Origin: Candidatus Fervidibacter japonicus
Lineage (GTDB): Bacteria; Armatimonadota; Fervidibacteria; Fervidibacterales; Fervidibacteraceae
NCBI GenBank assembly: GCA_002898575.1
Contig: BEHT01000014.1
Location: forward strand, 6,480-70,479
Reading direction: 5' to 3'
DNA: 64,000 nt
In this document: in pieces, positions 1 to 64,000 of the stretch
Layout of the letters: every line of letters starts with the position of its first letter
How positions within the stretch are numbered: position 1 is the stretch's first letter
Position numbers and translations under genes: made by a program
The notes under the pieces: model-generated
Seen by the model: the letters and a program-made list of their open reading frames with translations, nothing else
Databases searched by the model: none
Told to the model about the DNA's origin: nothing

Positions 1-497
1 GCCAGTGTGTTCAAGATGAGCAAAACGGCGGCGGCGTTGTTGTTGACGACCGTCGCCGCTTCTGCGCCTGTTAGCAGGCAGAGCAGTTTTTCTACCCGCA
101 AGTCGCGGAAACTCCGTTCGCCCGTGACTTCGTCCACTTCCAACGCGCACGGGCGCGTGGCGGCTTCCACCAGCCGCTGCACAGCGTGGGGCGAAAGGAG
201 CGACCGCCCCAACCCCGTGTGAACGATGATGCCTGTCGCGTTGATGACACGGGGCATCAACGGGACGACTTCCTGCCACAACACCGTTTGCGCCCGTCGC
301 GCCACTTCTACTGCCGTCGGCACCGCTATCGTGCCGTCGCCGCGCAAAATTTGCTGGCGCGCTTTGTCCAGCGCGCGTCGGATGGCTTCCGTCACCAACG
401 GGCGCGGGACTTCCTTCAGCAGCTGCTGCGCCGCTTCCGTCTCCAATACCTCGTGGACAGCGGGCAACTGCCGCAGCAACGCCTGCCGGTCTGTCAT
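1..497 (-). CDS. selA: L-seryl-tRNA(Sec) selenium transferase, 5' part (runs off the window start)
   Basis: Hand translation from ATG at 497: MTDRQALLRQLPAVHEVL...PRVINATGIIVHTGLGRS...GAEAATVVNNNAAAVLLIL. This matches the SelA signatures VINATG..HTNLGR and VNNNAAAV. Not in the ORF track because its stop lies outside the window. Confidence 0.9.
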   Translation of the reverse strand, partial: MTDRQALLRQLPAVHEVLETEAAQQLLKEVPRPLVTEAIRRALDKARQQILRGDGTIAVPTAVEVARRAQTVLWQEVVPLMPRVINATGIIVHTGLGRSLLSPHAVQRLVEAATRPCALEVDEVTGERSFRDLRVEKLLCLLTGAEAATVVNNNAAAVLLILNTL

Positions 498-526
498 CGC
501 ACCATCACCCGCAAAAATTGTCGCCG

Positions 527-2923
527 TCAACGCCGCAACCGCAACGCGTTGCCGACGACCGTGACGGAGCTGAGCGCCATCGCTACCGCTGCAATCATTG
601 GGTTGAGTTTGCCCAACGCCGCCAACGGTAACGCTGCCATATTGTAGGCAAACGCCCAAAACAGGTTTTGCACCATGACCCGTTTGGTGCGGCGCGCCAA
701 CCGCAAAAATTCCACCAAAACCGTCAACCGCTCCGCCACCAACAGCACATCCGCCGCTTGAGCCGCCAAATCCGTGCCTGTCGCGATGGCGACACCGATG
801 TCCGCTTGCGCCAACGCGACGGCGTCGTTAATGCCGTCACCGACCATCAGCACGCGTTCGCCTTGCTCCTGCAACTCTCGCACCCATTGCGCTTTCCGCT
901 GGGGTGTCGCTAGTGCCAACACATCGTCGCAGCCCAGTTGTCGGGCGACCCGCATCGCCGCTTGCGGTTTATCGCCCGTCGCCATTAGCACCTTGATGCC
1001 CATCGCCTTCAACTGCTGAACGGCTTCCACCGCGTCGGGACGCAACGCATCGGTGAGCGCGATGCAACCTGCCAATACCCCGTTGACCCACACACCGACG
1101 ATATTCCAACCGTTGTCCAGCCATGTAGCGACAGGTGCATCGGCAGGCAACTGCTCTGCGTCCACCGCGCCGACAAACACTTCAGCGACGGCGTTTGCAG
1201 GCGCAACGGTCAAATGGCGCCCGCTAACGGATGCGACGGCGACAGGTGCCGCAAATTTCGCCCGCACGCCGACACCGACTTCCGTGCGGATTTCCGTCGG
1301 CGCTGGCAGCGCCAAATTGCGCTCCTTTGCCGCTTGCAGGATGGCGCGGGCGATGGGGTGCAGTGACCCTTGCTCGGCAGACGCCGCCCAGCGCAGCAGT
1401 TCGTTGGCGTCGCCGTCAAACGCCTCGCCGACCCAAACGGCAACGACTTTCATCTGCCCTTCGGTAGCCGTGCCCGTTTTGTCAAGGACGACAGTGGTGA
1501 TGGCGGCGGCGGTTTCCATCGCTTCGGCGTTGCGCACCAAAATGCCCCTTTGCGCCAACCGTCCTAGCGCGACGGCGATGGCGGTCGGCGTCGCCAAACC
1601 CATTGCGCACGGACACGCAATCACCGTCACAGCGACGGCAGCGGTAAAGGCTTTAGTGGCGTCACCGCTGAGGAGCATCCAACCGGCGAAAGTTACCGCC
1701 GCCAACGCCAGCACGCCCGGCACAAACACCGCCGCCACTCGGTCGGCAAGGCGCTGCATCGCCGGCTTTGTCGCTTGCGCTTCGTTCATCAGGCGTGCCA
1801 TTTGCTCAACGAAAGTGCTTTCACCGACCCGCAATGCTTCCACTTTCAGAAAACCATCCACGCACAAACTGCCGCTCACCACTTCATCGCCTTCATCTTT
1901 GACGACAGGCACGCTTTCGCCCGTCAACAAACTTTCGTCCACGCTCCCTTTGCCTGCCACGACGACGCCGTCAACGGGCACGCGTTCACCTGTCCGCACT
2001 ACCACGATGTCGCCGATTTGCACGGCATCCAACGGTATCGTTTGCTCTTTACCGTCGCGCACAACTGTCACAGCGGACGGCAGCAAACCCGTCAACTTGC
2101 GCAGCGCAGCGGTCGCGATGGTGCGCGCCCGCGCTTCCAACCCTTTGCCCAAACTGACGGCGGAAAGGATGAAGGCAGCGCCGTCAAAGTAGAGGTGCTG
2201 ACTGTGCCCATGGCTTTGAGCGATAAGCGCCCAAAGGCTGTAGCCGTAAGCGGAGATCGCCCCGATGCTGACGAGCGTGTCCATCGTGGCGGTGCGGCGC
2301 AACGCCGCTGCCATAGCGCGCCGCAAAAAGGGTGTGCCGACCCACAAGACGACGAAAGTCGTCAACCCGCCAGCCGCCCATTGCGCCCACGGTTGACGGA
2401 CCAATGGCGGCAACATCGTCAAGCCCATGATGACCAGCGACAGCGCCAACCCGACCCATGCCCGCGCCCACGCCGCTTGGGCTTCGTCAGCCGTTGCCTG
2501 TTCCGCTGATAACCCTTCCACAAATTGCGCGACATAACCCAACGCCTGCAATTGTCGCTGCAATGCGTGGCGGCTCGTCACACCGTCAAGGTAACGCACG
2601 ATGACTGCCGGTGCGGGCGCCGATGCGGGTTCAACGGCGATAATGCCGGCGACGGCGCGTAACGCTTGAATAGCGGTGTCGTTTAGCGGTGCGTTGAGCG
2701 CAAAAGTAGCGGTGTGAGTCACAAGGCGGTAACCTGCTCGTTCAACGGCGTCCACCATCGCGCGAAAGTCAACGCCGTCGTCCACTTCCACTAACGCCCG
2801 CTCCGTCGCGATGTTGACAGACGCATCCCGCACGCCCTTGACGCTTTTCAGGGCGTCGGCGACGGTTTCAGCGCAAGAAGCACAGTGCATCCCTTGCACG
2901 GACAGGCTGAAGCGACGGCTCAT
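527..2923 (-). CDS. copA: Heavy-metal (Cu+-type, P1B-1) translocating P-type ATPase
   Basis: N-terminal HMA GMHCASC, TGES, CPCAMGLATP, DKTGT, HP, GDGIND, YN and MALSS motifs. Start placed at ATG 2923 behind an SD-like GGGGTGA; the ORF is open to 2953. Confidence 0.92.
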   Translation of the reverse strand: MSRRFSLSVQGMHCASCAETVADALKSVKGVRDASVNIATERALVEVDDGVDFRAMVDAVERAGYRLVTHTATFALNAPLNDTAIQALRAVAGIIAVEPASAPAPAVIVRYLDGVTSRHALQRQLQALGYVAQFVEGLSAEQATADEAQAAWARAWVGLALSLVIMGLTMLPPLVRQPWAQWAAGGLTTFVVLWVGTPFLRRAMAAALRRTATMDTLVSIGAISAYGYSLWALIAQSHGHSQHLYFDGAAFILSAVSLGKGLEARARTIATAALRKLTGLLPSAVTVVRDGKEQTIPLDAVQIGDIVVVRTGERVPVDGVVVAGKGSVDESLLTGESVPVVKDEGDEVVSGSLCVDGFLKVEALRVGESTFVEQMARLMNEAQATKPAMQRLADRVAAVFVPGVLALAAVTFAGWMLLSGDATKAFTAAVAVTVIACPCAMGLATPTAIAVALGRLAQRGILVRNAEAMETAAAITTVVLDKTGTATEGQMKVVAVWVGEAFDGDANELLRWAASAEQGSLHPIARAILQAAKERNLALPAPTEIRTEVGVGVRAKFAAPVAVASVSGRHLTVAPANAVAEVFVGAVDAEQLPADAPVATWLDNGWNIVGVWVNGVLAGCIALTDALRPDAVEAVQQLKAMGIKVLMATGDKPQAAMRVARQLGCDDVLALATPQRKAQWVRELQEQGERVLMVGDGINDAVALAQADIGVAIATGTDLAAQAADVLLVAERLTVLVEFLRLARRTKRVMVQNLFWAFAYNMAALPLAALGKLNPMIAAVAMALSSVTVVGNALRLRR

Positions 2924-3067
2924 CGCACTCACCCCACGAAAAGGATGCCTCACTCAATTCCGCCGTTCCCTGCGCGTGCGGAGGAGTTTATTGCTCATGC
3001 GCCTCAGCGAGCCGGCAAAACCGTTTGTGTCGCAGTACCTTGGGGGCGACGCGTATCGGCTGAGGGC

Positions 3068-4054
3068 TTATGGGACAAATGCCCGCAAGCGTCCGACCAC
3101 TTCACCGTGCAAGGTCTTGACGGGCGGTTCAGCGTAATCGCTGAGCGCTCGCATTGCGTCATCCGTCAGCCAACTCAAATGGCGCAGCAATGCGACGACG
3201 GCGACAGGGGTCGCCCGATGGTTGCCATCCTGCACCTTGACGGCGATGCTGCGCCCATCTTGAAACGCGCCCGCAAATAAACCTTCTGCACCGCCTTTGC
3301 CGACATATTTGCCGCCGGTCGCTTCCATGATGCGGGTGTTCCAATGCCCTTTGCCCGCCACCATGTCAGGGTGTTGCGCCATCGCTGTAGCCAAGCGCTG
3401 CGCCGCTTCGCCAAAGGCAAACTTGCCTGTTACGAAGCGATGGAACGCCAAAGCAATCGCCCGCAGCGGTGACGCCCAAATCGGCGCACCGCAACCGTCC
3501 GATATCACGGTCATCGGCAACTGGGGGTCATCGGTCGCTGCCACCAATGCTTGTGCGATAAGTTGCTGAACGGGATGGTTGGGGTCGCAGTAACTGTGCA
3601 ACGGGGCGCCGATGTGTTTGGCAGCAAGCAACATAGCGGCGTGTTTCCCTGAACAGTTGCCGTGCAACGGCGACGGTGTTTGTCCGTCGCGGATGAGCCG
3701 CTCCCGCTCCGCCGCATCGAACGGCTCGTGCGTGCCGTTTTGCAAATAGGCAGCGGTCAAGCCCCCTTTGGCGAGCATCCCTTGCACGACGGTGACATGC
3801 TCTGCGCTGCCTGCATGAGAGCCGCACGCAATTGCTAACTCCCTCAGCGTCAACCCGAAAGCATCGGCGGCGCCCGTCGCCACGACGGCGATGGCTTGAA
3901 AGGGTTTTGCTGTGCTGCGCCAATAAGTGACCCAGTCGGCGTCGCCAAAGGCAGCGACCGTTTGCCCGTTTTCGTCCAGCGCGACAGCGTGGATGAGGTG
4001 CACCGCTTCTGCGATGCGTCCTCGCCACACTTCCACGCGAATCGGCGGCGCCAT
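3068..4054 (-). CDS. L-asparaginase II family protein
   Basis: RSTAKPFQA, CGSHAG, NCSGKH, KGGAEG and KVQDGN motifs of the Rhizobium-type asparaginase II family. Start placed at ATG 4054. Confidence 0.88.
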   Translation of the reverse strand: MAPPIRVEVWRGRIAEAVHLIHAVALDENGQTVAAFGDADWVTYWRSTAKPFQAIAVVATGAADAFGLTLRELAIACGSHAGSAEHVTVVQGMLAKGGLTAAYLQNGTHEPFDAAERERLIRDGQTPSPLHGNCSGKHAAMLLAAKHIGAPLHSYCDPNHPVQQLIAQALVAATDDPQLPMTVISDGCGAPIWASPLRAIALAFHRFVTGKFAFGEAAQRLATAMAQHPDMVAGKGHWNTRIMEATGGKYVGKGGAEGLFAGAFQDGRSIAVKVQDGNHRATPVAVVALLRHLSWLTDDAMRALSDYAEPPVKTLHGEVVGRLRAFVP

Positions 4055-4115
4055 CCTTTGTGCCCCTTCCTTTGCAGCCCTTTTGGAAGTTGCGTGCTGC
4101 ACATGTGTGGGCAGT

Positions 4116-5450
4116 TCAAAAGTTTGGGCGCCCTTGCCGCACGCCGGCTTTCTGGCGCTCTTCACGGGTCAACTCAAACAGCGTGCGGATGAGTTCCGCT
4201 TCTTCGGGCGTCGCTTCAACCTTGCGGCGCGCCAGAACGCGCCGGTGAGTTTCCAGCGCGCTTTCCAGCAGCAATTCAACGGCATCACCTTGCCCGCCGA
4301 TGCTTTTCGCCCAAATCGTGAAACTGGGCACATCGTCCACTACAAAGCCGTGCAGGTGGCTGAAGACGCCGATGCGTTTGCCCGTGCAAATCAGCGTGCC
4401 GATGGACGTTTTCACATGGTCGCCGATGAAGCAGCCGACCTTCGTGCCCGCGTCCACTTTGCCTTCACCTTCAACGGTGACGCGGACGCTGCCGTAGGTG
4501 TCTTTTAGGTCGCTGTTGGTCGTCAGCGCGCCTAAGTTGACCCACTCGCCGACATACGCGTGCCCCAAAAAGCCGTCGTGATACTTGTTGCTGTAGCCGT
4601 GCAGGATGCTCTCTTCCACCTCGCCGCCGACGCGACAGACATCGCCGATGTTGCTGCCTTCGCGGATTTTGCCGCCGACGATCCATGTGCCCCTGCCGAT
4701 GTAAGCGGGTCCCTCAATGCGGGTCGGCGGGTAGACGACGGTGTTGTCGCCGATGTAAATCGGTCCGTGCGTGACATCCAAAACGACGGTCGGATGGACG
4801 ACTGCGCCCTTGCCCAAATAGACACGGGACGCATCGCCGCCGTAAATGACAGCACCTTGCTCCAATTTGCCCTCGCTCCCTTTGCCCGCTGTCGCCGACG
4901 CAAACTCGGCGGCAATCAGTTCGGCGTTGTGGTCAATGAGTTGCCAAGGGTAGCGGAGCAAGACGGCGTCAGACACTTCCACGCGCGTCGTCGCAGCCTC
5001 CAAGAGCGATTGAAAGTCGGCATCGGTCAACGGTTCACCGTCGCTCAAAGTCGGCAAAACTTTCGCCGCCGCTGCTTCGCTCAAATACGCCGCCACCAAC
5101 TCGTTGCCTTGTGTGTAAGCGGCGCCTTTTTCAACGGCATGCACCCGTTGCGCCAGTTCGGGGGTGACCAGCAGCCGCCCGTTAACGAACAGCACGCTTT
5201 TGCCGTCCAGCCGCTCCAACTCGTTGACGAACACGCCTTTACTTTTCAAACAGTGGCGTAAAGTCGGCGCAAGGTAACTTCGCGTGTGGATGTGCGTTTC
5301 AAACCCCTCCGCACCCGCCTGCCGAAGCGCCTGCACGACTTTTTCCCATAGCGCAAAGATGCCCGTCCGCAGCAGGCACACGGGACGCGTCCAAGTCAAC
5401 GGCTTGAAATTAACCCACTTGCCGTCTTCAAACAAAACAAGGGCGTCCAT
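4116..5450 (-). CDS. GlmU-related sugar nucleotidyltransferase-like/hexapeptide acetyltransferase
   Basis: N-terminal 'PLTWTRPVCLLRTGIF' domain followed by a left-handed beta-helix with SNKYHDGFLGHAYVGEWVNLGA.T.NSDLK. Confidence 0.8.
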   Translation of the reverse strand: MDALVLFEDGKWVNFKPLTWTRPVCLLRTGIFALWEKVVQALRQAGAEGFETHIHTRSYLAPTLRHCLKSKGVFVNELERLDGKSVLFVNGRLLVTPELAQRVHAVEKGAAYTQGNELVAAYLSEAAAAKVLPTLSDGEPLTDADFQSLLEAATTRVEVSDAVLLRYPWQLIDHNAELIAAEFASATAGKGSEGKLEQGAVIYGGDASRVYLGKGAVVHPTVVLDVTHGPIYIGDNTVVYPPTRIEGPAYIGRGTWIVGGKIREGSNIGDVCRVGGEVEESILHGYSNKYHDGFLGHAYVGEWVNLGALTTNSDLKDTYGSVRVTVEGEGKVDAGTKVGCFIGDHVKTSIGTLICTGKRIGVFSHLHGFVVDDVPSFTIWAKSIGGQGDAVELLLESALETHRRVLARRKVEATPEEAELIRTLFELTREERQKAGVRQGRPNF

Positions 5451-5581
5451 CGCTCATCCCCACGGTTCGTGCGGCGGATTTGGCAGTTAAGATTTTAGCG
5501 TTCAGGTTCCGTGACATGACAGCACCGTGCAGGCGGATGGGGCTTTGAACGACCGCGTCACAATAGACGACGGTGACGGCG

Positions 5582-7672
5582 ATGTCGGGGCGCATTGCGG
5601 TCGGCGATCTCGTTTGGGAAGCGGACGAACACCGGCGCCGGTTCCGCTTGTGTTCGCCCGCGTTCACGCTGACGCTGGGTGTCACGGGACGGCGGCAAGC
5701 GGTGGTGCTGGAGTGGCGCGATGAACGGACAAAAAGGCAGTGGGTCAAAACGCCCGCACCACTGTTCGCCTTCGCCACGACGCTTAACGGTGTGCCCGTC
5801 ACTTCGCTGCAACCCACCAACGATGCGGGCGCTCTCGTGTTTGACGGCGCAGAGCCCGAAACGGGCGACGGTATTTTGACCGTGCGTTTCCGCTTGCGCC
5901 ATGAGCGCTTAAACCTCATCGCCCTCGTGACCCTACGGGCGTTTGACGGCACGGCAGCGCTGGAAACAGGCTTTACGCTCCGCAACGAGGGCGACGAACC
6001 TGTGACCGTTAGCGGTTTAGACCCGCTGCTGCTGACGCTCCATTGCGATCGTCCCTTGACCGTGTTCACGCTGACAGGTGGGCATTACGACGAAAAGTTT
6101 CCGCCCAGCGGGTTCACCCTTTCCGAGCACGCGTTGCACGATGATACGACGGTGCAAATTGAATGCGGGAGTGCAGGACGCTCTTCGCAAAAAGACATCG
6201 CTTGGTTTGCTCTGGCGGAAAGGGACGACGGCGTCGTGACGGGAGGGTTGATCGGCGGGTTGGCGTGGAGCGGGCGATGGCGTGGAACGATAACCCGAAA
6301 AGGCGACACGCTCGTCGCGCGCTTGGGTGTAACGGAAGTGACGCATCGGCTCGCCCCACTGTCCGAACTGCAGTCGCCGTCGGCGCTCCTTCTGCCCTTT
6401 GCCGGCGACTTGGACGATGCAGGTCGGCAGTGGCACGAATTTTTGCGGCGTTTTTGGTGCCCGCCCTCACCGCCCGACTTTCCTTGGGTGCAGTTCAATT
6501 CGTGGTTCGGTTGGACGACCCACATTGACGAAGCGACGCTGATGCGTGAAGTGGACATCGCCGCTGAGTTGGGGTGCGAAGTGTTCGTCGTGGACGCGGG
6601 TTGGTATGACGGTTGCGACGCAGGCGATTTCGGGCACGGCTTGGGTAACTGGACAGAGCATCGGGGCAAGTTTCCCAACGGCTTGAAAGCCTTTGCCGAC
6701 TATGTGCACCGCAAAGGCATGAAGTTTGGGCTGTGGGTGGAGCCTGAACGCGTTGACTTGCAAACCGAACTGGCAAAACAACATCCCGATTGGTTCGCCA
6801 AACGGGACGGCAAGGTCATCGGGGGTGGGCGTTACGGGCATTTGTGCTTCGGCAACCCGCAAGTGGTGGCGTGGTGCAAAGAGCGGTTGACGCATCTCGT
6901 CGCCGCTTACGATGTGGATTGGCTCAAGTGGGATTACAACATTGCCTACGGGCTGGGTTGTAACGACCCGACGCACGGGCACCAAGACGGCGACGGCACT
7001 TACGCTCACACCCTCGGCGTTTACGCCGTCAAAGCATTTTTGCGCACAAAATTTCCGCACTTGGTCATAGAAGGCTGCGCCAGCGGCGGTCATCGGATTG
7101 ACTTTGGCATCGTGCGTTTTGTGCACACCTATTGGCTGAGCGATTTCACCCATCAGGCAGCCAATGTGCGGTTTCACTTGACAGGCGCCTGGTTTGCGCT
7201 GCCGTCCCGCTACTTGAACACATGGGTCGTGCATGACGGCACAAGCGCCGCAGAATTTCGCAGCCGTATGGGTGGCGCTTTCGGTCTCTCAGCCCGCCTA
7301 GCGGAATGGGACGCTGCGACGCGGGAACGAGCGCGACGGCACATCGCCGAATACAAGCGTCTGCGCCCGTTTGTGCTGCAGCGCCGTTTTACACTAACGC
7401 CGCAAGCCCAATCGCTGCGCGCATGGACGGTGTGGCAATTTCACGACCCCACAAGCGACAGCGGCGCCGTTTTGGCGTTTCGGGATCAATCGCCGCAAGA
7501 ACGCTTCACCGTCCGCTTAAAAGGGCTTGACCTCGCAAAGCGTTACGAACTGCACAACGCCGACACCGGTGAAACGCTAACGCAAACGGGCGAACATTTG
7601 TTGCGCGACGGTGTGACCCTCACTATCTCCGAGCCGGGCGGCAGCGCTTTGTGGTGGGTGCGGGGTGTTTAG
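5582..7672 (+). CDS. Alpha-galactosidase, glycoside hydrolase family 36
   Basis: QFNSW, FVVDAGWY, GMKFGLWVEPERV, LKWDYN (nucleophile) and IEGCASGGHRID motifs, plus a GH36 C-terminal domain (LKGLD...Y). The ORF is open from 5573. Confidence 0.9.
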   Translation: MSGRIAVGDLVWEADEHRRRFRLCSPAFTLTLGVTGRRQAVVLEWRDERTKRQWVKTPAPLFAFATTLNGVPVTSLQPTNDAGALVFDGAEPETGDGILTVRFRLRHERLNLIALVTLRAFDGTAALETGFTLRNEGDEPVTVSGLDPLLLTLHCDRPLTVFTLTGGHYDEKFPPSGFTLSEHALHDDTTVQIECGSAGRSSQKDIAWFALAERDDGVVTGGLIGGLAWSGRWRGTITRKGDTLVARLGVTEVTHRLAPLSELQSPSALLLPFAGDLDDAGRQWHEFLRRFWCPPSPPDFPWVQFNSWFGWTTHIDEATLMREVDIAAELGCEVFVVDAGWYDGCDAGDFGHGLGNWTEHRGKFPNGLKAFADYVHRKGMKFGLWVEPERVDLQTELAKQHPDWFAKRDGKVIGGGRYGHLCFGNPQVVAWCKERLTHLVAAYDVDWLKWDYNIAYGLGCNDPTHGHQDGDGTYAHTLGVYAVKAFLRTKFPHLVIEGCASGGHRIDFGIVRFVHTYWLSDFTHQAANVRFHLTGAWFALPSRYLNTWVVHDGTSAAEFRSRMGGAFGLSARLAEWDAATRERARRHIAEYKRLRPFVLQRRFTLTPQAQSLRAWTVWQFHDPTSDSGAVLAFRDQSPQERFTVRLKGLDLAKRYELHNADTGETLTQTGEHLLRDGVTLTISEPGGSALWWVRGV

Positions 7673-7721
7673 CGGGTCAGGAGCACGATGTTGCCAAAAT
7701 CTTGGGCGGTGAATTGGGAAA

Positions 7722-9098
7722 ATGCCGAAGCCCGTCGTCGCAATCGTCGGGAAGCCCAATGTCGGTAAATCGGCGCTGTTCAACCGTTTGGTCGGCAAGC
7801 GCATCGCCATCGTGGACGAGACGCCGGGTGTGACCCGTGACCGCATCGCGGCGGAAGTGGAGTTGTCAGGGCGGCGGGTGATTTTGTTTGACACGGGCGG
7901 CATCGACCCATCGCTGGAAGACACACTGATGGCACGGGTCGTTGACCAAGTGCGCATCGCCCTTGCGCAAGCCGATGTCATCGTGTTTCTGGTGGATGGA
8001 CGGGAAGGACCCAGCCGCACCGACGGGGAAATCGCCGAGATGCTCCGCAAATCGGGCAAGCCCATCGTGTTCGCTGCCAACAAGGTGGACGAACCGCACA
8101 CGCCGGTGGCGGACTTTTGGGAGTTGCGGTTGGGGGAACCGATACCCATCTCGGCGTTGCACGGGCGCAATGTGGACAGGTTGAAAGCCGCCATCGTTGC
8201 CGCCTTGCCCCCACCGCCGCCAGATGAGACGCTGCCGCCTGAATGGACTGACGCCGTCAAGGTTGCCATCGTCGGACGCCCCAATGTCGGCAAGTCAGCG
8301 CTGCTCAACGCCTTGCTGGGCGAAGAGCGGGTCATCGTCAGCCCCATTCCAGGCACGACCCGCGACGCCATTGACACGCCCTTTGAATGGCGAGGGCACA
8401 AATTCATCCTGATTGACACGGCGGGCATTCGGCGCAAAGCGCAAATCAAGGCGCCGCTGGAATACTACGCCGTCGTGCGGGCGTTTGGGGCAATTGACCG
8501 CTGCGATGTCGCCGTGTTAGTCATTGACGGCATGGAAGGTGTGACGCGTCAAGACGCCCGCATCGGCGGTTACGCCCACGAACAGGGCAAGCCGACGGTG
8601 CTCGTCGTCAACAAGTGGGATGTAGTGCGCGAAAAGTTAGATGAGCAAAGCGCCACACCCGCTCAACTGCGGCGCCGCGAAAAACTGCTGCAAAAGGATT
8701 TCGCCGAGTTTCTGCGGGGCGAACTGTGGTTCTTGTCTTACGCCCCCGTCATTTACACCTCAGCGACGCAAGGATGGAATGTGACGGAGGTGCTGGAAAA
8801 GGTTCTGTGGTGCTACCAGCAAAGCCGGCGGCGCATCACGACAGGCGTGCTCAACCGGACTTTGCGTCAGGTCATCGGCGAACATCCGCCGCCGTCAGTC
8901 AAAGGGCGGCAGGTCAAGGTCTACTATGCAGCGCAGGTAGAGGTAACACCGCCGACCTTTGCGTTGTTTGTCAACGACCCCGCTTTAATGCCGGAGCACT
9001 ACCTTCGGTTTTTGGAACAACGGCTGCGGACAATTTTTGATTGGCACGGCACGCCCATGCGGTGGGTGGTGCGTCCCAGCCACGAACGGAAACCTTGA
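7722..9098 (+). CDS. der: Ribosome biogenesis GTPase Der (EngA)
   Basis: Two tandem GTPase domains (GKPNVGKS/DTGG/NKVD and GRPNVGKS/DTAG/NKWD) plus a KH-like C-terminus. Confidence 0.97.
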   Translation: MPKPVVAIVGKPNVGKSALFNRLVGKRIAIVDETPGVTRDRIAAEVELSGRRVILFDTGGIDPSLEDTLMARVVDQVRIALAQADVIVFLVDGREGPSRTDGEIAEMLRKSGKPIVFAANKVDEPHTPVADFWELRLGEPIPISALHGRNVDRLKAAIVAALPPPPPDETLPPEWTDAVKVAIVGRPNVGKSALLNALLGEERVIVSPIPGTTRDAIDTPFEWRGHKFILIDTAGIRRKAQIKAPLEYYAVVRAFGAIDRCDVAVLVIDGMEGVTRQDARIGGYAHEQGKPTVLVVNKWDVVREKLDEQSATPAQLRRREKLLQKDFAEFLRGELWFLSYAPVIYTSATQGWNVTEVLEKVLWCYQQSRRRITTGVLNRTLRQVIGEHPPPSVKGRQVKVYYAAQVEVTPPTFALFVNDPALMPEHYLRFLEQRLRTIFDWHGTPMRWVVRPSHERKP

Positions 9099-9174
9099 CA
9101 CCGTGTTGTCACTGCAATCACCCGTTGTCAAAATAATTGTGGCTGTTACGAACCCTTAAGGAGGTGGTTGTGGT

Positions 9175-9462
9175 ATGACGAAAGCGCAGTTGGTGTCTAA
9201 AGTGGCGGAACGGACGGGTCTGACCCGCAAGCAAGTCCTGCAGGTTGTGGACACTTTGTTCGGTGTCATCACGGAAACTCTCTCTAAAAAACGCAACACC
9301 GAGCCGGTCAACATCACAGGGTTTGGTCGGTTCGCCGTGCGGCAGCGCCCGGCACGCGTAGTGCGCAATCCCCGCACGGGTGAAACGATGCGCAAGCCGG
9401 CGAGTCGCGTTCCTGTCTTCCGCCCCGCAAAACAGTTGAAGCAAGCCGTTTCCGGGTCGTGA
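9175..9462 (+). CDS. hup: HU/IHF family DNA-binding protein
   Basis: MTKAQLV..VAE..GL, GFGRF and RNPRTGE motifs; GGAGG SD upstream. Confidence 0.95.
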   Translation: MTKAQLVSKVAERTGLTRKQVLQVVDTLFGVITETLSKKRNTEPVNITGFGRFAVRQRPARVVRNPRTGETMRKPASRVPVFRPAKQLKQAVSGS

Positions 9463-9505
9463 CGGTTACTGTTTGCGGCTGTCTTTCTGACCCCATCCGC
9501 TTGAT

Positions 9506-9540
9506 AGCGCCCACTCAATGGATGTGGGCGCTTTTATTTT
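9506..9540 (+). terminator. Rho-independent terminator after the HU gene
   Basis: AGCGCCCAC-loop-GTGGGCGCT stem followed by TTTATTTT. Confidence 0.8.
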
Positions 9541-9759
9541 GTCTATGGCGTAGGGCAACTTTACGCATCAACGCATCCATCCCATAATCTTGGCGGTCTT
9601 GGCACAGCACTTTTGCGTCCCTTTTGCTCTCTCTGTGCCGCAATTTCAAGCACGGTTCCGCCTCAGTCGGCAGTGACAAACAGGCTGCAAAGTAACTTTG
9701 CCTTACGCGCGGGCGTTAAAAAGGGTCGGATGCCGGCGACGCAAACGGAGGTCAACGCG

Positions 9760-10785
9760 ATGGCTGCCAATTGGCAATCTAGCCAACCGATACAGTTCGG
9801 ACCAGGTGTCATCGTCGCCCACGGCGGGATTCATTTGCCCCGCCCGCTGGTGACCACGGACAACCCGTTAGATTTGATCGGCAACACGCCGCTGCTACGG
9901 TTGGTTAAGGTGGAAGAGATGTTGGGCAACCGACGGGTGGAAATTTATGCCAAAGCCGAATGGTTCAACCCCGGCGGTTCGGTCAAAGACCGTCCCGCTC
10001 TGTGGATGGTGTTGGACGGTGAGCGCCGGGGTTTGCTGACGCCTGACAAAACGATTTTGGACAGCACTTCAGGCAACACGGGTATCGCTTACGCCCTCAT
10101 CGGCGCCGTCAAAGGTTACCGGGTCAAGTTGGTCGTGCCCGCCAACGCCAGCGCCGAACGCAAACGCATCTTGGCGGCTTACGGAGCAGAAGTCATTTAT
10201 TCCGACCCGCTGAAGGGCTCGGACGGCGCCATTGAGTTGGCGCGGCGCATCTATGAGGAGAACCCGGACGCCTACTTTATGCCTGACCAATACAACAACC
10301 CTGCCAACCCGCAAGCCCACTATGAGACAACAGGCGTAGAAGTCTGGGAGCAAACGCACGGGCGCGTCACCCATTTCGTCGCGGGCATCGGCACCAGCGG
10401 CACGCTGATGGGCACGGGACGGCGATTGCGCGAATTCAACCCCGACATTCAAATCGTCGCCGTTGAGCCTGACTCAGGTTTTCACGGCATTGAAGGGCTC
10501 AAGCACATGCCGACTGCCATCAAACCCGGAATCTACGACCCAGATTTTCACGACGCCAAGATCTCTGTCCGCACCGAGGACGCCTACGAAGCTGTCCGTT
10601 GGCTTGCCCGTGAGTGTGGGCTACTGGTCGGTCAATCGTCGGGGGCGGCATTGGTGGGCGTGATTGAGGTGGCGAAGCGGCTGCGGGAGGGCGTTATCGT
10701 CACCGTCTTTCCTGACAGCGGCGACCGTTACTTGAGCACGCGGGTCTGGGACGCCAACACTTCACCTTGCTTGCCCAACCTTTAA
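9760..10785 (+). CDS. cysM: PLP-dependent cysteine synthase (CysM/CysK family)
   Basis: IGNTPL, KAEWFNPGGSVKDR, TSGNTG and GIGTSGT motifs. ATG 9760 follows GGAGG. Confidence 0.9.
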   Translation: MAANWQSSQPIQFGPGVIVAHGGIHLPRPLVTTDNPLDLIGNTPLLRLVKVEEMLGNRRVEIYAKAEWFNPGGSVKDRPALWMVLDGERRGLLTPDKTILDSTSGNTGIAYALIGAVKGYRVKLVVPANASAERKRILAAYGAEVIYSDPLKGSDGAIELARRIYEENPDAYFMPDQYNNPANPQAHYETTGVEVWEQTHGRVTHFVAGIGTSGTLMGTGRRLREFNPDIQIVAVEPDSGFHGIEGLKHMPTAIKPGIYDPDFHDAKISVRTEDAYEAVRWLARECGLLVGQSSGAALVGVIEVAKRLREGVIVTVFPDSGDRYLSTRVWDANTSPCLPNL

Positions 10786-10865
10786 GGCGGAGAAGCAAAA
10801 GGCGCATAACGCTGCGCCCCGCCCAAAACAAAAATGCCGCAACGGCACGGAAGCGAGGGAGCAAG

Positions 10866-11555
10866 ATGGCAGTTTGGTTTGCACCCACCGCTCGCGAGGC
10901 GATGGTTACCCATTGCCGCACCGTTTACCCGCAGGAAGGTTGCGGGATTTTGCTGGGCGAGAAAGTCGGTGGCGCATGGTTTGTCGCCCGTAGCGTTCCT
11001 GTCCCTAACACACACCCTGAACGCCAGCGCGACCGCTTTCAAATTGACCCGCGCGACTTTTTACGGGTGGAACGAGAGGCAGCGCAAGACAGGTTGAGCG
11101 TCATCGGCTTTTTCCACTCGCACCCCGATGTTCCACCTTACCCGTCGCCGACTGATGCCGCCTTCGCGTGGGTGAACTACCTGACGGTCATCGTCGCCGT
11201 CTACAATGGACGACAGGTGCGGGTGCGAAGTCACTTGTTTGAGGGCGAAGGAAAAGGGTTCACCGAGTTGCCGACCTTCGTGCTGCTGCAGCCGCCCCTG
11301 TCGGGCATTTTGACCGAACTGCCGCAGGACAGCGCCGTGCTGGACTTGACGGGTGAAGTGGAACCGTTTGTCACCCTCGCCGTCCGTTCGGCGTTGAAAA
11401 ACCGCGCCGCTGGTAGCACGATGGCGGTGCGGTTTGATTGCGAAGCGGCGCTCCACACCTTGCCCCGTTTTTTGACAGCGGACGGGCACACCCTTTGCGC
11501 CCTCGGTTGGGACGAAACAGGGGCGTGGCAGTTGTGGCTGAAAGTCAAGAAGTAG
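10866..11555 (+). CDS. JAB/MPN+ (M67, Mec-like) metallopeptidase fused to a C-terminal TusA/SirA-like domain
   Basis: YPQEGCG and the JAMM motif FHSHPD.PPYPS.TD. The C-terminal ~75 aa (LDLTGEVEPF...LP...GH...) follow the TusA pattern. Confidence 0.8.
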   Translation: MAVWFAPTAREAMVTHCRTVYPQEGCGILLGEKVGGAWFVARSVPVPNTHPERQRDRFQIDPRDFLRVEREAAQDRLSVIGFFHSHPDVPPYPSPTDAAFAWVNYLTVIVAVYNGRQVRVRSHLFEGEGKGFTELPTFVLLQPPLSGILTELPQDSAVLDLTGEVEPFVTLAVRSALKNRAAGSTMAVRFDCEAALHTLPRFLTADGHTLCALGWDETGAWQLWLKVKK

Positions 11556-13452
11556 CGGCGCTCTGTTGCAAGTAAACCCGTTTGTCGTCCCGCACGCCTT
11601 CGCCGATTTTGTTAAAGTCCATCGTCCAAAAACCGGGTTGGTGTGGGACGCGGGTGAACATCGGGTAGGCGCAAAGCAGCGACGCCAGCACCCGTTTGGT
11701 CGTTCGGCGCAACACATTCAACTCCGACCACAGCCGCAAAAAATGCACGCCTTGCGGGTGCTGCGTCAACAGCGATTGCAACAGGACGACCAAAGGCGCT
11801 TGGCGGATCGTTTCGTGTGCGGCGAACTGGCACAGTTCATCTAAACGGGAAGGGGGGATGTGTAACCAGCGGTCGTAACGGTTCGTCCAGCGCAACTGCA
11901 CCTGACCGCTTTTTGCCCGCTCCAACCGCACGATCCCGCCGACACCGATTGGGTGTCGTTGATACCACTCCCGCAAGCCGAACAAAAGCCCCAACGATAA
12001 GTTGACCCACAAGGGCACTTCCACTTGCGTTTCATCGGTTGCCAACAGGAATTGCAGCGGCGGCTCCGGCGCAAAAAACCCCTCGTCAATGCGACGGATT
12101 TTGAGCGTTCCCGCTAACAGGTGCGGGTAAGTGACGGCGATATCCAGCCGTTTGGTCGGTTTGCGTTCGGACGGCACAATCACATCGTCCCGTTCGCCCA
12201 CTTCCTCGTAAGCAGGGTCTTGGATGAACTGGCGCAAATCTTCGTCCAATGCGTCCACCGGCAACACCAAATCAAATTGTCCCGCCAAATTAGCAGGGGG
12301 CGCAGGAACGGGAGGCGGAACCAACACGGATGGAACTTCGTGCACGCCTGTCGGCGTTTTGTCCGCTAACCACCAACAGTGCGTCCCAAACGCAGCAAAA
12401 CGCGGGTCAGACCGCAGCAGTTTGTCCACCGCCCGCAGCGTCGGAGCGTAATCGGGGTCTAACGGCAAAACTTCCAGCACCTGCTCTACCACGCGTTCCA
12501 ACGCAACAGGGTGCGGTTGCTCCGCCAGCCATTGGACAATTTCGTCGGCGTCTTCTTGGCTAAGCCGCACGGTCGGTTCTTTCGGCGACGGTGGCGCCGC
12601 CAATATGCGGCTCACATCCCCATGCCGAGCCCGTTGCATCGCGTTCGCTTGCAACTCGTCCGATTGCTCTATCAACGCCTTCAATGCCGCTGTCCAACTT
12701 GCGTCTGTGGCGCAGTAACCTAACGCCATCTTGCGCACCGCCGCCGCTTCCAAAATTTGCCCCAGCACAGCGACACTGTCCCACCGTTCCGCACTGTTCG
12801 CCCAAAGCGCAAACAGGAGTTCGCGGTGGCTCAACGGCATCGCCGCTGCGTCCAGCATAGCGACCGTCGCTTCAACGGCGTCCGTGATAGATGTCGGCAC
12901 AAGGGTCAGCAACCAATCGGCGAACGCCTCACGCTGCCAAAATTCCCGCTCCTTTGCCTCCTCCACCGTTGCCCCTTCCACATCGGGCAGCCAGTCGGTC
13001 AGCCCGAACCGCTCATCGTCAAGGGCAAAAAAAGTTTGTCCCAACCGAGATCGCACGAAGAGGGCAACGCGTTCGGCTATTTGGTCGGCGGGTTGCCCCC
13101 GCAGCGGGGCAAGCAATTCCGCCACTTCGGTCACGGTTGTGGGGGTGCCTTTGAGCCGCAAAATGCTCGTCACCAAACCGCCCAAGGGAGCGATTGACGC
13201 CTCTTGCCGCCAACGAAAATCCCATCGGCGTCCCAACAAAACGAAATGCTCGCATTCCCGCAGGATGCGGCGCACCAAACCCAAAAACAGTGTCGTTCCG
13301 TCCAATTGGGTCAACTCCGTCGTGCGAATGGGTGTCGGTTGTCGCCACAGGACTTGCGCCGCCTGATGAATGACCAACAGTTTCGCCCGCTCCCGTCGCT
13401 CCGCCTCGGGGTCAAACCCCGCTGCCTGCCACGCGTTCAAACCTTCTGCCAT
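11545..13452 (-). CDS. Hypothetical protein with repeated putative winged-helix (RNAP delta/HARE-HTH-like) modules
   Basis: 635-aa ORF with backbone-like codon usage that overlaps the rimO stop. Repeated motifs: F.....RFGLTDWLP and LLRSDPRFAAFG..CWWL. Confidence 0.7.
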   Translation of the reverse strand: MAEGLNAWQAAGFDPEAERRERAKLLVIHQAAQVLWRQPTPIRTTELTQLDGTTLFLGLVRRILRECEHFVLLGRRWDFRWRQEASIAPLGGLVTSILRLKGTPTTVTEVAELLAPLRGQPADQIAERVALFVRSRLGQTFFALDDERFGLTDWLPDVEGATVEEAKEREFWQREAFADWLLTLVPTSITDAVEATVAMLDAAAMPLSHRELLFALWANSAERWDSVAVLGQILEAAAVRKMALGYCATDASWTAALKALIEQSDELQANAMQRARHGDVSRILAAPPSPKEPTVRLSQEDADEIVQWLAEQPHPVALERVVEQVLEVLPLDPDYAPTLRAVDKLLRSDPRFAAFGTHCWWLADKTPTGVHEVPSVLVPPPVPAPPANLAGQFDLVLPVDALDEDLRQFIQDPAYEEVGERDDVIVPSERKPTKRLDIAVTYPHLLAGTLKIRRIDEGFFAPEPPLQFLLATDETQVEVPLWVNLSLGLLFGLREWYQRHPIGVGGIVRLERAKSGQVQLRWTNRYDRWLHIPPSRLDELCQFAAHETIRQAPLVVLLQSLLTQHPQGVHFLRLWSELNVLRRTTKRVLASLLCAYPMFTRVPHQPGFWTMDFNKIGEGVRDDKRVYLQQSAATS

Positions 13453-14812
13453 TGGCTTGCCCCCTTTCGCCGGCGGTCTCTGCTAAGACGGCGTGCAAAT
13501 CGTAAATGTCTGCCTTGACCACTGTCACCCGCACGAACGCCCCCAGTTGCCCGTCCCTCGGGGCACGGGAGGCGACGAAAACCGTCCCGTCAATTTCAGG
13601 CGCTTCATATTGCGACCGCGCTTCGTAGCGGTGGTGGCGGCGGTCAAACCGCTCTAAAACGACTTCCAACTCCCGCCCGACAAACCGCTCGTTACGCTGG
13701 CGCGCAATCTCTTGCTGCAAAGTTAGCAGCCGGCTGCGGCGTTCCTCAGCGATTTCGCGCGGCACCTGATGGGGCATCTGGGCAGCGGGCGTCCCGCTTT
13801 CGGGCGAAAAGACGAACACCCCCAAACGGTCAAATCGCATCGCCCGCACAAACTCCGACAGGTGCTCAAAATGCCGCTCTGTCTCGCCGGGAAAGCCGAC
13901 GATGAAAGTCGTGCGGATCGCGATGTCAGGCATCGCTGCCCTTAAGCGTTCAATCAAACGGGCGTAAAACTCCGCATCGCCGCCCCGTTGCATCGCCCGC
14001 AGGATGTCGGGATGACTGTGTTGCAATGGGATGTCAATGTAGCGGGCGACAGACTCGCTTTCCGCCATCGCCGCTATCAAGCGGTCGGATACCGCTGTCG
14101 GGTAGCAGTAAAGCAACCGCAGCCATTTGATCCCGTCAAGGTGCGCGAGGCGGCGCACCAATTCAGGCAACATCGGTTTGCCATACAAGTCCACGCCGTA
14201 GCGGGTCGTGTCTTGGGCAATCAAAATCAACTCCCGCACGCCCTGTTCCACCAACGCGTGGGCTTCTGCTTCCAGTTCGTCCATCGGGCGACTGCGTTGC
14301 CTACCGCGAATGGCGGGGATAGCGCAAAAGGTGCAAGTGCGGTCGCAGCCTTCGGCGATTTTCAGGTAGGCATACCAGTGGGGCGTGCTGACGATTCGGG
14401 GCGCGTAGGGGGGCTCTGCCAGCACCGCTTGACGCCGCAACCGAACGCCCAATTTTTGAGCGACGACTTCGGCGATGCGGTCCAATTCCAAAACACCCAA
14501 ACACGCATCCACTTCAGGCACGCGCCGGCGCACCAATTCAGGAAAGCGCGAGACGAGGCACCCTGCGGCAATCAACATGCGACAATTGCCCGTGCGCTTG
14601 AGCCGCGCTAAGCGGCGCAAATGTGCCAACGACTCGTTGACCGCCGCTTGCAGAAAGCCGCAGGTATTGACGATGATGACCTCGGCGCTTTCCACATCGG
14701 GCGTCAACGCAAACCCTCTTTCCGCCAACCAGCCGAGCATCCGCTCACTGTCCACCAAGTTTTTGGGACAACCCAGCGAAACGACCGCACAACGGATGAG
14801 TGAACGCCCCAT
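13412..14812 (-). CDS. rimO: Ribosomal protein S12 methylthiotransferase RimO
   Basis: SLGCPKNLVDSE, NTCGF, radical-SAM C.R.C.FC, and a C-terminal TRAM domain with APEIDG. Confidence 0.96.
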   Translation of the reverse strand: MGRSLIRCAVVSLGCPKNLVDSERMLGWLAERGFALTPDVESAEVIIVNTCGFLQAAVNESLAHLRRLARLKRTGNCRMLIAAGCLVSRFPELVRRRVPEVDACLGVLELDRIAEVVAQKLGVRLRRQAVLAEPPYAPRIVSTPHWYAYLKIAEGCDRTCTFCAIPAIRGRQRSRPMDELEAEAHALVEQGVRELILIAQDTTRYGVDLYGKPMLPELVRRLAHLDGIKWLRLLYCYPTAVSDRLIAAMAESESVARYIDIPLQHSHPDILRAMQRGGDAEFYARLIERLRAAMPDIAIRTTFIVGFPGETERHFEHLSEFVRAMRFDRLGVFVFSPESGTPAAQMPHQVPREIAEERRSRLLTLQQEIARQRNERFVGRELEVVLERFDRRHHRYEARSQYEAPEIDGTVFVASRAPRDGQLGAFVRVTVVKADIYDLHAVLAETAGERGQANGRRFERVAGSGV

Positions 14813-15012
14813 GCGTTCCGTCGCTCCTTAACGGCGCGTCAGATTGGGATGTGACACAACTGGCGACCTGTCGCCCTCTCACGCGCGTGAGACTTTGGAT
14901 AAAAAGTGCGTCGCTCCCAAAGGCGGCGAGATGGACCGCCACAATTTTGGCACAAATTTTCGTCCCTTCCGAGGGAAAGCGCACCAAACTTTTTTGACGG
15001 GGTGACGCCTGC

Positions 15013-16452
15013 ATGCCCTTGCCGTCAACGGTTGCCGTCTTGGGCTTGGGACTTTCAGGGTGCGCTACGGCTGAAGCCTTGTTGCGACGGGGCGTTCAAG
15101 TCATCGCCGCCGACGAAAAACCGTTGGACGCCCTATCGGCGCGGGAGCGCGTTCGTCACTTGGCAGAACAAGGCGTTGAATTGGTGCTCGGCGCCGGCGC
15201 GTTTGAGCGCCTGCGGCAATGGCGCTTGCCCCTCGCCATCATCAGCCCCGGCATTTGCGTCCATCGCCCCGACATTCAAGCCCTCGTGCAAGCGGGCACG
15301 GAACTCTGGAGCGAAGTGGAACTGGGCTATCGGTTATTGATGTGCGAGCGGGGCGAGGGCACCTTCCACCTCATCGCCATCACGGGCACGAAGGGCAAAA
15401 CGACGACAGCCTATTTGACGGCTGCCATGCTGCAAGCGTCTGGGCTGCCGACCGTGTTGGCAGGCAATGTCGGGGTGCCGTTGGTCTGTTGCGCCGACGA
15501 GCACAAGGGCGCCACACACTTCGTCGTGGAAGTCAGCAGTTTTCAACTCGCTACTTGCCATACTTTTCGCCCCGCCATCGCTGCCTTAACGATGCTGTCC
15601 GTAGACCACTTGGATTGGCACCAAAGCGTGGACGAATACTGGAACGCTAAGGCGAAACTGTTTGCCCATCAGCGCTACGGCGACGATTGGGCGGTGCTCA
15701 ACGCTGACGATGCCGGCAGCCGTTGGATGGCGGGCAAAGTCAGAACCCGGATTTTGTGGTGCGGCAAGGAGGTGATGGCAAGTTGCGTCTATTGCACCCA
15801 TTGGGTCAGCGACGACGGCGCCATCCTTTGGGCGAACTTGGGTGAAGGCAAGTTCCCAGTTCTGCGCCTTGTGGAATTTCCGCTGCCTGGCGAGCACAAC
15901 AAAAGCAACTTGCGCATCGCCGTCGGCACGGCGTTGTTGGCGGGCGCAGCGCCCGACCGAATCGCCGACGCGGTGCGCGACTTTAAAGGTGTGCCCCATC
16001 GGTTGGAATTTGTCGCCGAAGTGAACGGTGTGCGGTTTTTCAACGATTCGGCGGCGACGATACCCGATGCCGCTGCTGCCGCCACGCGGGCGTTTTCCGC
16101 ACCCGTCATCCTGATTGCGGGCGGGCGAGACAAAGGCGGCCGTTGGGACAGCTTTGCGGCAGCCATCAAAGGGCGCGTGAAAGCCCTCATCGCCCTCGGC
16201 GAATTTGCCGAACGGCTGATGGACATCGCCCACCATGCAGGCGTTCCCACCATTTTGCGCGCCAGCGATATGGACGACGCGGTGCAACAAGCGATGGCGC
16301 TGGCGCAGCGGGGTGATGTCGTTTTGTTGTCGCCAGGGTGCGCCAGTTTTGACCAGTTCGCCAACTACGCTCAGCGAGGCGAGGCGTTCAAAGCCGCCGT
16401 CCGTCGCTTGATAGCGACCAGTTCCCTTAACACCCCAGACCGTCACGGCTAA
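15013..16452 (+). CDS. murD: UDP-N-acetylmuramoyl-L-alanine--D-glutamate ligase
   Basis: GLGLSG, ITGTKGKTTT, VEVSSFQL, HRLEFV, NDS and LLSPGCASFDQF motifs. Confidence 0.96.
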   Translation: MPLPSTVAVLGLGLSGCATAEALLRRGVQVIAADEKPLDALSARERVRHLAEQGVELVLGAGAFERLRQWRLPLAIISPGICVHRPDIQALVQAGTELWSEVELGYRLLMCERGEGTFHLIAITGTKGKTTTAYLTAAMLQASGLPTVLAGNVGVPLVCCADEHKGATHFVVEVSSFQLATCHTFRPAIAALTMLSVDHLDWHQSVDEYWNAKAKLFAHQRYGDDWAVLNADDAGSRWMAGKVRTRILWCGKEVMASCVYCTHWVSDDGAILWANLGEGKFPVLRLVEFPLPGEHNKSNLRIAVGTALLAGAAPDRIADAVRDFKGVPHRLEFVAEVNGVRFFNDSAATIPDAAAAATRAFSAPVILIAGGRDKGGRWDSFAAAIKGRVKALIALGEFAERLMDIAHHAGVPTILRASDMDDAVQQAMALAQRGDVVLLSPGCASFDQFANYAQRGEAFKAAVRRLIATSSLNTPDRHG

Positions 16453-16493
16453 ATTTTTGGCAAAGCGCGCAAACCTTTCGGAGGTGAACGCCG

Positions 16494-17285
16494 ATGCGGC
16501 AACGGCTGGGTCGGTGGCAGTGCCTTGAAAACGGGACGGTCGTCGGCGCCGCCCGCCACACTGCTGCGTGGGGTTTCACCCTCATTGAGTTGCTCGTGGT
16601 GATTGCGATCATCGCCATTCTGGCGGCAATCCTGTTCCCCGTGTTCAGTCGCGCCCGCGAGAAAGCCCGCCAAGCTTCCTGCCTGTCAAACACCCGCCAG
16701 TTGGCGACAGGCACGCTGCAATATGTGCAGGACTACGACGAAACTTTCCCGATGAATGTCTACCTTGCTTCCAACGCAGCAGGGCAACCGTGTGCGTTCA
16801 CCGTGCTGTCAGCGGTGGAGCCTTACATGCGCAACCGGCAGATTTTTCAGTGCCCGTCAGAGCCCCGCGCTTTAGATGTCCACGCCGGCTTCCAAGCCTT
16901 GGGACTGCCCGGCGGCGAGTGCAACGCCTTTCAAGCCGCCAGTTACATGGCGAACTTTGACCTGTTTGAGAACGGTCATCTCCCGCCGCTGCAATGGGCG
17001 GTCGCCCCTGTTCGCTTAGCGGAAGTCGCTAACCCCGCCGAGACGACGATGGATTGGGACGGCAATTTGACGGGCACCGCGGCGAACCCGTGCGGCTTCA
17101 CTTTGTTCCAAGCCCCGATCCAAGGGCGCCATTCGGAATTTGCCGATGTCAATTTCGTGGACGGGCACACGAAAGCGATGAAGGTGCGGGCGACCGGATG
17201 CACAGGTTTTAACTTGAACAATCAACCGTTGCCGCAATGGTGTGTGGCATGGCAAGGAACCTTACATGCGTCCTTGTGGCTCTAA
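16494..17285 (+). CDS. DUF1559 family prepilin-type N-terminal cleavage/methylation protein (H-X9-DG); the C-terminus probably extends to 17367 via a frameshift
   Basis: [40 protein letters not shown] and [13 protein letters not shown] motifs. Confidence 0.9.
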
Positions 17286-17411
17286 TACTGCTTCGGGATG
17301 CGTCTACGACCCGCGCGGCATCGCCAGTCAAGACCAATTGGGTCCGTGTTACCGTCCCTTGCGGTGATATCCTGTCCCTTAGGGAGCAATGAGACAACTT
17401 TGGTCGTTGCT

Positions 17412-18923
17412 CTACCGGCGATCTGCGGTGCTGCGGGGACAGCGTCTTCCGAGACATTGTTTTGGGGAAGGGCTCTGCGCATTGGCGGCGGCGTTATCTT
17501 GCCCTAACCAAGCCGTCACTCCGACGAGCAGCATCAACAGCAGTAGGGTCTGAACGCCTGTCAGCGGTGCGACATGAATGACCGCGTAAGGAAAACCCGC
17601 GAACAAATGGGCTGTCGCAACGACCCATTTTGCTATCTCGCCCGCAGCGAGGCTCAGGGGCATCGCCAGCAAAGGCGCGGCAAGGGAAAGCAACGCGGCG
17701 ACGAAACCACATGTGAGCGCGGCAGAAGCAGGCATTAACGCAAACCAATTAGCGACGGGCGCAACGACACTGATGCGCCCGAAGTAGTGCGCCAACAGAG
17801 GCGTTAAAAACAACTGGGCGCTTAAAGTCGCTGCCATCGGGAACCACAACCACTCTGGTAACCAACGCAACCAACGCAGTAGCGACGGCGTGGCGTAAAT
17901 CAAGCCAAAGGTAGCAGCGTAAGACAGTTGAAACCCTGCATCGTGCAACATCGCAGGCTCTAATGCGATGAGGAGTGCGGAACTCAGCCAAAGAGCGGTG
18001 TGCCAATCCACATCGCGGAACCATTGCCATCCCCCAAAGGCGTAAAGCCCCATCAGCACCGCCCGAAAAATGCTCGGCTCACCGCGCGTTAAGGGCAAAT
18101 AGAAACTGAGCAGCAATAGGAGTAGCGGGAGCGGGGGCAAGTTCAGGGTGCGATACGCCAGCCACGCCAAACCCATGAGCAAAGTGACTTGCGAACCGGA
18201 TGGGACGAACAGGTGAGCCAAACCCGAACGGGTAAAGGCAACTTCATCGGCTTCGCTGACGGCGACGGTGCGCATCCCAAAGACGATGCTGGCAAGGGCT
18301 GCCATCGTGGCAGTTCGCTCCCTCATCGGCAACGACCGCTGCCATCGCTCAAAGACAAACTTTCGCCACTGTTCTCGCTTTTGCTGCCAGACAAAGGCAT
18401 CGTGACGGTGGTTGAGCCAACGAATTACCTCATGTTCTGCGCGTCCCAGCCAAAAGATGCGTTGAAAGCGCAACCGTCGCCAGTTTGTCGCCCGCCCCCA
18501 AAACTTTTCCACTCGCACCACATCACCTATTTGCCATTGAGGCAACTCATCGGTGCGGATGGAGATTTGGACAAAAGCGTCGCTCCCTTGCTCATTGCGA
18601 ACTTGTAGCAGCAAGCGATACCCATCTTTTGTCAATAGCGGGGCAGATGCGACAATGCCGTCAAAAGGCGGTTGAAGGTCAGGTGGGACAGGTGGCAATC
18701 GCCAACGGGTTAAGCCGCAACCGAGCGCCAATGCGCAAACTGTCCCCCAGAAAAGGCGTTGCGGAGGGAAAGCGATTGAGCAAAGAAGGGAAAACGCAGC
18801 CAGCACGAACGCAATGACGAGCACAGCCTTCACCTCGGGCAACCCCGCTTCCAGCAACGCCCCCGCCGAAAACGCCGCACCGATCACCGCCAACGGTCTC
18901 CTCACCAACCAATCCCACTTCAT
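17412..18923 (-). CDS. comEC: ComEC/Rec2 family competence membrane protein (no C-terminal metallo-beta-lactamase domain)
   Basis: SGLAHLFVPSGSQV, PSIFRAVLM and GFQLSYAAT motifs; multiple hydrophobic segments. Confidence 0.88.
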   Translation of the reverse strand: MKWDWLVRRPLAVIGAAFSAGALLEAGLPEVKAVLVIAFVLAAFSLLCSIAFPPQRLFWGTVCALALGCGLTRWRLPPVPPDLQPPFDGIVASAPLLTKDGYRLLLQVRNEQGSDAFVQISIRTDELPQWQIGDVVRVEKFWGRATNWRRLRFQRIFWLGRAEHEVIRWLNHRHDAFVWQQKREQWRKFVFERWQRSLPMRERTATMAALASIVFGMRTVAVSEADEVAFTRSGLAHLFVPSGSQVTLLMGLAWLAYRTLNLPPLPLLLLLLSFYLPLTRGEPSIFRAVLMGLYAFGGWQWFRDVDWHTALWLSSALLIALEPAMLHDAGFQLSYAATFGLIYATPSLLRWLRWLPEWLWFPMAATLSAQLFLTPLLAHYFGRISVVAPVANWFALMPASAALTCGFVAALLSLAAPLLAMPLSLAAGEIAKWVVATAHLFAGFPYAVIHVAPLTGVQTLLLLMLLVGVTAWLGQDNAAANAQSPSPKQCLGRRCPRSTADRR

Positions 18924-19052
18924 TTTGCCAACACCTGTAAAAGTTTTTGGCACAAGCATAATAGAAACGCCAGTGACAATGATGACACAATTTAGGCGGA
19001 TGGAAACGGCAAACTCAGGGAAACTGTGAGTGAAGAATTCGTTAGGGGGGAG

Positions 19053-20765
19053 ATGAAGTTGAAGGTAGATGGGTTAAGTAAATCCTGCCCCTGGCACCAT
19101 CGCTATGCTGTCGGGGCGTTCGCAGCCGATAGCATGGTGCGCCTTTTAGATGCGCCGGTATCAAACTTGCTATCCCCTTTTCATTCCCCGCTCCTAAAGC
19201 GGTTGGTTCGCTTGCGGCGTGGGTTTACTTTGGACATCACGGGTATTGCCGATAACGACGCTCAGTTTGCAGGGGCAGTCTTAGCAAAAATTGCCCAACG
19301 GGGATTCCCAGCCCCTTGCAGCGCGGCTTTGGAAAGGTTTTTGCTACGGCAAGCGCAAAAAGTAGGCTTGCTACGATGGAGGGAATTAACTGAAGCAGGA
19401 GCACTTATATTTCAGGCGCAACCCAATAGGCAAGACTTAACGGCACTCCTCAAGGCGTGTTATTTTGCCGAATTGCTTCTTGGAGACGAAGAAGCGGAGG
19501 CACTGTTAGATTGCTACCGCTCTCTGTGCACACCGCCAGAGCAGGAGTTTTACGATTTGTTTTACGAAACTTGTCCTGACCCACGCCTTGCCCTTTTCCT
19601 AATACCGCAACGCCTCATGGTCACAATGGTTCGCCTAACAAGACCGACCGAAGAGTTGGGAACTCTTGTTGCCGATAGGCGAGTTGACTTTGCTGTAGAG
19701 ATTCCTGCCTTGAACGGCAGCGATTGGTTTCGCCTTGTCGTGGAAATCGATGATCCTTCTCATACAAATGCTCAAAAAGTTTTAGATGCCAAACGAGATC
19801 ACACACTTAGAAGCAATGGCTGGGAAGTTTGGCGGCTGTCCACAAAGATGAGAAGTGGTTGGAAGGAGCAAGTAAGAGAATTGGTCAAGCGATTGCGCAA
19901 TGCTATCACTGATGAAATCATCCATGCAGCGAAAGTAGTTCGTACTCTCCCGAAGGAGCAGCAACAGGCGTTAATGGAATTGATTTTGCTTCCCGTTGCT
20001 GAAGCGCAATTGACTGTCGCTGTCGCCCGCTGGCTTCACGCTAACGGGACTGCTGAAATCCGTATTGCCAACCCACAAAAGTGGAACTTGCAAATCGTGC
20101 TAAACGGCGTTGACGAATGCCTAACGCACTTGGAGGCACTTTATGGCTTGAGGCACTTTGGTAGACCTTTGCTGGTTGATTCGGAATCGGATGCCAATGC
20201 GGTTTACTTCGCTTTGTCTTCCGCTCAAGCGTGGGAACAGTTGGCTTTGGAAACTCTAACGGTGCTGACACCGACTGTCGCTTTCAGTGACTTTGAAGAC
20301 GCCCTTTTAGAAGGCGCTTTGCCTCGTCCCGTCTCTGAAGAGATGGCTAAAAATGAGCGAGCCCTGGAAAGCACTTTGACTTACTTTCTGCATCAACTGT
20401 TCCGTAAGGAGGGGTTTTGGGAAGGGCAGGTGAAAATTATCAGTCGGGCATTGCAGCATAAACCTGTGGTTGGGCTGTTACCTACAGCAGGAGGTAAATC
20501 TCTTTGTTATCAAATGGCGTCTCTCCTTCAACCCGGCTTCACCATTGTCGCCCAACCCTTGCGCTCCCTCATGTGGGATCAGCAAGACAACCTTGATGCG
20601 ATAGGCATTCACCGCTCCACTGCTATAATGAGCCATGCGGAAATTACGCCCGATGAAGAGGCGCGTCTTAAGGAAGAAGGTTACCGTGCCATTGAAAAGG
20701 GTTGCGCTTTTTCGTCTTTATTTCACCGGAGCGTTTCCAAATTCCAGAGTTCCGCCAACAAGTGA
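19053..20765 (+). CDS. N-terminal part of a DUF559/Vsr-like nuclease-RecQ family helicase fusion (frameshifted at ~20700)
   Basis: RRVDF...LVVEIDDPSH...D..RD..L...GWEVWRL nuclease motif, then helicase motifs LLPTAGGKSLCYQ and QPLRSLM.DQ. Strong SD before ATG 19053; the ORF is open from 19026. Confidence 0.85.
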   Translation: MKLKVDGLSKSCPWHHRYAVGAFAADSMVRLLDAPVSNLLSPFHSPLLKRLVRLRRGFTLDITGIADNDAQFAGAVLAKIAQRGFPAPCSAALERFLLRQAQKVGLLRWRELTEAGALIFQAQPNRQDLTALLKACYFAELLLGDEEAEALLDCYRSLCTPPEQEFYDLFYETCPDPRLALFLIPQRLMVTMVRLTRPTEELGTLVADRRVDFAVEIPALNGSDWFRLVVEIDDPSHTNAQKVLDAKRDHTLRSNGWEVWRLSTKMRSGWKEQVRELVKRLRNAITDEIIHAAKVVRTLPKEQQQALMELILLPVAEAQLTVAVARWLHANGTAEIRIANPQKWNLQIVLNGVDECLTHLEALYGLRHFGRPLLVDSESDANAVYFALSSAQAWEQLALETLTVLTPTVAFSDFEDALLEGALPRPVSEEMAKNERALESTLTYFLHQLFRKEGFWEGQVKIISRALQHKPVVGLLPTAGGKSLCYQMASLLQPGFTIVAQPLRSLMWDQQDNLDAIGIHRSTAIMSHAEITPDEEARLKEEGYRAIEKGCAFSSLFHRSVSKFQSSANK

Positions 20766-22666
20766 AAACTTTTATCGGCAGTTATCCTATCCCTTACTGC
20801 ATTGTGGATGAAGCTCACTGCGTTAGTGAATGGGGACATGACTTCCGACCTGCCTATTTGAATTTGGGATGGTTAGTGCCTCAACTGTGTGAGCACCGAG
20901 GTTACAGCCCAACCTTTATCGCTTTAACCGGCACCGCCTCCCCAAATGTGCTGACCGACATCCTTCGGGAGTTGGGTATCCTTGACCCTGAGGCAACGGT
21001 GATGCCTGAAAACTTTGATAGATCCGAATTGGACTTTAATGTTATAAAGGTTAGGTCTGAAGAGCGATTTGATGTTTTAAAATCGCTTTTCAAAAACCTC
21101 GTCGGCTATCGCCCTGGGCAACCAATGACAAATTTGCCCAGCGGTCTGATTTTCACTTACTTTGTCAATGACCGACAAATAGGTGCTGCTCATTTGAGAA
21201 ACGAGTTAAAAAATGCGTTTCCCGAATTGAGCGACGCCATCGATGTCTATTCTGGCGAAAAGCCTTATTGGTGGTTTAAGCGAAGTGATCGAGATTGGGA
21301 ATTGTGGAAGATTAAGTTACAACAACGGTTCAAGCGCAACGAAGTTCCTATTTTCGTTTGCACCCACTCGTTTGGAATGGGCATAGACAAGCCTGACATT
21401 CGCTTCACTGTCCATGTGATGCTCCCTCGGTCGCTGGAGGAGTTCTATCAACAGGCGGGACGAGCAGGAAGAGACCGTAAAAGTAGCCATTGCTACATCA
21501 TCTTTTCAGATGACCAACCTGAATTAGCCGACGAGGTTCTTGACCCGGTTCATGTTCCCATTGAGAGAACAAGTGAATTGGTACAAGAGATTCCGCGCAA
21601 ACAGCAAAGCGATGCCCTCCGCAACACTTGGTTTTTGCGGAACAGTTTCTTGGGCAAGGACAGCGATAAGCGCATTGTGGGTTATGTTTGGCAACACCTA
21701 ACATTAAACCTACCAACTCGTGAGAGAGACCGAAGACAAGTAGAATTACCTTTTGATTTCCTTCCAAACGACCTTGTGGGAGGCGAGGGTGATTTATCCG
21801 AACGCAAGCAACAGGCGTTAGAAAAGGCGATTTATCGCCTGCTTGCCGTCGGTGCTGTGGACGATTACATGAAGGACTACACGGGTAGTAAATTCATCGT
21901 TTCTCTCATCCGTCGCCCAATTAAGAAATTGGATGAGCGCTTCAAAGAATACTTGAGCCGCTATGCGACGGAAGGTGAAATCAGGCGATATTTGCCTGAA
22001 AGGAAACCACACAATTACAGTGAAGCTGTCCTAATTTACGCCCATCAGGTTGTGGAGTTTGTTTATGACCGGATTGAGCGGCGAAGGCGTAGGGCGATGT
22101 GGGAGATGCTGCAGGCTGCCAGGGATGCTACGCGTTTGGGCATCCAAAAGTTTCGTGAACAATTGAACAACTACATGGCAGAATCCGAATTCACACAGCC
22201 TGTCAAGGAGTTGACAAAGCGCATTTTGCCAGTGGAGTGGTTTGATTTGCTGAGAAAAGCCGAGGGCGTGGACGGATTGGTCAAGTTGTTTGGGGCTTGC
22301 CGAAGGCAGTTGGAAGAGTTTCCAGAACATCCTGGCTTATTGCTCTTAACAGGCTTTTGTCGCCTCCATTACGGCGACGAAGGATTGCGAGATATCGGTG
22401 ATGCATTCCTTATCTTGCGGAGAGATTATCCCAAAGTCAATTGCTATGAGGTTGCTCAACGCTTAATTGCCGTGACAAAAGAACGCTTTCCTACCAAACT
22501 GGACAAAGCAGTGGAAGCGATTTTAAACAGTGACTCTTCACGGGAAATGGCACGCTTATGTTATGCTGAAGCGCCGCCCTACGGTTCTGCATATACCAAA
22601 GCGCTCTTCATACTTGTAAGCGGTGTCTTGAAAATTTTGGGAAAGGATGGTGAGCGAAATGAGTGA
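20702..22666 (+). CDS. C-terminal part of the same RecQ-family helicase (motifs Ib-VI plus a long C-terminal extension)
   Basis: SPERF, VDEAHCVSEWGHDFRPAY, LTGTAS, FGMGIDKPDIR and YQQAGRAGRD motifs. It has no SD of its own and continues the upstream ORF in the -1 frame. Confidence 0.88.
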   Translation: MRFFVFISPERFQIPEFRQQVKTFIGSYPIPYCIVDEAHCVSEWGHDFRPAYLNLGWLVPQLCEHRGYSPTFIALTGTASPNVLTDILRELGILDPEATVMPENFDRSELDFNVIKVRSEERFDVLKSLFKNLVGYRPGQPMTNLPSGLIFTYFVNDRQIGAAHLRNELKNAFPELSDAIDVYSGEKPYWWFKRSDRDWELWKIKLQQRFKRNEVPIFVCTHSFGMGIDKPDIRFTVHVMLPRSLEEFYQQAGRAGRDRKSSHCYIIFSDDQPELADEVLDPVHVPIERTSELVQEIPRKQQSDALRNTWFLRNSFLGKDSDKRIVGYVWQHLTLNLPTRERDRRQVELPFDFLPNDLVGGEGDLSERKQQALEKAIYRLLAVGAVDDYMKDYTGSKFIVSLIRRPIKKLDERFKEYLSRYATEGEIRRYLPERKPHNYSEAVLIYAHQVVEFVYDRIERRRRRAMWEMLQAARDATRLGIQKFREQLNNYMAESEFTQPVKELTKRILPVEWFDLLRKAEGVDGLVKLFGACRRQLEEFPEHPGLLLLTGFCRLHYGDEGLRDIGDAFLILRRDYPKVNCYEVAQRLIAVTKERFPTKLDKAVEAILNSDSSREMARLCYAEAPPYGSAYTKALFILVSGVLKILGKDGERNE

Positions 22667-23480
22667 GTTGAGAAGCGAAGTGCTGCAGGCTGAGGTCGCT
22701 ATCCGCCAATTAGCAGAGGAGTTAGCGAGAGCGAAAGGTGTCACTGAGAAGGTAGCAATCGTGGAACGAAAGCTTAACGAGGCGGCTGAAGCTTTGGAAC
22801 AGAGTTGCAAGGCACTAGAAGGAGCGCAAGAGGAATTAACAAGAACAGCAGCACAAGCGCGGCTCGCTTTATTCTCCGCCTCAGAGGAGAACCGCAAAGC
22901 GTTGGAAGGAGCAAGGAAGTCGGTGCAGGAAATGGTGGCACAGGCTCAGGCTTCTTTGAACTCCGCTGAGAAACTTCTATATCAAGCCAGCAACCAGTTA
23001 AGCCAAAGTTCCCAAGCAATTGCCTCCGAAGTTCGACAAGGCATCGCAGAGTTTGGGGAGCAGGTTCAGGCTACTTTGAATAATGCTATAGAAAATTTGC
23101 GCCGAGTTAGCGACCAACTAAGCCAGAGTTCTCAAGCCCTATCGTCCAGCGTCGGTCAGGCAATCAAGGATTTCGGCGAGCGGGTTCGTCAGACACTCCA
23201 ACAAGCCTATCAAAACATGCAGGAGCAACTTAACACTACTATCGTGGAGGCACAAAAGGCACTTATCAATGCAGCCAATTCATTGACGGAACTTCAGACA
23301 GGCTTTGAACGAGATGTGAGTGCCCTGACACAACAAAATGAGCGAATGTTGCAGCACATCGCTCAGCAAGATGTGGAAATAAAGAGGCTTTCAAAGTGGC
23401 TCAAGTTTTCCCTCATCCTTTCTGCCTTTTTAACCTTTACCAGCATCGCTGTTGTTATCTTACTATTAATCAGGCGATGA
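22659..23480 (+). CDS. Coiled-coil protein with a C-terminal transmembrane anchor
   Basis: A/E/Q/L-rich heptad sequence with an internal 40-aa duplication and a C-terminal hydrophobic helix (FSLILSAFLTFTSIAVVILLLIRR). The start overlaps the helicase stop; the ORF is open from 22647. Confidence 0.8.
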   Translation: MSELRSEVLQAEVAIRQLAEELARAKGVTEKVAIVERKLNEAAEALEQSCKALEGAQEELTRTAAQARLALFSASEENRKALEGARKSVQEMVAQAQASLNSAEKLLYQASNQLSQSSQAIASEVRQGIAEFGEQVQATLNNAIENLRRVSDQLSQSSQALSSSVGQAIKDFGERVRQTLQQAYQNMQEQLNTTIVEAQKALINAANSLTELQTGFERDVSALTQQNERMLQHIAQQDVEIKRLSKWLKFSLILSAFLTFTSIAVVILLLIRR

Positions 23481-23559
23481 GAGAAACTCATTCAATGTTT
23501 GAGTGTACCTGAGGGTGAATGGGAGACATAGTTAATTTTGAGAAAAAACCGTTTGGCAC

Positions 23560-23769
23560 TTCCTCTTTGAACAACGATGCTAATCTCGCCAAAGGAAGTC
23601 CAACGACATTGAAGTAGCAGCCGACAATTTTTGTGACGAAGATTAAGGCTTTGCCTTAAATGCTGTAAGCGCCAGTTTTGTCCATAGGTTCGCCTATTGA
23701 GATGTAGACACCGATTTCGTCGTCGCTTAATTGACGGAAAGTCACAAGCGTGGTTTCTGCAGTTTCGTA
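23560..23769 (-). pseudogene. maf: Maf family nucleotide pyrophosphatase, 3' remnant with an internal stop
   Basis: Hand translation: [57 protein letters not shown] at 23656-23658 sits where the conserved Q of GAYGIQG is expected; there is no 5' part. Confidence 0.8.
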
Positions 23770-23770
23770 T

Positions 23771-23889
23771 GAAGGGCGTATCTCCTAGACGCGATGATTT
23801 TTCTTTTTGCGGCTGCTCGGGAGAGCAGCCCTCCGATTGGAACGAGATTTTTCCGCTGTCTTTTAGGAGTTGCGTCTCCTGACGCACCG
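23771..23889. repeat. Cluster of three REP-like palindromes
   Basis: GAAG-GGCGTATC-TCCT-AGACGCG (+, degenerate), GGAG-GGCTGCTC-TCCC-GAGCAGCC (-, 23810-23834) and GGAG-TTGCGTC-TCCT-GACGCA (+, 23866-23889). Confidence 0.65.
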
Positions 23890-24045
23890 TTGTGTTTTGG
23901 TGCCGCTGATCCTCGCAGCGACCGAGAGAACCGACATCCGATTGAAGAGATTTCTCCCTCAATGGCTCCCTTCTTGAAAGGACTCATCTACTGACACATC
24001 TGACATATTGAATTTTTTCTCCTGACCCTTGCCATTCAGCACAAT

Positions 24046-25932
24046 TTACCATCCGCTATAAAGTGCCCAGCCGATCCAGCCGTGTTCGCCTGGCTTGAGG
24101 CGGAACTCACGAGTTTCGCCACCGCGGCGCTCACGCACCTTGACATTGTATGTTGGTGCGTTGAAGGCAATTTCGCGAATTCCCATCACGCACATTTTTG
24201 CGTTGTCAATGTCAAAGATGGGGCGATTGTCTTCTGGAGGTGTTCCGAAACCATACATGAAAACGCCGAAAACTTCTGTGCGCCCATCGTCAGAAGTCCG
24301 GATGCGAACACCTCGCCCTTCACTCTTCATACCCAAAATCCACAAATTGCCGCCAGCGTTGATGACCAATCCGACATCGCTGTCGCCTTCGGGATCAAGT
24401 TGCCTCGCCCATAAACTTTGACCTTTGCTGCGAATTTCAACATGGGACGGACAGTTCGTCACGAAAATATCGCCCTTGCCAGTGCCAAGGACTTTTAGGT
24501 CGCAGTTTCCAAGGACAAGCACTCGGTTCCTTGAACGGTTTTCAACAATCGGAGGGCGTTTACCGAAGGCTTGAATGTTCTCAAACTTGACAACAGGTGC
24601 GCTTTTGTCGTCAACGATGAACTTTCCGTTTTCACCTGCGATAATGCGCCCGAAACCCAAACCGATGATGTGCCTGACTGTGCCGCGAATGTAAACTTCG
24701 CCGTTGAGCGTATACCAGTTAGGGTCACTGCCTCCAATTCCGCGCAAATAGACGACGGTCTTTCGGTTGGCTGCAGCGAAGTCAATGGCTCTTTGAATCG
24801 CTTCAGTGTCGTCCTTGTTGTCTCCATAGACAGCCCCGAAATCGTTGGCGCAGACCCAATTGTTCGGGTTCGTTTCCCAAGGCACGATGGGTTCTCGTTT
24901 GATCGGTAACTTCATTGCCTGCGATGGTGCTTCGTCAAAAAGTCGCTTGACATCGTGCGAGACAAATTCAGCGACTGTGGGACCAGCAGCGTAATGGGGC
25001 TCACCTTTTAGAGGTTCACTTTTTATCGCCAATTTGAACCCGCTAACTGTGATGTCACGAGCGTAAAGGACACCTTGATTTAGAATTGCGGGACCGTTCG
25101 GATCACCTTTAACGAAGCGCCCACCGACAATCGCCAAAACCCCAGACCACCAGAACCAATCGTTGGGCAGTTTATTGTGGATGGGCAAAGGGGTGTTTTC
25201 CACGACCAAATCCTCAACAGCGACCGAGTTACCCTCAACCTCCAAACCGACTTTACAGTTGCGAATTGTAACCCTTGACAATGTTTGTCCCCACATCCAC
25301 GCGCTCCTTATCCCAACCTCAAACCCCTCAACGATCGTGTCCTGAACGATGTTCGGACCGTTCAAGTTCATGAAGGAGTTAATGCCGATTCTACCACGCC
25401 CCTTTACTCGCACATTCTTGATGATTCCAGTGTTGTTGGAGAAGAAACGGACGCCGTCGGTGTTCGGGTTATTGCCGACATCAATTGTCAAGTTGTAAAT
25501 CGTCCGCATAAACCAGTCGGCTGAACCAGGGTTTTCGTCACGCGGGTGAGTTTGCAAAACAGCGTCAACATTGGCGCCATCGTCAAGTCTGATGATCACA
25601 CCGTCGCGGGATTGACCGTAAACCCAAGGTCCAATACCAGACCTGTTCTCTGGGAACTGAACAACCAACTTCCTTGTCACTCGGTAAACGCCGTTAGGGA
25701 TGTAAAGCACTTTCGTGTTCGTTCCTTGTCGGCTGCAACTCAAGTGAATTCCTTTCTGCAACGCTTCGGTATCGTCGTGAATACCATCGCCTTTTGCTCC
25801 CAAGTCTCGTTTGACATCAATGACAGCGTTGGGGTCGTTGGGGAAAACGACACCCTTTGCCGAGGGAGCAGGGGAGGACAAAAGGAGAGTGGCAAACACA
25901 CCAATCGCAATTGCAGCGATAAGATACCTCAT
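24046..25932 (-). CDS. Secreted beta-helix carbohydrate-active protein (pectate lyase superfamily 3 / GH55-like)
   Basis: Signal peptide and two copies of the GAKGDG..DDTEALQ / GAVYGDNKDDTEAIQRAI starter motif. Confidence 0.75.
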   Translation of the reverse strand: MRYLIAAIAIGVFATLLLSSPAPSAKGVVFPNDPNAVIDVKRDLGAKGDGIHDDTEALQKGIHLSCSRQGTNTKVLYIPNGVYRVTRKLVVQFPENRSGIGPWVYGQSRDGVIIRLDDGANVDAVLQTHPRDENPGSADWFMRTIYNLTIDVGNNPNTDGVRFFSNNTGIIKNVRVKGRGRIGINSFMNLNGPNIVQDTIVEGFEVGIRSAWMWGQTLSRVTIRNCKVGLEVEGNSVAVEDLVVENTPLPIHNKLPNDWFWWSGVLAIVGGRFVKGDPNGPAILNQGVLYARDITVSGFKLAIKSEPLKGEPHYAAGPTVAEFVSHDVKRLFDEAPSQAMKLPIKREPIVPWETNPNNWVCANDFGAVYGDNKDDTEAIQRAIDFAAANRKTVVYLRGIGGSDPNWYTLNGEVYIRGTVRHIIGLGFGRIIAGENGKFIVDDKSAPVVKFENIQAFGKRPPIVENRSRNRVLVLGNCDLKVLGTGKGDIFVTNCPSHVEIRSKGQSLWARQLDPEGDSDVGLVINAGGNLWILGMKSEGRGVRIRTSDDGRTEVFGVFMYGFGTPPEDNRPIFDIDNAKMCVMGIREIAFNAPTYNVKVRERRGGETREFRLKPGEHGWIGWALYSGW

Positions 25933-25998
25933 CGCAAGTCACCTCCTAATCCAAGTCGCTTTGTTGAATAACTTTCGCCACTTGAACCTGAGACCCCA

Positions 25999-26027
25999 TT
26001 AATAGCACAATTACTCCCGCCTGTCAA
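25999..26027 (-). promoter_or_regulatory. Sigma70-type promoter for the GH55-like gene
   Basis: TTGACA-17 nt-TATTAA with an extended TG on the minus strand, about 65 nt upstream of the ATG. Confidence 0.6.
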
Positions 26028-26042
26028 ACCTTAGTAAACAAT

Positions 26043-26454
26043 GTGTTCAACTGGCTTCTCAGCGATATCATAAGAACCGCCGCGAGTATCAGCGTCGACC
26101 CCGATACATGGCGAGTTGTTTGCTCTCAATCGGTTTCTTGGGGGAAAGTGTTGAGGGGCTGGGATGTCCGCACATTAGAGGTTTTGGTTCAACGACGGTG
26201 GCATGATTATCTACGACGGTTGGCGCTCCCGCCGCTGTTCCGTTCGTTGCCTGAACGGCTGCAGCAAACCGAAGTTTACTCGGTTTTAGCGCTGCCAGAA
26301 GCAGCGGAAACTTTGCGGCGATTGGTGTCGGCTTGAGGTAGGCGATTGACGGTGACGGAACAGAAGCGGGAGCCATAAAGGTAGACGCGGGACGAAACGG
26401 TGCATTGGGTTGTTTCAACGGGCAGTGGGCGGAGTTGCTGGACGGGTGAGGTGA
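26043..26454 (+). pseudogene. Possible decayed gene of unknown identity
   Basis: One frame reads as backbone-like protein through three stops (TGA 26334, TAA 26376, TAG 26382). No family recognised. Confidence 0.25.
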
Positions 26455-26559
26455 TTGTGATGAACCCGCTTCGGCGGTGTCCGAAGTTCACATCGCCGTC
26501 GCTGACTTGTTGCCCGCACGGTGGGGCGTAATTTAACGCCGCGTCAGGAGGTGACCGCG

Positions 26560-27447
26560 ATGACCTTCCAAGATTTGCTGATGGCACTGCAACGGTTCTG
26601 GGCGGAGCAAGGGTGCTTGATCGTACAGCCTTTTGACATGGAAGTTGGGGCGGGGACGATGCACCCGGCGACGGCACTGCGGGTGCTTGGTCCTGAGCCG
26701 TGGAATGTGGCGTATGTGCAGCCGTCGCGGCGCCCGACGGACGGGCGTTACGGTGAAAACCCCAATCGGCTGCAGCACTACTATCAGTTTCAGGTCATCA
26801 TGAAGCCAGCCCCGAGTGACATTCAGGACATTTACCTTGAAAGTTTGCGGCGGTTGGGCATCAACCCCGAAGAGCACGATATCCGCTTTGTGGAAGACGA
26901 TTGGGAGTCTCCGACCTTAGGTGCTGCGGGTGTCGGTTGGGAAGTGTGGCTGGACGGGATGGAAATCACCCAGTTCACCTACTTCCAGCAAATGGGCGGC
27001 GTTGAACTCAACCCCGTCAGTGTGGAAATCACCTACGGACCCGAGCGCATCGCGATGTATCTGCAAGGCGTGGACAGCGTGTTTGACTTGGAGTGGGCGC
27101 ACGGGGTCACCTACGGTGAACTGCACAAACGCACCGAATACGAGGGCAGCATTTACAACTTTGAACTGGCGGACACAGATATGCTTTTTCAGCTGTTTGA
27201 CCTGTTTGAGCGGGAAGCGGAACGGATCTTGGGTGCAGGCTTGGTCTTTCCCGCCTTTGAATACACGCTGAAGTGTTCGCACACTTTCAATTTGCTGGAC
27301 AGTCGGGGGGCGTTGAGCGTGATGGAACGGACGCGTTACATCAAGCGGGTGCAACGCTTGGCGCGTCAGTGCGCTGAGGCGTATTTGCGGCTGCGGGAAG
27401 AGTTGGGCTACCCGCTGCTGCAAGGCGCCGCGTTTGCCCGGCAGTGA
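26560..27447 (+). CDS. glyQ: Glycine--tRNA ligase alpha subunit
   Basis: [43 protein letters not shown] and [12 protein letters not shown] motifs. GGAGG SD before ATG 26560. Confidence 0.98.
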
Positions 27448-27514
27448 CAAGGGCGATGCGTGCCAAAATTGCCGTCGGTTTTTCACCCCAACCGGTAAGG
27501 AGGCGAAGGAAACG

Positions 27515-28588
27515 ATGGCGGTCATCTATTACGACAGCGATGCCAGTTTGACACCGTTGGAGGGTAAAACGATTGCGGTCATTGGCTATGGCAGTCAAGG
27601 GCACGCCCACGCCCAAAACTTGCGCGACAGCGGGCTGAAAGTCGTCGTCGGGTTGCGCAGGGGCAGCAAAAGTTGGGAACGGGTACAACAGGACGGTCTG
27701 ACACCGATGGAAATTCCCGATGCGGTTAAAGCAGCAGATGTGATTGCGTTGTTGGTGCCTGACACCGAAATGCCCGCCCTTTACAGAGAGCACATCGCGC
27801 CCTACCTGAAAGACGGCGCGGCGTTGCTGTTTGCGCACGGGTTCAACATCCATTACCGCCAGATCGTCCCGCCTACGACGGTGGATGTCGTCATGGTTGC
27901 GCCCAAAGGTCCGGGCAACTTGGTGCGGCAAATGTTCGTGGAGGGCAAAGGTGTGCCCGCGCTTATCGCCGTCCACCAAGACTACACGGGGCATGCCAAA
28001 CAACTTGCCCTTGCTTACGCCAAAGGTTTGGGGGCGACGAAAGCGGGTGTCATTGAAACGACCTTCGCTGAAGAGACGGAGACGGATTTGTTTGGCGAGC
28101 AATGCGTGCTGTGCGGGGGCGTGACGGAACTCATTCGGGCAGGCTTTGAGACGCTGGTGGAAGCAGGCTACCAACCCGAAGTCGCCTACTTTGAGTGCCT
28201 GCACGAGCTCAAACTCATCGTGGACTTGATTTACGCGCAAGGCATCAGCGGGATGCGTTATTGGATCAGCGACACCGCCAAGTATGGCGATGTGACGCGG
28301 GGGCGACGCGTTATCGGTGAAGAGACACGCAAAGCGATGAAGCAAATCCTTGAGGAAATCCGTAGCGGGCAGTTCGCGCGGGAGTGGATTTTGGAGAACC
28401 AAGCGGGGCGTCCCGTCTTCCACGCGGAATTGACCCGCCAAAGCCAGCACTTGATTGAGCAAGTCGGCGCGCGCCTGCGGCAAATGATGGCATGGCTGCA
28501 GCAAACACAACAACGCGTCCCTGCCAGCCAAGTCATCAAGGAACGGGAGCCCGTGCCGGTCAAGCGGCAGGACCAAGAGGCACGGTGA
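27515..28588 (+). CDS. ilvC: Ketol-acid reductoisomerase
   Basis: [32 protein letters not shown] and ETDLFGEQ motifs. Confidence 0.98.
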
Positions 28589-28710
28589 TGCCACCGCCGC
28601 AAAGGGCGCAGGCTGACACCAAAAGCCTTCGGGCATCACGCTCGTCGTAGGATGCGACCTGCTGTGACCTAAACTAAGCGACACGGTTACTGCGTGGACG
28701 GTGAAGGCGT

Positions 28711-29184
28711 GTGCCGAAAGTGTTGGAAGGGCAATTGACGGCGCAGGGATTGCGGTTTGCGATCGTCGTCAGTCGGTTCAACAGCCTTGTCACGCAACGG
28801 TTGTTGGACGGAGCACTGGACACATTGCGCCGTCATGGCGCAGACGACGACGCCATCGCCGTCGTGTGGGTGCCAGGGTCGTTTGAAATCCCGCTGGTCG
28901 CCCAGCGACTGGCGGAGAGTAAAGACTACGACGCCGTGATTTGCTTAGGCTGCATCATTCGGGGCGACACGCCGCACTTTGAATATGTCGCCAGCGAGGC
29001 GGCAAAAGGGATCGCCCAAGTGGCGCTGGCGACAGGCGTGCCGACGATTTTCGGCATCGTCACAGCGGACACTTTAGAGCAAGCGCTGGAACGCGCAGGG
29101 GCAAAAGCGGGCAATCGCGGCTCGGACGCAGCGATGACGGCGGTGGAAGTCGCCAACTTACTGCGGCAACTGAGCGGGCGGTGA
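28711..29184 (+). CDS. ribH: 6,7-dimethyl-8-ribityllumazine synthase
   Basis: [24 protein letters not shown] and GAKAGNRG motifs. Confidence 0.97.
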
Positions 29185-29190
29185 ACCATT

Positions 29191-30399
29191 GTGAAAGGGC
29201 AAAACGCCGTGCGAAAAGCGTTGGCAGTTAGTTGGGTCGCTGTCGCAACGCTCGTTGCCTTGGGGACCTCGGCAAAGGAGGCGAGGGTCGTGCGGGAATG
29301 GTCGGTGCGGGTCAACAACGACGAGCAAACGGTGCGCGCCGCTGTGGTGACGGCGCCATTGCCCCCCGGCGTGACGGGCGCAGGGGCACAAGTCATCGGT
29401 GAGGACGGACGGGAACGCTCCGCCCAACTGGTCACGGCGGGAACGCCCTCCGTCGTTTGGCTGGAACCTGAGATGCCTGCCAGCACTGAGCGCACCTACC
29501 GCGTGCGGTTGACCGACCAAGCACCACCGCCTGCCATCACCTTGACGCTGCACGAGCAATGGGTGAGCGTGCAAGCCAACGGGCAACTATTCACCCGCTA
29601 CTACTTTGCCGGCTTTGCCAAGCCTTTCTGCTTTCCGCTACTGGGACCAAACGGTGAAGTGCTGACGCGGGGTTACCCCGTGGAGCCGCGCGAAGGGGAA
29701 AGCCGTGACCATCCGCACCACAAAGGCTTTTGGGTCGCCTACGGCGATGTCAACGGCGTGGATACATGGAGCGAAAGGGGCAAAATCGTCCACCAGGCTT
29801 TTGAGGTGCTGGAAAGTGGGGCAGTGTTTGGGCGGTTGCGGGCGCGCAACGCATGGTGCAGCGCCGACGGCAAAGTGCTGTGTCACGAAGAGCGCGAACT
29901 GCGTTTTTACGCTCTCCCGCATTTGCGTATGGTGGACTTGGAGTTGACCTTCACGGCAACTGACGGTGAGGTCGTGTTCGGCGACACCAAAGAAGGGTTT
30001 GTCGCCCTCCGCTTGCCTGACGAGTTGACGCTGACGCGAGGGACAGGGCACATTTTGAATGCGACGGGGCATCGCGACCGCGCAGCGTGGGGCAAACGGG
30101 CATCATGGTGCCTTTACTACGGGACGGTGCAAGGCAAGCCTGTTGCGGTGGCGTTCTTTGACCACCCGCAAAATCGCGGCTACCCGACGCCTTGGCATGT
30201 CCGCGACTACGGCTTGTTCGCCAACGGACCTTTTTGCCGCAAGGATTTCGGGTTGCCGCCAGAAGAGCCGGTGCGCCTTCCGCAGGGCGACCGGCTAACA
30301 CTCCGCTACCGTTTGGTGTTCCTTGATCGCCACCCGACGCCCCGCGAAGTGGACGAACTGTGGGCGGGGTTCGCCCGCACGCTACAAGTGACGGAGTGA
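29191..30399 (+). CDS. PmoA-like/DUF6807 family exported protein
   Basis: Signal peptide; [22 protein letters not shown] and WHVRDYGLF motifs. Confidence 0.75.
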
Positions 30400-30461
30400 C
30401 ACAGCGCTCTGTTCTATCGGCGATGACACAATCGTCCGCTAGTGCAAAGGAGGCAACGATA

Positions 30462-30968
30462 ATGCAGACGGTCTTTCAGGGCAGAGCCCACAAATTCGGC
30501 GACAACATTGACACCGACATTATCATCCCCGCTCGCTACTTGGTGACGACGGACCCGGCGGAGTTAGCAAAGCACTGCATGGAAGCCATCGCCCCAGATT
30601 TTTCGCAACGGGCACAGCCAGGTGACATCATCGTGGCGGGCGAAAATTTTGGCTGCGGTTCGTCACGGGAACATGCCCCCCTCGCGATCAAAGGCTTGGG
30701 CATCAGTTGCGTCATTGCCAAAAGTTTCGCCCGCATCTTTTACCGCAACGCTTTCAACATCGGACTGCCCGTGCTGGAGTGCCCGGAAGCAGCGGAGGAC
30801 ATCGGCGACGGCGACACCGTGGAAGTGGACATTGAGACAGGCGTCATCCGCAACCTGACGACAGGGCGCACTTACCAAGCCATGCCCATTCCCGAGTTTA
30901 TGCGCCAGATCTTGCAAGCAGGTGGGCTCATCAACTATGTCCGACATAAATTGGGCGTAGCGCCTTAG
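30462..30968 (+). CDS. leuD: 3-isopropylmalate dehydratase small subunit
   Basis: [26 protein letters not shown] and [16 protein letters not shown] motifs. Confidence 0.95.
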
Positions 30969-30998
30969 GAACGCACCCGAAGCGAGGTGGCAACGACG

Positions 30999-32816
30999 AT
31001 GCTGCGGCTGTGGACGGCGTTGGCAGCCATCACAGCCTTGGGCGCGATAGCGCACGCGCAGAAAGACATCTTGCGGGACATCGCCCGTGCCCTGAAGGAA
31101 CCCAAGCCGGTGGCAGAGGTGCTGGCGCGTCGCCCCATCGCGGTCGTCGCTAACGATGAGACGGTGTTCAACTTGTTCCGCAGTTTTCTCCCCACTGTCC
31201 ATCAGGTGGAATTCGTGCCCCTGTCCGCCCTCGCAGAGCGGGCAGATGAGTTGGCAAAAAGGGACGGTCACATCGTTATCGTCGTGGATCGGGCGCGCGG
31301 CGATTTCCCCCTTGAACAGCGCCATTGGGTGCCTTACGACCTGACCCTCGTGCGCCGACAAGATGTTGTCGTCGCGGCGACGGTAGAGCCCGACGGGCGG
31401 GTGCGGGCGTTTCTTTCGGCACCGTCCTTTCACGCCTTAAAAGAGGCAGTGGAGCGTTTCGCCACCCGCAAAATCCGTGAGGTGCGCGATTTGCAAGGGC
31501 AGCAAGCAAGCCCCGTGCCCCTCTGCGTCGTTGTCACCAACGCCGGACGGGACATCCTGAACGCTTTCGCGGAGCGGGCGCCCGTTGATTTTGTGTGGGT
31601 GACGCCCGATGACCTTGACCGCGTTCGTGACTTGCTGGTCACTGAGACGGAAATTTACCTGCTGGTCCCACCCGTCTCGGAGACGGTGCGAACGCGGTTG
31701 CCCTTCAACTTGACACTGTTGGCGCCAAATCAAAGCGTTGCCGTGCGCAGAAACAAAGGCGGCAATTACTGGCAGGTGCTGCTTTACGGCTCGTTTCCCG
31801 ACGCCTTGCGCGGGCTGCTGCATCGGTTCGCAGATCCCCTGAGCGTGCCGGAGCGCCCGCTTGTCATCACACACCCGGTTGTCACCGTCCCGCAACGGTT
31901 GTTGGTCGTGCCCTTCGGCGACATCAACATCTACCGTGACCGTGTCGGCGACTTCGCCTCGCAAGTCTTTCGTGCGGTGCAAGGGGCAGGCCTTGCCGCT
32001 GAGACGCTGACAGTGGCGAAACCGCCTGAACCTTTGCTGGACTGGCGCCCCTTCCAAGACGGCACGGCAGAAGCCAAACACATCGCCGCTTTGGCGAAAC
32101 AGCACGGCGCAGGGTTGGTGCTGATAGGACGGCTGCTGGACTTTGACACACAAACAACGCGTCGGCAGGAACTGTCTAGCCGCCCCAGCCCAGCGGCGGA
32201 CCGGCGCATTTGGGAAGTGAAAACGGTGCGGACGGAACGGGTCATTGCCCGGCTGCAAGCTCGCCTGCACGATGGGGCGACGGGTGAAACGCTGTGGACG
32301 CGGACGCTGGAAGGCGTCGCCGAAAAGCAAACGGTAGAAAACACCCGCCAGACGGAAGCCGCTCAACCGCCCCTGCTGGACCCGGAACGGCGATCCCTAT
32401 TCGTTTATGACGATCGCCTCTACGCTGCCGCCGCCACCGCTGCTGTTGCCGAGTTGATAGAGGCGCTGAGAACAGAGATTGCGTGGCAGGGAGCAAACAT
32501 GCCAACGCCGACCGCCGTCGCCACGGCACCGATACCTACTGATACCGACGGTCTCGTCGGGCAAGTGGAAACGCTGCCGGATGGCACCGTTGTCCTTTAC
32601 TTGGACATCGGCGCCAACCAAGGGCTCAAGGTCGGTGACTTGCTGCAAATCTACCGCGTGGTTACGGTGAAGACCGAGCGTAAGACGGTGCAAGTGGAAG
32701 AGGAACTGGGGCGGGCAAAAGTCATCGCAGTGTTTGCCGAAGCCTGCAAGGCACAAATGGTGCCGCCCGTCGCGGGGCAGGTGACGCCGGGAGCCCGTGC
32801 ACGGCGCGTCCGCTAA
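30999..32816 (+). CDS. Exported hypothetical protein with CsgG/TolB-N-like and C-terminal FlgT-C-like domains
   Basis: Signal peptide; LLVVPFGD...AKQHGAGLVLIGRL...ARLHDGATGETLW; C-terminal YLDIGANQGLKVGDLL. The ORF is open from 30987. Confidence 0.65.
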   Translation: MLRLWTALAAITALGAIAHAQKDILRDIARALKEPKPVAEVLARRPIAVVANDETVFNLFRSFLPTVHQVEFVPLSALAERADELAKRDGHIVIVVDRARGDFPLEQRHWVPYDLTLVRRQDVVVAATVEPDGRVRAFLSAPSFHALKEAVERFATRKIREVRDLQGQQASPVPLCVVVTNAGRDILNAFAERAPVDFVWVTPDDLDRVRDLLVTETEIYLLVPPVSETVRTRLPFNLTLLAPNQSVAVRRNKGGNYWQVLLYGSFPDALRGLLHRFADPLSVPERPLVITHPVVTVPQRLLVVPFGDINIYRDRVGDFASQVFRAVQGAGLAAETLTVAKPPEPLLDWRPFQDGTAEAKHIAALAKQHGAGLVLIGRLLDFDTQTTRRQELSSRPSPAADRRIWEVKTVRTERVIARLQARLHDGATGETLWTRTLEGVAEKQTVENTRQTEAAQPPLLDPERRSLFVYDDRLYAAAATAAVAELIEALRTEIAWQGANMPTPTAVATAPIPTDTDGLVGQVETLPDGTVVLYLDIGANQGLKVGDLLQIYRVVTVKTERKTVQVEEELGRAKVIAVFAEACKAQMVPPVAGQVTPGARARRVR

Positions 32817-32818
32817 CG

Positions 32819-33847
32819 GTGCGCGTGAGGAGGGTCAACATCGCTTTGTCTCAGCGCCAGATCACCCGCGTTTTGGCGGTCATTATCGCTGCCTCGTCCG
32901 TCCTTCTTTGCATCATCATGGCGGCGTTCTACGCGCAACGCCCGGACATCGCAACGGCAGCCACGGTGTTTCCGGCGTGGGTGTGGGTGCTGCTGGGGGT
33001 TAGTCTGGCAGGCGCAGCAGCGCTTTGCGGGGCAAAGCGTTCGGCATTGGGCGTTACGGGATTGTGGCTGTTTTTCCTGCTACTTTTCGCCGAAGAGCCC
33101 CGCAGCCTGCTGCGCGATTGGTTTTCACTGACGCGTCAAGACCGCTGGGCAGCGGACCAAATGGTGCGGGTTATCACCTTCAACTGCCGGGGCAGCGCCG
33201 CTGCGTTGCGGGAGGTCGCCGTGTGGCGACCAGACATTGTGCTGGTGCAGGAAGGTTTGGGGCGGGAGGAAACGCAACAGGTGGCACGCTTGCTGTGCGG
33301 GACACGCGCCGCCACCCTTTGGAACGGCGACACCGCCATTCTGGCGCGGGGTGCCCTGCGCCCCGTGCCGACGCCTCGCCTGACAGGCGAATCGGTCACC
33401 CACGGACAAGTCCGACTTCCCAACGGCGTTTGGACGGATGTCGTCAGCCTGCACCTGATGCCTAACTTGGTGCGGTTGGACCTGTGGTCTACGGCGTGCT
33501 GGCGGGCTTACGCCGCTAACCGCAGAGCCCGACGGGACCAACTAAAGTCCATCGTCGCCCACTTGCGTGCCACTGTCTCTGCAGACGCACCCCTCATCGT
33601 TGGCGGTGACTTCAACGCCCCTGCAGGTGACTCGGTCTTTCGGCTGCTTACGCCTTGGCTGCACGACACTTTCGCTACCGCCGGTCGCGGTTGGGGCAAC
33701 ACTTTTCACAACGACTTTCCCGTCATCCGTATTGACCAAGTGTGGGTCAGCCGTCATTTTCGCCCGCTGCGTGTCACGGCGCATCCGTCCCGTTACTCCG
33801 ACCATCGGTTTGTCATTTGTGACCTCGTCGTTGCCACCCGCCGATAG
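32819..33847 (+). CDS. Membrane-anchored endonuclease/exonuclease/phosphatase family protein
   Basis: Three N-terminal TM segments, then TFNC, DIVLVQE, GGDFNA, RIDQVW and SDH motifs. Confidence 0.85.
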   Translation: MRVRRVNIALSQRQITRVLAVIIAASSVLLCIIMAAFYAQRPDIATAATVFPAWVWVLLGVSLAGAAALCGAKRSALGVTGLWLFFLLLFAEEPRSLLRDWFSLTRQDRWAADQMVRVITFNCRGSAAALREVAVWRPDIVLVQEGLGREETQQVARLLCGTRAATLWNGDTAILARGALRPVPTPRLTGESVTHGQVRLPNGVWTDVVSLHLMPNLVRLDLWSTACWRAYAANRRARRDQLKSIVAHLRATVSADAPLIVGGDFNAPAGDSVFRLLTPWLHDTFATAGRGWGNTFHNDFPVIRIDQVWVSRHFRPLRVTAHPSRYSDHRFVICDLVVATRR

Positions 33848-33850
33848 GCT

Positions 33851-33870
33851 AACTTTGCCCGGGCAATTTT
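33851..33870. promoter_or_regulatory. Candidate metal-responsive operator upstream of feoB
   Basis: AACT-TTGCCCGGGCAA-TTTT; perfect 12-bp palindromic core about 45 nt upstream of the start. Confidence 0.4.
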
Positions 33871-33915
33871 CGTAAAAGGAAATGGCGGAACCCAAGAACG
33901 ACTGGGGAGATGCCC

Positions 33916-34578
33916 ATGCCAGCGCCTTGCACGCAGTGCCCTACGCGACGACAGTCTATTGGGGCGCGCTTGGCAGAGTTGTGGAACCGATGGCGCCGGC
34001 GCCCGCTGGAAGCGACACCGCAGAAACGCGTGGCAATCGTCGGCAACCCTAATGTCGGCAAGAGTTTAGTCTTTAACCGTTTGACGGGCATCTATGTGAC
34101 GGTGTCCAATTACCCTGGCACGACGGTGGAAGTTTTTCGGGGGCGCACCTACATCCACGGCGTGCTTTACGAGGTCGTGGACACGCCGGGCATGTATTCG
34201 CTGCTGCCCAGCTCCGACGAGGAACGCGTCGCCCGTCGGCTGTTGTTTGAAGAACGCCCCGATGTCGTCGTCCATGTCGCTGACGCCAAAAACTTGGAAC
34301 GGATGCTCCCGCTGACAGTGCAGTTGCTGGAGGCGGGTTTCTCAGTGGTGTTGGCGTTGAATATGATGGACGAAGCCGAACGGCTAGGCTTGCGAGTAGA
34401 CACCGACAAACTGGCGGACTTGTTGGGCATCCCCATCACGCCCCTTGTCGCCACGCAAGGCAAGGGCATCGCTGAACTGAGGAGGGTCCTTCATGCGGTC
34501 GCTCACGGCGACCCCGCTGCGTTACGACCCGCGTCTAGAAGACGCGCTGAACCAGATCGTGCAGCGGCTGCAGGCTGA
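33916..34578 (+). CDS. feoB: FeoB GTPase domain (split gene or frameshifted N-half)
   Basis: VGNPNVGKS, VSNYPGTTVE, DTPG and LNMMDEA motifs; N-terminal CTQC. Confidence 0.88.
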   Translation: MPAPCTQCPTRRQSIGARLAELWNRWRRRPLEATPQKRVAIVGNPNVGKSLVFNRLTGIYVTVSNYPGTTVEVFRGRTYIHGVLYEVVDTPGMYSLLPSSDEERVARRLLFEERPDVVVHVADAKNLERMLPLTVQLLEAGFSVVLALNMMDEAERLGLRVDTDKLADLLGIPITPLVATQGKGIAELRRVLHAVAHGDPAALRPASRRRAEPDRAAAAG

Positions 34579-35965
34579 TTACGGCGTCAGCAAACGGGCT
34601 ATCGCCTTGTTGCTGTTGCAGGAAGACAGCGAGGTGGAAGCGTGGGTCGCCCAACGGGACGGTCCTGCCGTTTTAGAAGCCGTCAGGCGCATCGTCCGCG
34701 AAATGAAAGCGGGCGGTGAACGCAGCCCGCTGTATCGCATCATCACGACTCGCCAACGCTTCGCGGAAGCCGTTGCCCACCAAGTCCTAGACCACACCTT
34801 TGTGAAGCCTCGCACCTTCTCCGACTGGCTCAGCGACCTGCTCATTCACCCCCTCTGGGGTTCCCTCTTTTTGGCGGCGCTGCTTTACTTCGGCTTTTAC
34901 CAGTTTGTCGGCGTCCTCGCCGCCGGGACAGCCGTGGAGTTTTTGGAAGACACGGTTTTCGGCAAATATCTGCTCCCACCTATCGTCCGCTTCTTTGAGT
35001 GGCTTGTTCCCTTTGGATGGCTGCGCGACCTGTTTGTCGGCGAATATGGCATCTTCACGCTGGGCATCCGCTACGCGTTGGCGTTACTGCTGCCGATTGT
35101 CACGGCGTTTTTCCTGATGTTTTCGCTGGTGGAAGACAGCGGTTACTTCCCCCGCTTGGCGCTGTTGGTAGACCGCTTGTTTAAAGGCATCGGGTTATCG
35201 GGGCGGGCGGTTATCCCGATGGTGCTGGGGTTCGGGTGTGATACGATGGCAACGATGGTCACCCGCATTTTGGAAACCCGCCGAGAGCGCTTACTGGCAA
35301 CCCTGTTGCTGGCGTTAGCCATCCCATGCTCAGCGCAGTTAGGCGTTATCATGGCGACGGTCTCTAAGGTCAAAGGCGGTATCGCCGTTTGGGCATCGTT
35401 TGTGTTCGCCGTCTTCCTTTTGGTCGGCTACCTGACGGCGCGGCTGCTGCCAGGGGACCCTCCCCGCTTTTACATGGAAGTCGTGCCCCTGCGGTTGCCC
35501 CGTTTGGAAAATGTGCTGGTCAAAACTTGGACGCGGCTGCAGTGGTATCTATGGGAAGTGACCCCCCTGTTCATCGTCGCCAGCGTGCTCATTTGGCTGG
35601 GACGCATTACGCACCTTTTTGACTTGGTCATCGCAGTGCTGGCGTATCCCGTTCAATGGGTCGGGTTGCCGAAGGCTCTGGCGCCTGTCATCTTGTTTGG
35701 CTTCTTCCGCCGCGATTATGGGGCGGCGGGCTTGCTGGACATGGTGGACAAAGGCGCCATCGGCGGCATTGACCTAGTCGTCACCGCCATCATCCTGACG
35801 CTCTTCGTCCCCTGCATCGCCCAGTTTTTGATGATGGTGCGCGAACACGGATGGCGTGCCGCCCTCGTCATGGCAGGCTTCATCTTTCCCTTCGCCTTCT
35901 TCTGCGGCTTCCTTGCCAAACACCTGCTGCTGTGGCTGCATGCGGCAGGGTGGGTAGCAGGGTGA
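34493..35965 (+). CDS. feoB: FeoB membrane domain (ferrous iron transporter B)
   Basis: EDSGYFPR, LGFGCDT, IPCSAQLG, F.MEVVPLRLP and LFVPCIA motifs. Confidence 0.9.
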   Translation: MRSLTATPLRYDPRLEDALNQIVQRLQADYGVSKRAIALLLLQEDSEVEAWVAQRDGPAVLEAVRRIVREMKAGGERSPLYRIITTRQRFAEAVAHQVLDHTFVKPRTFSDWLSDLLIHPLWGSLFLAALLYFGFYQFVGVLAAGTAVEFLEDTVFGKYLLPPIVRFFEWLVPFGWLRDLFVGEYGIFTLGIRYALALLLPIVTAFFLMFSLVEDSGYFPRLALLVDRLFKGIGLSGRAVIPMVLGFGCDTMATMVTRILETRRERLLATLLLALAIPCSAQLGVIMATVSKVKGGIAVWASFVFAVFLLVGYLTARLLPGDPPRFYMEVVPLRLPRLENVLVKTWTRLQWYLWEVTPLFIVASVLIWLGRITHLFDLVIAVLAYPVQWVGLPKALAPVILFGFFRRDYGAAGLLDMVDKGAIGGIDLVVTAIILTLFVPCIAQFLMMVREHGWRAALVMAGFIFPFAFFCGFLAKHLLLWLHAAGWVAG

Positions 35966-35984
35966 CCGAGCGAGATGAGCCCTT

Positions 35985-36209
35985 ATGGCTAGCGACGAAC
36001 GCATCACTTGCCCGCTGTGCGGCTTTCAGTTTCACGAGCGCGACGCCCGTGCGACTGTATGCCAACAATGTCCGCTCAAAGGCGGTTGCGGCATCCTCAT
36101 CAAGTGCCCCAACTGCGGCTACGAAATGCCCTTGACGAAGGCGCCCGCTTGGATCGGCAATCTGCTAAGCAAACTGGGCAGTTGGATCAGCAAGGGGGGC
36201 AGCCGATAA
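35985..36209 (+). CDS. Small Cys-rich protein associated with feoB
   Basis: CPLCGF...CQQCP..GGC....CPNCGY (7 Cys); starts 19 nt after feoB with an SD-like sequence. Confidence 0.75.
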   Translation: MASDERITCPLCGFQFHERDARATVCQQCPLKGGCGILIKCPNCGYEMPLTKAPAWIGNLLSKLGSWISKGGSR

Positions 36210-36238
36210 GCCGCCCCCCGTCAAGTGAAATTGCAAAC

Positions 36239-37105
36239 TTAGCCGCAGGTCGGAATGTCCTCCAGCACGACATTCTGTGGCGCCCCACCGTTGACAGAGA
36301 CGCTGCCGACACCACAGGTGCCTGGGAAACTCCACAATTCGGTCGTGTTGTCGTAAGTGACATTCATCGTGCCACCGACAGGGAAGTCACAACCATCGGT
36401 AAAGCGTAGGTTCGTCATCACATAACTCAACTGCAGATCGCCGAGGACAGAACTGGTGTAAGTCCCATTGCCGCTTATGGTGAAGAAAGTCTCATCCGCA
36501 GCGAAGGCAATTGTGCCGTCAAAGAGCAGATGCTCAGTGCAGCCTTCGGCTTGATAGGTCAGGTCCAAAGACACATTGGCGGTTAGTGCGTTAATGACTT
36601 CAACGGTGAGTGTGCCGCTATGGGTTTCACCTTCCATAGTGAAGTTGTTGAACTGGAAGCCAATCGTGCCGCTGACAAGGTCACCCTCCGCATCTACCTG
36701 TGGATTACTGATGCTCATCGTGATAGAACCCTTGCCGAAATTACCGTCTTCATCCGTGCAGCCATTCCCGTAATCAAGGGTAATCACCCAAGGGTCAGGT
36801 GGCGGTTGGGTGAAGTCCGTCCAGTTCGTCGTGACCTGTGGACAGGTTGCCTGACGAGTTAATTTTCGCAAGCGGGATACAAAGCCTCGTCCGCCTTGCA
36901 CACCAATGGCTTGACTTAATACTCGCCCGAAAGCCTGGGAGGTCGCTTGAGTCACTTGCCGTGAACGAATTTGTTGCTGCGGTGCCGGTCTGCCCCCACC
37001 ACCGCCGCCGCATCCGTGAACGGCAAGTCCAGCGAGCACATAAACGACCAGCATCCCAACTAGCACCACCTCTGGCTGCCAACGCACAGCGAACCGTCCC
37101 AACAT
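36239..37105 (-). CDS. Hypothetical lipoprotein, beta-strand rich
   Basis: GGAGG SD before ATG 37105; hydrophobic leader ending LAVHGC then a Gly tract; T/D/G-rich body. Confidence 0.75.
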   Translation of the reverse strand: MLGRFAVRWQPEVVLVGMLVVYVLAGLAVHGCGGGGGGRPAPQQQIRSRQVTQATSQAFGRVLSQAIGVQGGRGFVSRLRKLTRQATCPQVTTNWTDFTQPPPDPWVITLDYGNGCTDEDGNFGKGSITMSISNPQVDAEGDLVSGTIGFQFNNFTMEGETHSGTLTVEVINALTANVSLDLTYQAEGCTEHLLFDGTIAFAADETFFTISGNGTYTSSVLGDLQLSYVMTNLRFTDGCDFPVGGTMNVTYDNTTELWSFPGTCGVGSVSVNGGAPQNVVLEDIPTCG

Positions 37106-37241
37106 CGCACAACACCTCCCTGCAAGGTCTCTCCTGCTGCAAGGATAACACAACTTTTTTTGTCAATAGAGTTACCCGGCTGTTTTTCATCAGCGCAGGC
37201 AGTGCCTACACCCCAATTTGTTCGCTACAATTCCGTCGGTG

Positions 37242-40200
37242 ATGCCGATGCGTTTATTGGTTTGGTTGCTTTGGCTTTGTTTGGTAATTGACTTTGCAGC
37301 AGCCCAAACGCTGTCCACAAAGGATGGATTGCGACTTTCGTGGACGGCAGATGGAACGCTGCGGGAATTGGTTGTCGCCAAAACGAATTTTGTCGGTATC
37401 GGTGGATTCTCCTCCGCTGAACCCAAAGAGCCCGATAAATTGCAATGGGTGCCTCTAAGGGGAAGAGTAGAGCGCAAAGGCAACACGCTGACGATGCAAG
37501 TCAGTGGCATGGACTTGGAACTGAGTGCCACCTTCACCGAACAACCTGACGCCATCTTTTGCGACGGTTTCGTCCGCAATAAGACACAAGCCGACCGAGC
37601 CGTAGTGCTGGCGTTTGTCGTTCCGCTGGACGCAACCAACTGGCAGTGGTGGGACAATCTGCGGACGGCACGCCGTATTGAACCGAAAATAACACCGCTT
37701 TACACCTCTACCATCCGCTACGGCAATCGTGGCGAACACTCACTTTATCCATTTTGTGCTGTCAACAGCGATAAAGTTGGCATTGCTCTAAGCATCGCTC
37801 TTGATTTGCCCGTCATCCATCGCTTCGTTTACGACGCCGCTCAAAAGCAGTTGAGGATTGAGTGGGATTTCGGGTTGTCGCCCGATGGTGGGACGAGGGT
37901 GGCGGGGAAGCGGGAACCGAACACAGCAATTTTCCGCTTCGCTATTTATGCTTTGGATGAACCGCGATGGGGCATGAGAGCCGCTGCCGATAAGTTCTAC
38001 CGCCTGTTCCCCGAAAGTTTCAAAGTGAGGGTTAAACGCTTCGGTATTTGGATGCCTTTCACTGACATCGCAAAAATTGCCGACTTTGAAGACTTCGGCT
38101 TCGCCTACCACGAAGGAGCACAAAATCCCGATTTCAACCGAAAGCACGGCTTTTACAACTTCCGCTACGAAGAGCCCTGGTCGGCATGGTTTTACCTGCC
38201 ACCCGATGCACCAACTGACTTGACAATGGACCAACTTTTCGCTTACCCGAACAAAAGGGAGCAACATCCAAACCTTGCAGAAATTGTCAAGTCTTGCGGC
38301 GTTCAAGATGAACAAGGTCGCTTTTCAATGCGCACAGAGAAAACTGACCCTGTCCATTGGGCTGGTGGGCAAACTCTTTACAACTTTCTCGTCAACGCTG
38401 ACCCAGACATTGGGCGGGACGAGGGACGCGGGGCGAGGGACGAGGCAACAAAAGCAAAGGCGATGGACAAGACGCTTCACACGGTGCTCAGTGATGAGCG
38501 ATTGGATGGCGTCTACTTTGATGGCTTTGGTGAGTGGGTTATGCCGAACGAGAATTATCGGCGAGACCATTGGCGCGTTGCCGATTTCCCCTTGACTTTC
38601 AGTTGGCGGACGAAACAACCAACTCAATTGGCACCTTTCGGCATCTACGAGTATCTCGCATACGCTGCCCAGCAACTTCACGCTGCAGGCAAGTTAGTCA
38701 TGGCAAACGGTTTCGGTTACGGCTTCCCGTTCCATGCCCATTGGGTTGATGTCGGTGGCAACGAAATTCGTTGGACTCGTCAAAGGGACGATTTCGCTTT
38801 CTTTGACTATCGGCGGGTTCTGGCATATCGCAAGCCTTTTTTGCCCCTCAACAATGAGTTCTTTGACCGTGAGTTCACATCGGATGTCGCCGAGGATTAC
38901 TTCCGCTGGGCTCTCTTTTACGGTTTCCCGCCATCTTGCTTTGCGCCCGGCGCCGGCGCTTTCGGCAACTATTGGAACAACCCTGAATTTCACAACCGCG
39001 ACCGTCATTTATTCCGCAGGTATGTTCCACTCATCGTTCGGTTGTGCGAAGCGGGTTGGGAACCGATAACGCACGCACTGAGCGACAACGAAAAAGTTTT
39101 GGTTGAGCGATTTGGGCGGTGGGGCGATGGCAATTTGCACTTCACCGTTTACAATGCCAGCGACCAAATGCAAAACACAGTCATCGCCATTGACGCCGCT
39201 AAGTTGGGTTTGAGTGAACGGGATGTTCGCAACTTGACAATTTGGGTTCTAACCGATTTGAAACCTTTCCCGTTCGCTGTCCGCGAGACGAACCTTTCTC
39301 CCTTGACAATCTTGCTTGGTGGGACTTTAGCGCCTCGCGAGACGGCGCTGCTTTGGTTAGCGAGGGACGGAGCAAGTGTGATGGATGGTCTCGCTAAGTT
39401 GGCGAAACTTCACCTTCAACGAGCGGTCAGCAAGTCGCAGCGGCGAACACAAGCGCCTGACGAATTGAAGGCGGAAACGAAACAATCCTCTGAAGCACAA
39501 CCGAAAACTCTCGCCGATTGGCTCAAGTGGTTGGAGCAGTTGCAGAGGTTGAAAGCCGAATGGCAGCGACAAGAAGACGGGGCAAACATTGCTGCCGATT
39601 TCGCAGAAGCAATTCGCATCGTCAGTGCGATGGTGCGGGAACTCTTGGCGCTGCAAACCGATGCGGTCTTGCCTCACGAAGTCGCTGCAGGTGAACTTTT
39701 GCGAGTTCCCGTTGATGTCCGCAACACTGGCAAGGAAGTTTTGAAGGATGCAAGGTTGGTAGCAATGTTGACCTTAACTGAAGTCGGAACTTCTCAGGCT
39801 CAATCTCTCAACCCCGAAACTGCTGAACTTTCTCTGGGCGATTTGCCCCCGAAAGCGCTGAGGCGGGAACTGTTGATGTTGAAAGTGCCCGAAGGTTGGG
39901 CAAACAAACGGGCAAATTTGCGTGTGGCACTGCAAGCAACTGTCATGGGCGCGACTGTTAATTTGCCCATTGACGAAGTGGTGGTCAAAGTTTTGCCACC
40001 AACAGAAATCACTGTCACGCAATTTGGGGGCGAACCGAGCATTTTGGTGCGCATCAGAAACAACACGGGTGAGAGTCTTCAAGGGCAAGTTAAAGTCACT
40101 TCACCGTTAGAGTTCGTGGAGCGCAAAGTGACGCTCAGAGCGAGGGCGACGACGGAAATAAAACTAACTGCTGTCAAGCCTCCAACGGAAGCGCAATTAG

Positions 40201-41141
40201 CGAGTGCAAAGGTTGAGGTGGTATGGGACGAGGGACGCGGGACGAGGGACGGGGTAACGAAATGGCTTTCTTTAATTGCGACGCCGATTGGCAGTAACTT
40301 GCTGAAGAATGGTTCATTTGAAGATGGGGACAAGCCACCATTGCCCAACTGGGGCTTTTATGGGGTCGGTTACAAGTTGAGCAGTGACGCCGTTGATGGT
40401 AAACAGAGCATTGCTTGCGAGAGCGATGATACTCAAACGATGCGCGGTGCAGTGCAAACGGTGGCGCTCAACCAAACCGAAGCAGTCCCACTGATTTTGC
40501 ACGGGTTCAGCAAAGGCGAAAATGTTTTCCCGACACATTTGAGTGGCGACTATTCCCTTTACCTTGACGCTCGCTATGTTGATGGCTCGCCGCTTTGGGG
40601 CGAAATCGTGCCATTTGATGGGACGAGGGACGCGGGGCGAGGGACGGGCTGGCAGTGGGGATGGAGGTTAATTGTGCCTGAAAGACCGTTGCGGGAAGCG
40701 GTCGTCTATGCCCTTTTCCGTTACCGTCGCGGGCGGGCTTGGTTTGACAGCGTTTATTTGGGCGAACTTAGGTTGCCACCAAGTTTGAATGCGGAAGCAA
40801 CGGAGGGCGAGGCTACTGCTGAGCCGAAAAGTTTAAGAGCCTTGACGGACCGAGATTTCCGAACGATGTGGGAAGGCAAAGGTGAAAAACAAGTTGTGCT
40901 CGCTGTGAAGTCGGCAGCGACAATCAGTCAAGTTGCGATTTGGTGGCATATTCCAGAGCGACGAGCCGATTTCGTGAGTGTGGAAGTTTGGGTTGATGGC
41001 AATTGGCAAAAAGTTTCAGAGCGCCCAACCGACGCCGATACATGGTTGACAGTTTTGGATTTTGAAGCGACGAAGACTCAAAGATTGCGCATCACATTCC
41101 GAGGGATAAGTTACGCAGTGCGGGAAATTGAATTGCGTTAA
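37242..41141 (+). CDS. Large secreted multidomain protein, putative glycoside hydrolase with CBM-like modules
   Basis: Signal peptide (..AAAQ); aromatic-rich core with LDGVYFDGFGEW; NLLKNGSFEDG module; F5/8-type-C-like C-terminus. The ORF is open from 37218. Confidence 0.75.
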   Translation: MPMRLLVWLLWLCLVIDFAAAQTLSTKDGLRLSWTADGTLRELVVAKTNFVGIGGFSSAEPKEPDKLQWVPLRGRVERKGNTLTMQVSGMDLELSATFTEQPDAIFCDGFVRNKTQADRAVVLAFVVPLDATNWQWWDNLRTARRIEPKITPLYTSTIRYGNRGEHSLYPFCAVNSDKVGIALSIALDLPVIHRFVYDAAQKQLRIEWDFGLSPDGGTRVAGKREPNTAIFRFAIYALDEPRWGMRAAADKFYRLFPESFKVRVKRFGIWMPFTDIAKIADFEDFGFAYHEGAQNPDFNRKHGFYNFRYEEPWSAWFYLPPDAPTDLTMDQLFAYPNKREQHPNLAEIVKSCGVQDEQGRFSMRTEKTDPVHWAGGQTLYNFLVNADPDIGRDEGRGARDEATKAKAMDKTLHTVLSDERLDGVYFDGFGEWVMPNENYRRDHWRVADFPLTFSWRTKQPTQLAPFGIYEYLAYAAQQLHAAGKLVMANGFGYGFPFHAHWVDVGGNEIRWTRQRDDFAFFDYRRVLAYRKPFLPLNNEFFDREFTSDVAEDYFRWALFYGFPPSCFAPGAGAFGNYWNNPEFHNRDRHLFRRYVPLIVRLCEAGWEPITHALSDNEKVLVERFGRWGDGNLHFTVYNASDQMQNTVIAIDAAKLGLSERDVRNLTIWVLTDLKPFPFAVRETNLSPLTILLGGTLAPRETALLWLARDGASVMDGLAKLAKLHLQRAVSKSQRRTQAPDELKAETKQSSEAQPKTLADWLKWLEQLQRLKAEWQRQEDGANIAADFAEAIRIVSAMVRELLALQTDAVLPHEVAAGELLRVPVDVRNTGKEVLKDARLVAMLTLTEVGTSQAQSLNPETAELSLGDLPPKALRRELLMLKVPEGWANKRANLRVALQATVMGATVNLPIDEVVVKVLPPTEITVTQFGGEPSILVRIRNNTGESLQGQVKVTSPLEFVERKVTLRARATTEIKLTAVKPPTEAQLASAKVEVVWDEGRGTRDGVTKWLSLIATPIGSNLLKNGSFEDGDKPPLPNWGFYGVGYKLSSDAVDGKQSIACESDDTQTMRGAVQTVALNQTEAVPLILHGFSKGENVFPTHLSGDYSLYLDARYVDGSPLWGEIVPFDGTRDAGRGTGWQWGWRLIVPERPLREAVVYALFRYRRGRAWFDSVYLGELRLPPSLNAEATEGEATAEPKSLRALTDRDFRTMWEGKGEKQVVLAVKSAATISQVAIWWHIPERRADFVSVEVWVDGNWQKVSERPTDADTWLTVLDFEATKTQRLRITFRGISYAVREIELR
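38416..38443 (+). repeat. Intragenic heptamer tandem element, copy 1
   Basis: GGGACGA-GGGACGC-GGGGCGA-GGGACGA. Confidence 0.85.
40225..40252 (+). repeat. Intragenic heptamer tandem element, copy 2
   Basis: GGGACGA-GGGACGC-GGGACGA-GGGACGG. Confidence 0.85.
40620..40647 (+). repeat. Intragenic heptamer tandem element, copy 3
   Basis: GGGACGA-GGGACGC-GGGGCGA-GGGACGG. Confidence 0.85.
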
Positions 41142-41210
41142 AATGTCAATCGGTTGTCTCGGCGCACGATTTGAGTGGCATTGGCAACTTGAAGCGGGAG
41201 GGCTTGAAAC

Positions 41211-42305
41211 ATGTGCAGATTTCGGCAGGCAAGACAAACACTCATCCTTGCTATCGCCTCACTTGCCACCCTTTGGACTTCCAAGTTTGCTTATGCGTGT
41301 ATGGTATGTGAAATGCAAAGAAGTCCAGCCATTGTCCTAACTTTTTCACCCGATGGTCAATGGTTGGCTTCGTCCAATCGTTGGAGGTGGAGTGGGGGAA
41401 AGTTGACGACCAGAACGACCATAGAAATTTGGAAAGTGCCGAAGTTGAAAATAGTCAAGCAACTGCCTGAAGGACAGAGAGTTATTGCACTCGCTTTTTC
41501 GCCTGATAGCAAAATTCTCGCAGCAAGTGGTATGAACAATTGGGTCTCGCTTTGGAAATTGCCTGAAGGAAAAAGAGTGAGGCGATTTATGACAGAGGCT
41601 GAAGGATACAATGAAGTCCACAGCCTTGTCTTCTCGCCAAACGGTCGCTTGTTGGCAGCAGGGACACGGGATGGTGTTATCTACCTTTGGCAAACGCCGC
41701 AGGTTAAATTGATTGGCGTTCTCGTGACTGGTCAAGAAGGAATAGTTGTGTCCCTTACTTTCTCACCCGACGGCAAAAAGTTGGTAGCGCTTGTGAAAGG
41801 ATATTGGCATCAACTTTGGGTTCAACTTTGGGATGTGCAGGCGAAAAAGTTGCTTTGGGAACGAGAACCTAAATTCAGGCTCTCATCAATTGCCTTCACA
41901 AGAGACGGACGCAGGTTAGTTGGAGCAGGTGATACTCTTCTCGTGCTTTCCACAATTGATGGAAGCGTTATCAGCAAACAAGGTTTAACTTCATTTCATT
42001 CTCCGCCTGGCGGTGTTTCTGCCGATGGGCAATTTATAGCCCTTTACGACTTTTCAGGCTCAGTCAAAGTCAAGAGATCGCACGACTTCAAGGACATTTG
42101 GCAGGCAAGCGTAATCAGTTGGAAGTTGAAAAAGCAACTGCACCGTTGGGCAGAGAGGATTGAGCAGGGCACGAATTTACCAATGACAAAGCCGTTCTCA
42201 CGCCCTATATTGCCATCTGCTTCCATGGCTGCATTTTCACCAGACAACCGATGGTTGGCTTTGGGTTTTGATAACGGGCAAATCAAGTTGTGGCGAATTA
42301 GGTGA
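41211..42305 (+). CDS. WD40-repeat beta-propeller protein
   Basis: Repeated LAFSPDGxxLA...IxLW units. Confidence 0.9.
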   Translation: MCRFRQARQTLILAIASLATLWTSKFAYACMVCEMQRSPAIVLTFSPDGQWLASSNRWRWSGGKLTTRTTIEIWKVPKLKIVKQLPEGQRVIALAFSPDSKILAASGMNNWVSLWKLPEGKRVRRFMTEAEGYNEVHSLVFSPNGRLLAAGTRDGVIYLWQTPQVKLIGVLVTGQEGIVVSLTFSPDGKKLVALVKGYWHQLWVQLWDVQAKKLLWEREPKFRLSSIAFTRDGRRLVGAGDTLLVLSTIDGSVISKQGLTSFHSPPGGVSADGQFIALYDFSGSVKVKRSHDFKDIWQASVISWKLKKQLHRWAERIEQGTNLPMTKPFSRPILPSASMAAFSPDNRWLALGFDNGQIKLWRIR

Positions 42306-42421
42306 TTGAATGCAGACAGGCAACGGCAATGCAGCACCTTGACTTTGCTTTGTTGACACAGTTTGGTTGGCTTGATGGACGATGGGGGTGATTTTGGCGA
42401 ACCACTGCATCTCCCTTTGCA

Positions 42422-42928
42422 TCAGGTCTGGTCACTTTGGCTTTCAGCCTTTGCTATGACCTCACCAAGGAATGCCCCCAAAATCGCTCCCCCGATTGCG
42501 CTCACAATTGCTCCTGTCGCTCTCCAGATCGTGTCCTCAACGATTTCGCCCTTGATTTCCCAGATTGAGTTTGAGATTATGCTTGCGATTAAGCCCCCGA
42601 TTGCACCTCCGATGGCACCTCTGATTAATCCCTTGCGCCCACCTATGAACGCACCTAAAACTGCCCCCCCGATTGCTCCCCAGATTGCAGACTGGATTGC
42701 AACTGTGAGTAAGATCGCTCTCTTGGCTGCGGTCTGGGTTACGCCATTGATTACATCCTCAACCATGAAGGCTGTGATTTCAATTCCGCAGATTAGCGGG
42801 CAGATTAGGAACCCGATTGCACCTCCGATAGCGCCTCTAATTCGCCACCACAAAACCAAGTTCCTTCCACAGTGCCCACAGGAAATAGCATCTTTCGGAT
42901 TCTCCCTACCACACCATGCACAACGCAC
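42422..42928 (-). CDS. Zinc-ribbon protein with glycine-zipper-like membrane repeats
   Basis: CAWCG...CGHCG followed by repeated GAIGGAIG(G) hydrophobic units. Confidence 0.8.
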   Translation of the reverse strand: MRCAWCGRENPKDAISCGHCGRNLVLWWRIRGAIGGAIGFLICPLICGIEITAFMVEDVINGVTQTAAKRAILLTVAIQSAIWGAIGGAVLGAFIGGRKGLIRGAIGGAIGGLIASIISNSIWEIKGEIVEDTIWRATGAIVSAIGGAILGAFLGEVIAKAESQSDQT

Positions 42929-42970
42929 TTTAACTCACCTTCTGAAGTCCAAAATGCAAGTGTAAAGCCT

Positions 42971-43783
42971 TCAGCCTCGCAATCCCTTCTCTCGCAAAAG
43001 TTTATCTGCCCATTCGGCATCTTCGCCTTCCAGCGGTATCGGCGGATCACGGCGATAATCTATCCTGCGAGCATAAGCGCCCTCATCATAACATCGGTCA
43101 AACACCGCTTGCAAATCCAAAACAACATCGGGGTCGCCATCAGCAAGGGGAACATGAATGCGAGGCAATCTTTGCCTTACCGTGATCGGCCAAACCTCAA
43201 ACCGATTCCCTTCCCCTCCCCGATGCAAACAGACAAGATAATCCCACTTGCACTTTTTAAGCAACTGCTCTCGTGACACTGCAACAGTGTGTTCGCCAGT
43301 CCGCAAAAGGTCTATCTCAATGAGATGAGTTTGGCTCTTGAGAATTTCCTGCTGTTTTGTCAAGTAAAGTTTTCGCCCCTCGTGCCCTGGTGTCTTGTCG
43401 GAGTAACTGAGGACTTCAATGACCGTCACCACTCGGCTCTCTTCTCCGACAGGCAAGATTTCAACGAAGACTTCTCGTATTTCCACTGGCTCATATGTCA
43501 AGACCAAAGGAGGGTCACTTGCGATTGCCACTGCGGTTGTTGTGCCCCTTGAGCCTTGTTCTGTTTGGGGTTGGGTAATGGGATGTTCCAGCACGACTAC
43601 ATCGGGGTAAACGCTTCGTTCTGGCTGGACAATGTAAACCCGTTCGCCAATGTCAGCAACATAACGCGGTGGCAGCACCGCGTTCAGCGCTGCTCGGATG
43701 TAGGTAATCAAACCTTGATGCACTCCTGGCCACAAAACAGGATTTTCAAGGTAGGGATCCATCCCTGGGAAAGGGCTGGGCAT
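42971..43783 (-). CDS. DUF4058 family protein (restriction-endonuclease-like fold)
   Basis: MPSPFPGMDPYLE, VIEVLS, HLIEIDLLR and DVVLDLQAVFDRCYD motifs. Confidence 0.9.
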   Translation of the reverse strand: MPSPFPGMDPYLENPVLWPGVHQGLITYIRAALNAVLPPRYVADIGERVYIVQPERSVYPDVVVLEHPITQPQTEQGSRGTTTAVAIASDPPLVLTYEPVEIREVFVEILPVGEESRVVTVIEVLSYSDKTPGHEGRKLYLTKQQEILKSQTHLIEIDLLRTGEHTVAVSREQLLKKCKWDYLVCLHRGGEGNRFEVWPITVRQRLPRIHVPLADGDPDVVLDLQAVFDRCYDEGAYARRIDYRRDPPIPLEGEDAEWADKLLREKGLRG

Positions 43784-43838
43784 CGCAATCACCTTTGCCC
43801 TGACACGCTTGGCATTCAATTGCGGTAGAGACTTAACC

Positions 43839-46800
43839 TTATTCCGTTGACACCGTTTGGTCGGCTTGTTGACTGATGGGGATGATTTTGACGAACCATC
43901 TGTCGGCGTCGTCCATCAGGTTGCGGATACGAAGGGCTTGTTGCCACTGCCCGCTGCGCTCCAATTCGTCGGCGTAAGCGCTCAACAGTTCGCGGATGTT
44001 GCGGACATCGTTGTCGTCCACAGGTAGGATGCTGACCTTGGCGCTCTTTGCCAACCGGCGCCGTAACGCTGTTTCGTCAAAGCCCAAATCGGGCGTCAAC
44101 TTGACATAGACGACGCCACCTGTCATGCCCGCACAAATCCAAGGACCAGGGTCGCCCAAGACAACCGCGCGACCAGCGGTCATGTATTCAAAGGCAAAGC
44201 CTTTCAGGTGGGCTTTAGCGGCGATGTTAATCAACCCTTGCGCGTCATCAATGGGTTCGGTAATTTCGCCGCCGAAAACGACATCGGCGCCCGACAAGCG
44301 GATGCACGCGCGGCTGTCGGCATAACCCTGCACGACGAAGAACCCGCGTTGAGCGCCGTAGGCGAAACTCTTGCCGACGCTTCCGTCCAAGCGATTGCCC
44401 TCGTGATTAGTGCCTTTTAGGATGATGATGCTGCCACCGCACGCCCCTTTGCCGACGCCGTCCTGCGCTCCGCCTTCAATGCGGAGGCTCACTTGGGGGA
44501 TGTTGAACGCGCCCAGCCCGTTGCCAGCGATAGTGTGGTTCAGGTGCAATTCAACCCGCTCCAACTCCTTGAGTTTGGGCGGGCGCAATTCCACTGACCC
44601 TTTGGGAACGGGCAACCCAATTTGGGCGCGGGCGATGACGCCCGAAAGGTGCGCGCCGATGGCGCGGTCGGATGCTCCCAAGCGGCTGTCTTCGTAAACA
44701 ATCCGTTTGCCATCGCGCTCAATTTCGTCCAAGATGACCTGCGTGATGAGTTTGGTCGTGTAACCTAAGGGGCGGTAAACTTTGCGGGTCGCTGCGGTCC
44801 GTTCGGTCTCAACGATAATGGGCTTGACTAAATCGGTCAGGTCAATCAAATCGTGCCCGCGCGTTTGGACGAGCAAATCGCTTCGTCCGACCAAATCTTG
44901 CAAACGGTCTGCGCCAAGCATCCCGGTGAGGCGTTTGAGTTCCTCACCCATGCCGCTGAAGAAGTTAACTAGCGCCTCAACGGCGCGGTCAAAATCGCGC
45001 GGTTCAAACCGCTTCAATCCGCGCCGGGTCGCTTCTTCACGGCTTTCAATTTGCGTGGCGATGCCGACATGGCAGGTGTCCAGTTGGCAGCCACGACAAA
45101 TGGTGCAACCGATCGCCACCATCGCCAAGGTCCCAAATCCCACGCGGTTGGCGCCGAGCAAGATACACTTGAGGGCATCGGAAGCGGTGCGCATCCCGCC
45201 ATCCGCCCAGAGTTCCACTTGGTCGCGGATGCCCGCTTGCAGCAGCGCCCGATGGGCTTCCTTGATGCCGACTTCCGCAGGCAGCCCGACATACTTAAGG
45301 GCGTGAATGCGTGCTGCCCCTGTCCCGCCATCAAACCCCGACAAATTGACGACATCCGCCCCTGCTTTGGCGATGCCGACAGCGATGACGCCGATGTTGG
45401 CGACAACAGGCACCTTCACGATGACCTTCGCTTTCGGGTTGATGGTCTTCAGCTCGCTGATGAGTTGGGCGAGGTCTTCAATGCTGTAAAGGTCGTGGTT
45501 GTTGTTGGGCGAAATCAAGTCCACGCCAGGCACTGCATAGCGGACAGAAGCGACCTTCGGCGTGACTTTGCGCCCTGGCAAGTGCCCCCCTTCGCCGGGC
45601 TTTGCGCCTTGCCCGATTTTGATTTCCAGCCAATAGGACGAGTTGCAGTAGTAGGCGTTGACGCCAAACCGCCCTGAGGCAACTTGTTGTCCGCGATTGA
45701 ACGGGTAACGCCCGATCAAGTCTTTCAGTTCGCCGCCCTCGCCCGTCAACGCCAACATGTTGAGCCGATAGGCGGCTTCAGCGTAAGCGCGATAGGCAAT
45801 TTCGTTCTGCGAGCCAAAGGACATGGAAGCGATGACGAAAGGCAAATCGTGCCAACCGATGCCGATGTCCACGCGGTCAGGCGCCACCCACTGCGAGCGG
45901 TCGTCTAAAAACTGCACATCCAACAGATGGCGCAACGCGATGGGGTGCTCACGCTCCAAAGCGATCACGCGGGCTTCATATTCGCGATAATCGCTTTCGC
46001 CGTTGGCGGCGCGCCCAGCGGCTTTCCAGACATGGGGGTAAAAGCGGAAGTCGCGACGCAAAGGGGAACGGCGGTGCGCGGTGTCCGTCGCACCGTAAAG
46101 GAACTGCCAACGACGACGCACTTCTTTGTCCCAACGGTCAAGGTCAAAGGCGGCTTTTTCGCTGCCGTAAAAGTTTTTGCATTCGGTCAACGCTGCGATT
46201 TCCGGAGCGACGCCGATGGATGCGAAGTTTTTCCCGTAACCGCGCAACTCATGCGTCCCCATCGTCGCGATGACCTTCTCCAACCCCTTGCTTAACCCGA
46301 CAATCACATTGCTCAGCCGGCGGGCGCGTTCCCATTCGTCAGCGACAGTGCATTCGGGTTTCTCGCTGGACAACGCCACATCGTAAAGCAGATAGGGCAC
46401 GACAGCGTCAGCGCCCAAACTGATGGCGAAAATCAAATCGTGCAAGTTGCGCAACGCTCCCGACCGCAGCACGAGGCTGCAGCGCCGGCGCAAATTCTGT
46501 TGGCTCTTGGGCGATTCACCGTTGTCGCTTTCCGTTTCTTGTCCTTTGTCCCACGCCTCCCGCAACGCTTTGTCCACGGCGGCGACAGCGAGGTGTGGGT
46601 CAAGGAGGAGGGTTTCGTGCTGAAAGGCATCGCCGTCGTCCAGCACCAGAAGGTGGGCACCGGCACGCACCGCTTCTTTCGCTGCTTCCACCAACTGCTG
46701 CAAGGCGTCACGGGCTGTTTGTTGTGTGGCGTAAGCCAACGACAGTCGTGTCCACCGAGTCGGTTCGGAAAATGCTGTGAGCACGCACTCCAGAGTTTTT

Positions 46801-48770
46801 GCGTGGGCGTCCTCTGCTGCCCACTCTGCCAATTCGCGCGACAGCAACCCCGTTTGCTCAAGGTAAGTGGCATCAACCAGAAGGGGCGTCTCCAATTCCA
46901 GCACCTGCTTCAGTTGAGACGCACCGAAAGGTGCGCCTTCCCAACTCCCTGCCCCTTGTCCCTTGACCCGTATCCCTTCCAGCGGTGGGCGTTTGCCCAG
47001 TATCGTTTGCGTGTTGAAGTGCTCCGTCTCGCGTTCACGGTCCATAGATGGGTTGGTGACGACGGCGACGATTTCTTTGTAGTAGTCGGCGAGGTTGTGC
47101 CCTTCAGGCGCCAAAACGGCGAGCGGACCGTCGTAACCAAGCGAGCCGATCGGCTCATTACCTGAAGGGGCGATCGCTTCAATGTAGCGGACTTCTTCAT
47201 CGCCCCAACCAAACGCCCCCATGACGGCGGGTTTGCGTTGGCGGTCTTTCGTCAAACCATCCGGCGCCGGGAGCGAATGAAACGAGGGGCTGGGAGCAAG
47301 GGACGCCGAGGTCAAGTCAACACCGGATTCACTGTCGTCCGTGTTGTTCGCGCCGTTGCTACGCTGCCCGTCACTGTCTCGCCCGTTACCGAATTCACCG
47401 TCAGGGGCAAGGGGCGAACGGGGTGTCGCTTCTCGCTCCCCGACAGCGACTTGAGCGTACACTGTGGCGCTGACGAACGTGCCTTGCTCTACGCGCTCTT
47501 CAACGGCGAAGCGTTCCTGCCACTTGCGATAGATGTGCCATTGCAGGTCGCGGTAGGAGATGACTTCAACGGAGCCGTCATCGTGCAACTTGACGGCAAT
47601 TTTTTCGCCGGGCGCCAAGGGCTTCGGGTCACGCACCAGCGTCTCAAAGGGCAAGACGCCCCGCTCGCTGGTGAAGACCAGTTCCTTCTCCGTTTCGGCA
47701 AACCACAGCGGACGCAAGCCCAGCGCGTCCACACTGAAAACGCACTCATCGGCGTAGCGGGACACGATGGCTGCCGGTCCTTGCGCGAACGGACCGAACG
47801 CCGCACGATAGTAGCGATACATCGTTCGCAACTCTTCAGGCAGCCACTTTAACTCTTCCAGCACAGGCGGAAAAACGATCTCCATCGCTTCGGCAAGGCT
47901 AAAGCCGTAGTCCAAGATGAGGGTGTGCAGCACGCGGTCAAGGTCTTGCGAGTCGGAACCGTCGTGGGGGAGTTGGACGCCGATCATTTGCCCTTCGCGG
48001 CGCAACTTCTCAATCGTGTTGATTTCGCCGTTGTGCCCTAAAAGGGCAAAGGGTTGCGCCCGCTCAAAAGTGGACCAAGTGTTGGTGGAGTAGCGGCAGT
48101 GCCCGATGGTCACCCGACTGACACAATCGGGGTCAGACAGTTCGGGAAAGTAATGGGCGATACCCGACGGGCTGCCATAGACCTTGTAGACAGCGGTGTA
48201 GCGGCTGACGGAAAGCGGGTAAAGAGGCGTCTCCCGCTCAATGCGCAATTGCAAATGAAACAAGCGGCGGTCCATCACTTCGTCGGGGGCAGGTTGCTCA
48301 AAGACGGCAGCGATTTGCCAAAATTCGGGTTCTACCTTGCGGGCATTTCGCCCCAGCGCGTCCTGGCGGGTTTTACCCCGTCGCTCTAAAAGCAAGCGGG
48401 CGCCGATGTCCGCTAAACCCTTTTGCAAATACGCCAGCCAATCGTGGGCGCGGGTTTTTTCGGACTTGGGCACAAAGAGATGGGCGACGAAAAAGCGTTG
48501 GCTTTCCGCCCACGAGTCATTCAACCCTGCCAGATGCAAATAACGCCCCCACAGGCGCCGGGGCAAGTCAATCATGACACCGCAGCCATCTCCTTCGCCA
48601 TCCACCATGCCCGAACGATGCCCCATTTTTTCCAACGCCTGCAAAGTCCGCTTGATATTGCCGTGTGACGGGGCGCCCTTGCGGATATTGCAAATCAGCG
48701 CGCAACTTTCATGCTCCTCGTTGAAGGGTTCGGAGGGGAAGGATACCCCCCAACCCGAAAACCGCTGCAC
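43839..48770 (-). CDS. gltB: Glutamate synthase large subunit
   Basis: N-terminal amidotransferase Cys (EHESCAL), HCRYSTNT, HNGEINT, KIGQGAKPGEGGHLP, Fe-S C..C..C....C cluster and C-terminal GXGXG repeats. Confidence 0.93.
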   Translation of the reverse strand: MQRFSGWGVSFPSEPFNEEHESCALICNIRKGAPSHGNIKRTLQALEKMGHRSGMVDGEGDGCGVMIDLPRRLWGRYLHLAGLNDSWAESQRFFVAHLFVPKSEKTRAHDWLAYLQKGLADIGARLLLERRGKTRQDALGRNARKVEPEFWQIAAVFEQPAPDEVMDRRLFHLQLRIERETPLYPLSVSRYTAVYKVYGSPSGIAHYFPELSDPDCVSRVTIGHCRYSTNTWSTFERAQPFALLGHNGEINTIEKLRREGQMIGVQLPHDGSDSQDLDRVLHTLILDYGFSLAEAMEIVFPPVLEELKWLPEELRTMYRYYRAAFGPFAQGPAAIVSRYADECVFSVDALGLRPLWFAETEKELVFTSERGVLPFETLVRDPKPLAPGEKIAVKLHDDGSVEVISYRDLQWHIYRKWQERFAVEERVEQGTFVSATVYAQVAVGEREATPRSPLAPDGEFGNGRDSDGQRSNGANNTDDSESGVDLTSASLAPSPSFHSLPAPDGLTKDRQRKPAVMGAFGWGDEEVRYIEAIAPSGNEPIGSLGYDGPLAVLAPEGHNLADYYKEIVAVVTNPSMDRERETEHFNTQTILGKRPPLEGIRVKGQGAGSWEGAPFGASQLKQVLELETPLLVDATYLEQTGLLSRELAEWAAEDAHAKTLECVLTAFSEPTRWTRLSLAYATQQTARDALQQLVEAAKEAVRAGAHLLVLDDGDAFQHETLLLDPHLAVAAVDKALREAWDKGQETESDNGESPKSQQNLRRRCSLVLRSGALRNLHDLIFAISLGADAVVPYLLYDVALSSEKPECTVADEWERARRLSNVIVGLSKGLEKVIATMGTHELRGYGKNFASIGVAPEIAALTECKNFYGSEKAAFDLDRWDKEVRRRWQFLYGATDTAHRRSPLRRDFRFYPHVWKAAGRAANGESDYREYEARVIALEREHPIALRHLLDVQFLDDRSQWVAPDRVDIGIGWHDLPFVIASMSFGSQNEIAYRAYAEAAYRLNMLALTGEGGELKDLIGRYPFNRGQQVASGRFGVNAYYCNSSYWLEIKIGQGAKPGEGGHLPGRKVTPKVASVRYAVPGVDLISPNNNHDLYSIEDLAQLISELKTINPKAKVIVKVPVVANIGVIAVGIAKAGADVVNLSGFDGGTGAARIHALKYVGLPAEVGIKEAHRALLQAGIRDQVELWADGGMRTASDALKCILLGANRVGFGTLAMVAIGCTICRGCQLDTCHVGIATQIESREEATRRGLKRFEPRDFDRAVEALVNFFSGMGEELKRLTGMLGADRLQDLVGRSDLLVQTRGHDLIDLTDLVKPIIVETERTAATRKVYRPLGYTTKLITQVILDEIERDGKRIVYEDSRLGASDRAIGAHLSGVIARAQIGLPVPKGSVELRPPKLKELERVELHLNHTIAGNGLGAFNIPQVSLRIEGGAQDGVGKGACGGSIIILKGTNHEGNRLDGSVGKSFAYGAQRGFFVVQGYADSRACIRLSGADVVFGGEITEPIDDAQGLINIAAKAHLKGFAFEYMTAGRAVVLGDPGPWICAGMTGGVVYVKLTPDLGFDETALRRRLAKSAKVSILPVDDNDVRNIRELLSAYADELERSGQWQQALRIRNLMDDADRWFVKIIPISQQADQTVSTE
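46935..46969 (-). repeat. Heptamer tandem insertion inside gltB
   Basis: Minus strand: GGGTCAA-GGGACAA-GGGGCAG-GGAGTTG-GGAAGGC. Confidence 0.6.
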
Positions 48771-48931
48771 CCCTCATCGCCTCCTGTGAAAAGCCGTCTA
48801 AAAGGGCAACAGTCTCGTCGGAAGTTTAGCACATCCAGAAGGGGAATGCCTATCGCCTTCCTCCAATTGGCGCAAAAATAGAGCGAGAAAGTAGTGAGGA
48901 GATGAACGGGTGTTCTTCGCCATGGCGGTGC

Positions 48932-49000
48932 AGGCGCTTTTTAGGTCTGGACATTGGGACGCAAAGTGTTAAGGGACAGGTGATGGAGGAGGAGGCGCTG
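48932..49000 (+). pseudogene. Possible remnant of an FGGY sugar kinase N-terminus
   Basis: FLGLDIGTQSVKGQV matches the FGGY/xylulokinase phosphate-1 motif; nothing recognisable continues beyond it. Confidence 0.35.
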
Positions 49001-49239
49001 ACGGAGATTGCCGTCTATGCGATGGGAAGATGCACAACATGCCCTGTGGACACGCTATGCAACGGCTTCCTCGCCGGTTGGCCGGGACTCACTTTCTATG
49101 CCTGTAACCGCGCTGCAATTGACCATTTCTGACGGTTTGTCGCCGACCGACGGGGTGACAAAATTTATCGGCAAACGCGATGGAGTTCTCTTCGGCACCG
49201 CACACGCCGTGAAAATCTTGCAAAGGAGGAACATCTCTG

Positions 49240-50592
49240 ATGTCGGAGAAGGTGTTTTTGTCGCCACGCGCGTTGCCGCGTCAGTGGTATAACATTGTGG
49301 CTGACCTACCTGAACCTTTGCCGCCTGTCATCCACCCTGCGACAAAGCAACCCGTTTCGCCCGAAGATTTGCTGCCCATTTTCCCCGAGCCGCTCGTTGA
49401 GCAGGAAGTTTCCCATCACCGCTGGGTTGACGTTCCCGAAGAAGTGCTTGACATTTACACCTTGTGGCGACCGACACCCTTGCAGCGCGCAAGGCGGTTG
49501 GAACAATTTCTCGGGACGCCAGCACAAATTTGGTTCAAAAACGAGAGCCTTTCACCGCCGGGCAGTCACAAACCTAACACTGCTGTCGCTCAGGCTTATT
49601 ACAACAAAATCTCTGGTGTCAAGCGATTGACAACGGAAACGGGAGCAGGGCAGTGGGGCAGCGCTCTCGCGTTCGCCACTTGCTTGTTCGGGCTCAAATG
49701 CACCGTTTACATGGTCAAGGTCAGTTACCAACAAAAGCCATATCGGCGCGTCTTGATGGAAACTTGGGGAGCAGAAGTTTTCCCAAGCCCTACCGACCGA
49801 ACCAACGCGGGGAGACAAATTCTCGCCGAAGACCCAAATTCGCCAGGCAGTTTGGGGATTGCAATTAGTGAAGCGGTTGAAGACGCAGCCAACCACGACG
49901 ATACAAAGTATTCGCTCGGCAGCGTCCTCAACCATGTCCTCTTGCACCAGACCATTATCGGGCTGGAAGCGAAGAAGCAGTTTGAGCAAATCGGCATTTA
50001 CCCTGACATTTTAGTTGGTTGCGTCGGTGGCGGGAGCAATTTCGCTGGTTTCACTTTCCCCTTCGTCGCCGACAAACTCGCCGGCAGCAAACCGAACTTG
50101 CGGGTCATCGCTGTTGAACCGAAAGCGGCGCCGAGTCTGACCGAAGGCGTTTACACTTACGACTTCGGTGACACCGCAGGGATGACACCGCTTTTGAAAA
50201 TGCACACCCTCGGTCACACCTTCGTTCCCCCCAAACTTCACGCAGGTGGGTTGCGATATCACGGGATGGCTCCCCTCGTCAGTTTGCTTTACGATGCAGG
50301 CATCATAGAGGCAGTCGCTTACCCGCAATTGACAGTTTTTGAAGCAGCGATGGTTTTCGCACGAACCGAGGGCATCATTCCCGCACCAGAAACAGCCCAC
50401 GCCATCCGAGCAGTCATTGACGAAGCGTTGCGGTGCAAGGAGACAGGAGAGGCGAAAGTGATTGCTTTCAACTTCAGCGGTCACGGCTATTTTGACTTGA
50501 GCGCCTACGATGATTACCTGCAAGGCAAATTAGAAGACGCTGTCTATGACCCAGAACAGGTCAAGAAGGCGCTGGAACGGTTACCCATTTAG
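49240..50592 (+). CDS. trpB: Tryptophan synthase beta chain, TrpB2 type
   Basis: [42 protein letters not shown] and FNFSGHG motifs. These are TrpB2-specific; trpA is not adjacent. Confidence 0.93.
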
Positions 50593-50679
50593 TTTGTCAG
50601 CGTTCATGCTCCAGCAAGAATCTCAATTGATGCTGGCGTTGCGGGAGCCTCGCAAGCAGTGACAAGGAGTGTGAGTTGC

Positions 50680-50928
50680 ATGCTATTTGAGGTGTTGCTC
50701 TACGACGCATGGAGTGACCCACCAGCGTATCTGCTCGTTGAAGCGGTGGAAGGAGAAACAGCGGAAGAAGCGTTGAAGGAAAACCTCCCCGAAATCATCA
50801 CCGCTGTGAGGGAAATGCTGGACATGAACGAAGAAGAACTCTCCGATGAGGCTATTCGCGAAATGCTTTACTTAGTCCCAGCGGATGCCCTGATACCAGC
50901 ACGCAAATTGGCTGCTTCAGGACGGTGA
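50680..50928 (+). CDS. Small acidic hypothetical protein
   Basis: 82-aa E/D-rich ORF with an SD-like sequence upstream, ending 6 nt before the next gene. Confidence 0.65.
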   Translation: MLFEVLLYDAWSDPPAYLLVEAVEGETAEEALKENLPEIITAVREMLDMNEEELSDEAIREMLYLVPADALIPARKLAASGR

Positions 50929-50934
50929 CGGTTT

Positions 50935-52023
50935 ATGCGCATTATTGGTGTAGAGGCGTATGTTGTGGAACGGGAAGTTAAACGACCTTATCGTTGGCGG
51001 GCGGGTTTGCCACCTTCACCCCCAAAGCAGGAAATTTGCTGGTTGCGTGTTGTAACGGACGAAGGTGTGGATGGCTGGGCAGTTAGTTCTCACGGCTACA
51101 TCGTCGCCGATTTGGTGCGCCGACGCTTTAAAGACATTGCCATCGGGCAAGACCCGTTGCTCAAAGAGCAAATTTGGCATCAAGTTTGGGAAGTTGACCG
51201 CATTGAGGAGTTCCCAATTTACGCGCTCGGGTTGTTGGATATCGCCTTGTGGGACATCACCGCAAAAGTCGCTAACTTGCCCCTTTACAAGTTGTTGGGC
51301 GGTGCTCGTGACAAAATCCTCGCCTACGCATCCACCGTCACTTGGGAAAGCATAGACGATTATTTGCGTTATGCCGATGAATGTTTAGCTTTAGGCTACA
51401 AAGCCATCAAAATCCACACTTGGGGCGATGTGGATCGGGATGGCAAGTTGGCGAAAACTCTGCGCCGTCATGTCGGCGATGAAATTGCATTGATGTATGA
51501 CGGCTCGGCAGGATTTCGCTACGAAGAAGCACTGAAGTTGGGTCGCATCCTTGAAGACGCCAACTTCCTGTGGTATGAAGAGCCGATGAGGGAATTTAAC
51601 ATTTGGCAGTATCAACGGCTCTGCCGTGATCTGGACATCCCCGTTTTAGTGCCAGAGACATCGGACGGCTGCCACTACAACGCTGCCGATTTCGTCGTGC
51701 ACGGGGCATGTGATTTGCTTAGGACAAGCGCTCATTACAAAGGCGGAATCACGGGGGCAATGCGCATCGCTCACCTCGCCGACGCTTTCGGAATGTATGT
51801 TGAAGTTCACGGAGGCGGGTTACCCAACTTGCACCTTTGTTGTGCCATTCCCAACACCCGCTACTACGAAGTTTTGGTCATCAATGACCCGAAAGCGGAA
51901 CGAAACGAACACGGAGAGTTGGGCATTGACAATGACGGTTATGTCCACATTCCGCAGCGACCGGGCATCGGTTGGCAAATAGATGTGGGCGAGTTGGCGA
52001 AGGAAGCAGTCATGACCGTTTGA
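50935..52023 (+). CDS. Mandelate racemase/muconate lactonizing enzyme (enolase superfamily)
   Basis: GLLDIALWDI.AK...PLYKLLGG, KAIKIH, and metal ligands MYD, WYEEP and PET. Confidence 0.9.
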   Translation: MRIIGVEAYVVEREVKRPYRWRAGLPPSPPKQEICWLRVVTDEGVDGWAVSSHGYIVADLVRRRFKDIAIGQDPLLKEQIWHQVWEVDRIEEFPIYALGLLDIALWDITAKVANLPLYKLLGGARDKILAYASTVTWESIDDYLRYADECLALGYKAIKIHTWGDVDRDGKLAKTLRRHVGDEIALMYDGSAGFRYEEALKLGRILEDANFLWYEEPMREFNIWQYQRLCRDLDIPVLVPETSDGCHYNAADFVVHGACDLLRTSAHYKGGITGAMRIAHLADAFGMYVEVHGGGLPNLHLCCAIPNTRYYEVLVINDPKAERNEHGELGIDNDGYVHIPQRPGIGWQIDVGELAKEAVMTV

Positions 52024-52173
52024 GCAAAAATTCAATTCACTCAACGCATAATGGACATTGAGAAAAAGGCGCCGGTTGGCGCTGAACTTTGGGGCATGAT
52101 TGGTGGCAGTGGAACATTTGAAGAACTGCTGGCGATTATTGGTGAAGTGCGACGAGAAGTGCCGCTAATTTGA
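52024..52173 (+). pseudogene. Possible 3' remnant of a TdeIII-like type II restriction endonuclease
   Basis: GAELWGMIGGSGTFEELLAIIGEV resembles, from memory, the G.E.W...GG.GTYEELL....EV C-terminus of the RE_TdeIII family. Confidence 0.35.
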
Positions 52174-52195
52174 CGGTCTTAAACGCAGCTGCCTT

Positions 52196-53377
52196 TTACC
52201 TGCACAGCATTACGGTGGTCAGGAAACTGGTTCCCGCTCCTGTCCAAGTCACACCGAAAAACTCCGCTAGCGTTGCGGCGACATCGGCGAAAGTCTGCCG
52301 AACGCCCAGCGGTTTACCCTCGCGCAACGGGGGCGTCCAAACGAGCAGCGGCACCTGCTCGCGGCAGTGGTCGGTGCTGGGCGTCGTCGGGTCATTACCG
52401 TGATCGGCGGTGATGAGGAGCAAGTCGTCCTCTCGCAACTGTGGCAGAAAAGTGCCCAGCCAGGCATCAAATTCCGCCAACGCTTGGGCGAACCCGTGCG
52501 GGTCGTTGCGGTGTCCGAACTGTGTGTCAAAGTCCACCAGCGTGCACCATAGAAAGTCAAACGGGTCCGTTTGCACCAGTTCCGCAACCTTCGCCATGCC
52601 GTCGGCGTTGTTGGCGGTGTGGAAAGCCGCTGCGATGCCCCGCCCTGCAAAGATGTCGTCTACTTTGCCGACAGTCACGACGCGCAAGCCCGCTTCGTTC
52701 AGGACATCCAACAGCGTCGGGTAAGGCGGTGGGACAGAAAAATCGCGGCGGCGCGGCGTGCGGACGAAGTTGCCCGGTGTGCCCGTGAAGGGGCGGGCGA
52801 TGACACGGGCGACTTCGTGTTCACCTTGCAAAATTTCGCGGGCGATGCGGCACCACGCGTAAAGTTGCTCAACGGGCACGATGTCCTCGTGGGCAGCGAT
52901 TTGGAACACACTGTCGGCGCTGGTGTAAACGATGGGGTAACCGGTGCGCAAATGCTCTTCACCCAGCTCGGCGATAATTTCGGTGCCCGACGCAGGCTTG
53001 TTGCCCAGCACTTTGCGCCCGATGGCGCGTTCAAAAGCGGCGATGATGTCGGGCGGAAACCCGTTGGGGTAGGTCGGAAAAGGCTTGGTGCGGATGACGC
53101 CGGCGATTTCCCAATGCCCTGTCGTGCTATCTTTGCCTGCGGACACTTCGCGCATCACACCATAGCACGCCATCGGTTTATCTGACGGCGGGACGCCCAC
53201 GATGTCTGCGAGGTTGCCCAAGCCCATGCGTTGCAAAGTCGGCAACTGCAATCCGTTGACGGCTTTAGCCGTGTTGACCAGCGTGTTGCTACCTTCGTCG
53301 CCGTATGCGGCAGCGTCCGGCAACGCCCCGATCCCCACGCCGTCCAGCAACAGCAAAATCGCCCGCTTCTTTGCCAT
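52196..53377 (-). CDS. deoB: Phosphopentomutase
   Basis: LDGVGIG, GKDSTTGHWE, YTSADSVFQIAAHE, RVIARPF, D..FGHRND and TADHGNDPT motifs. Confidence 0.97.
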   Translation of the reverse strand: MAKKRAILLLLDGVGIGALPDAAAYGDEGSNTLVNTAKAVNGLQLPTLQRMGLGNLADIVGVPPSDKPMACYGVMREVSAGKDSTTGHWEIAGVIRTKPFPTYPNGFPPDIIAAFERAIGRKVLGNKPASGTEIIAELGEEHLRTGYPIVYTSADSVFQIAAHEDIVPVEQLYAWCRIAREILQGEHEVARVIARPFTGTPGNFVRTPRRRDFSVPPPYPTLLDVLNEAGLRVVTVGKVDDIFAGRGIAAAFHTANNADGMAKVAELVQTDPFDFLWCTLVDFDTQFGHRNDPHGFAQALAEFDAWLGTFLPQLREDDLLLITADHGNDPTTPSTDHCREQVPLLVWTPPLREGKPLGVRQTFADVAATLAEFFGVTWTGAGTSFLTTVMLCR

Positions 53378-53459
53378 ATTCGGTCACCGTGTCGGCAATT
53401 TCGTCAGGGCGAGCGAGGGGTCACCCGCCAACGAACAATTGCGTCCTTCAGAAAGCTGA

Positions 53460-53484
53460 TCGGGGCGACCAAGGGTCGCCCCGA
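53460..53484. repeat. Strong intergenic hairpin (REP-like or terminator)
   Basis: TCGGGGCGACC-AAG-GGTCGCCCCGA, a perfect 11-bp stem between lacD and deoB. Confidence 0.6.
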
Positions 53485-53554
53485 CACATTTGTTGCCGCA
53501 TTCGCTTCGCGTTGGTTCCGTTGCACCGGCGCGTCAGCGCGCTGCAGGGGAAGG

Positions 53555-54652
53555 TCACCGCACCAACGCTGTCGGTGCGGCATATTCGGCATACCAGTTG
53601 GGCGACTTACCGTGTAGTTCTATTTGCCCGCCGAACTTAGGGTGTTCAAACCACGGACGGGCGGTTTCGGCGTAGGCGTTGGCGCGGACGAAGTTATAAG
53701 CGCCTTCCGTCACCAGCCACGCTTCCATGCGGGCTTCGTCGGGGAACTGCTCTAAAACGCCTTTCCAGATAGCGCGCCCGCACAAAAAGCCGCTGGCGCC
53801 CGCTTCACATGCCAATGCCACTTGCACGAGGAACTCTTCAATGTCCACGCCCGCGCTTAAGATGACCCACGGCGAACCTGCAGCATCGTTAAGTTCGTGG
53901 CAGAACCGCTCCACATCCTTGAGGGTGTAAACCGCTGGGCGCTCCTGTCCATCAAAAGCGCCGTTGGCAAACTCCTTGACGAACTTCAGGTCAGCAGGAA
54001 ACTCCACCTTGAGGATGTCCACCTTGTATTCGGGCTTGCTGAACTCGCGCACGCTCTCAATGACGATGTGCGGGCGCTTTCGGGCGTATTCGGGCGTCTT
54101 CGTCTCACCCGGCGTCAGGTCGTAGCCTGTGAACTCAAGCAGGAAGGGGACATCGTAGCGCTCACATTCCTCACCGACTTGTCGCACGATGTCGCGCTGA
54201 TGGCGACAAGTCGCCTCCGACGCATCGGGACGGTAGTGGACCAGCAATTTGATGGCGTCGGCGCCGGCGCGGACAGCTTTCTCCACCGACCATCCTGCAA
54301 TGAGGGTGGCGCGTCGCTCGCGGTTGCCGTTGACTTCCACGCGCTGCGGGGGCGACTCCTCGTAAGCCAACAGTAACCCGACGCGCGGGGGCAAATGTTG
54401 GATAGAGTAAGGGTAGCCGTAAACGGGATCGGTCAGCACCGCTGTCGCATAAACCGCCAAATGCTTGGTGACCAGTTCTTTGATGCGGGCGACATGGCGG
54501 AACATGTCATCGGCGGACAATTCACCTAACTTCTTGCGGACGGCGTCGCGCATGGAGTCGCGTTGGTCAATCGCCATCATCTTGAACCGCCCGTGTTCGT
54601 CCGTCAGCGAGCGCAACCGCTGCCATTTGCCTGCCGAAAGGGCGGTCGGCAT
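53555..54652 (-). CDS. lacD: Tagatose-1,6-bisphosphate aldolase (LacD family, class I)
   Basis: MMAIDQR, GADAIKLLV, DILKVEFP, PWVILSAGV and ASGFLCGRAIW motifs. Start placed at ATG 54652. Confidence 0.88.
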   Translation of the reverse strand: MPTALSAGKWQRLRSLTDEHGRFKMMAIDQRDSMRDAVRKKLGELSADDMFRHVARIKELVTKHLAVYATAVLTDPVYGYPYSIQHLPPRVGLLLAYEESPPQRVEVNGNRERRATLIAGWSVEKAVRAGADAIKLLVHYRPDASEATCRHQRDIVRQVGEECERYDVPFLLEFTGYDLTPGETKTPEYARKRPHIVIESVREFSKPEYKVDILKVEFPADLKFVKEFANGAFDGQERPAVYTLKDVERFCHELNDAAGSPWVILSAGVDIEEFLVQVALACEAGASGFLCGRAIWKGVLEQFPDEARMEAWLVTEGAYNFVRANAYAETARPWFEHPKFGGQIELHGKSPNWYAEYAAPTALVR

Positions 54653-54701
54653 GGAAAGCCACCTCCATCCTTGCGTTGTCAGGAAGTTTCTGGTCGTCCC
54701 T

Positions 54702-54730
54702 ATCTTAGCGCCAGCGGTCGCTACCGTCAA
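54702..54730 (-). promoter_or_regulatory. Sigma70-type promoter for lacD
   Basis: TTGACG-17 nt-TAAGAT on the minus strand. Confidence 0.55.
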
Positions 54731-54839
54731 TGGAAGTTTCCCTGACATTTGGCAGTAGATGGCGGTGCGGTGTTAACATTTAGAGCCGTCAAATGGCAGG
54801 CAATTTTGCGACTTCTAACGCGCGGGGGGCAACTTTGCG

Positions 54840-55760
54840 ATGCCCAAGGTGGCGGAACGGGCAGCCGTTCTTTCCGTCGTCGTCACGGCGCTGTTAGCGG
54901 TAGCGGAGCTCTCGGTCGGGGTTTACAGCGGTGCGTTGAGCGTTATCGCCAACGGGGTGCAATCGGCGATTGATTTGTTGGCAGCGGTGACGGCGTGGGT
55001 CGCCGTCCGCCAAGCCGCGAAGCCGCCTGACGCCGAGCACCGCTACGGGCACGGCAAGGTGGAAAGTTTGTTGGCAGCGGTGCAGGCTTTGTTGATTTGG
55101 CTCACCTGCGGATTGATCGCTTACGAAGCCATCAAAAAGTGGCAAGGTGGCGGGGCGGTGACGCACCCTCCTGCTGCCATCGCCGTCATGGCGCTTTCTG
55201 CGACGGTGGGTTGGTTGACGGCACGCTACCTGTTTGCTGTGGCGCACCGCACCCAGTCCTTGGCGCTCCAAGCGGACGCGTGGCATCTGCAAGCCGACGC
55301 CGGCGCTGCGTTGAGCGTTCTGGTTGGCTTGACAGTGTTAGCGTTGACCGGGTGGCAGTTTTTGGATGCCTTGTTGGCGCTGGGCGTCGCTGCTGTCATC
55401 GCCAAGTCAGGATTTGAATTGCTGCAGCAGGCAACGCACCACCTGCTGGACACCGCGCTGCCGCCTGACGAGGAAGCTGCCATTCAATCGGTCCTGCGGG
55501 CACACGCGGAGCGTTTCATCAATGCCCATCGGCTGCGCACCCGTCGGGCAGGTAATCGGCGCTATGTGGATTTGCACCTCGTCGTCCCCGATGCGATGAC
55601 TGTCGCAGAAGCCCATCAACTTTGCGACGCAATTGAAGGAGCCATTCGCCGTATTTTGCCCGGCACTGATGTGACCATTCATGTGGAACCGGAAAGTGCG
55701 TTCCTGCGGCAAGGTGAAGAAGACCGCGTCTCACCCATCATTCACAGCGGGGGGCAATGA
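54840..55760 (+). CDS. Cation diffusion facilitator family transporter
   Basis: PPDAEHRYGHGKVESL, ADAWH..AD, LRTRRAG...VDLHL and DVTIHVEP motifs. Confidence 0.93.
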   Translation: MPKVAERAAVLSVVVTALLAVAELSVGVYSGALSVIANGVQSAIDLLAAVTAWVAVRQAAKPPDAEHRYGHGKVESLLAAVQALLIWLTCGLIAYEAIKKWQGGGAVTHPPAAIAVMALSATVGWLTARYLFAVAHRTQSLALQADAWHLQADAGAALSVLVGLTVLALTGWQFLDALLALGVAAVIAKSGFELLQQATHHLLDTALPPDEEAAIQSVLRAHAERFINAHRLRTRRAGNRRYVDLHLVVPDAMTVAEAHQLCDAIEGAIRRILPGTDVTIHVEPESAFLRQGEEDRVSPIIHSGGQ

Positions 55761-56615
55761 ATGGCAATGAGAAAATTGCAGTGGATCAGTATCGCTATCG
55801 GGGTGCTTCTCTCTGGGTTGAGTTGGAGCGGCTGGCATCGCGCCGCGTCACCGCCACGCCCCTCGCCGCCGCGTCGGACCGCCACGCCCCGAACGCCCCC
55901 GATCGTCGCCATTTTTTGCTACCACGATGTCAGCGAGAAACCCAGCCGTTGGGCTGTCACACCGCAACGGTTAGAAGCCCACCTGCGGGCGCTGCAAGCG
56001 CGCGGGTTTGTCTTTATGACCGTTAGCGAAGCCTTAACGGTGTTCGGGAGCAGTCGCAACCTTGCTACACCTCAGCGGGTCGCCGTCCTCACATTTGATG
56101 ACGGGTTCCGCTCCGCTTACACGGTCGTTTTCCCGCTGATTCAGCGCTACCGAGCGAAGATGACGGTGTTCGTTTACACGGACTGGATCGGCAAGACCAG
56201 AACAGCCCTGTCGTGGGCGCAACTGCGCGCAATGGCGCAATCTGGGTCGGTAGAAATCGCCTCCCATACGGTCACCCACACTTACCCGCGCCGTCTCCGC
56301 CGGGCGCTGAAAGGAGACGCCTACCGCCAACGAGTGCTGTGGGAGTTTGCCGTATCAAAGCAAGTGCTGGAGCAGCGTCTGGGTGTTCCAATTCACGGCT
56401 TAGCGTATCCCGGCGGACAGGTAGATGAAACGCTCAAGCACCTCGCCCGCGCTGCCGGTTATCAATGGGCGGTCACGATTAACCCGAAGTTTGTGACCGC
56501 TGGCAATGACCCCTACGCGCTGCCGCGCTTCGGCATCGAACGCACGACAGACATCGCAGCGCTTTTGGAACAGCCCCTCCGTCACCGCTTGCTCGCTCGG
56601 TTTCTCCGCCGTTGA
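55761..56615 (+). CDS. Polysaccharide deacetylase (CE4/NodB family)
   Basis: IFCYHDV, LTFDDG, EIASHTVTH and LAYPGG motifs; N-terminal signal/anchor. Confidence 0.9.
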   Translation: MAMRKLQWISIAIGVLLSGLSWSGWHRAASPPRPSPPRRTATPRTPPIVAIFCYHDVSEKPSRWAVTPQRLEAHLRALQARGFVFMTVSEALTVFGSSRNLATPQRVAVLTFDDGFRSAYTVVFPLIQRYRAKMTVFVYTDWIGKTRTALSWAQLRAMAQSGSVEIASHTVTHTYPRRLRRALKGDAYRQRVLWEFAVSKQVLEQRLGVPIHGLAYPGGQVDETLKHLARAAGYQWAVTINPKFVTAGNDPYALPRFGIERTTDIAALLEQPLRHRLLARFLRR

Positions 56616-56640
56616 CAGCGTCAAGGGGGCGTGCTACTGT
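56612..56640 (+). promoter_or_regulatory. Sigma70-type promoter for the 3D-domain gene
   Basis: TTGACA-17 nt-TACTGT with an extended TG; a TTGAC-N3-GTCAA inverted repeat overlaps the -35. Confidence 0.6.
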
Positions 56641-56718
56641 TTTGGGCGCTCCCCAGCATTTCCCCCGGTCTGCTAGGTCAGCGGGGCTAGTCTGGGTAGC
56701 GAAGGAGGACGAGGGGCT

Positions 56719-57381
56719 ATGCCTGTTAACGCAGGGCGTATTGTGTGTTTTTGCGTGGGTGCATTCATTTGCGTTAGTGCGCTTGCGTGGTGGGCGGTAG
56801 GGCAGGAACAACCGACTTCTTCCCCAAAGCAGCCAGAACCGAAACCCCAAAAAACAATCGCATCGGCGAAGGGGTTCGCTGATGTCCTTCGGGAGCGGCG
56901 CCGCCACAACGCCGTCGCTGATTCCGAGAGCGTGTCGCCGGCGTTATCCACCCGACCGGAGCGCGAGCAATGGCTGCGGCTCTTAGCGAGCCTGCATTTG
57001 CGCCCTCCAGCGCGCCCCGAGGGGTGGAAGTTCAGCGCCTACAGTTGGCGGCGTTGGCGCGGCGCTCTGGCGTCCCGCGCCGGGTCGTTGCGGCGCTGGC
57101 GTATCGTGACGATGGAAGCGACCGCCTATTGCCCCAAAGGGTGTTGCGGCTCGCGGCACGGGCGCACGGCGACAGGACGCAGAGCCGAATACGGTGTCGC
57201 CGCTGTTGACCCCCGCCGCATCCCTTTGGGTACCGCTCTCTATGTGGACCGCTACGGCTTCGCTATCGCTGCCGACACGGGCAGCGCCATCAAGGGCAAC
57301 CGCATTGATTTGTGCTTTCCGACCCATCGCGAAGCCAACCGCTTCGGACGCCGCCAAGTGCGTGTGCTCATTTTGCGGTAG
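56719..57381 (+). CDS. 3D domain-containing protein (peptidoglycan remodelling)
   Basis: N-terminal TM; MEATAY, AVDPRRIPLGT and AADTGSAIKGNRIDL motifs. Confidence 0.9.
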   Translation: MPVNAGRIVCFCVGAFICVSALAWWAVGQEQPTSSPKQPEPKPQKTIASAKGFADVLRERRRHNAVADSESVSPALSTRPEREQWLRLLASLHLRPPARPEGWKFSAYSWRRWRGALASRAGSLRRWRIVTMEATAYCPKGCCGSRHGRTATGRRAEYGVAAVDPRRIPLGTALYVDRYGFAIAADTGSAIKGNRIDLCFPTHREANRFGRRQVRVLILR

Positions 57382-57501
57382 TTCGCCCAAAGCAGGTGAG
57401 GGGGGTTGACCGCTCCCGACAAGGAAGACATACGCCAACCCGTTCAAAGGACGCTCTCACCGTGCGTCATGTCAACAAATTTCCTTTCGGCAGTGCCTTA
57501 G

Positions 57502-57569
57502 AGGGCGCGTCAGGAGACGCGCCCTACGGTTTTCTGCCATTTGTCGGCGGCTCAGGAGAGCCGCCCTCC
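57502..57569 (-). repeat. Two tandem REP-like palindromes at the murF 3' end
   Basis: Minus strand: GTAG-GGCGCGTC-TCCT-GACGCGCC (57502-57527) and GGAG-GGCGGCTC-TCCT-GAGCCGCC (57545-57569). Confidence 0.7.
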
Positions 57570-58972
57570 GACCGAACCCCATTATTCAACAGATGTTCCA
57601 ACCCGACAGCGCGAGACGCTTTGAGCAACACGACATCGCCCGCGCGCAACAACTGCCGCCAGCGTTTGCGGGTTTCAGCGACGCTGGCGAAGGTGACGAT
57701 GCAGTCGGCGGGCATCCCCGCTGCCACTGCACCATCAACGATAGCCTTTGCGCCATCGCCGACGACTATCAGCAGATCCACTGTCTCAGCGGCGACTTGC
57801 CCGACTTCGTAGTGCCCCTGCTCGTGAAACGCCCCCAGTTCCAACATTTCACCCAACACCGCCACGCGGCGGGGTGCGGGCAACGCCTTCAGCGTCCGCA
57901 AGGCTGCTTTGACAGAGTCGGGGTTGGCGTTGTAGGCGTCGTTGATAACCCAGCAGCCGGGCGGCTCCAGCCATTGTCGCTGCCACCGCATCTTGGGCGG
58001 TGCAAACCGCGCCAACGCTTCAGCAGCAACTGCCCAATCAATGCCCATCGCTTTAGCGGCTGCCAACGCCGCCAGCGCATTGCGGGCATTGTGTTCACCC
58101 CAAGTCGGCAACCGCACCGTCACCGTTTGCTTTCCGTCGGTCGCCGTCAGTGTCGTCCCGTCCCAATCCACACAGCAGTCAAGCCCGCGCACTTCTGCCG
58201 TCGGCGCAAACCCGAAGGTGATGACTTTGCCCTTCGCCCGTTGCCGTAAAAACTCAGCGAAATCGTCGTCAGCGGGCAACACTGCGATCGCCGCAAAGTC
58301 GTAGGGGTCGCTATTCGGCGCCAATTGCCAACCGCCCAGAATTTCCGCCTTCGCTTCGGCAATCGCTTGGCGCGAACCAAGCAACCCGATGTGGGCGGTG
58401 CCGATGTTGGTGATGACAGCAATGTCGGGCGGGGCGATGCGGCACAGATAGGTAATGTCCCCCTTTTTGCGCATCGCGTATTCCAGCACCGCTGCGCGAT
58501 GGTGCAATTCAAGCTGCAACACCGTCAGCGGGACACCGATTTCATTGTTGAAGCTTTCAGGTGCGACGACAGTGGGCATCACCGCTTGCAGGATGGCAGC
58601 GATCATCGTTTTCGTCGTCGTTTTACCACTGCTGCCCGTGACGGCGATGATATGGAAGGCACTTTGCGATTGCAGGTGATGCAAGTAATGCGCTGCCAGT
58701 TCGCCCAACGCCCGCAGAGGGTCAGCGACGACGATTTGCGGGAGCGTCAAAGGCAAGAGGCGTTGCACTATCGCGGCGACCGCACCTTTTTGCGCCGCAT
58801 CGGCGACGAAGGCGTGCCCGTCAAACCGTTCGCCTTTTAGGGCGACGAACAGTTCTCCCCGCCGCACTGTGCGGCTGTCGGTGCTGACGCCCGTGACCGT
58901 TTCGCTCCCCACCGCATTGTGCAGTTGCCCACGCACCCACGCCGCAATTTGGCGCAACGAGAGGGGCAGCAC
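57524..58972 (-). CDS. murF: UDP-N-acetylmuramoyl-tripeptide--D-alanyl-D-alanine ligase
   Basis: LFVALKGERFDGH, VTGSSGKTTT, SFNNEIGVP, INDAYNANP and LLKASR motifs. Confidence 0.96.
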   Translation of the reverse strand: MLPLSLRQIAAWVRGQLHNAVGSETVTGVSTDSRTVRRGELFVALKGERFDGHAFVADAAQKGAVAAIVQRLLPLTLPQIVVADPLRALGELAAHYLHHLQSQSAFHIIAVTGSSGKTTTKTMIAAILQAVMPTVVAPESFNNEIGVPLTVLQLELHHRAAVLEYAMRKKGDITYLCRIAPPDIAVITNIGTAHIGLLGSRQAIAEAKAEILGGWQLAPNSDPYDFAAIAVLPADDDFAEFLRQRAKGKVITFGFAPTAEVRGLDCCVDWDGTTLTATDGKQTVTVRLPTWGEHNARNALAALAAAKAMGIDWAVAAEALARFAPPKMRWQRQWLEPPGCWVINDAYNANPDSVKAALRTLKALPAPRRVAVLGEMLELGAFHEQGHYEVGQVAAETVDLLIVVGDGAKAIVDGAVAAGMPADCIVTFASVAETRKRWRQLLRAGDVVLLKASRAVGLEHLLNNGVRSEGGSPEPPTNGRKP

Positions 58973-59082
58973 GGTAATGACACCCCATTCGCCACAAAGA
59001 GTGCAATCGCGTCGCTCAAAGTAAGACGCAGGTATACCGCGCCCTTACGACAACGCCGACAAGTTGGTCTTTGAAACGCGCT

Positions 59083-60249
59083 TCAACTGGCGGGCGGCAG
59101 AGGCGGCATCTCTTTGTCGTCGCGCAGCAGTTCGTCCAGTGTCACACGCCGCTTTTCGTCCATCGCCTTGCGGATGAGCAACCCGACCAGCGAGGCGGCG
59201 ACGCCGTTGTCAATTCCGCAATAAACCTGCGTCGGGTCGCCGGCACGAACGGCGTCAAAGAAGTTCTGTAGCAACTCCTTCGTGTCACCCGGCTCCCCTT
59301 CGCCCCGCACCGGCTCGTTTTGCCCGCGCAGTTGGATAGTGCAACCCAGAAGGTCGGCGGCGCCTTTCGTCCCGATGAAGTGCGTCGCGATGCCTGTGTA
59401 GCCTTGCGGGTTAATCCAACTGTGGGTGTAGTGGACGGTCAAACCGTTGGGATACTCCAGCGTGGCGATGTAAAAGTCGGTGACATCGCGTTCGGGGTTT
59501 TCGGGCTCCACGATGTTACGCCGCCCGACGGCGTAAGCGGCGCTGGGATGGGTTTGCGTGACCCACCAAATCAGGTTGAACTCGTGGACAGCCTGCTCCA
59601 CCATCCAGTCGCCAGACAACGCCCGCTTTTTGAGCCAGCCGCGCCAGCCCGACAAACTTGCCCAACTGTTGTGGCGGTAAAAGCGCCCTTCAATCAGGTC
59701 GCCTATCACGCCGTCGCGGATTTTGCGCACGATGTCAGCGCGCCCTTGATGGGCTCCCCATTGAAAGCCAACCTGCGCGACGACTTGTGGGTAACGCTTG
59801 CGGGCATCTTGCAGCAACTTCAGTTCGCGCACGGTAATTGCCAGCGGCTTTTCGCCGTAAAAGTGCTTGCCCGCTTTGAAGGCATCCAGATACATGACAC
59901 CGTGCCAGTAGCAAGGCGTCGCGAAGACGACGCAATCCACATCGTCCCGCGCCAACAGGTCTCGGTAGTGGTAGGGATGTTTGCCGTAAGCCTCGGGGCG
60001 TTTGCCTTGCGCCTGCTCCACGAGTTGGCAGGCGCGCTCTAAGTGGCTGGGTTCCACATCGCAAACGGCGACGACCTGAACGGCGGGCAGTTCCAAAGTC
60101 GTCCGCAACAGCAAAGTGCCCCGCCCGCCGACGCCTACGAAAGCGACCCGTAAAGGTTTGGGTTGCGCCTGACCGACGGAAAAGGCACGGAACGCCAAAC
60201 TGGCAGCGCCCAACTTGACGAAAGTTCGCCGCGTCATCCCATCGCCCAT
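59083..60249 (-). CDS. Tat-exported Gfo/Idh/MocA family oxidoreductase
   Basis: Tat signal TRRTFVK; VGVGGRG, EKP and EQAVH motifs. Confidence 0.9.
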   Translation of the reverse strand: MGDGMTRRTFVKLGAASLAFRAFSVGQAQPKPLRVAFVGVGGRGTLLLRTTLELPAVQVVAVCDVEPSHLERACQLVEQAQGKRPEAYGKHPYHYRDLLARDDVDCVVFATPCYWHGVMYLDAFKAGKHFYGEKPLAITVRELKLLQDARKRYPQVVAQVGFQWGAHQGRADIVRKIRDGVIGDLIEGRFYRHNSWASLSGWRGWLKKRALSGDWMVEQAVHEFNLIWWVTQTHPSAAYAVGRRNIVEPENPERDVTDFYIATLEYPNGLTVHYTHSWINPQGYTGIATHFIGTKGAADLLGCTIQLRGQNEPVRGEGEPGDTKELLQNFFDAVRAGDPTQVYCGIDNGVAASLVGLLIRKAMDEKRRVTLDELLRDDKEMPPLPPAS

Positions 60250-60465
60250 CGCCTCGCACCTCCTTCGGTTCAGCAGTTTGCACCGACTTCAATTTTGCGA
60301 TGCTCATCCTAACGCTGCCCGTCGTTGAAACGGCTCGTTGTAGGGACGCAACATGTCGCACTCGATGGTATAGGTGATGCCTATCGCCCCTGCCCTATTC
60401 ACATCCGCGTGCGTTACCATTTGCGTGATGAACGACACCGCGCAGGCAAAGGAGGCAAAAAGCGG

Positions 60466-61479
60466 ATGGCAGGCGAGAAAACGCGTATCGGGTTCGTCGG
60501 ATGCGGGGGCATCGCACAGCAGCACATGAACGCGTTGGCGCAAATGGACGGCGTCCAGTTAGTCGCCTTCTGCGACATCGTGGCGGAGAAAGCCCACGAT
60601 GCCGCCCAGCGCTTTAACGGGCACGCCTTCACCGATGTCACAGCGATGCTGGACAGCGTGGAAGTTGACGCGCTCTTTTTTTGTCTACCGCCTTTCGCGC
60701 ACGGTGCCGAATTGGTGGCAGTCGAACGCGGCATCCCGTTTTTCGTGGAAAAGCCCGTCGGTTTGGATTGGGGGCTCATCAAGGAGATCACCGCCGCCGT
60801 GCAGGAAAAGAACTTGCTGACTTCCGTCGGCTACATGAACCGCTATCGGCGGGGCGTCAATCGGGTGCGGGAGTTGTTGCGCGTTGACCCGCCGATTTTA
60901 CTGCTGGGCGGCTGGGTCGGGCGCACGCCCCAAGCCCGCCCTGGTGAAGGGATTTGGCGTTGGTGGGTGCAAAAGGACAAAAGTGGCGGGCAATTCCACG
61001 AGCAAGTTACCCACACAGTGGACTTGGTGCGCTACTTGGCGGGCGACATCGTGGAAGTGCACGCTTACGCCGCCAAAGGGTTGAACCGCTTGGCGCCTGA
61101 AGGTTACACGATTGAAGATGCCGTCGCCGTTACGCTGCGGTTCGCCAACGGTGCCGTCGCCGACCTGTGGGCGTGTTGTGCCGCCAACGGGGGCGGCGGT
61201 GGCATCACGCTGCAAGTGTTTGCGACGGAAACGACGGCGGAGTTTCGTGGCTGGGAGCACTCGTTGCGCCTTTATCGGCGGGGCGAAGACATCGTGGAGA
61301 TTCCCGGCGAGCCCAACATTTTCGCCATTGAGGACGCGGCGTTCGTGGACGCCGTGCGACGCAACGACCCATCGCTCATCCGCTGCCCCTACCAAGACGG
61401 GGCAAAGACGGCTGCGGTAACGCTGGCGGTCAACGCATCGCTCGCTTCCGGTCGCCCCGAAACGGTACCGACGCTGTAA
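60466..61479 (+). CDS. Gfo/Idh/MocA family oxidoreductase (cytoplasmic)
   Basis: IGFVGCGGIA, FVEKP and EQVTH..D motifs. GGAGG SD before ATG 60466. Confidence 0.9.
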   Translation: MAGEKTRIGFVGCGGIAQQHMNALAQMDGVQLVAFCDIVAEKAHDAAQRFNGHAFTDVTAMLDSVEVDALFFCLPPFAHGAELVAVERGIPFFVEKPVGLDWGLIKEITAAVQEKNLLTSVGYMNRYRRGVNRVRELLRVDPPILLLGGWVGRTPQARPGEGIWRWWVQKDKSGGQFHEQVTHTVDLVRYLAGDIVEVHAYAAKGLNRLAPEGYTIEDAVAVTLRFANGAVADLWACCAANGGGGGITLQVFATETTAEFRGWEHSLRLYRRGEDIVEIPGEPNIFAIEDAAFVDAVRRNDPSLIRCPYQDGAKTAAVTLAVNASLASGRPETVPTL

Positions 61480-61484
61480 GGACG

Positions 61485-61997
61485 CTATTCGCCCAAGTAT
61501 TCGCTTCGCAGGCGCTGAATACCTGTGTCCTGTTGCCACCCATCCGAACGGGTCACGCGCCATTGCCCCCACCATGTCCGTTCCAAGTGCAGCGTTACCG
61601 TCATCGGTCCTATCGGGACGGTCACGGCATCCACCATGGCGGTACCTTGCACCTGCACGGTAGCCATTGCCTGCCAGAAGTTGAGCAGTTGCACCCGCTG
61701 CGTCTGCACCGTGAGCCAAAGTTGAGCGTTTCTGTTGCGGCACCACGACAGCACCATTTGCTGGATGTCTCGGTAAGTCAAGCCACCGCCGTCGCGGTAA
61801 TGGGGCGCCACGCACCGCATCACCGCCCAGAAATCCTTGCGTTCCAACCCTTGCGCCCCGCTGTTAAGGGTTGCCTTGATTTTTGCTTCCGCGTTGCCGT
61901 AACACCGCCATGCCAACCCCACCAATGTCGCACAAAGGAGCGACACAGTCGCTAACCATAAGCCAATTCGCTGCGTCCGACCGACCGAAGGTCGCAT
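61485..61997 (-). CDS. Membrane-anchored hypothetical protein, possible NTF2/SnoaL-like fold
   Basis: N-terminal TM helix, then a helix-helix-beta-sheet pattern ending W(Q)WRVTRSD. Confidence 0.6.
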   Translation of the reverse strand: MRPSVGRTQRIGLWLATVSLLCATLVGLAWRCYGNAEAKIKATLNSGAQGLERKDFWAVMRCVAPHYRDGGGLTYRDIQQMVLSWCRNRNAQLWLTVQTQRVQLLNFWQAMATVQVQGTAMVDAVTVPIGPMTVTLHLERTWWGQWRVTRSDGWQQDTGIQRLRSEYLGE

Positions 61998-62155
61998 CTG
62001 CGCTCACCTGCCGGTAGGGCAAAACCGCCGTGTCGGAAAGGCTGCCGTCTCACTTTTGCCGCATTCACGCCCTGAGCACCACCGACAAAGTTCTGTGTGG
62101 CAAACTTTTTATCGCCCAACAGCACACACCATTCTGCCGCAGGCAGGTGATGCCC

Positions 62156-62788
62156 ATGATAGAGGAGCGCATGACGACGCCCGAAGAACCCGTTGCGGCA
62201 ACGGAAGAAACCCCAACGGAGACGGTCACCGAGACGACCACTGCCGAGGTGGCACCAAGCGTTGAGGAGTTACAGATGCAACTGGCGCAGGCACGGTCGG
62301 AAGCCGAGGATTATCGGGAGCGCTGGCTGCGCGTCCTTGCGGATTACCAAAACTTTCGCAAGCGGGTTATGCAAGAGCGTGTGGACGCCTACAACGAAGG
62401 CAAGAAGGAAGCCGTTTTGACCCTTTTGCCCGTCTTGGACAACTTGGAACGCGCGTTAGCCAGTTTGCACGACGGCGCCGATTTGCAAGCCTACCGGCAA
62501 GGGTTGGAACTCATCGTCCGCTTGTTCCACGAAGCGCTGAGGCGGTTAGATGTGGAACCCATCCCCGCTGTCGGGCAACCTTTCGACCCGCACTGGCACG
62601 AAGCCTTTGAGCGCGTGGAGCGTGAGGATGTAACGGAAGGCACGATTGTCGGCGAGATAGAGCGGGGCTATCGCATGGGGGAACGGGTCATCCGCCCCGC
62701 CAAAGTCCAAGTCGCCGTCAAACCGCTGCCGCCGCTGCAACCTGTTGAGCCATCACCCGCAAAGGATGAGGAGTCAAGACCGTCATGA
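62156..62788 (+). CDS. grpE: Nucleotide exchange factor GrpE
   Basis: ADYQNFRKR, LLPVLDNLERAL, FDPHWHEA and GY...ERVIRPAKV motifs. Confidence 0.96.
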   Translation: MIEERMTTPEEPVAATEETPTETVTETTTAEVAPSVEELQMQLAQARSEAEDYRERWLRVLADYQNFRKRVMQERVDAYNEGKKEAVLTLLPVLDNLERALASLHDGADLQAYRQGLELIVRLFHEALRRLDVEPIPAVGQPFDPHWHEAFERVEREDVTEGTIVGEIERGYRMGERVIRPAKVQVAVKPLPPLQPVEPSPAKDEESRPS

Positions 62789-62995
62789 CCCATTCCATCA
62801 TCGCAGAACTGGCGCAACGCTTCCGCTATTTGGAGGAACGCTTTCTGCGATGGGAAGACCCTTACAACACCTCGCGGCAAGAAACGCGACAGGTTGCGGC
62901 GTTGCGACAGTCTCCGGTCGGAGCAATGAGCGTTGGGGTTGACGGTGCCCGTGCTGGTAGGCATCTTCGGCGTGCTCCTTCACCCTGTTTTTTGA
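62785..62995 (+). pseudogene. Probable decayed small coiled-coil/TM protein gene between grpE and dnaJ
   Basis: ATGA overlap with the grpE stop; coiled-coil-like start; a TM-like segment (ALGLTVPVLVGIFGVLL) lies in another frame behind a TGA at 62927. Confidence 0.4.
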
Positions 62996-63018
62996 GTCGC
63001 TGAAAGGAAGTGACGGTG

Positions 63019-64000
63019 ATGCGTTCGGGGCACAAGGATTATTACGCCATCTTAGGTGTGTCGAGAGACGCGACACCCGAAGAAATTAAGCAAGCCTATC
63101 GGCGCTTGGTCAAAGAATGGCATCCTGACCTGCATCCCGAAAACCGCCAGGCAGCCGAAGAGCGGTTCAAGGAAATTCAGGAAGCCTACGAAGTGTTGTC
63201 CGACCCGCAAAAGCGCCGCCAGTATGACCTTTACGGCACCGCAGAGCCGACGCTGACGGCACCGTCTTGGGCGACCGCAGACCCCTTCGCCGACCTGTTT
63301 CAAATGGTGGACGAATTTTTTGGGGTCCGTGAACCGCATCGCCGCCGAACAACCCGCACGGAGCGGGGCGAAGATGTGGAGGTTGTGTTGACTCTCACGC
63401 TGGAAGAGGCGTTTCAGGGCGGCGAAAAGGAGTTGACCGTTGAAATCTGGGACACTTGCCCCGACTGTGCGGGCACGGGCGTGTTAGGCGGTTATCGGCG
63501 CTGCCTCGAATGTCATGGCTCGGGGCGCATCGCTTACACCCGACAAATGCAAGGCGTCTTTTTCCGTTCAATTACGACTTGCCCGACCTGTCAGGGGACG
63601 GGCGAGGTGCCAGGGCAAGTGTGTGCCGAATGTCGCGGCGTCGGACGCGTCCCGACGCAACGCAAGGTCAAACTCCAAGTGCCCCCTGGTGTGGAGGATG
63701 GAACGGTCTTTCGCCTGCCAGGGCAAGGCAACGCCGGCAAAGCCGGCGGTCCCGCTGGTGACCTCTATGTCACGGTGCAAATCACGCCCCACCCTATCTT
63801 CCGCCGAGAAGGAGTGCATTTGCACATAGATTTGCCCTTGACTTTCCCGCAGTTGGCGCTGGGCGATGTCGTGACGGTGCCGACACTGGACGGACACGCC
63901 GAAGTGACCGTCCCGCCCGGCACACAACCGGGCACCGTCCTGAAAGTGCCCCGCAAAGGTTTCATTAGCATGAAAAGTGGGCGACGGGGCGATTTGTTCG
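63019..64000 (+). CDS. dnaJ: Chaperone DnaJ (partial, runs off the window end)
   Basis: Hand translation: KDYYAILGV...WHPD...EAYEVLSD, then four CxxCxGxG zinc repeats and GDLYV. Not in the ORF track because its stop lies outside the window. Confidence 0.96.
   Translation, partial: MRSGHKDYYAILGVSRDATPEEIKQAYRRLVKEWHPDLHPENRQAAEERFKEIQEAYEVLSDPQKRRQYDLYGTAEPTLTAPSWATADPFADLFQMVDEFFGVREPHRRRTTRTERGEDVEVVLTLTLEEAFQGGEKELTVEIWDTCPDCAGTGVLGGYRRCLECHGSGRIAYTRQMQGVFFRSITTCPTCQGTGEVPGQVCAECRGVGRVPTQRKVKLQVPPGVEDGTVFRLPGQGNAGKAGGPAGDLYVTVQITPHPIFRREGVHLHIDLPLTFPQLALGDVVTVPTLDGHAEVTVPPGTQPGTVLKVPRKGFISMKSGRRGDLF

Follow-up and report, generated by a model that had tools for sequence, protein, structure and literature searches.

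Heptamer arrays inserted in a Fervidibacter gene match the arms of PF05635 cassettes and may be their solo arms or landing pads

Three direct arrays of the heptamer GGGRCGN, each four units (28 nt) long, lie in frame within a single gene of Candidatus Fervidibacter japonicus. They match the arms of cassettes that carry a PF05635 gene in other species of the genus, and these cassettes are closer relatives of the arrays than are either the STRR sequences of cyanobacteria or the Rickettsia palindromic elements (RPEs). We propose, at a probability of about 0.58, that the arrays belong to a small-element family specific to Fervidibacter, as solo arms without the gene or as landing pads.

An exact pattern search of the window (the whole 64-kb stretch of DNA analysed here) returns exactly three matches to (GGGRCGN)x4, at 38416, 40225 and 40620, all on the plus strand, and none in 100 dinucleotide-preserving shuffles, the chance expectation being none. 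Copy 1 (38416..38443) is read in codon phase 1 as RDEGRGARDE, at about residues 400–409 of the host protein; copy 2 (40225..40252) is likewise read in phase 1, as WDEGRGTRDG (about residues 1003–1012), and copy 3 (40620..40647) in phase 0, as GTRDAGRGT (about residues 1135–1144), where the phases are offsets counted from the start of the host open reading frame (ORF). The initial annotation had described three 28-nt elements in one gene, read in two codon phases to give these peptides, and both parts of that description are confirmed. Tandem Repeats Finder reports a period of 7 with about four copies for all three arrays, plus a 14-nt super-period. They are direct repeats without self-complementarity, they carry no ORF, and none has an inverted partner.

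The host ORF (P0001; 37218..41141, plus strand) encodes 1307 residues, with a probable signal peptide, a conserved central domain and C-terminal beta-sandwich domains. Its database matches are weak: Pfam gives only a sub-threshold F5/8-type-C-like match, NCBIfam gives nothing meaningful, and a fold search returns only generic beta-sandwich matches (TM 0.09–0.14). In the parts of the gene that lie outside the arrays the three codon positions vary at 0.136, 0.085 and 0.314, as in a gene under purifying selection. In the predicted structure copy 1 corresponds to model loop 287–306 (pLDDT below 50), copy 2 to a loop between strands 886–896 and 907–914 (pLDDT below 50 at 898–905), and copy 3 to a loop between strands 1018–1025 and 1039–1045 (pLDDT below 50 at 1030–1035). 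The earlier suggestion that the repeats occupy protein loops thus holds for all three, each of these loops being modelled with low confidence.

Alignment with orthologues shows that the arrays lying in these loops are insertions, as had been supposed, since the sister genus or a congener lacks each of them. At the copy 1 site the array is present in 12 of 12 aligned Fervidibacter loci (11 congener loci and the source genome), and 24 nt are missing from the four sister-genus orthologues. Copies 2 and 3 are each found at the same codon position in 8 of the 9 other aligned congener loci. Copy 2 is missing from one congener (G010, locus L008) and from the sister genus, and is expanded in four others (G013, G014, G011 and G007), and at the copy 3 site G007 (locus L009) is missing exactly 21 nt, or three units, with a single GGGGCGG unit left. 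Empty sites contain a seed that resembles one unit (TGGACGA for copies 1 and 2, GGGGCGG for copy 3). Insert lengths in the P0001 and gltB orthologue comparisons include 15, 24, 33 and 39 nt, which do not correspond to whole heptamer units, and the reading frame is intact in every orthologue examined despite the differing array lengths. Contingency-locus simple sequence repeats (SSRs), in which phase variation turns a gene on or off as altered unit numbers shift its frame, were considered and ruled out; the frame does not shift in these orthologues, and the arrays are imperfect and mid-gene. These orthologue results rest on gene-by-gene alignments, chosen instead of a synteny comparison; in an unbiased listing of indels between the window and 4 x 80 kb from four congeners, rearrangement left too few shared ORFs.

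It is the nucleotide sequence that is conserved and not the peptide, in keeping with the initial annotation, and this is apparent from the variation within the arrays, which tracks heptamer position and not codon position. The non-consensus fraction is 0.03–0.10 at heptamer positions 1, 2, 3 and 5, rises to about 0.19–0.20 at 4 and 6 and reaches 0.37 at 7, with no codon periodicity. Third-codon sites that fall on core positions of the heptamer vary at 0.077, where the background value is 0.31 (P < 1e-5), and amino-acid variability is 0.23 inside the arrays as against 0.17 in the rest of P0001. The base at position 7 also depends on the slot that the unit occupies (A, C, A/N, G), in an order matching the three copies (p = 6e-5 in congener samples that include some orthologous pairs), and within the source genome alone the slot-specific order is not significant (p = 0.21). 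This slot dependence points to descent from a 28-nt master and argues against free slippage of a 7-nt unit.

The three arrays belong to a larger family. The source genome (G000) contains 56 GGGRCRN arrays, against 5 in a reversed-genome control, and exactly four units are present in 43 of the 56, as in 46 of 56 arrays in congener samples. All but two (54 of 56) lie inside ORFs of at least 150 aa, 40 in the sense and 14 in the antisense orientation, with every phase used; 36 of these 54 are within ORFs of at least 800 aa, which make up only 15% of the coding length, and the arrays follow no positional rule within genes. Matches to a three-unit pattern number 11–277 per genome within the genus, 6–39 in a sister genus of the same order (g3) and 0–4 in a second sister genus (g2), and there are hardly any in other members of the phylum. 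The exception is one genome (G032) with 14 matches, for which the reversed-pattern control gives 28, as against 0–5 elsewhere. By these counts the family reaches high numbers in no other genus and is restricted to the lineage, which agrees with the earlier proposal of a lineage-specific repeat. Among congeners the number of arrays varies more than 20-fold, with sites gained and lost, and one species (G014) has perfect GGGACGA runs that resemble a recent expansion.

The link to cassettes comes from these congeners. In four of them (G015, G004, G008 and G011) inverted four-unit GGGACGN arrays flank a 125-aa gene that matches TIGR02436 at 62 bits (cut-off 24) and also PDB 2GSC, and versions with GGGACAN arms are present in G013, G012 and G014. 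The gene encodes a PF05635/TIGR02436 four-helix bundle, of the type found in 23S rRNA intervening sequences, and in the minimum-energy fold the closing stem is formed by pairing of the two arms (z = -3.6). Unit type and number of units (four) are the same in solo arrays as in cassette arms, and the arrays fall into two types, CG and CA, each of which has a cognate cassette. Some sister cassettes in the genus have arms of heptamers or octamers that are incapable of forming quadruplexes, and four units are likewise the arm length where the units are not G-rich. The host ORF stays open in 9 of 9 in-gene cassettes examined, and host-frame stops are absent from the seven in-gene cassettes tested, as compared with 2–9 in 18 of 19 intergenic cassettes.

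The correspondence between arrays and cassettes from genome to genome is less simple. There is no PF05635 gene in the 96%-complete source assembly, and no intact GGGRCRN-armed cassette was found in the array-rich genomes G017 and G014. Array density is not correlated with the total PF05635 count (Spearman 0.28, p = 0.26), and only the contrast in density between genomes with zero and non-zero counts holds (p = 0.0013, with kin not independent). The host gene of the GGGACAN cassette has no orthologue in the source genome, and the source orthologue of an A2M-like cassette host has a decayed array of another unit type at the cassette site.

Comparison of P0001 orthologues reveals one loop that is occupied by a cassette in some species and by a solo arm in others. 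This fourth loop (39771..39821, plus strand; between KDARLVAMLTL and AELSLG, model loop 749–756) has no recognisable array in the source genome. Three congeners (G011, G005 and G002) have a complete PF05635 cassette with GGGACTG arms at this position, and two (G008 and G004) have the downstream arm only, the first 30 nt of which are identical to the 30-nt downstream arm of G011. Decayed versions of the G011-type downstream arm are present in G013 and G007, an ATGACCA-type array is present in G012 and G014, and the loop is 7 aa shorter in the sister genus. A cassette may have joined a resident array instead of being lost, and the hot spot therefore gives no direction.

On the solo-arm or landing-pad reading, the complete element would be a hairpin whose loop carries the gene for the PF05635/TIGR02436 four-helix bundle and is closed by two inverted arms with four GGGRCRN heptamers (28 nt) apiece. 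Because the heptamer lacks a stop codon in all six frames, an arm or a whole cassette could be read as an extra surface loop with the host protein unbroken, and the arrays are presumably translated as part of that protein. The three arrays would be old in-frame insertions, common to most congeners, with drift confined to heptamer positions 4, 6 and 7. We infer that solo arrays either are what remains of a cassette once its gene and one of its arms are gone or are homing sites for cassettes, that the arrays are acted on by the PF05635 protein, and that the element moves. Since orthologues examined at the three sites show neither a cassette nor a hairpin form, the link between solo array and cassette holds at the level of the family only. 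Moreover, a solo arm is unpaired and the source genome is without a PF05635 gene, so the conservation of the GGG.C core is not explained by a scar model alone, and the seed-like unit at empty sites would fit local expansion too.

Local expansion is central to the explanation that competes most directly with solo arms or landing pads, namely that the arrays are autonomous G-rich heptameric SSRs of the Xanthomonas and Nostoc kind, grown from chance seeds by slippage or template switching, with only frame-preserving outcomes surviving in coding DNA and with PF05635 cassettes inserting beside the arrays or borrowing them. The unit type, the preference for four units and the frequent convergent pairs all agree with Rehm et al. 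2015 (PMC4692102), each empty orthologous site has a single seed, to which the addition of 21 nt would yield four units, array lengths differ between species, the perfect runs in G014 resemble a recent expansion, and array density is uncorrelated with the PF05635 count. We nonetheless think it rather unlikely, because the slot-specific order implies a 28-nt master and not a 7-nt unit, the CG and CA types each have a cognate cassette, four units are the arm length even in cassettes whose units are not G-rich, and the inserts are not always whole units; slippage alone also leaves unexplained the expansion of this heptamer and no other, and in this genus only.

A quite different proposal, which includes the quadruplex or co-translational pausing role raised in the initial annotation, is that the arrays are selected nucleic-acid signals (G-quadruplex or protein-binding sites, in DNA or mRNA) which make transcription or translation slower at the borders of loops or domains. 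The arrays fit the motif G3N4G3N4G3N4G3, 43 of the 56 having the four tracts required, synonymous sites that fall in the GGG.C core are conserved, quadruplexes are formed in vitro by related repeats (PMC4692102), and a quadruplex is the minimum-energy RNA fold predicted by ViennaRNA at 37 C. However, ViennaRNA predicts no structure at 75 C, where its energy model is approximate, and the cultured species grows at 65–87.5 C (PMC11535203). The sister families with arms that cannot form quadruplexes weigh further against it, as do the quarter of arrays that are antisense, the more than 20-fold spread in copy number with sites gained and lost, and the lack of a positional rule within genes; the pausing or quadruplex role is not supported, and selected signals in general seem improbable. 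Selection of the segments as peptides, for example as a charged Gly/Arg/Asp loop motif aiding stability or binding, would accord with the prevalence of the sense orientation (40 to 14) and with the hydrophilic G/R/D/E/T loops that sense frames produce, but it is very hard to sustain when the DNA is read in all six frames, three sense and three antisense, to give unrelated peptides, when variation ignores codon position, and when amino acids vary more within the arrays than in the rest of the protein. Artefacts of assembly or sequencing can be set aside with near certainty: one array does lie at a contig break (C26/C44), but other species, independently assembled, have arrays at the same codon positions with species-specific substitutions.

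Several known systems resemble the Fervidibacter elements in part. RPEs are lineage-specific selfish palindromes of ~100–150 bp with a conserved sequence, which lie in frame in genes and are translated as surface segments; we know of no full-length, gene-carrying form. The arrays are likewise in frame in ORFs and are indels relative to orthologues, but they are 28-nt tandem heptamers and not palindromic. The small dispersed repeats of Nostoc punctiforme, on which Elhai and colleagues wrote in 2008, are reportedly 21–27 nt long and apparently mobile, inserting into genes and other elements, and to our knowledge no cassette partner has been described for them; they too are very small and located in genes, but belong to another organism and have other sequences.

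The S23p intervening sequences (IVSs) of 23S rRNA in Coxiella burnetii, Leptospira and Brucella, elements that RNase III excises, share with the congener cassettes an inverted-repeat stem of ~28 bp, variable tandem heptamers and a loop gene encoding a four-helix bundle of ~110–125 aa. The Coxiella IVS combines an S23p ORF with a terminal stem of 28 bp and tandem heptamers whose number varies (Warrier et al. 2016, PMC4990558); its stem equals the length of a solo arm (4 x 7 = 28 nt), and terminal heptamers in variable number are also a feature of the Fervidibacter elements. These differ in their location, which is protein-coding genes as opposed to helix 25 or 45 of 23S rRNA, in that the frame of the host stays open through the cassettes, and in that the three arrays are single arms without gene or partner in a genome without PF05635. 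The quadruplex-forming G-rich repeats of Xanthomonas (GGGAATC) and Nostoc (STRR-type, GGGGA(C/T)T) share a G3-tract heptamer, a dispersed and lineage-specific occurrence, the four-unit preference, convergent pairs and length variation (Rehm et al. 2015, PMC4692102). Their units differ from GGGRCRN, and they are enriched between genes and depleted within them, particularly on the coding strand, whereas 54 of 56 arrays here are in ORFs and 40 are sense; no association with mobile elements was reported for them, in contrast to the link with PF05635 cassettes in Fervidibacter.

A broader and more tentative possibility is that the heptamer-armed PF05635 cassettes constitute an undescribed class of mobile element inside protein-coding genes, which would insert in frame, be purged of host-frame stops so that host and cassette proteins overlap, and leave behind 28-nt solo arms under nucleotide-level selection, perhaps as landing pads for an Avd-like cassette protein. 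PF05635 resembles Avd, a protein of diversity-generating retroelements (PMC10053308). If there is such a class, the STRR and Xanthomonas GGGAATC repeats on one side and the rRNA intervening sequences on the other would be two forms of a single element family. Dispersed heptamer repeats of the cyanobacterial STRR and Xanthomonas GGGAATC kinds have been known for decades without an origin or function, and the S23p-bearing rRNA intervening sequences are equally unexplained. In Fervidibacter a single genus shows complete cassettes and orphan arms side by side in ordinary genes, with presence or absence polymorphic among species, and the origin of heptamer repeats becomes testable through comparative genomics and through experiments in the cultivable relative F. 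sacchari, whose genome paper leaves the repeats unmentioned.

The window also contains a same-family array of the GGGAYAC/GGGACAA type in gltB, located in frame at 46949..46976 on the minus strand (53428–53455 of contig C14) within the ORF at 43839..48770. Orthologues of gltB have presence/absence and length polymorphism at this site and at four others, and there are no gltB arrays in the two genomes of the same-family sister genus (g2). Selfish DNA would on this evidence reshape protein loops in a hyperthermophile, with the core enzyme GltB included, and the Gly/Arg/Asp/Thr-rich inserts in Fervidibacter enzymes would be repeat-derived and probably dispensable when thermostable glycan-degrading enzymes are engineered. 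The inserts in gltB fall at the places where alignment to solved GltB structures fails.

A search of the window for four tandem GGGRCGN heptamers, (GGGRCGN)x4, returns exactly three matches, at 38416, 40225 and 40620, each on the + strand, and none in 100 dinucleotide-preserving shuffles; Tandem Repeats Finder describes each of these arrays as a repeat of period 7 with about four copies, and also detects a 14-nt super-period. All three are hosted by a single ORF, 37218..41141 (+), which encodes the 1307-aa protein P0001. Offsets from the ORF start place copies 1 and 2 in codon phase 1 and copy 3 in phase 0, and the like DNA reads as RDEGRGARDE, WDEGRGTRDG and GTRDAGRGT, respectively; the pattern search and these offsets show the positions, strand, single gene, phases and peptides of the initial annotation to be correct throughout. 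In an AlphaFold2 model of medium quality covering residues 108–1307 (mean pLDDT 64.8, mostly 70–90 in the C-terminal beta domains), three of three arrays are predicted to occupy low-confidence loops between secondary-structure elements, in keeping with the proposed loop location (model residues 287–306, 898–905 and 1030–1035, numbered as P0001 minus 107).

Alignment of P0001 with orthologues from congeners (11 other loci), the sister genus (four genomes) and two more distant relatives (loci L017 and L018) supports the suggestion that the arrays are insertions, each being missing or shortened in the sister genus or a congener. Copy 1 is present in every congener aligned, and the sister genus is 24 nt short there; copy 2 is missing from congener G010 and from the sister genus, and congeners G013, G014, G011 and G007 have 20–30 extra residues at this site; and at copy 3 three units, exactly 21 nt, are missing from G007, which retains one GGGGCGG unit. 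Every empty site contains a unit-like word (TGGACGA for copies 1 and 2, GGGGCGG for copy 3). A conserved core enzyme, GltB, encoded nearby at 43839–48770 (−), has heptamer-derived inserts at five sites that are present, absent or length-variable among congeners, with none in two genomes of the sister genus g2, and these inserts are stretches without alignment to solved GltB structures. In the window gltB contains an array at 46949–46976 (−) and weaker arrays near 46539–46559 (−) and 47286–47306 (+). One of the five GltB sites is occupied by different repeat families in different species: sense-strand GGGRCGN units in some, GTGCGRG-type units on the opposite strand in others. P0001 and gltB are separated by two ORFs (41211–43000, +), the second of which (42363–42965) contains several 12-nt tandem repeats; both are absent from G014 and G012, where gltB directly follows the P0001 orthologue.

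Variation in the three arrays, measured as the non-consensus base fraction across 12 genus loci, is 0.03–0.10 at heptamer positions 1, 2, 3 and 5, 0.19–0.20 at positions 4 and 6, and 0.37 at position 7. By codon position the arrays give 0.11, 0.17 and 0.17, and the remaining gene 0.136, 0.085 and 0.314, a normal coding pattern. Third-codon sites that fall on the GGG.C core vary at 0.077, where the background level is 0.31 (P < 1e-5, resampling), and those at heptamer positions 4, 6 and 7 at 0.31. Amino-acid variability is higher within the arrays than elsewhere in the protein (0.23 vs 0.17). Variation thus tracks heptamer position, and the central point of the initial annotation, that it is the DNA and not the peptide that is conserved, holds; selection on the peptide is ruled out by this pattern together with the conserved core third-codon sites and the higher amino-acid variability.

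The family extends throughout the F. japonicus assembly (3.15 Mb, 58.6% G+C), in which 56 GGGRCRN arrays are found, compared to 5 in a reversed-sequence control, when one mismatch per unit is permitted and at least half of the units are exact. Four units are present in 43, three in 10 and five in 3. All but two (54 of 56) lie within ORFs of at least 150 aa, with the G-rich strand sense in 40 and antisense in 14, and arrays of either orientation occur in all three phases; by inspection, all six frames stay free of stop codons for every allowed unit variant. Of these 54 arrays, 36 are in ORFs of 800 aa or longer, a class that represents only 15% of the coding length (p = 3e-17). Eleven ORFs have two or more arrays, headed by a 1646-aa ORF with four and then P0001 with three. 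Gene-less inverted array pairs of hairpin form, with loops of 16–33 nt, are located in long ORFs on contigs C21 (19575–19646), C60 (3744–3820) and C7 (61274–61355). Two contig ends (C26:50501–50528 and C44:10–37) share one array and its flanking sequence, indicating that the assembly broke beside it. Two further loci, C12:3741–3762 and C14:73622–73643 (the latter on the contig of the window), have in common a 22-mer with a GGGTTTAGGGTTA core.

Three exact units occur 11–277 times per genome across 18 Fervidibacter genomes, that of F. japonicus being among the poorest (37), though these are metagenome-type assemblies of varying completeness and the counts include non-independent kin. The same-order sister genus g3 has 6–39 matches and g2 has 0–4. 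In the remaining Armatimonadota genomes searched they are essentially absent, with the sole exception of one genome (G032) that has 14 matches but 28 in its own reversed-pattern control (0–5 elsewhere). Within the phylum the repeat is therefore lineage-specific, as had been anticipated.

Genes of the PF05635 family are present in 14 of 17 other Fervidibacter genomes, and none was found in F. japonicus, G001, G007, G009 or the two sister genera. Nearly all of those at the loci examined are bracketed by inverted arrays of 7–8-nt units, forming cassettes in which the arm unit is specific to each cassette lineage. In G015, G004, G008 and G011 each arm has four GGGACGN units, and the upstream arm, GGGACGC-GGGACGA-GGGACGC-GGGACGA, has the same alternation as the P0001 copies; a sister cassette in G013, G012 and G014 has GGGACAN arms, and the two cassettes together account for two array subfamilies genome-wide. 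The cassette protein scores 62 bits against TIGR02436, 'four helix bundle protein' (cut-off 24), and also matches the Xanthomonas S23p-type structure 2GSC, and in the predicted RNA fold the arms pair as a stem closing the whole element (z = −3.6). The anatomy is the same as that of the ORF-bearing 23S rRNA intervening sequence of Coxiella, with its 28-bp terminal stem, S23p ORF and variable-number tandem heptamers (PMC4990558); PF05635 also resembles Avd, an accessory protein of diversity-generating retroelements (PMC10053308).

Cassettes are also located inside genes, and the host ORF is open through the whole insert in all nine examined, its frame being one base behind that of the cassette gene. 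Host-frame stops number zero in the seven tested (L224, L225 and L227 in an A2M-like gene of G015, G004 and G011; L228 and L229 in G013 and G012; L012:4000–4620 and L234 in the P0001 orthologues of G011 and G002) and 2–9 in 18 of 19 intergenic cassettes, and on this basis overlapping frames seem to encode host and cassette proteins over ~105 codons. One such insertion site is in the P0001 orthologues, where a fourth loop contains a complete GGGACTG-armed cassette in G011, G005 and G002, the downstream arm alone in G008 and G004 (its first 30 nt being the 30-nt downstream arm of G011), decayed forms of that arm in G013 and G007, and an array of another family in G012 and G014; the loop is 7 aa shorter in the sister genus. 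In F. japonicus the A2M-like gene, host elsewhere of the GGGACGN cassette, has a solo array that is decayed and built from another type of unit.

We propose that the three P0001 arrays are orphan arms of this cassette family that have become fixed, with the frame kept, in three loops tolerant of them, with a probability of about 0.58. Such solo arms, having neither gene nor partner, may be either remnants left when a cassette was lost or pre-existing sites at which a cassette is later added. Cassette loss would not by itself account for the GGG.C core, which is still conserved in partnerless arms of F. japonicus, a genome in which no cassette gene was found. The main alternative is that a quadruplex-type simple repeat expands autonomously by slippage in the style of Xanthomonas and Nostoc, repeats which share the preference for four units (PMC4692102); that class is, however, biased against coding sequence (PMC4692102), while the Fervidibacter arrays are almost all coding, and we consider this explanation unlikely. 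Array density does not correlate with PF05635 gene count (Spearman 0.28, p = 0.26, with kin non-independent), and all four genomes lacking the gene are among the five with the lowest densities. It is more doubtful still that the arrays are selected as nucleic-acid signals such as quadruplexes. Sister cassettes have units unable to form quadruplexes, and folding at 75 °C yields no predicted quadruplex, leaving a role for the quadruplex potential noted in the initial annotation unsupported.

Comparison of 46 four-unit congener arrays supports descent from a putative 28-nt master, as the position-7 base depends on unit slot, being mostly A in the first, C in the second, mixed in the third and G in the fourth (p = 6e-5, an optimistic value given some orthologous pairs). 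The three P0001 copies follow this order; across the F. japonicus arrays slot-dependence is not significant. Solo arrays are preceded by an A at −2 and a pyrimidine at −1 and followed by G-R-R-A, and both the outer and the inner flanks of cassette arms look the same.

Four-unit GGGACGN arrays occur sporadically in other phyla, including Gemmatimonadales, Acidobacteriota, Planctomycetota and Candidatus Pollutiaquabacter (loci L019–L136), often as close inverted pairs within long ORFs, and this architecture may be widespread.
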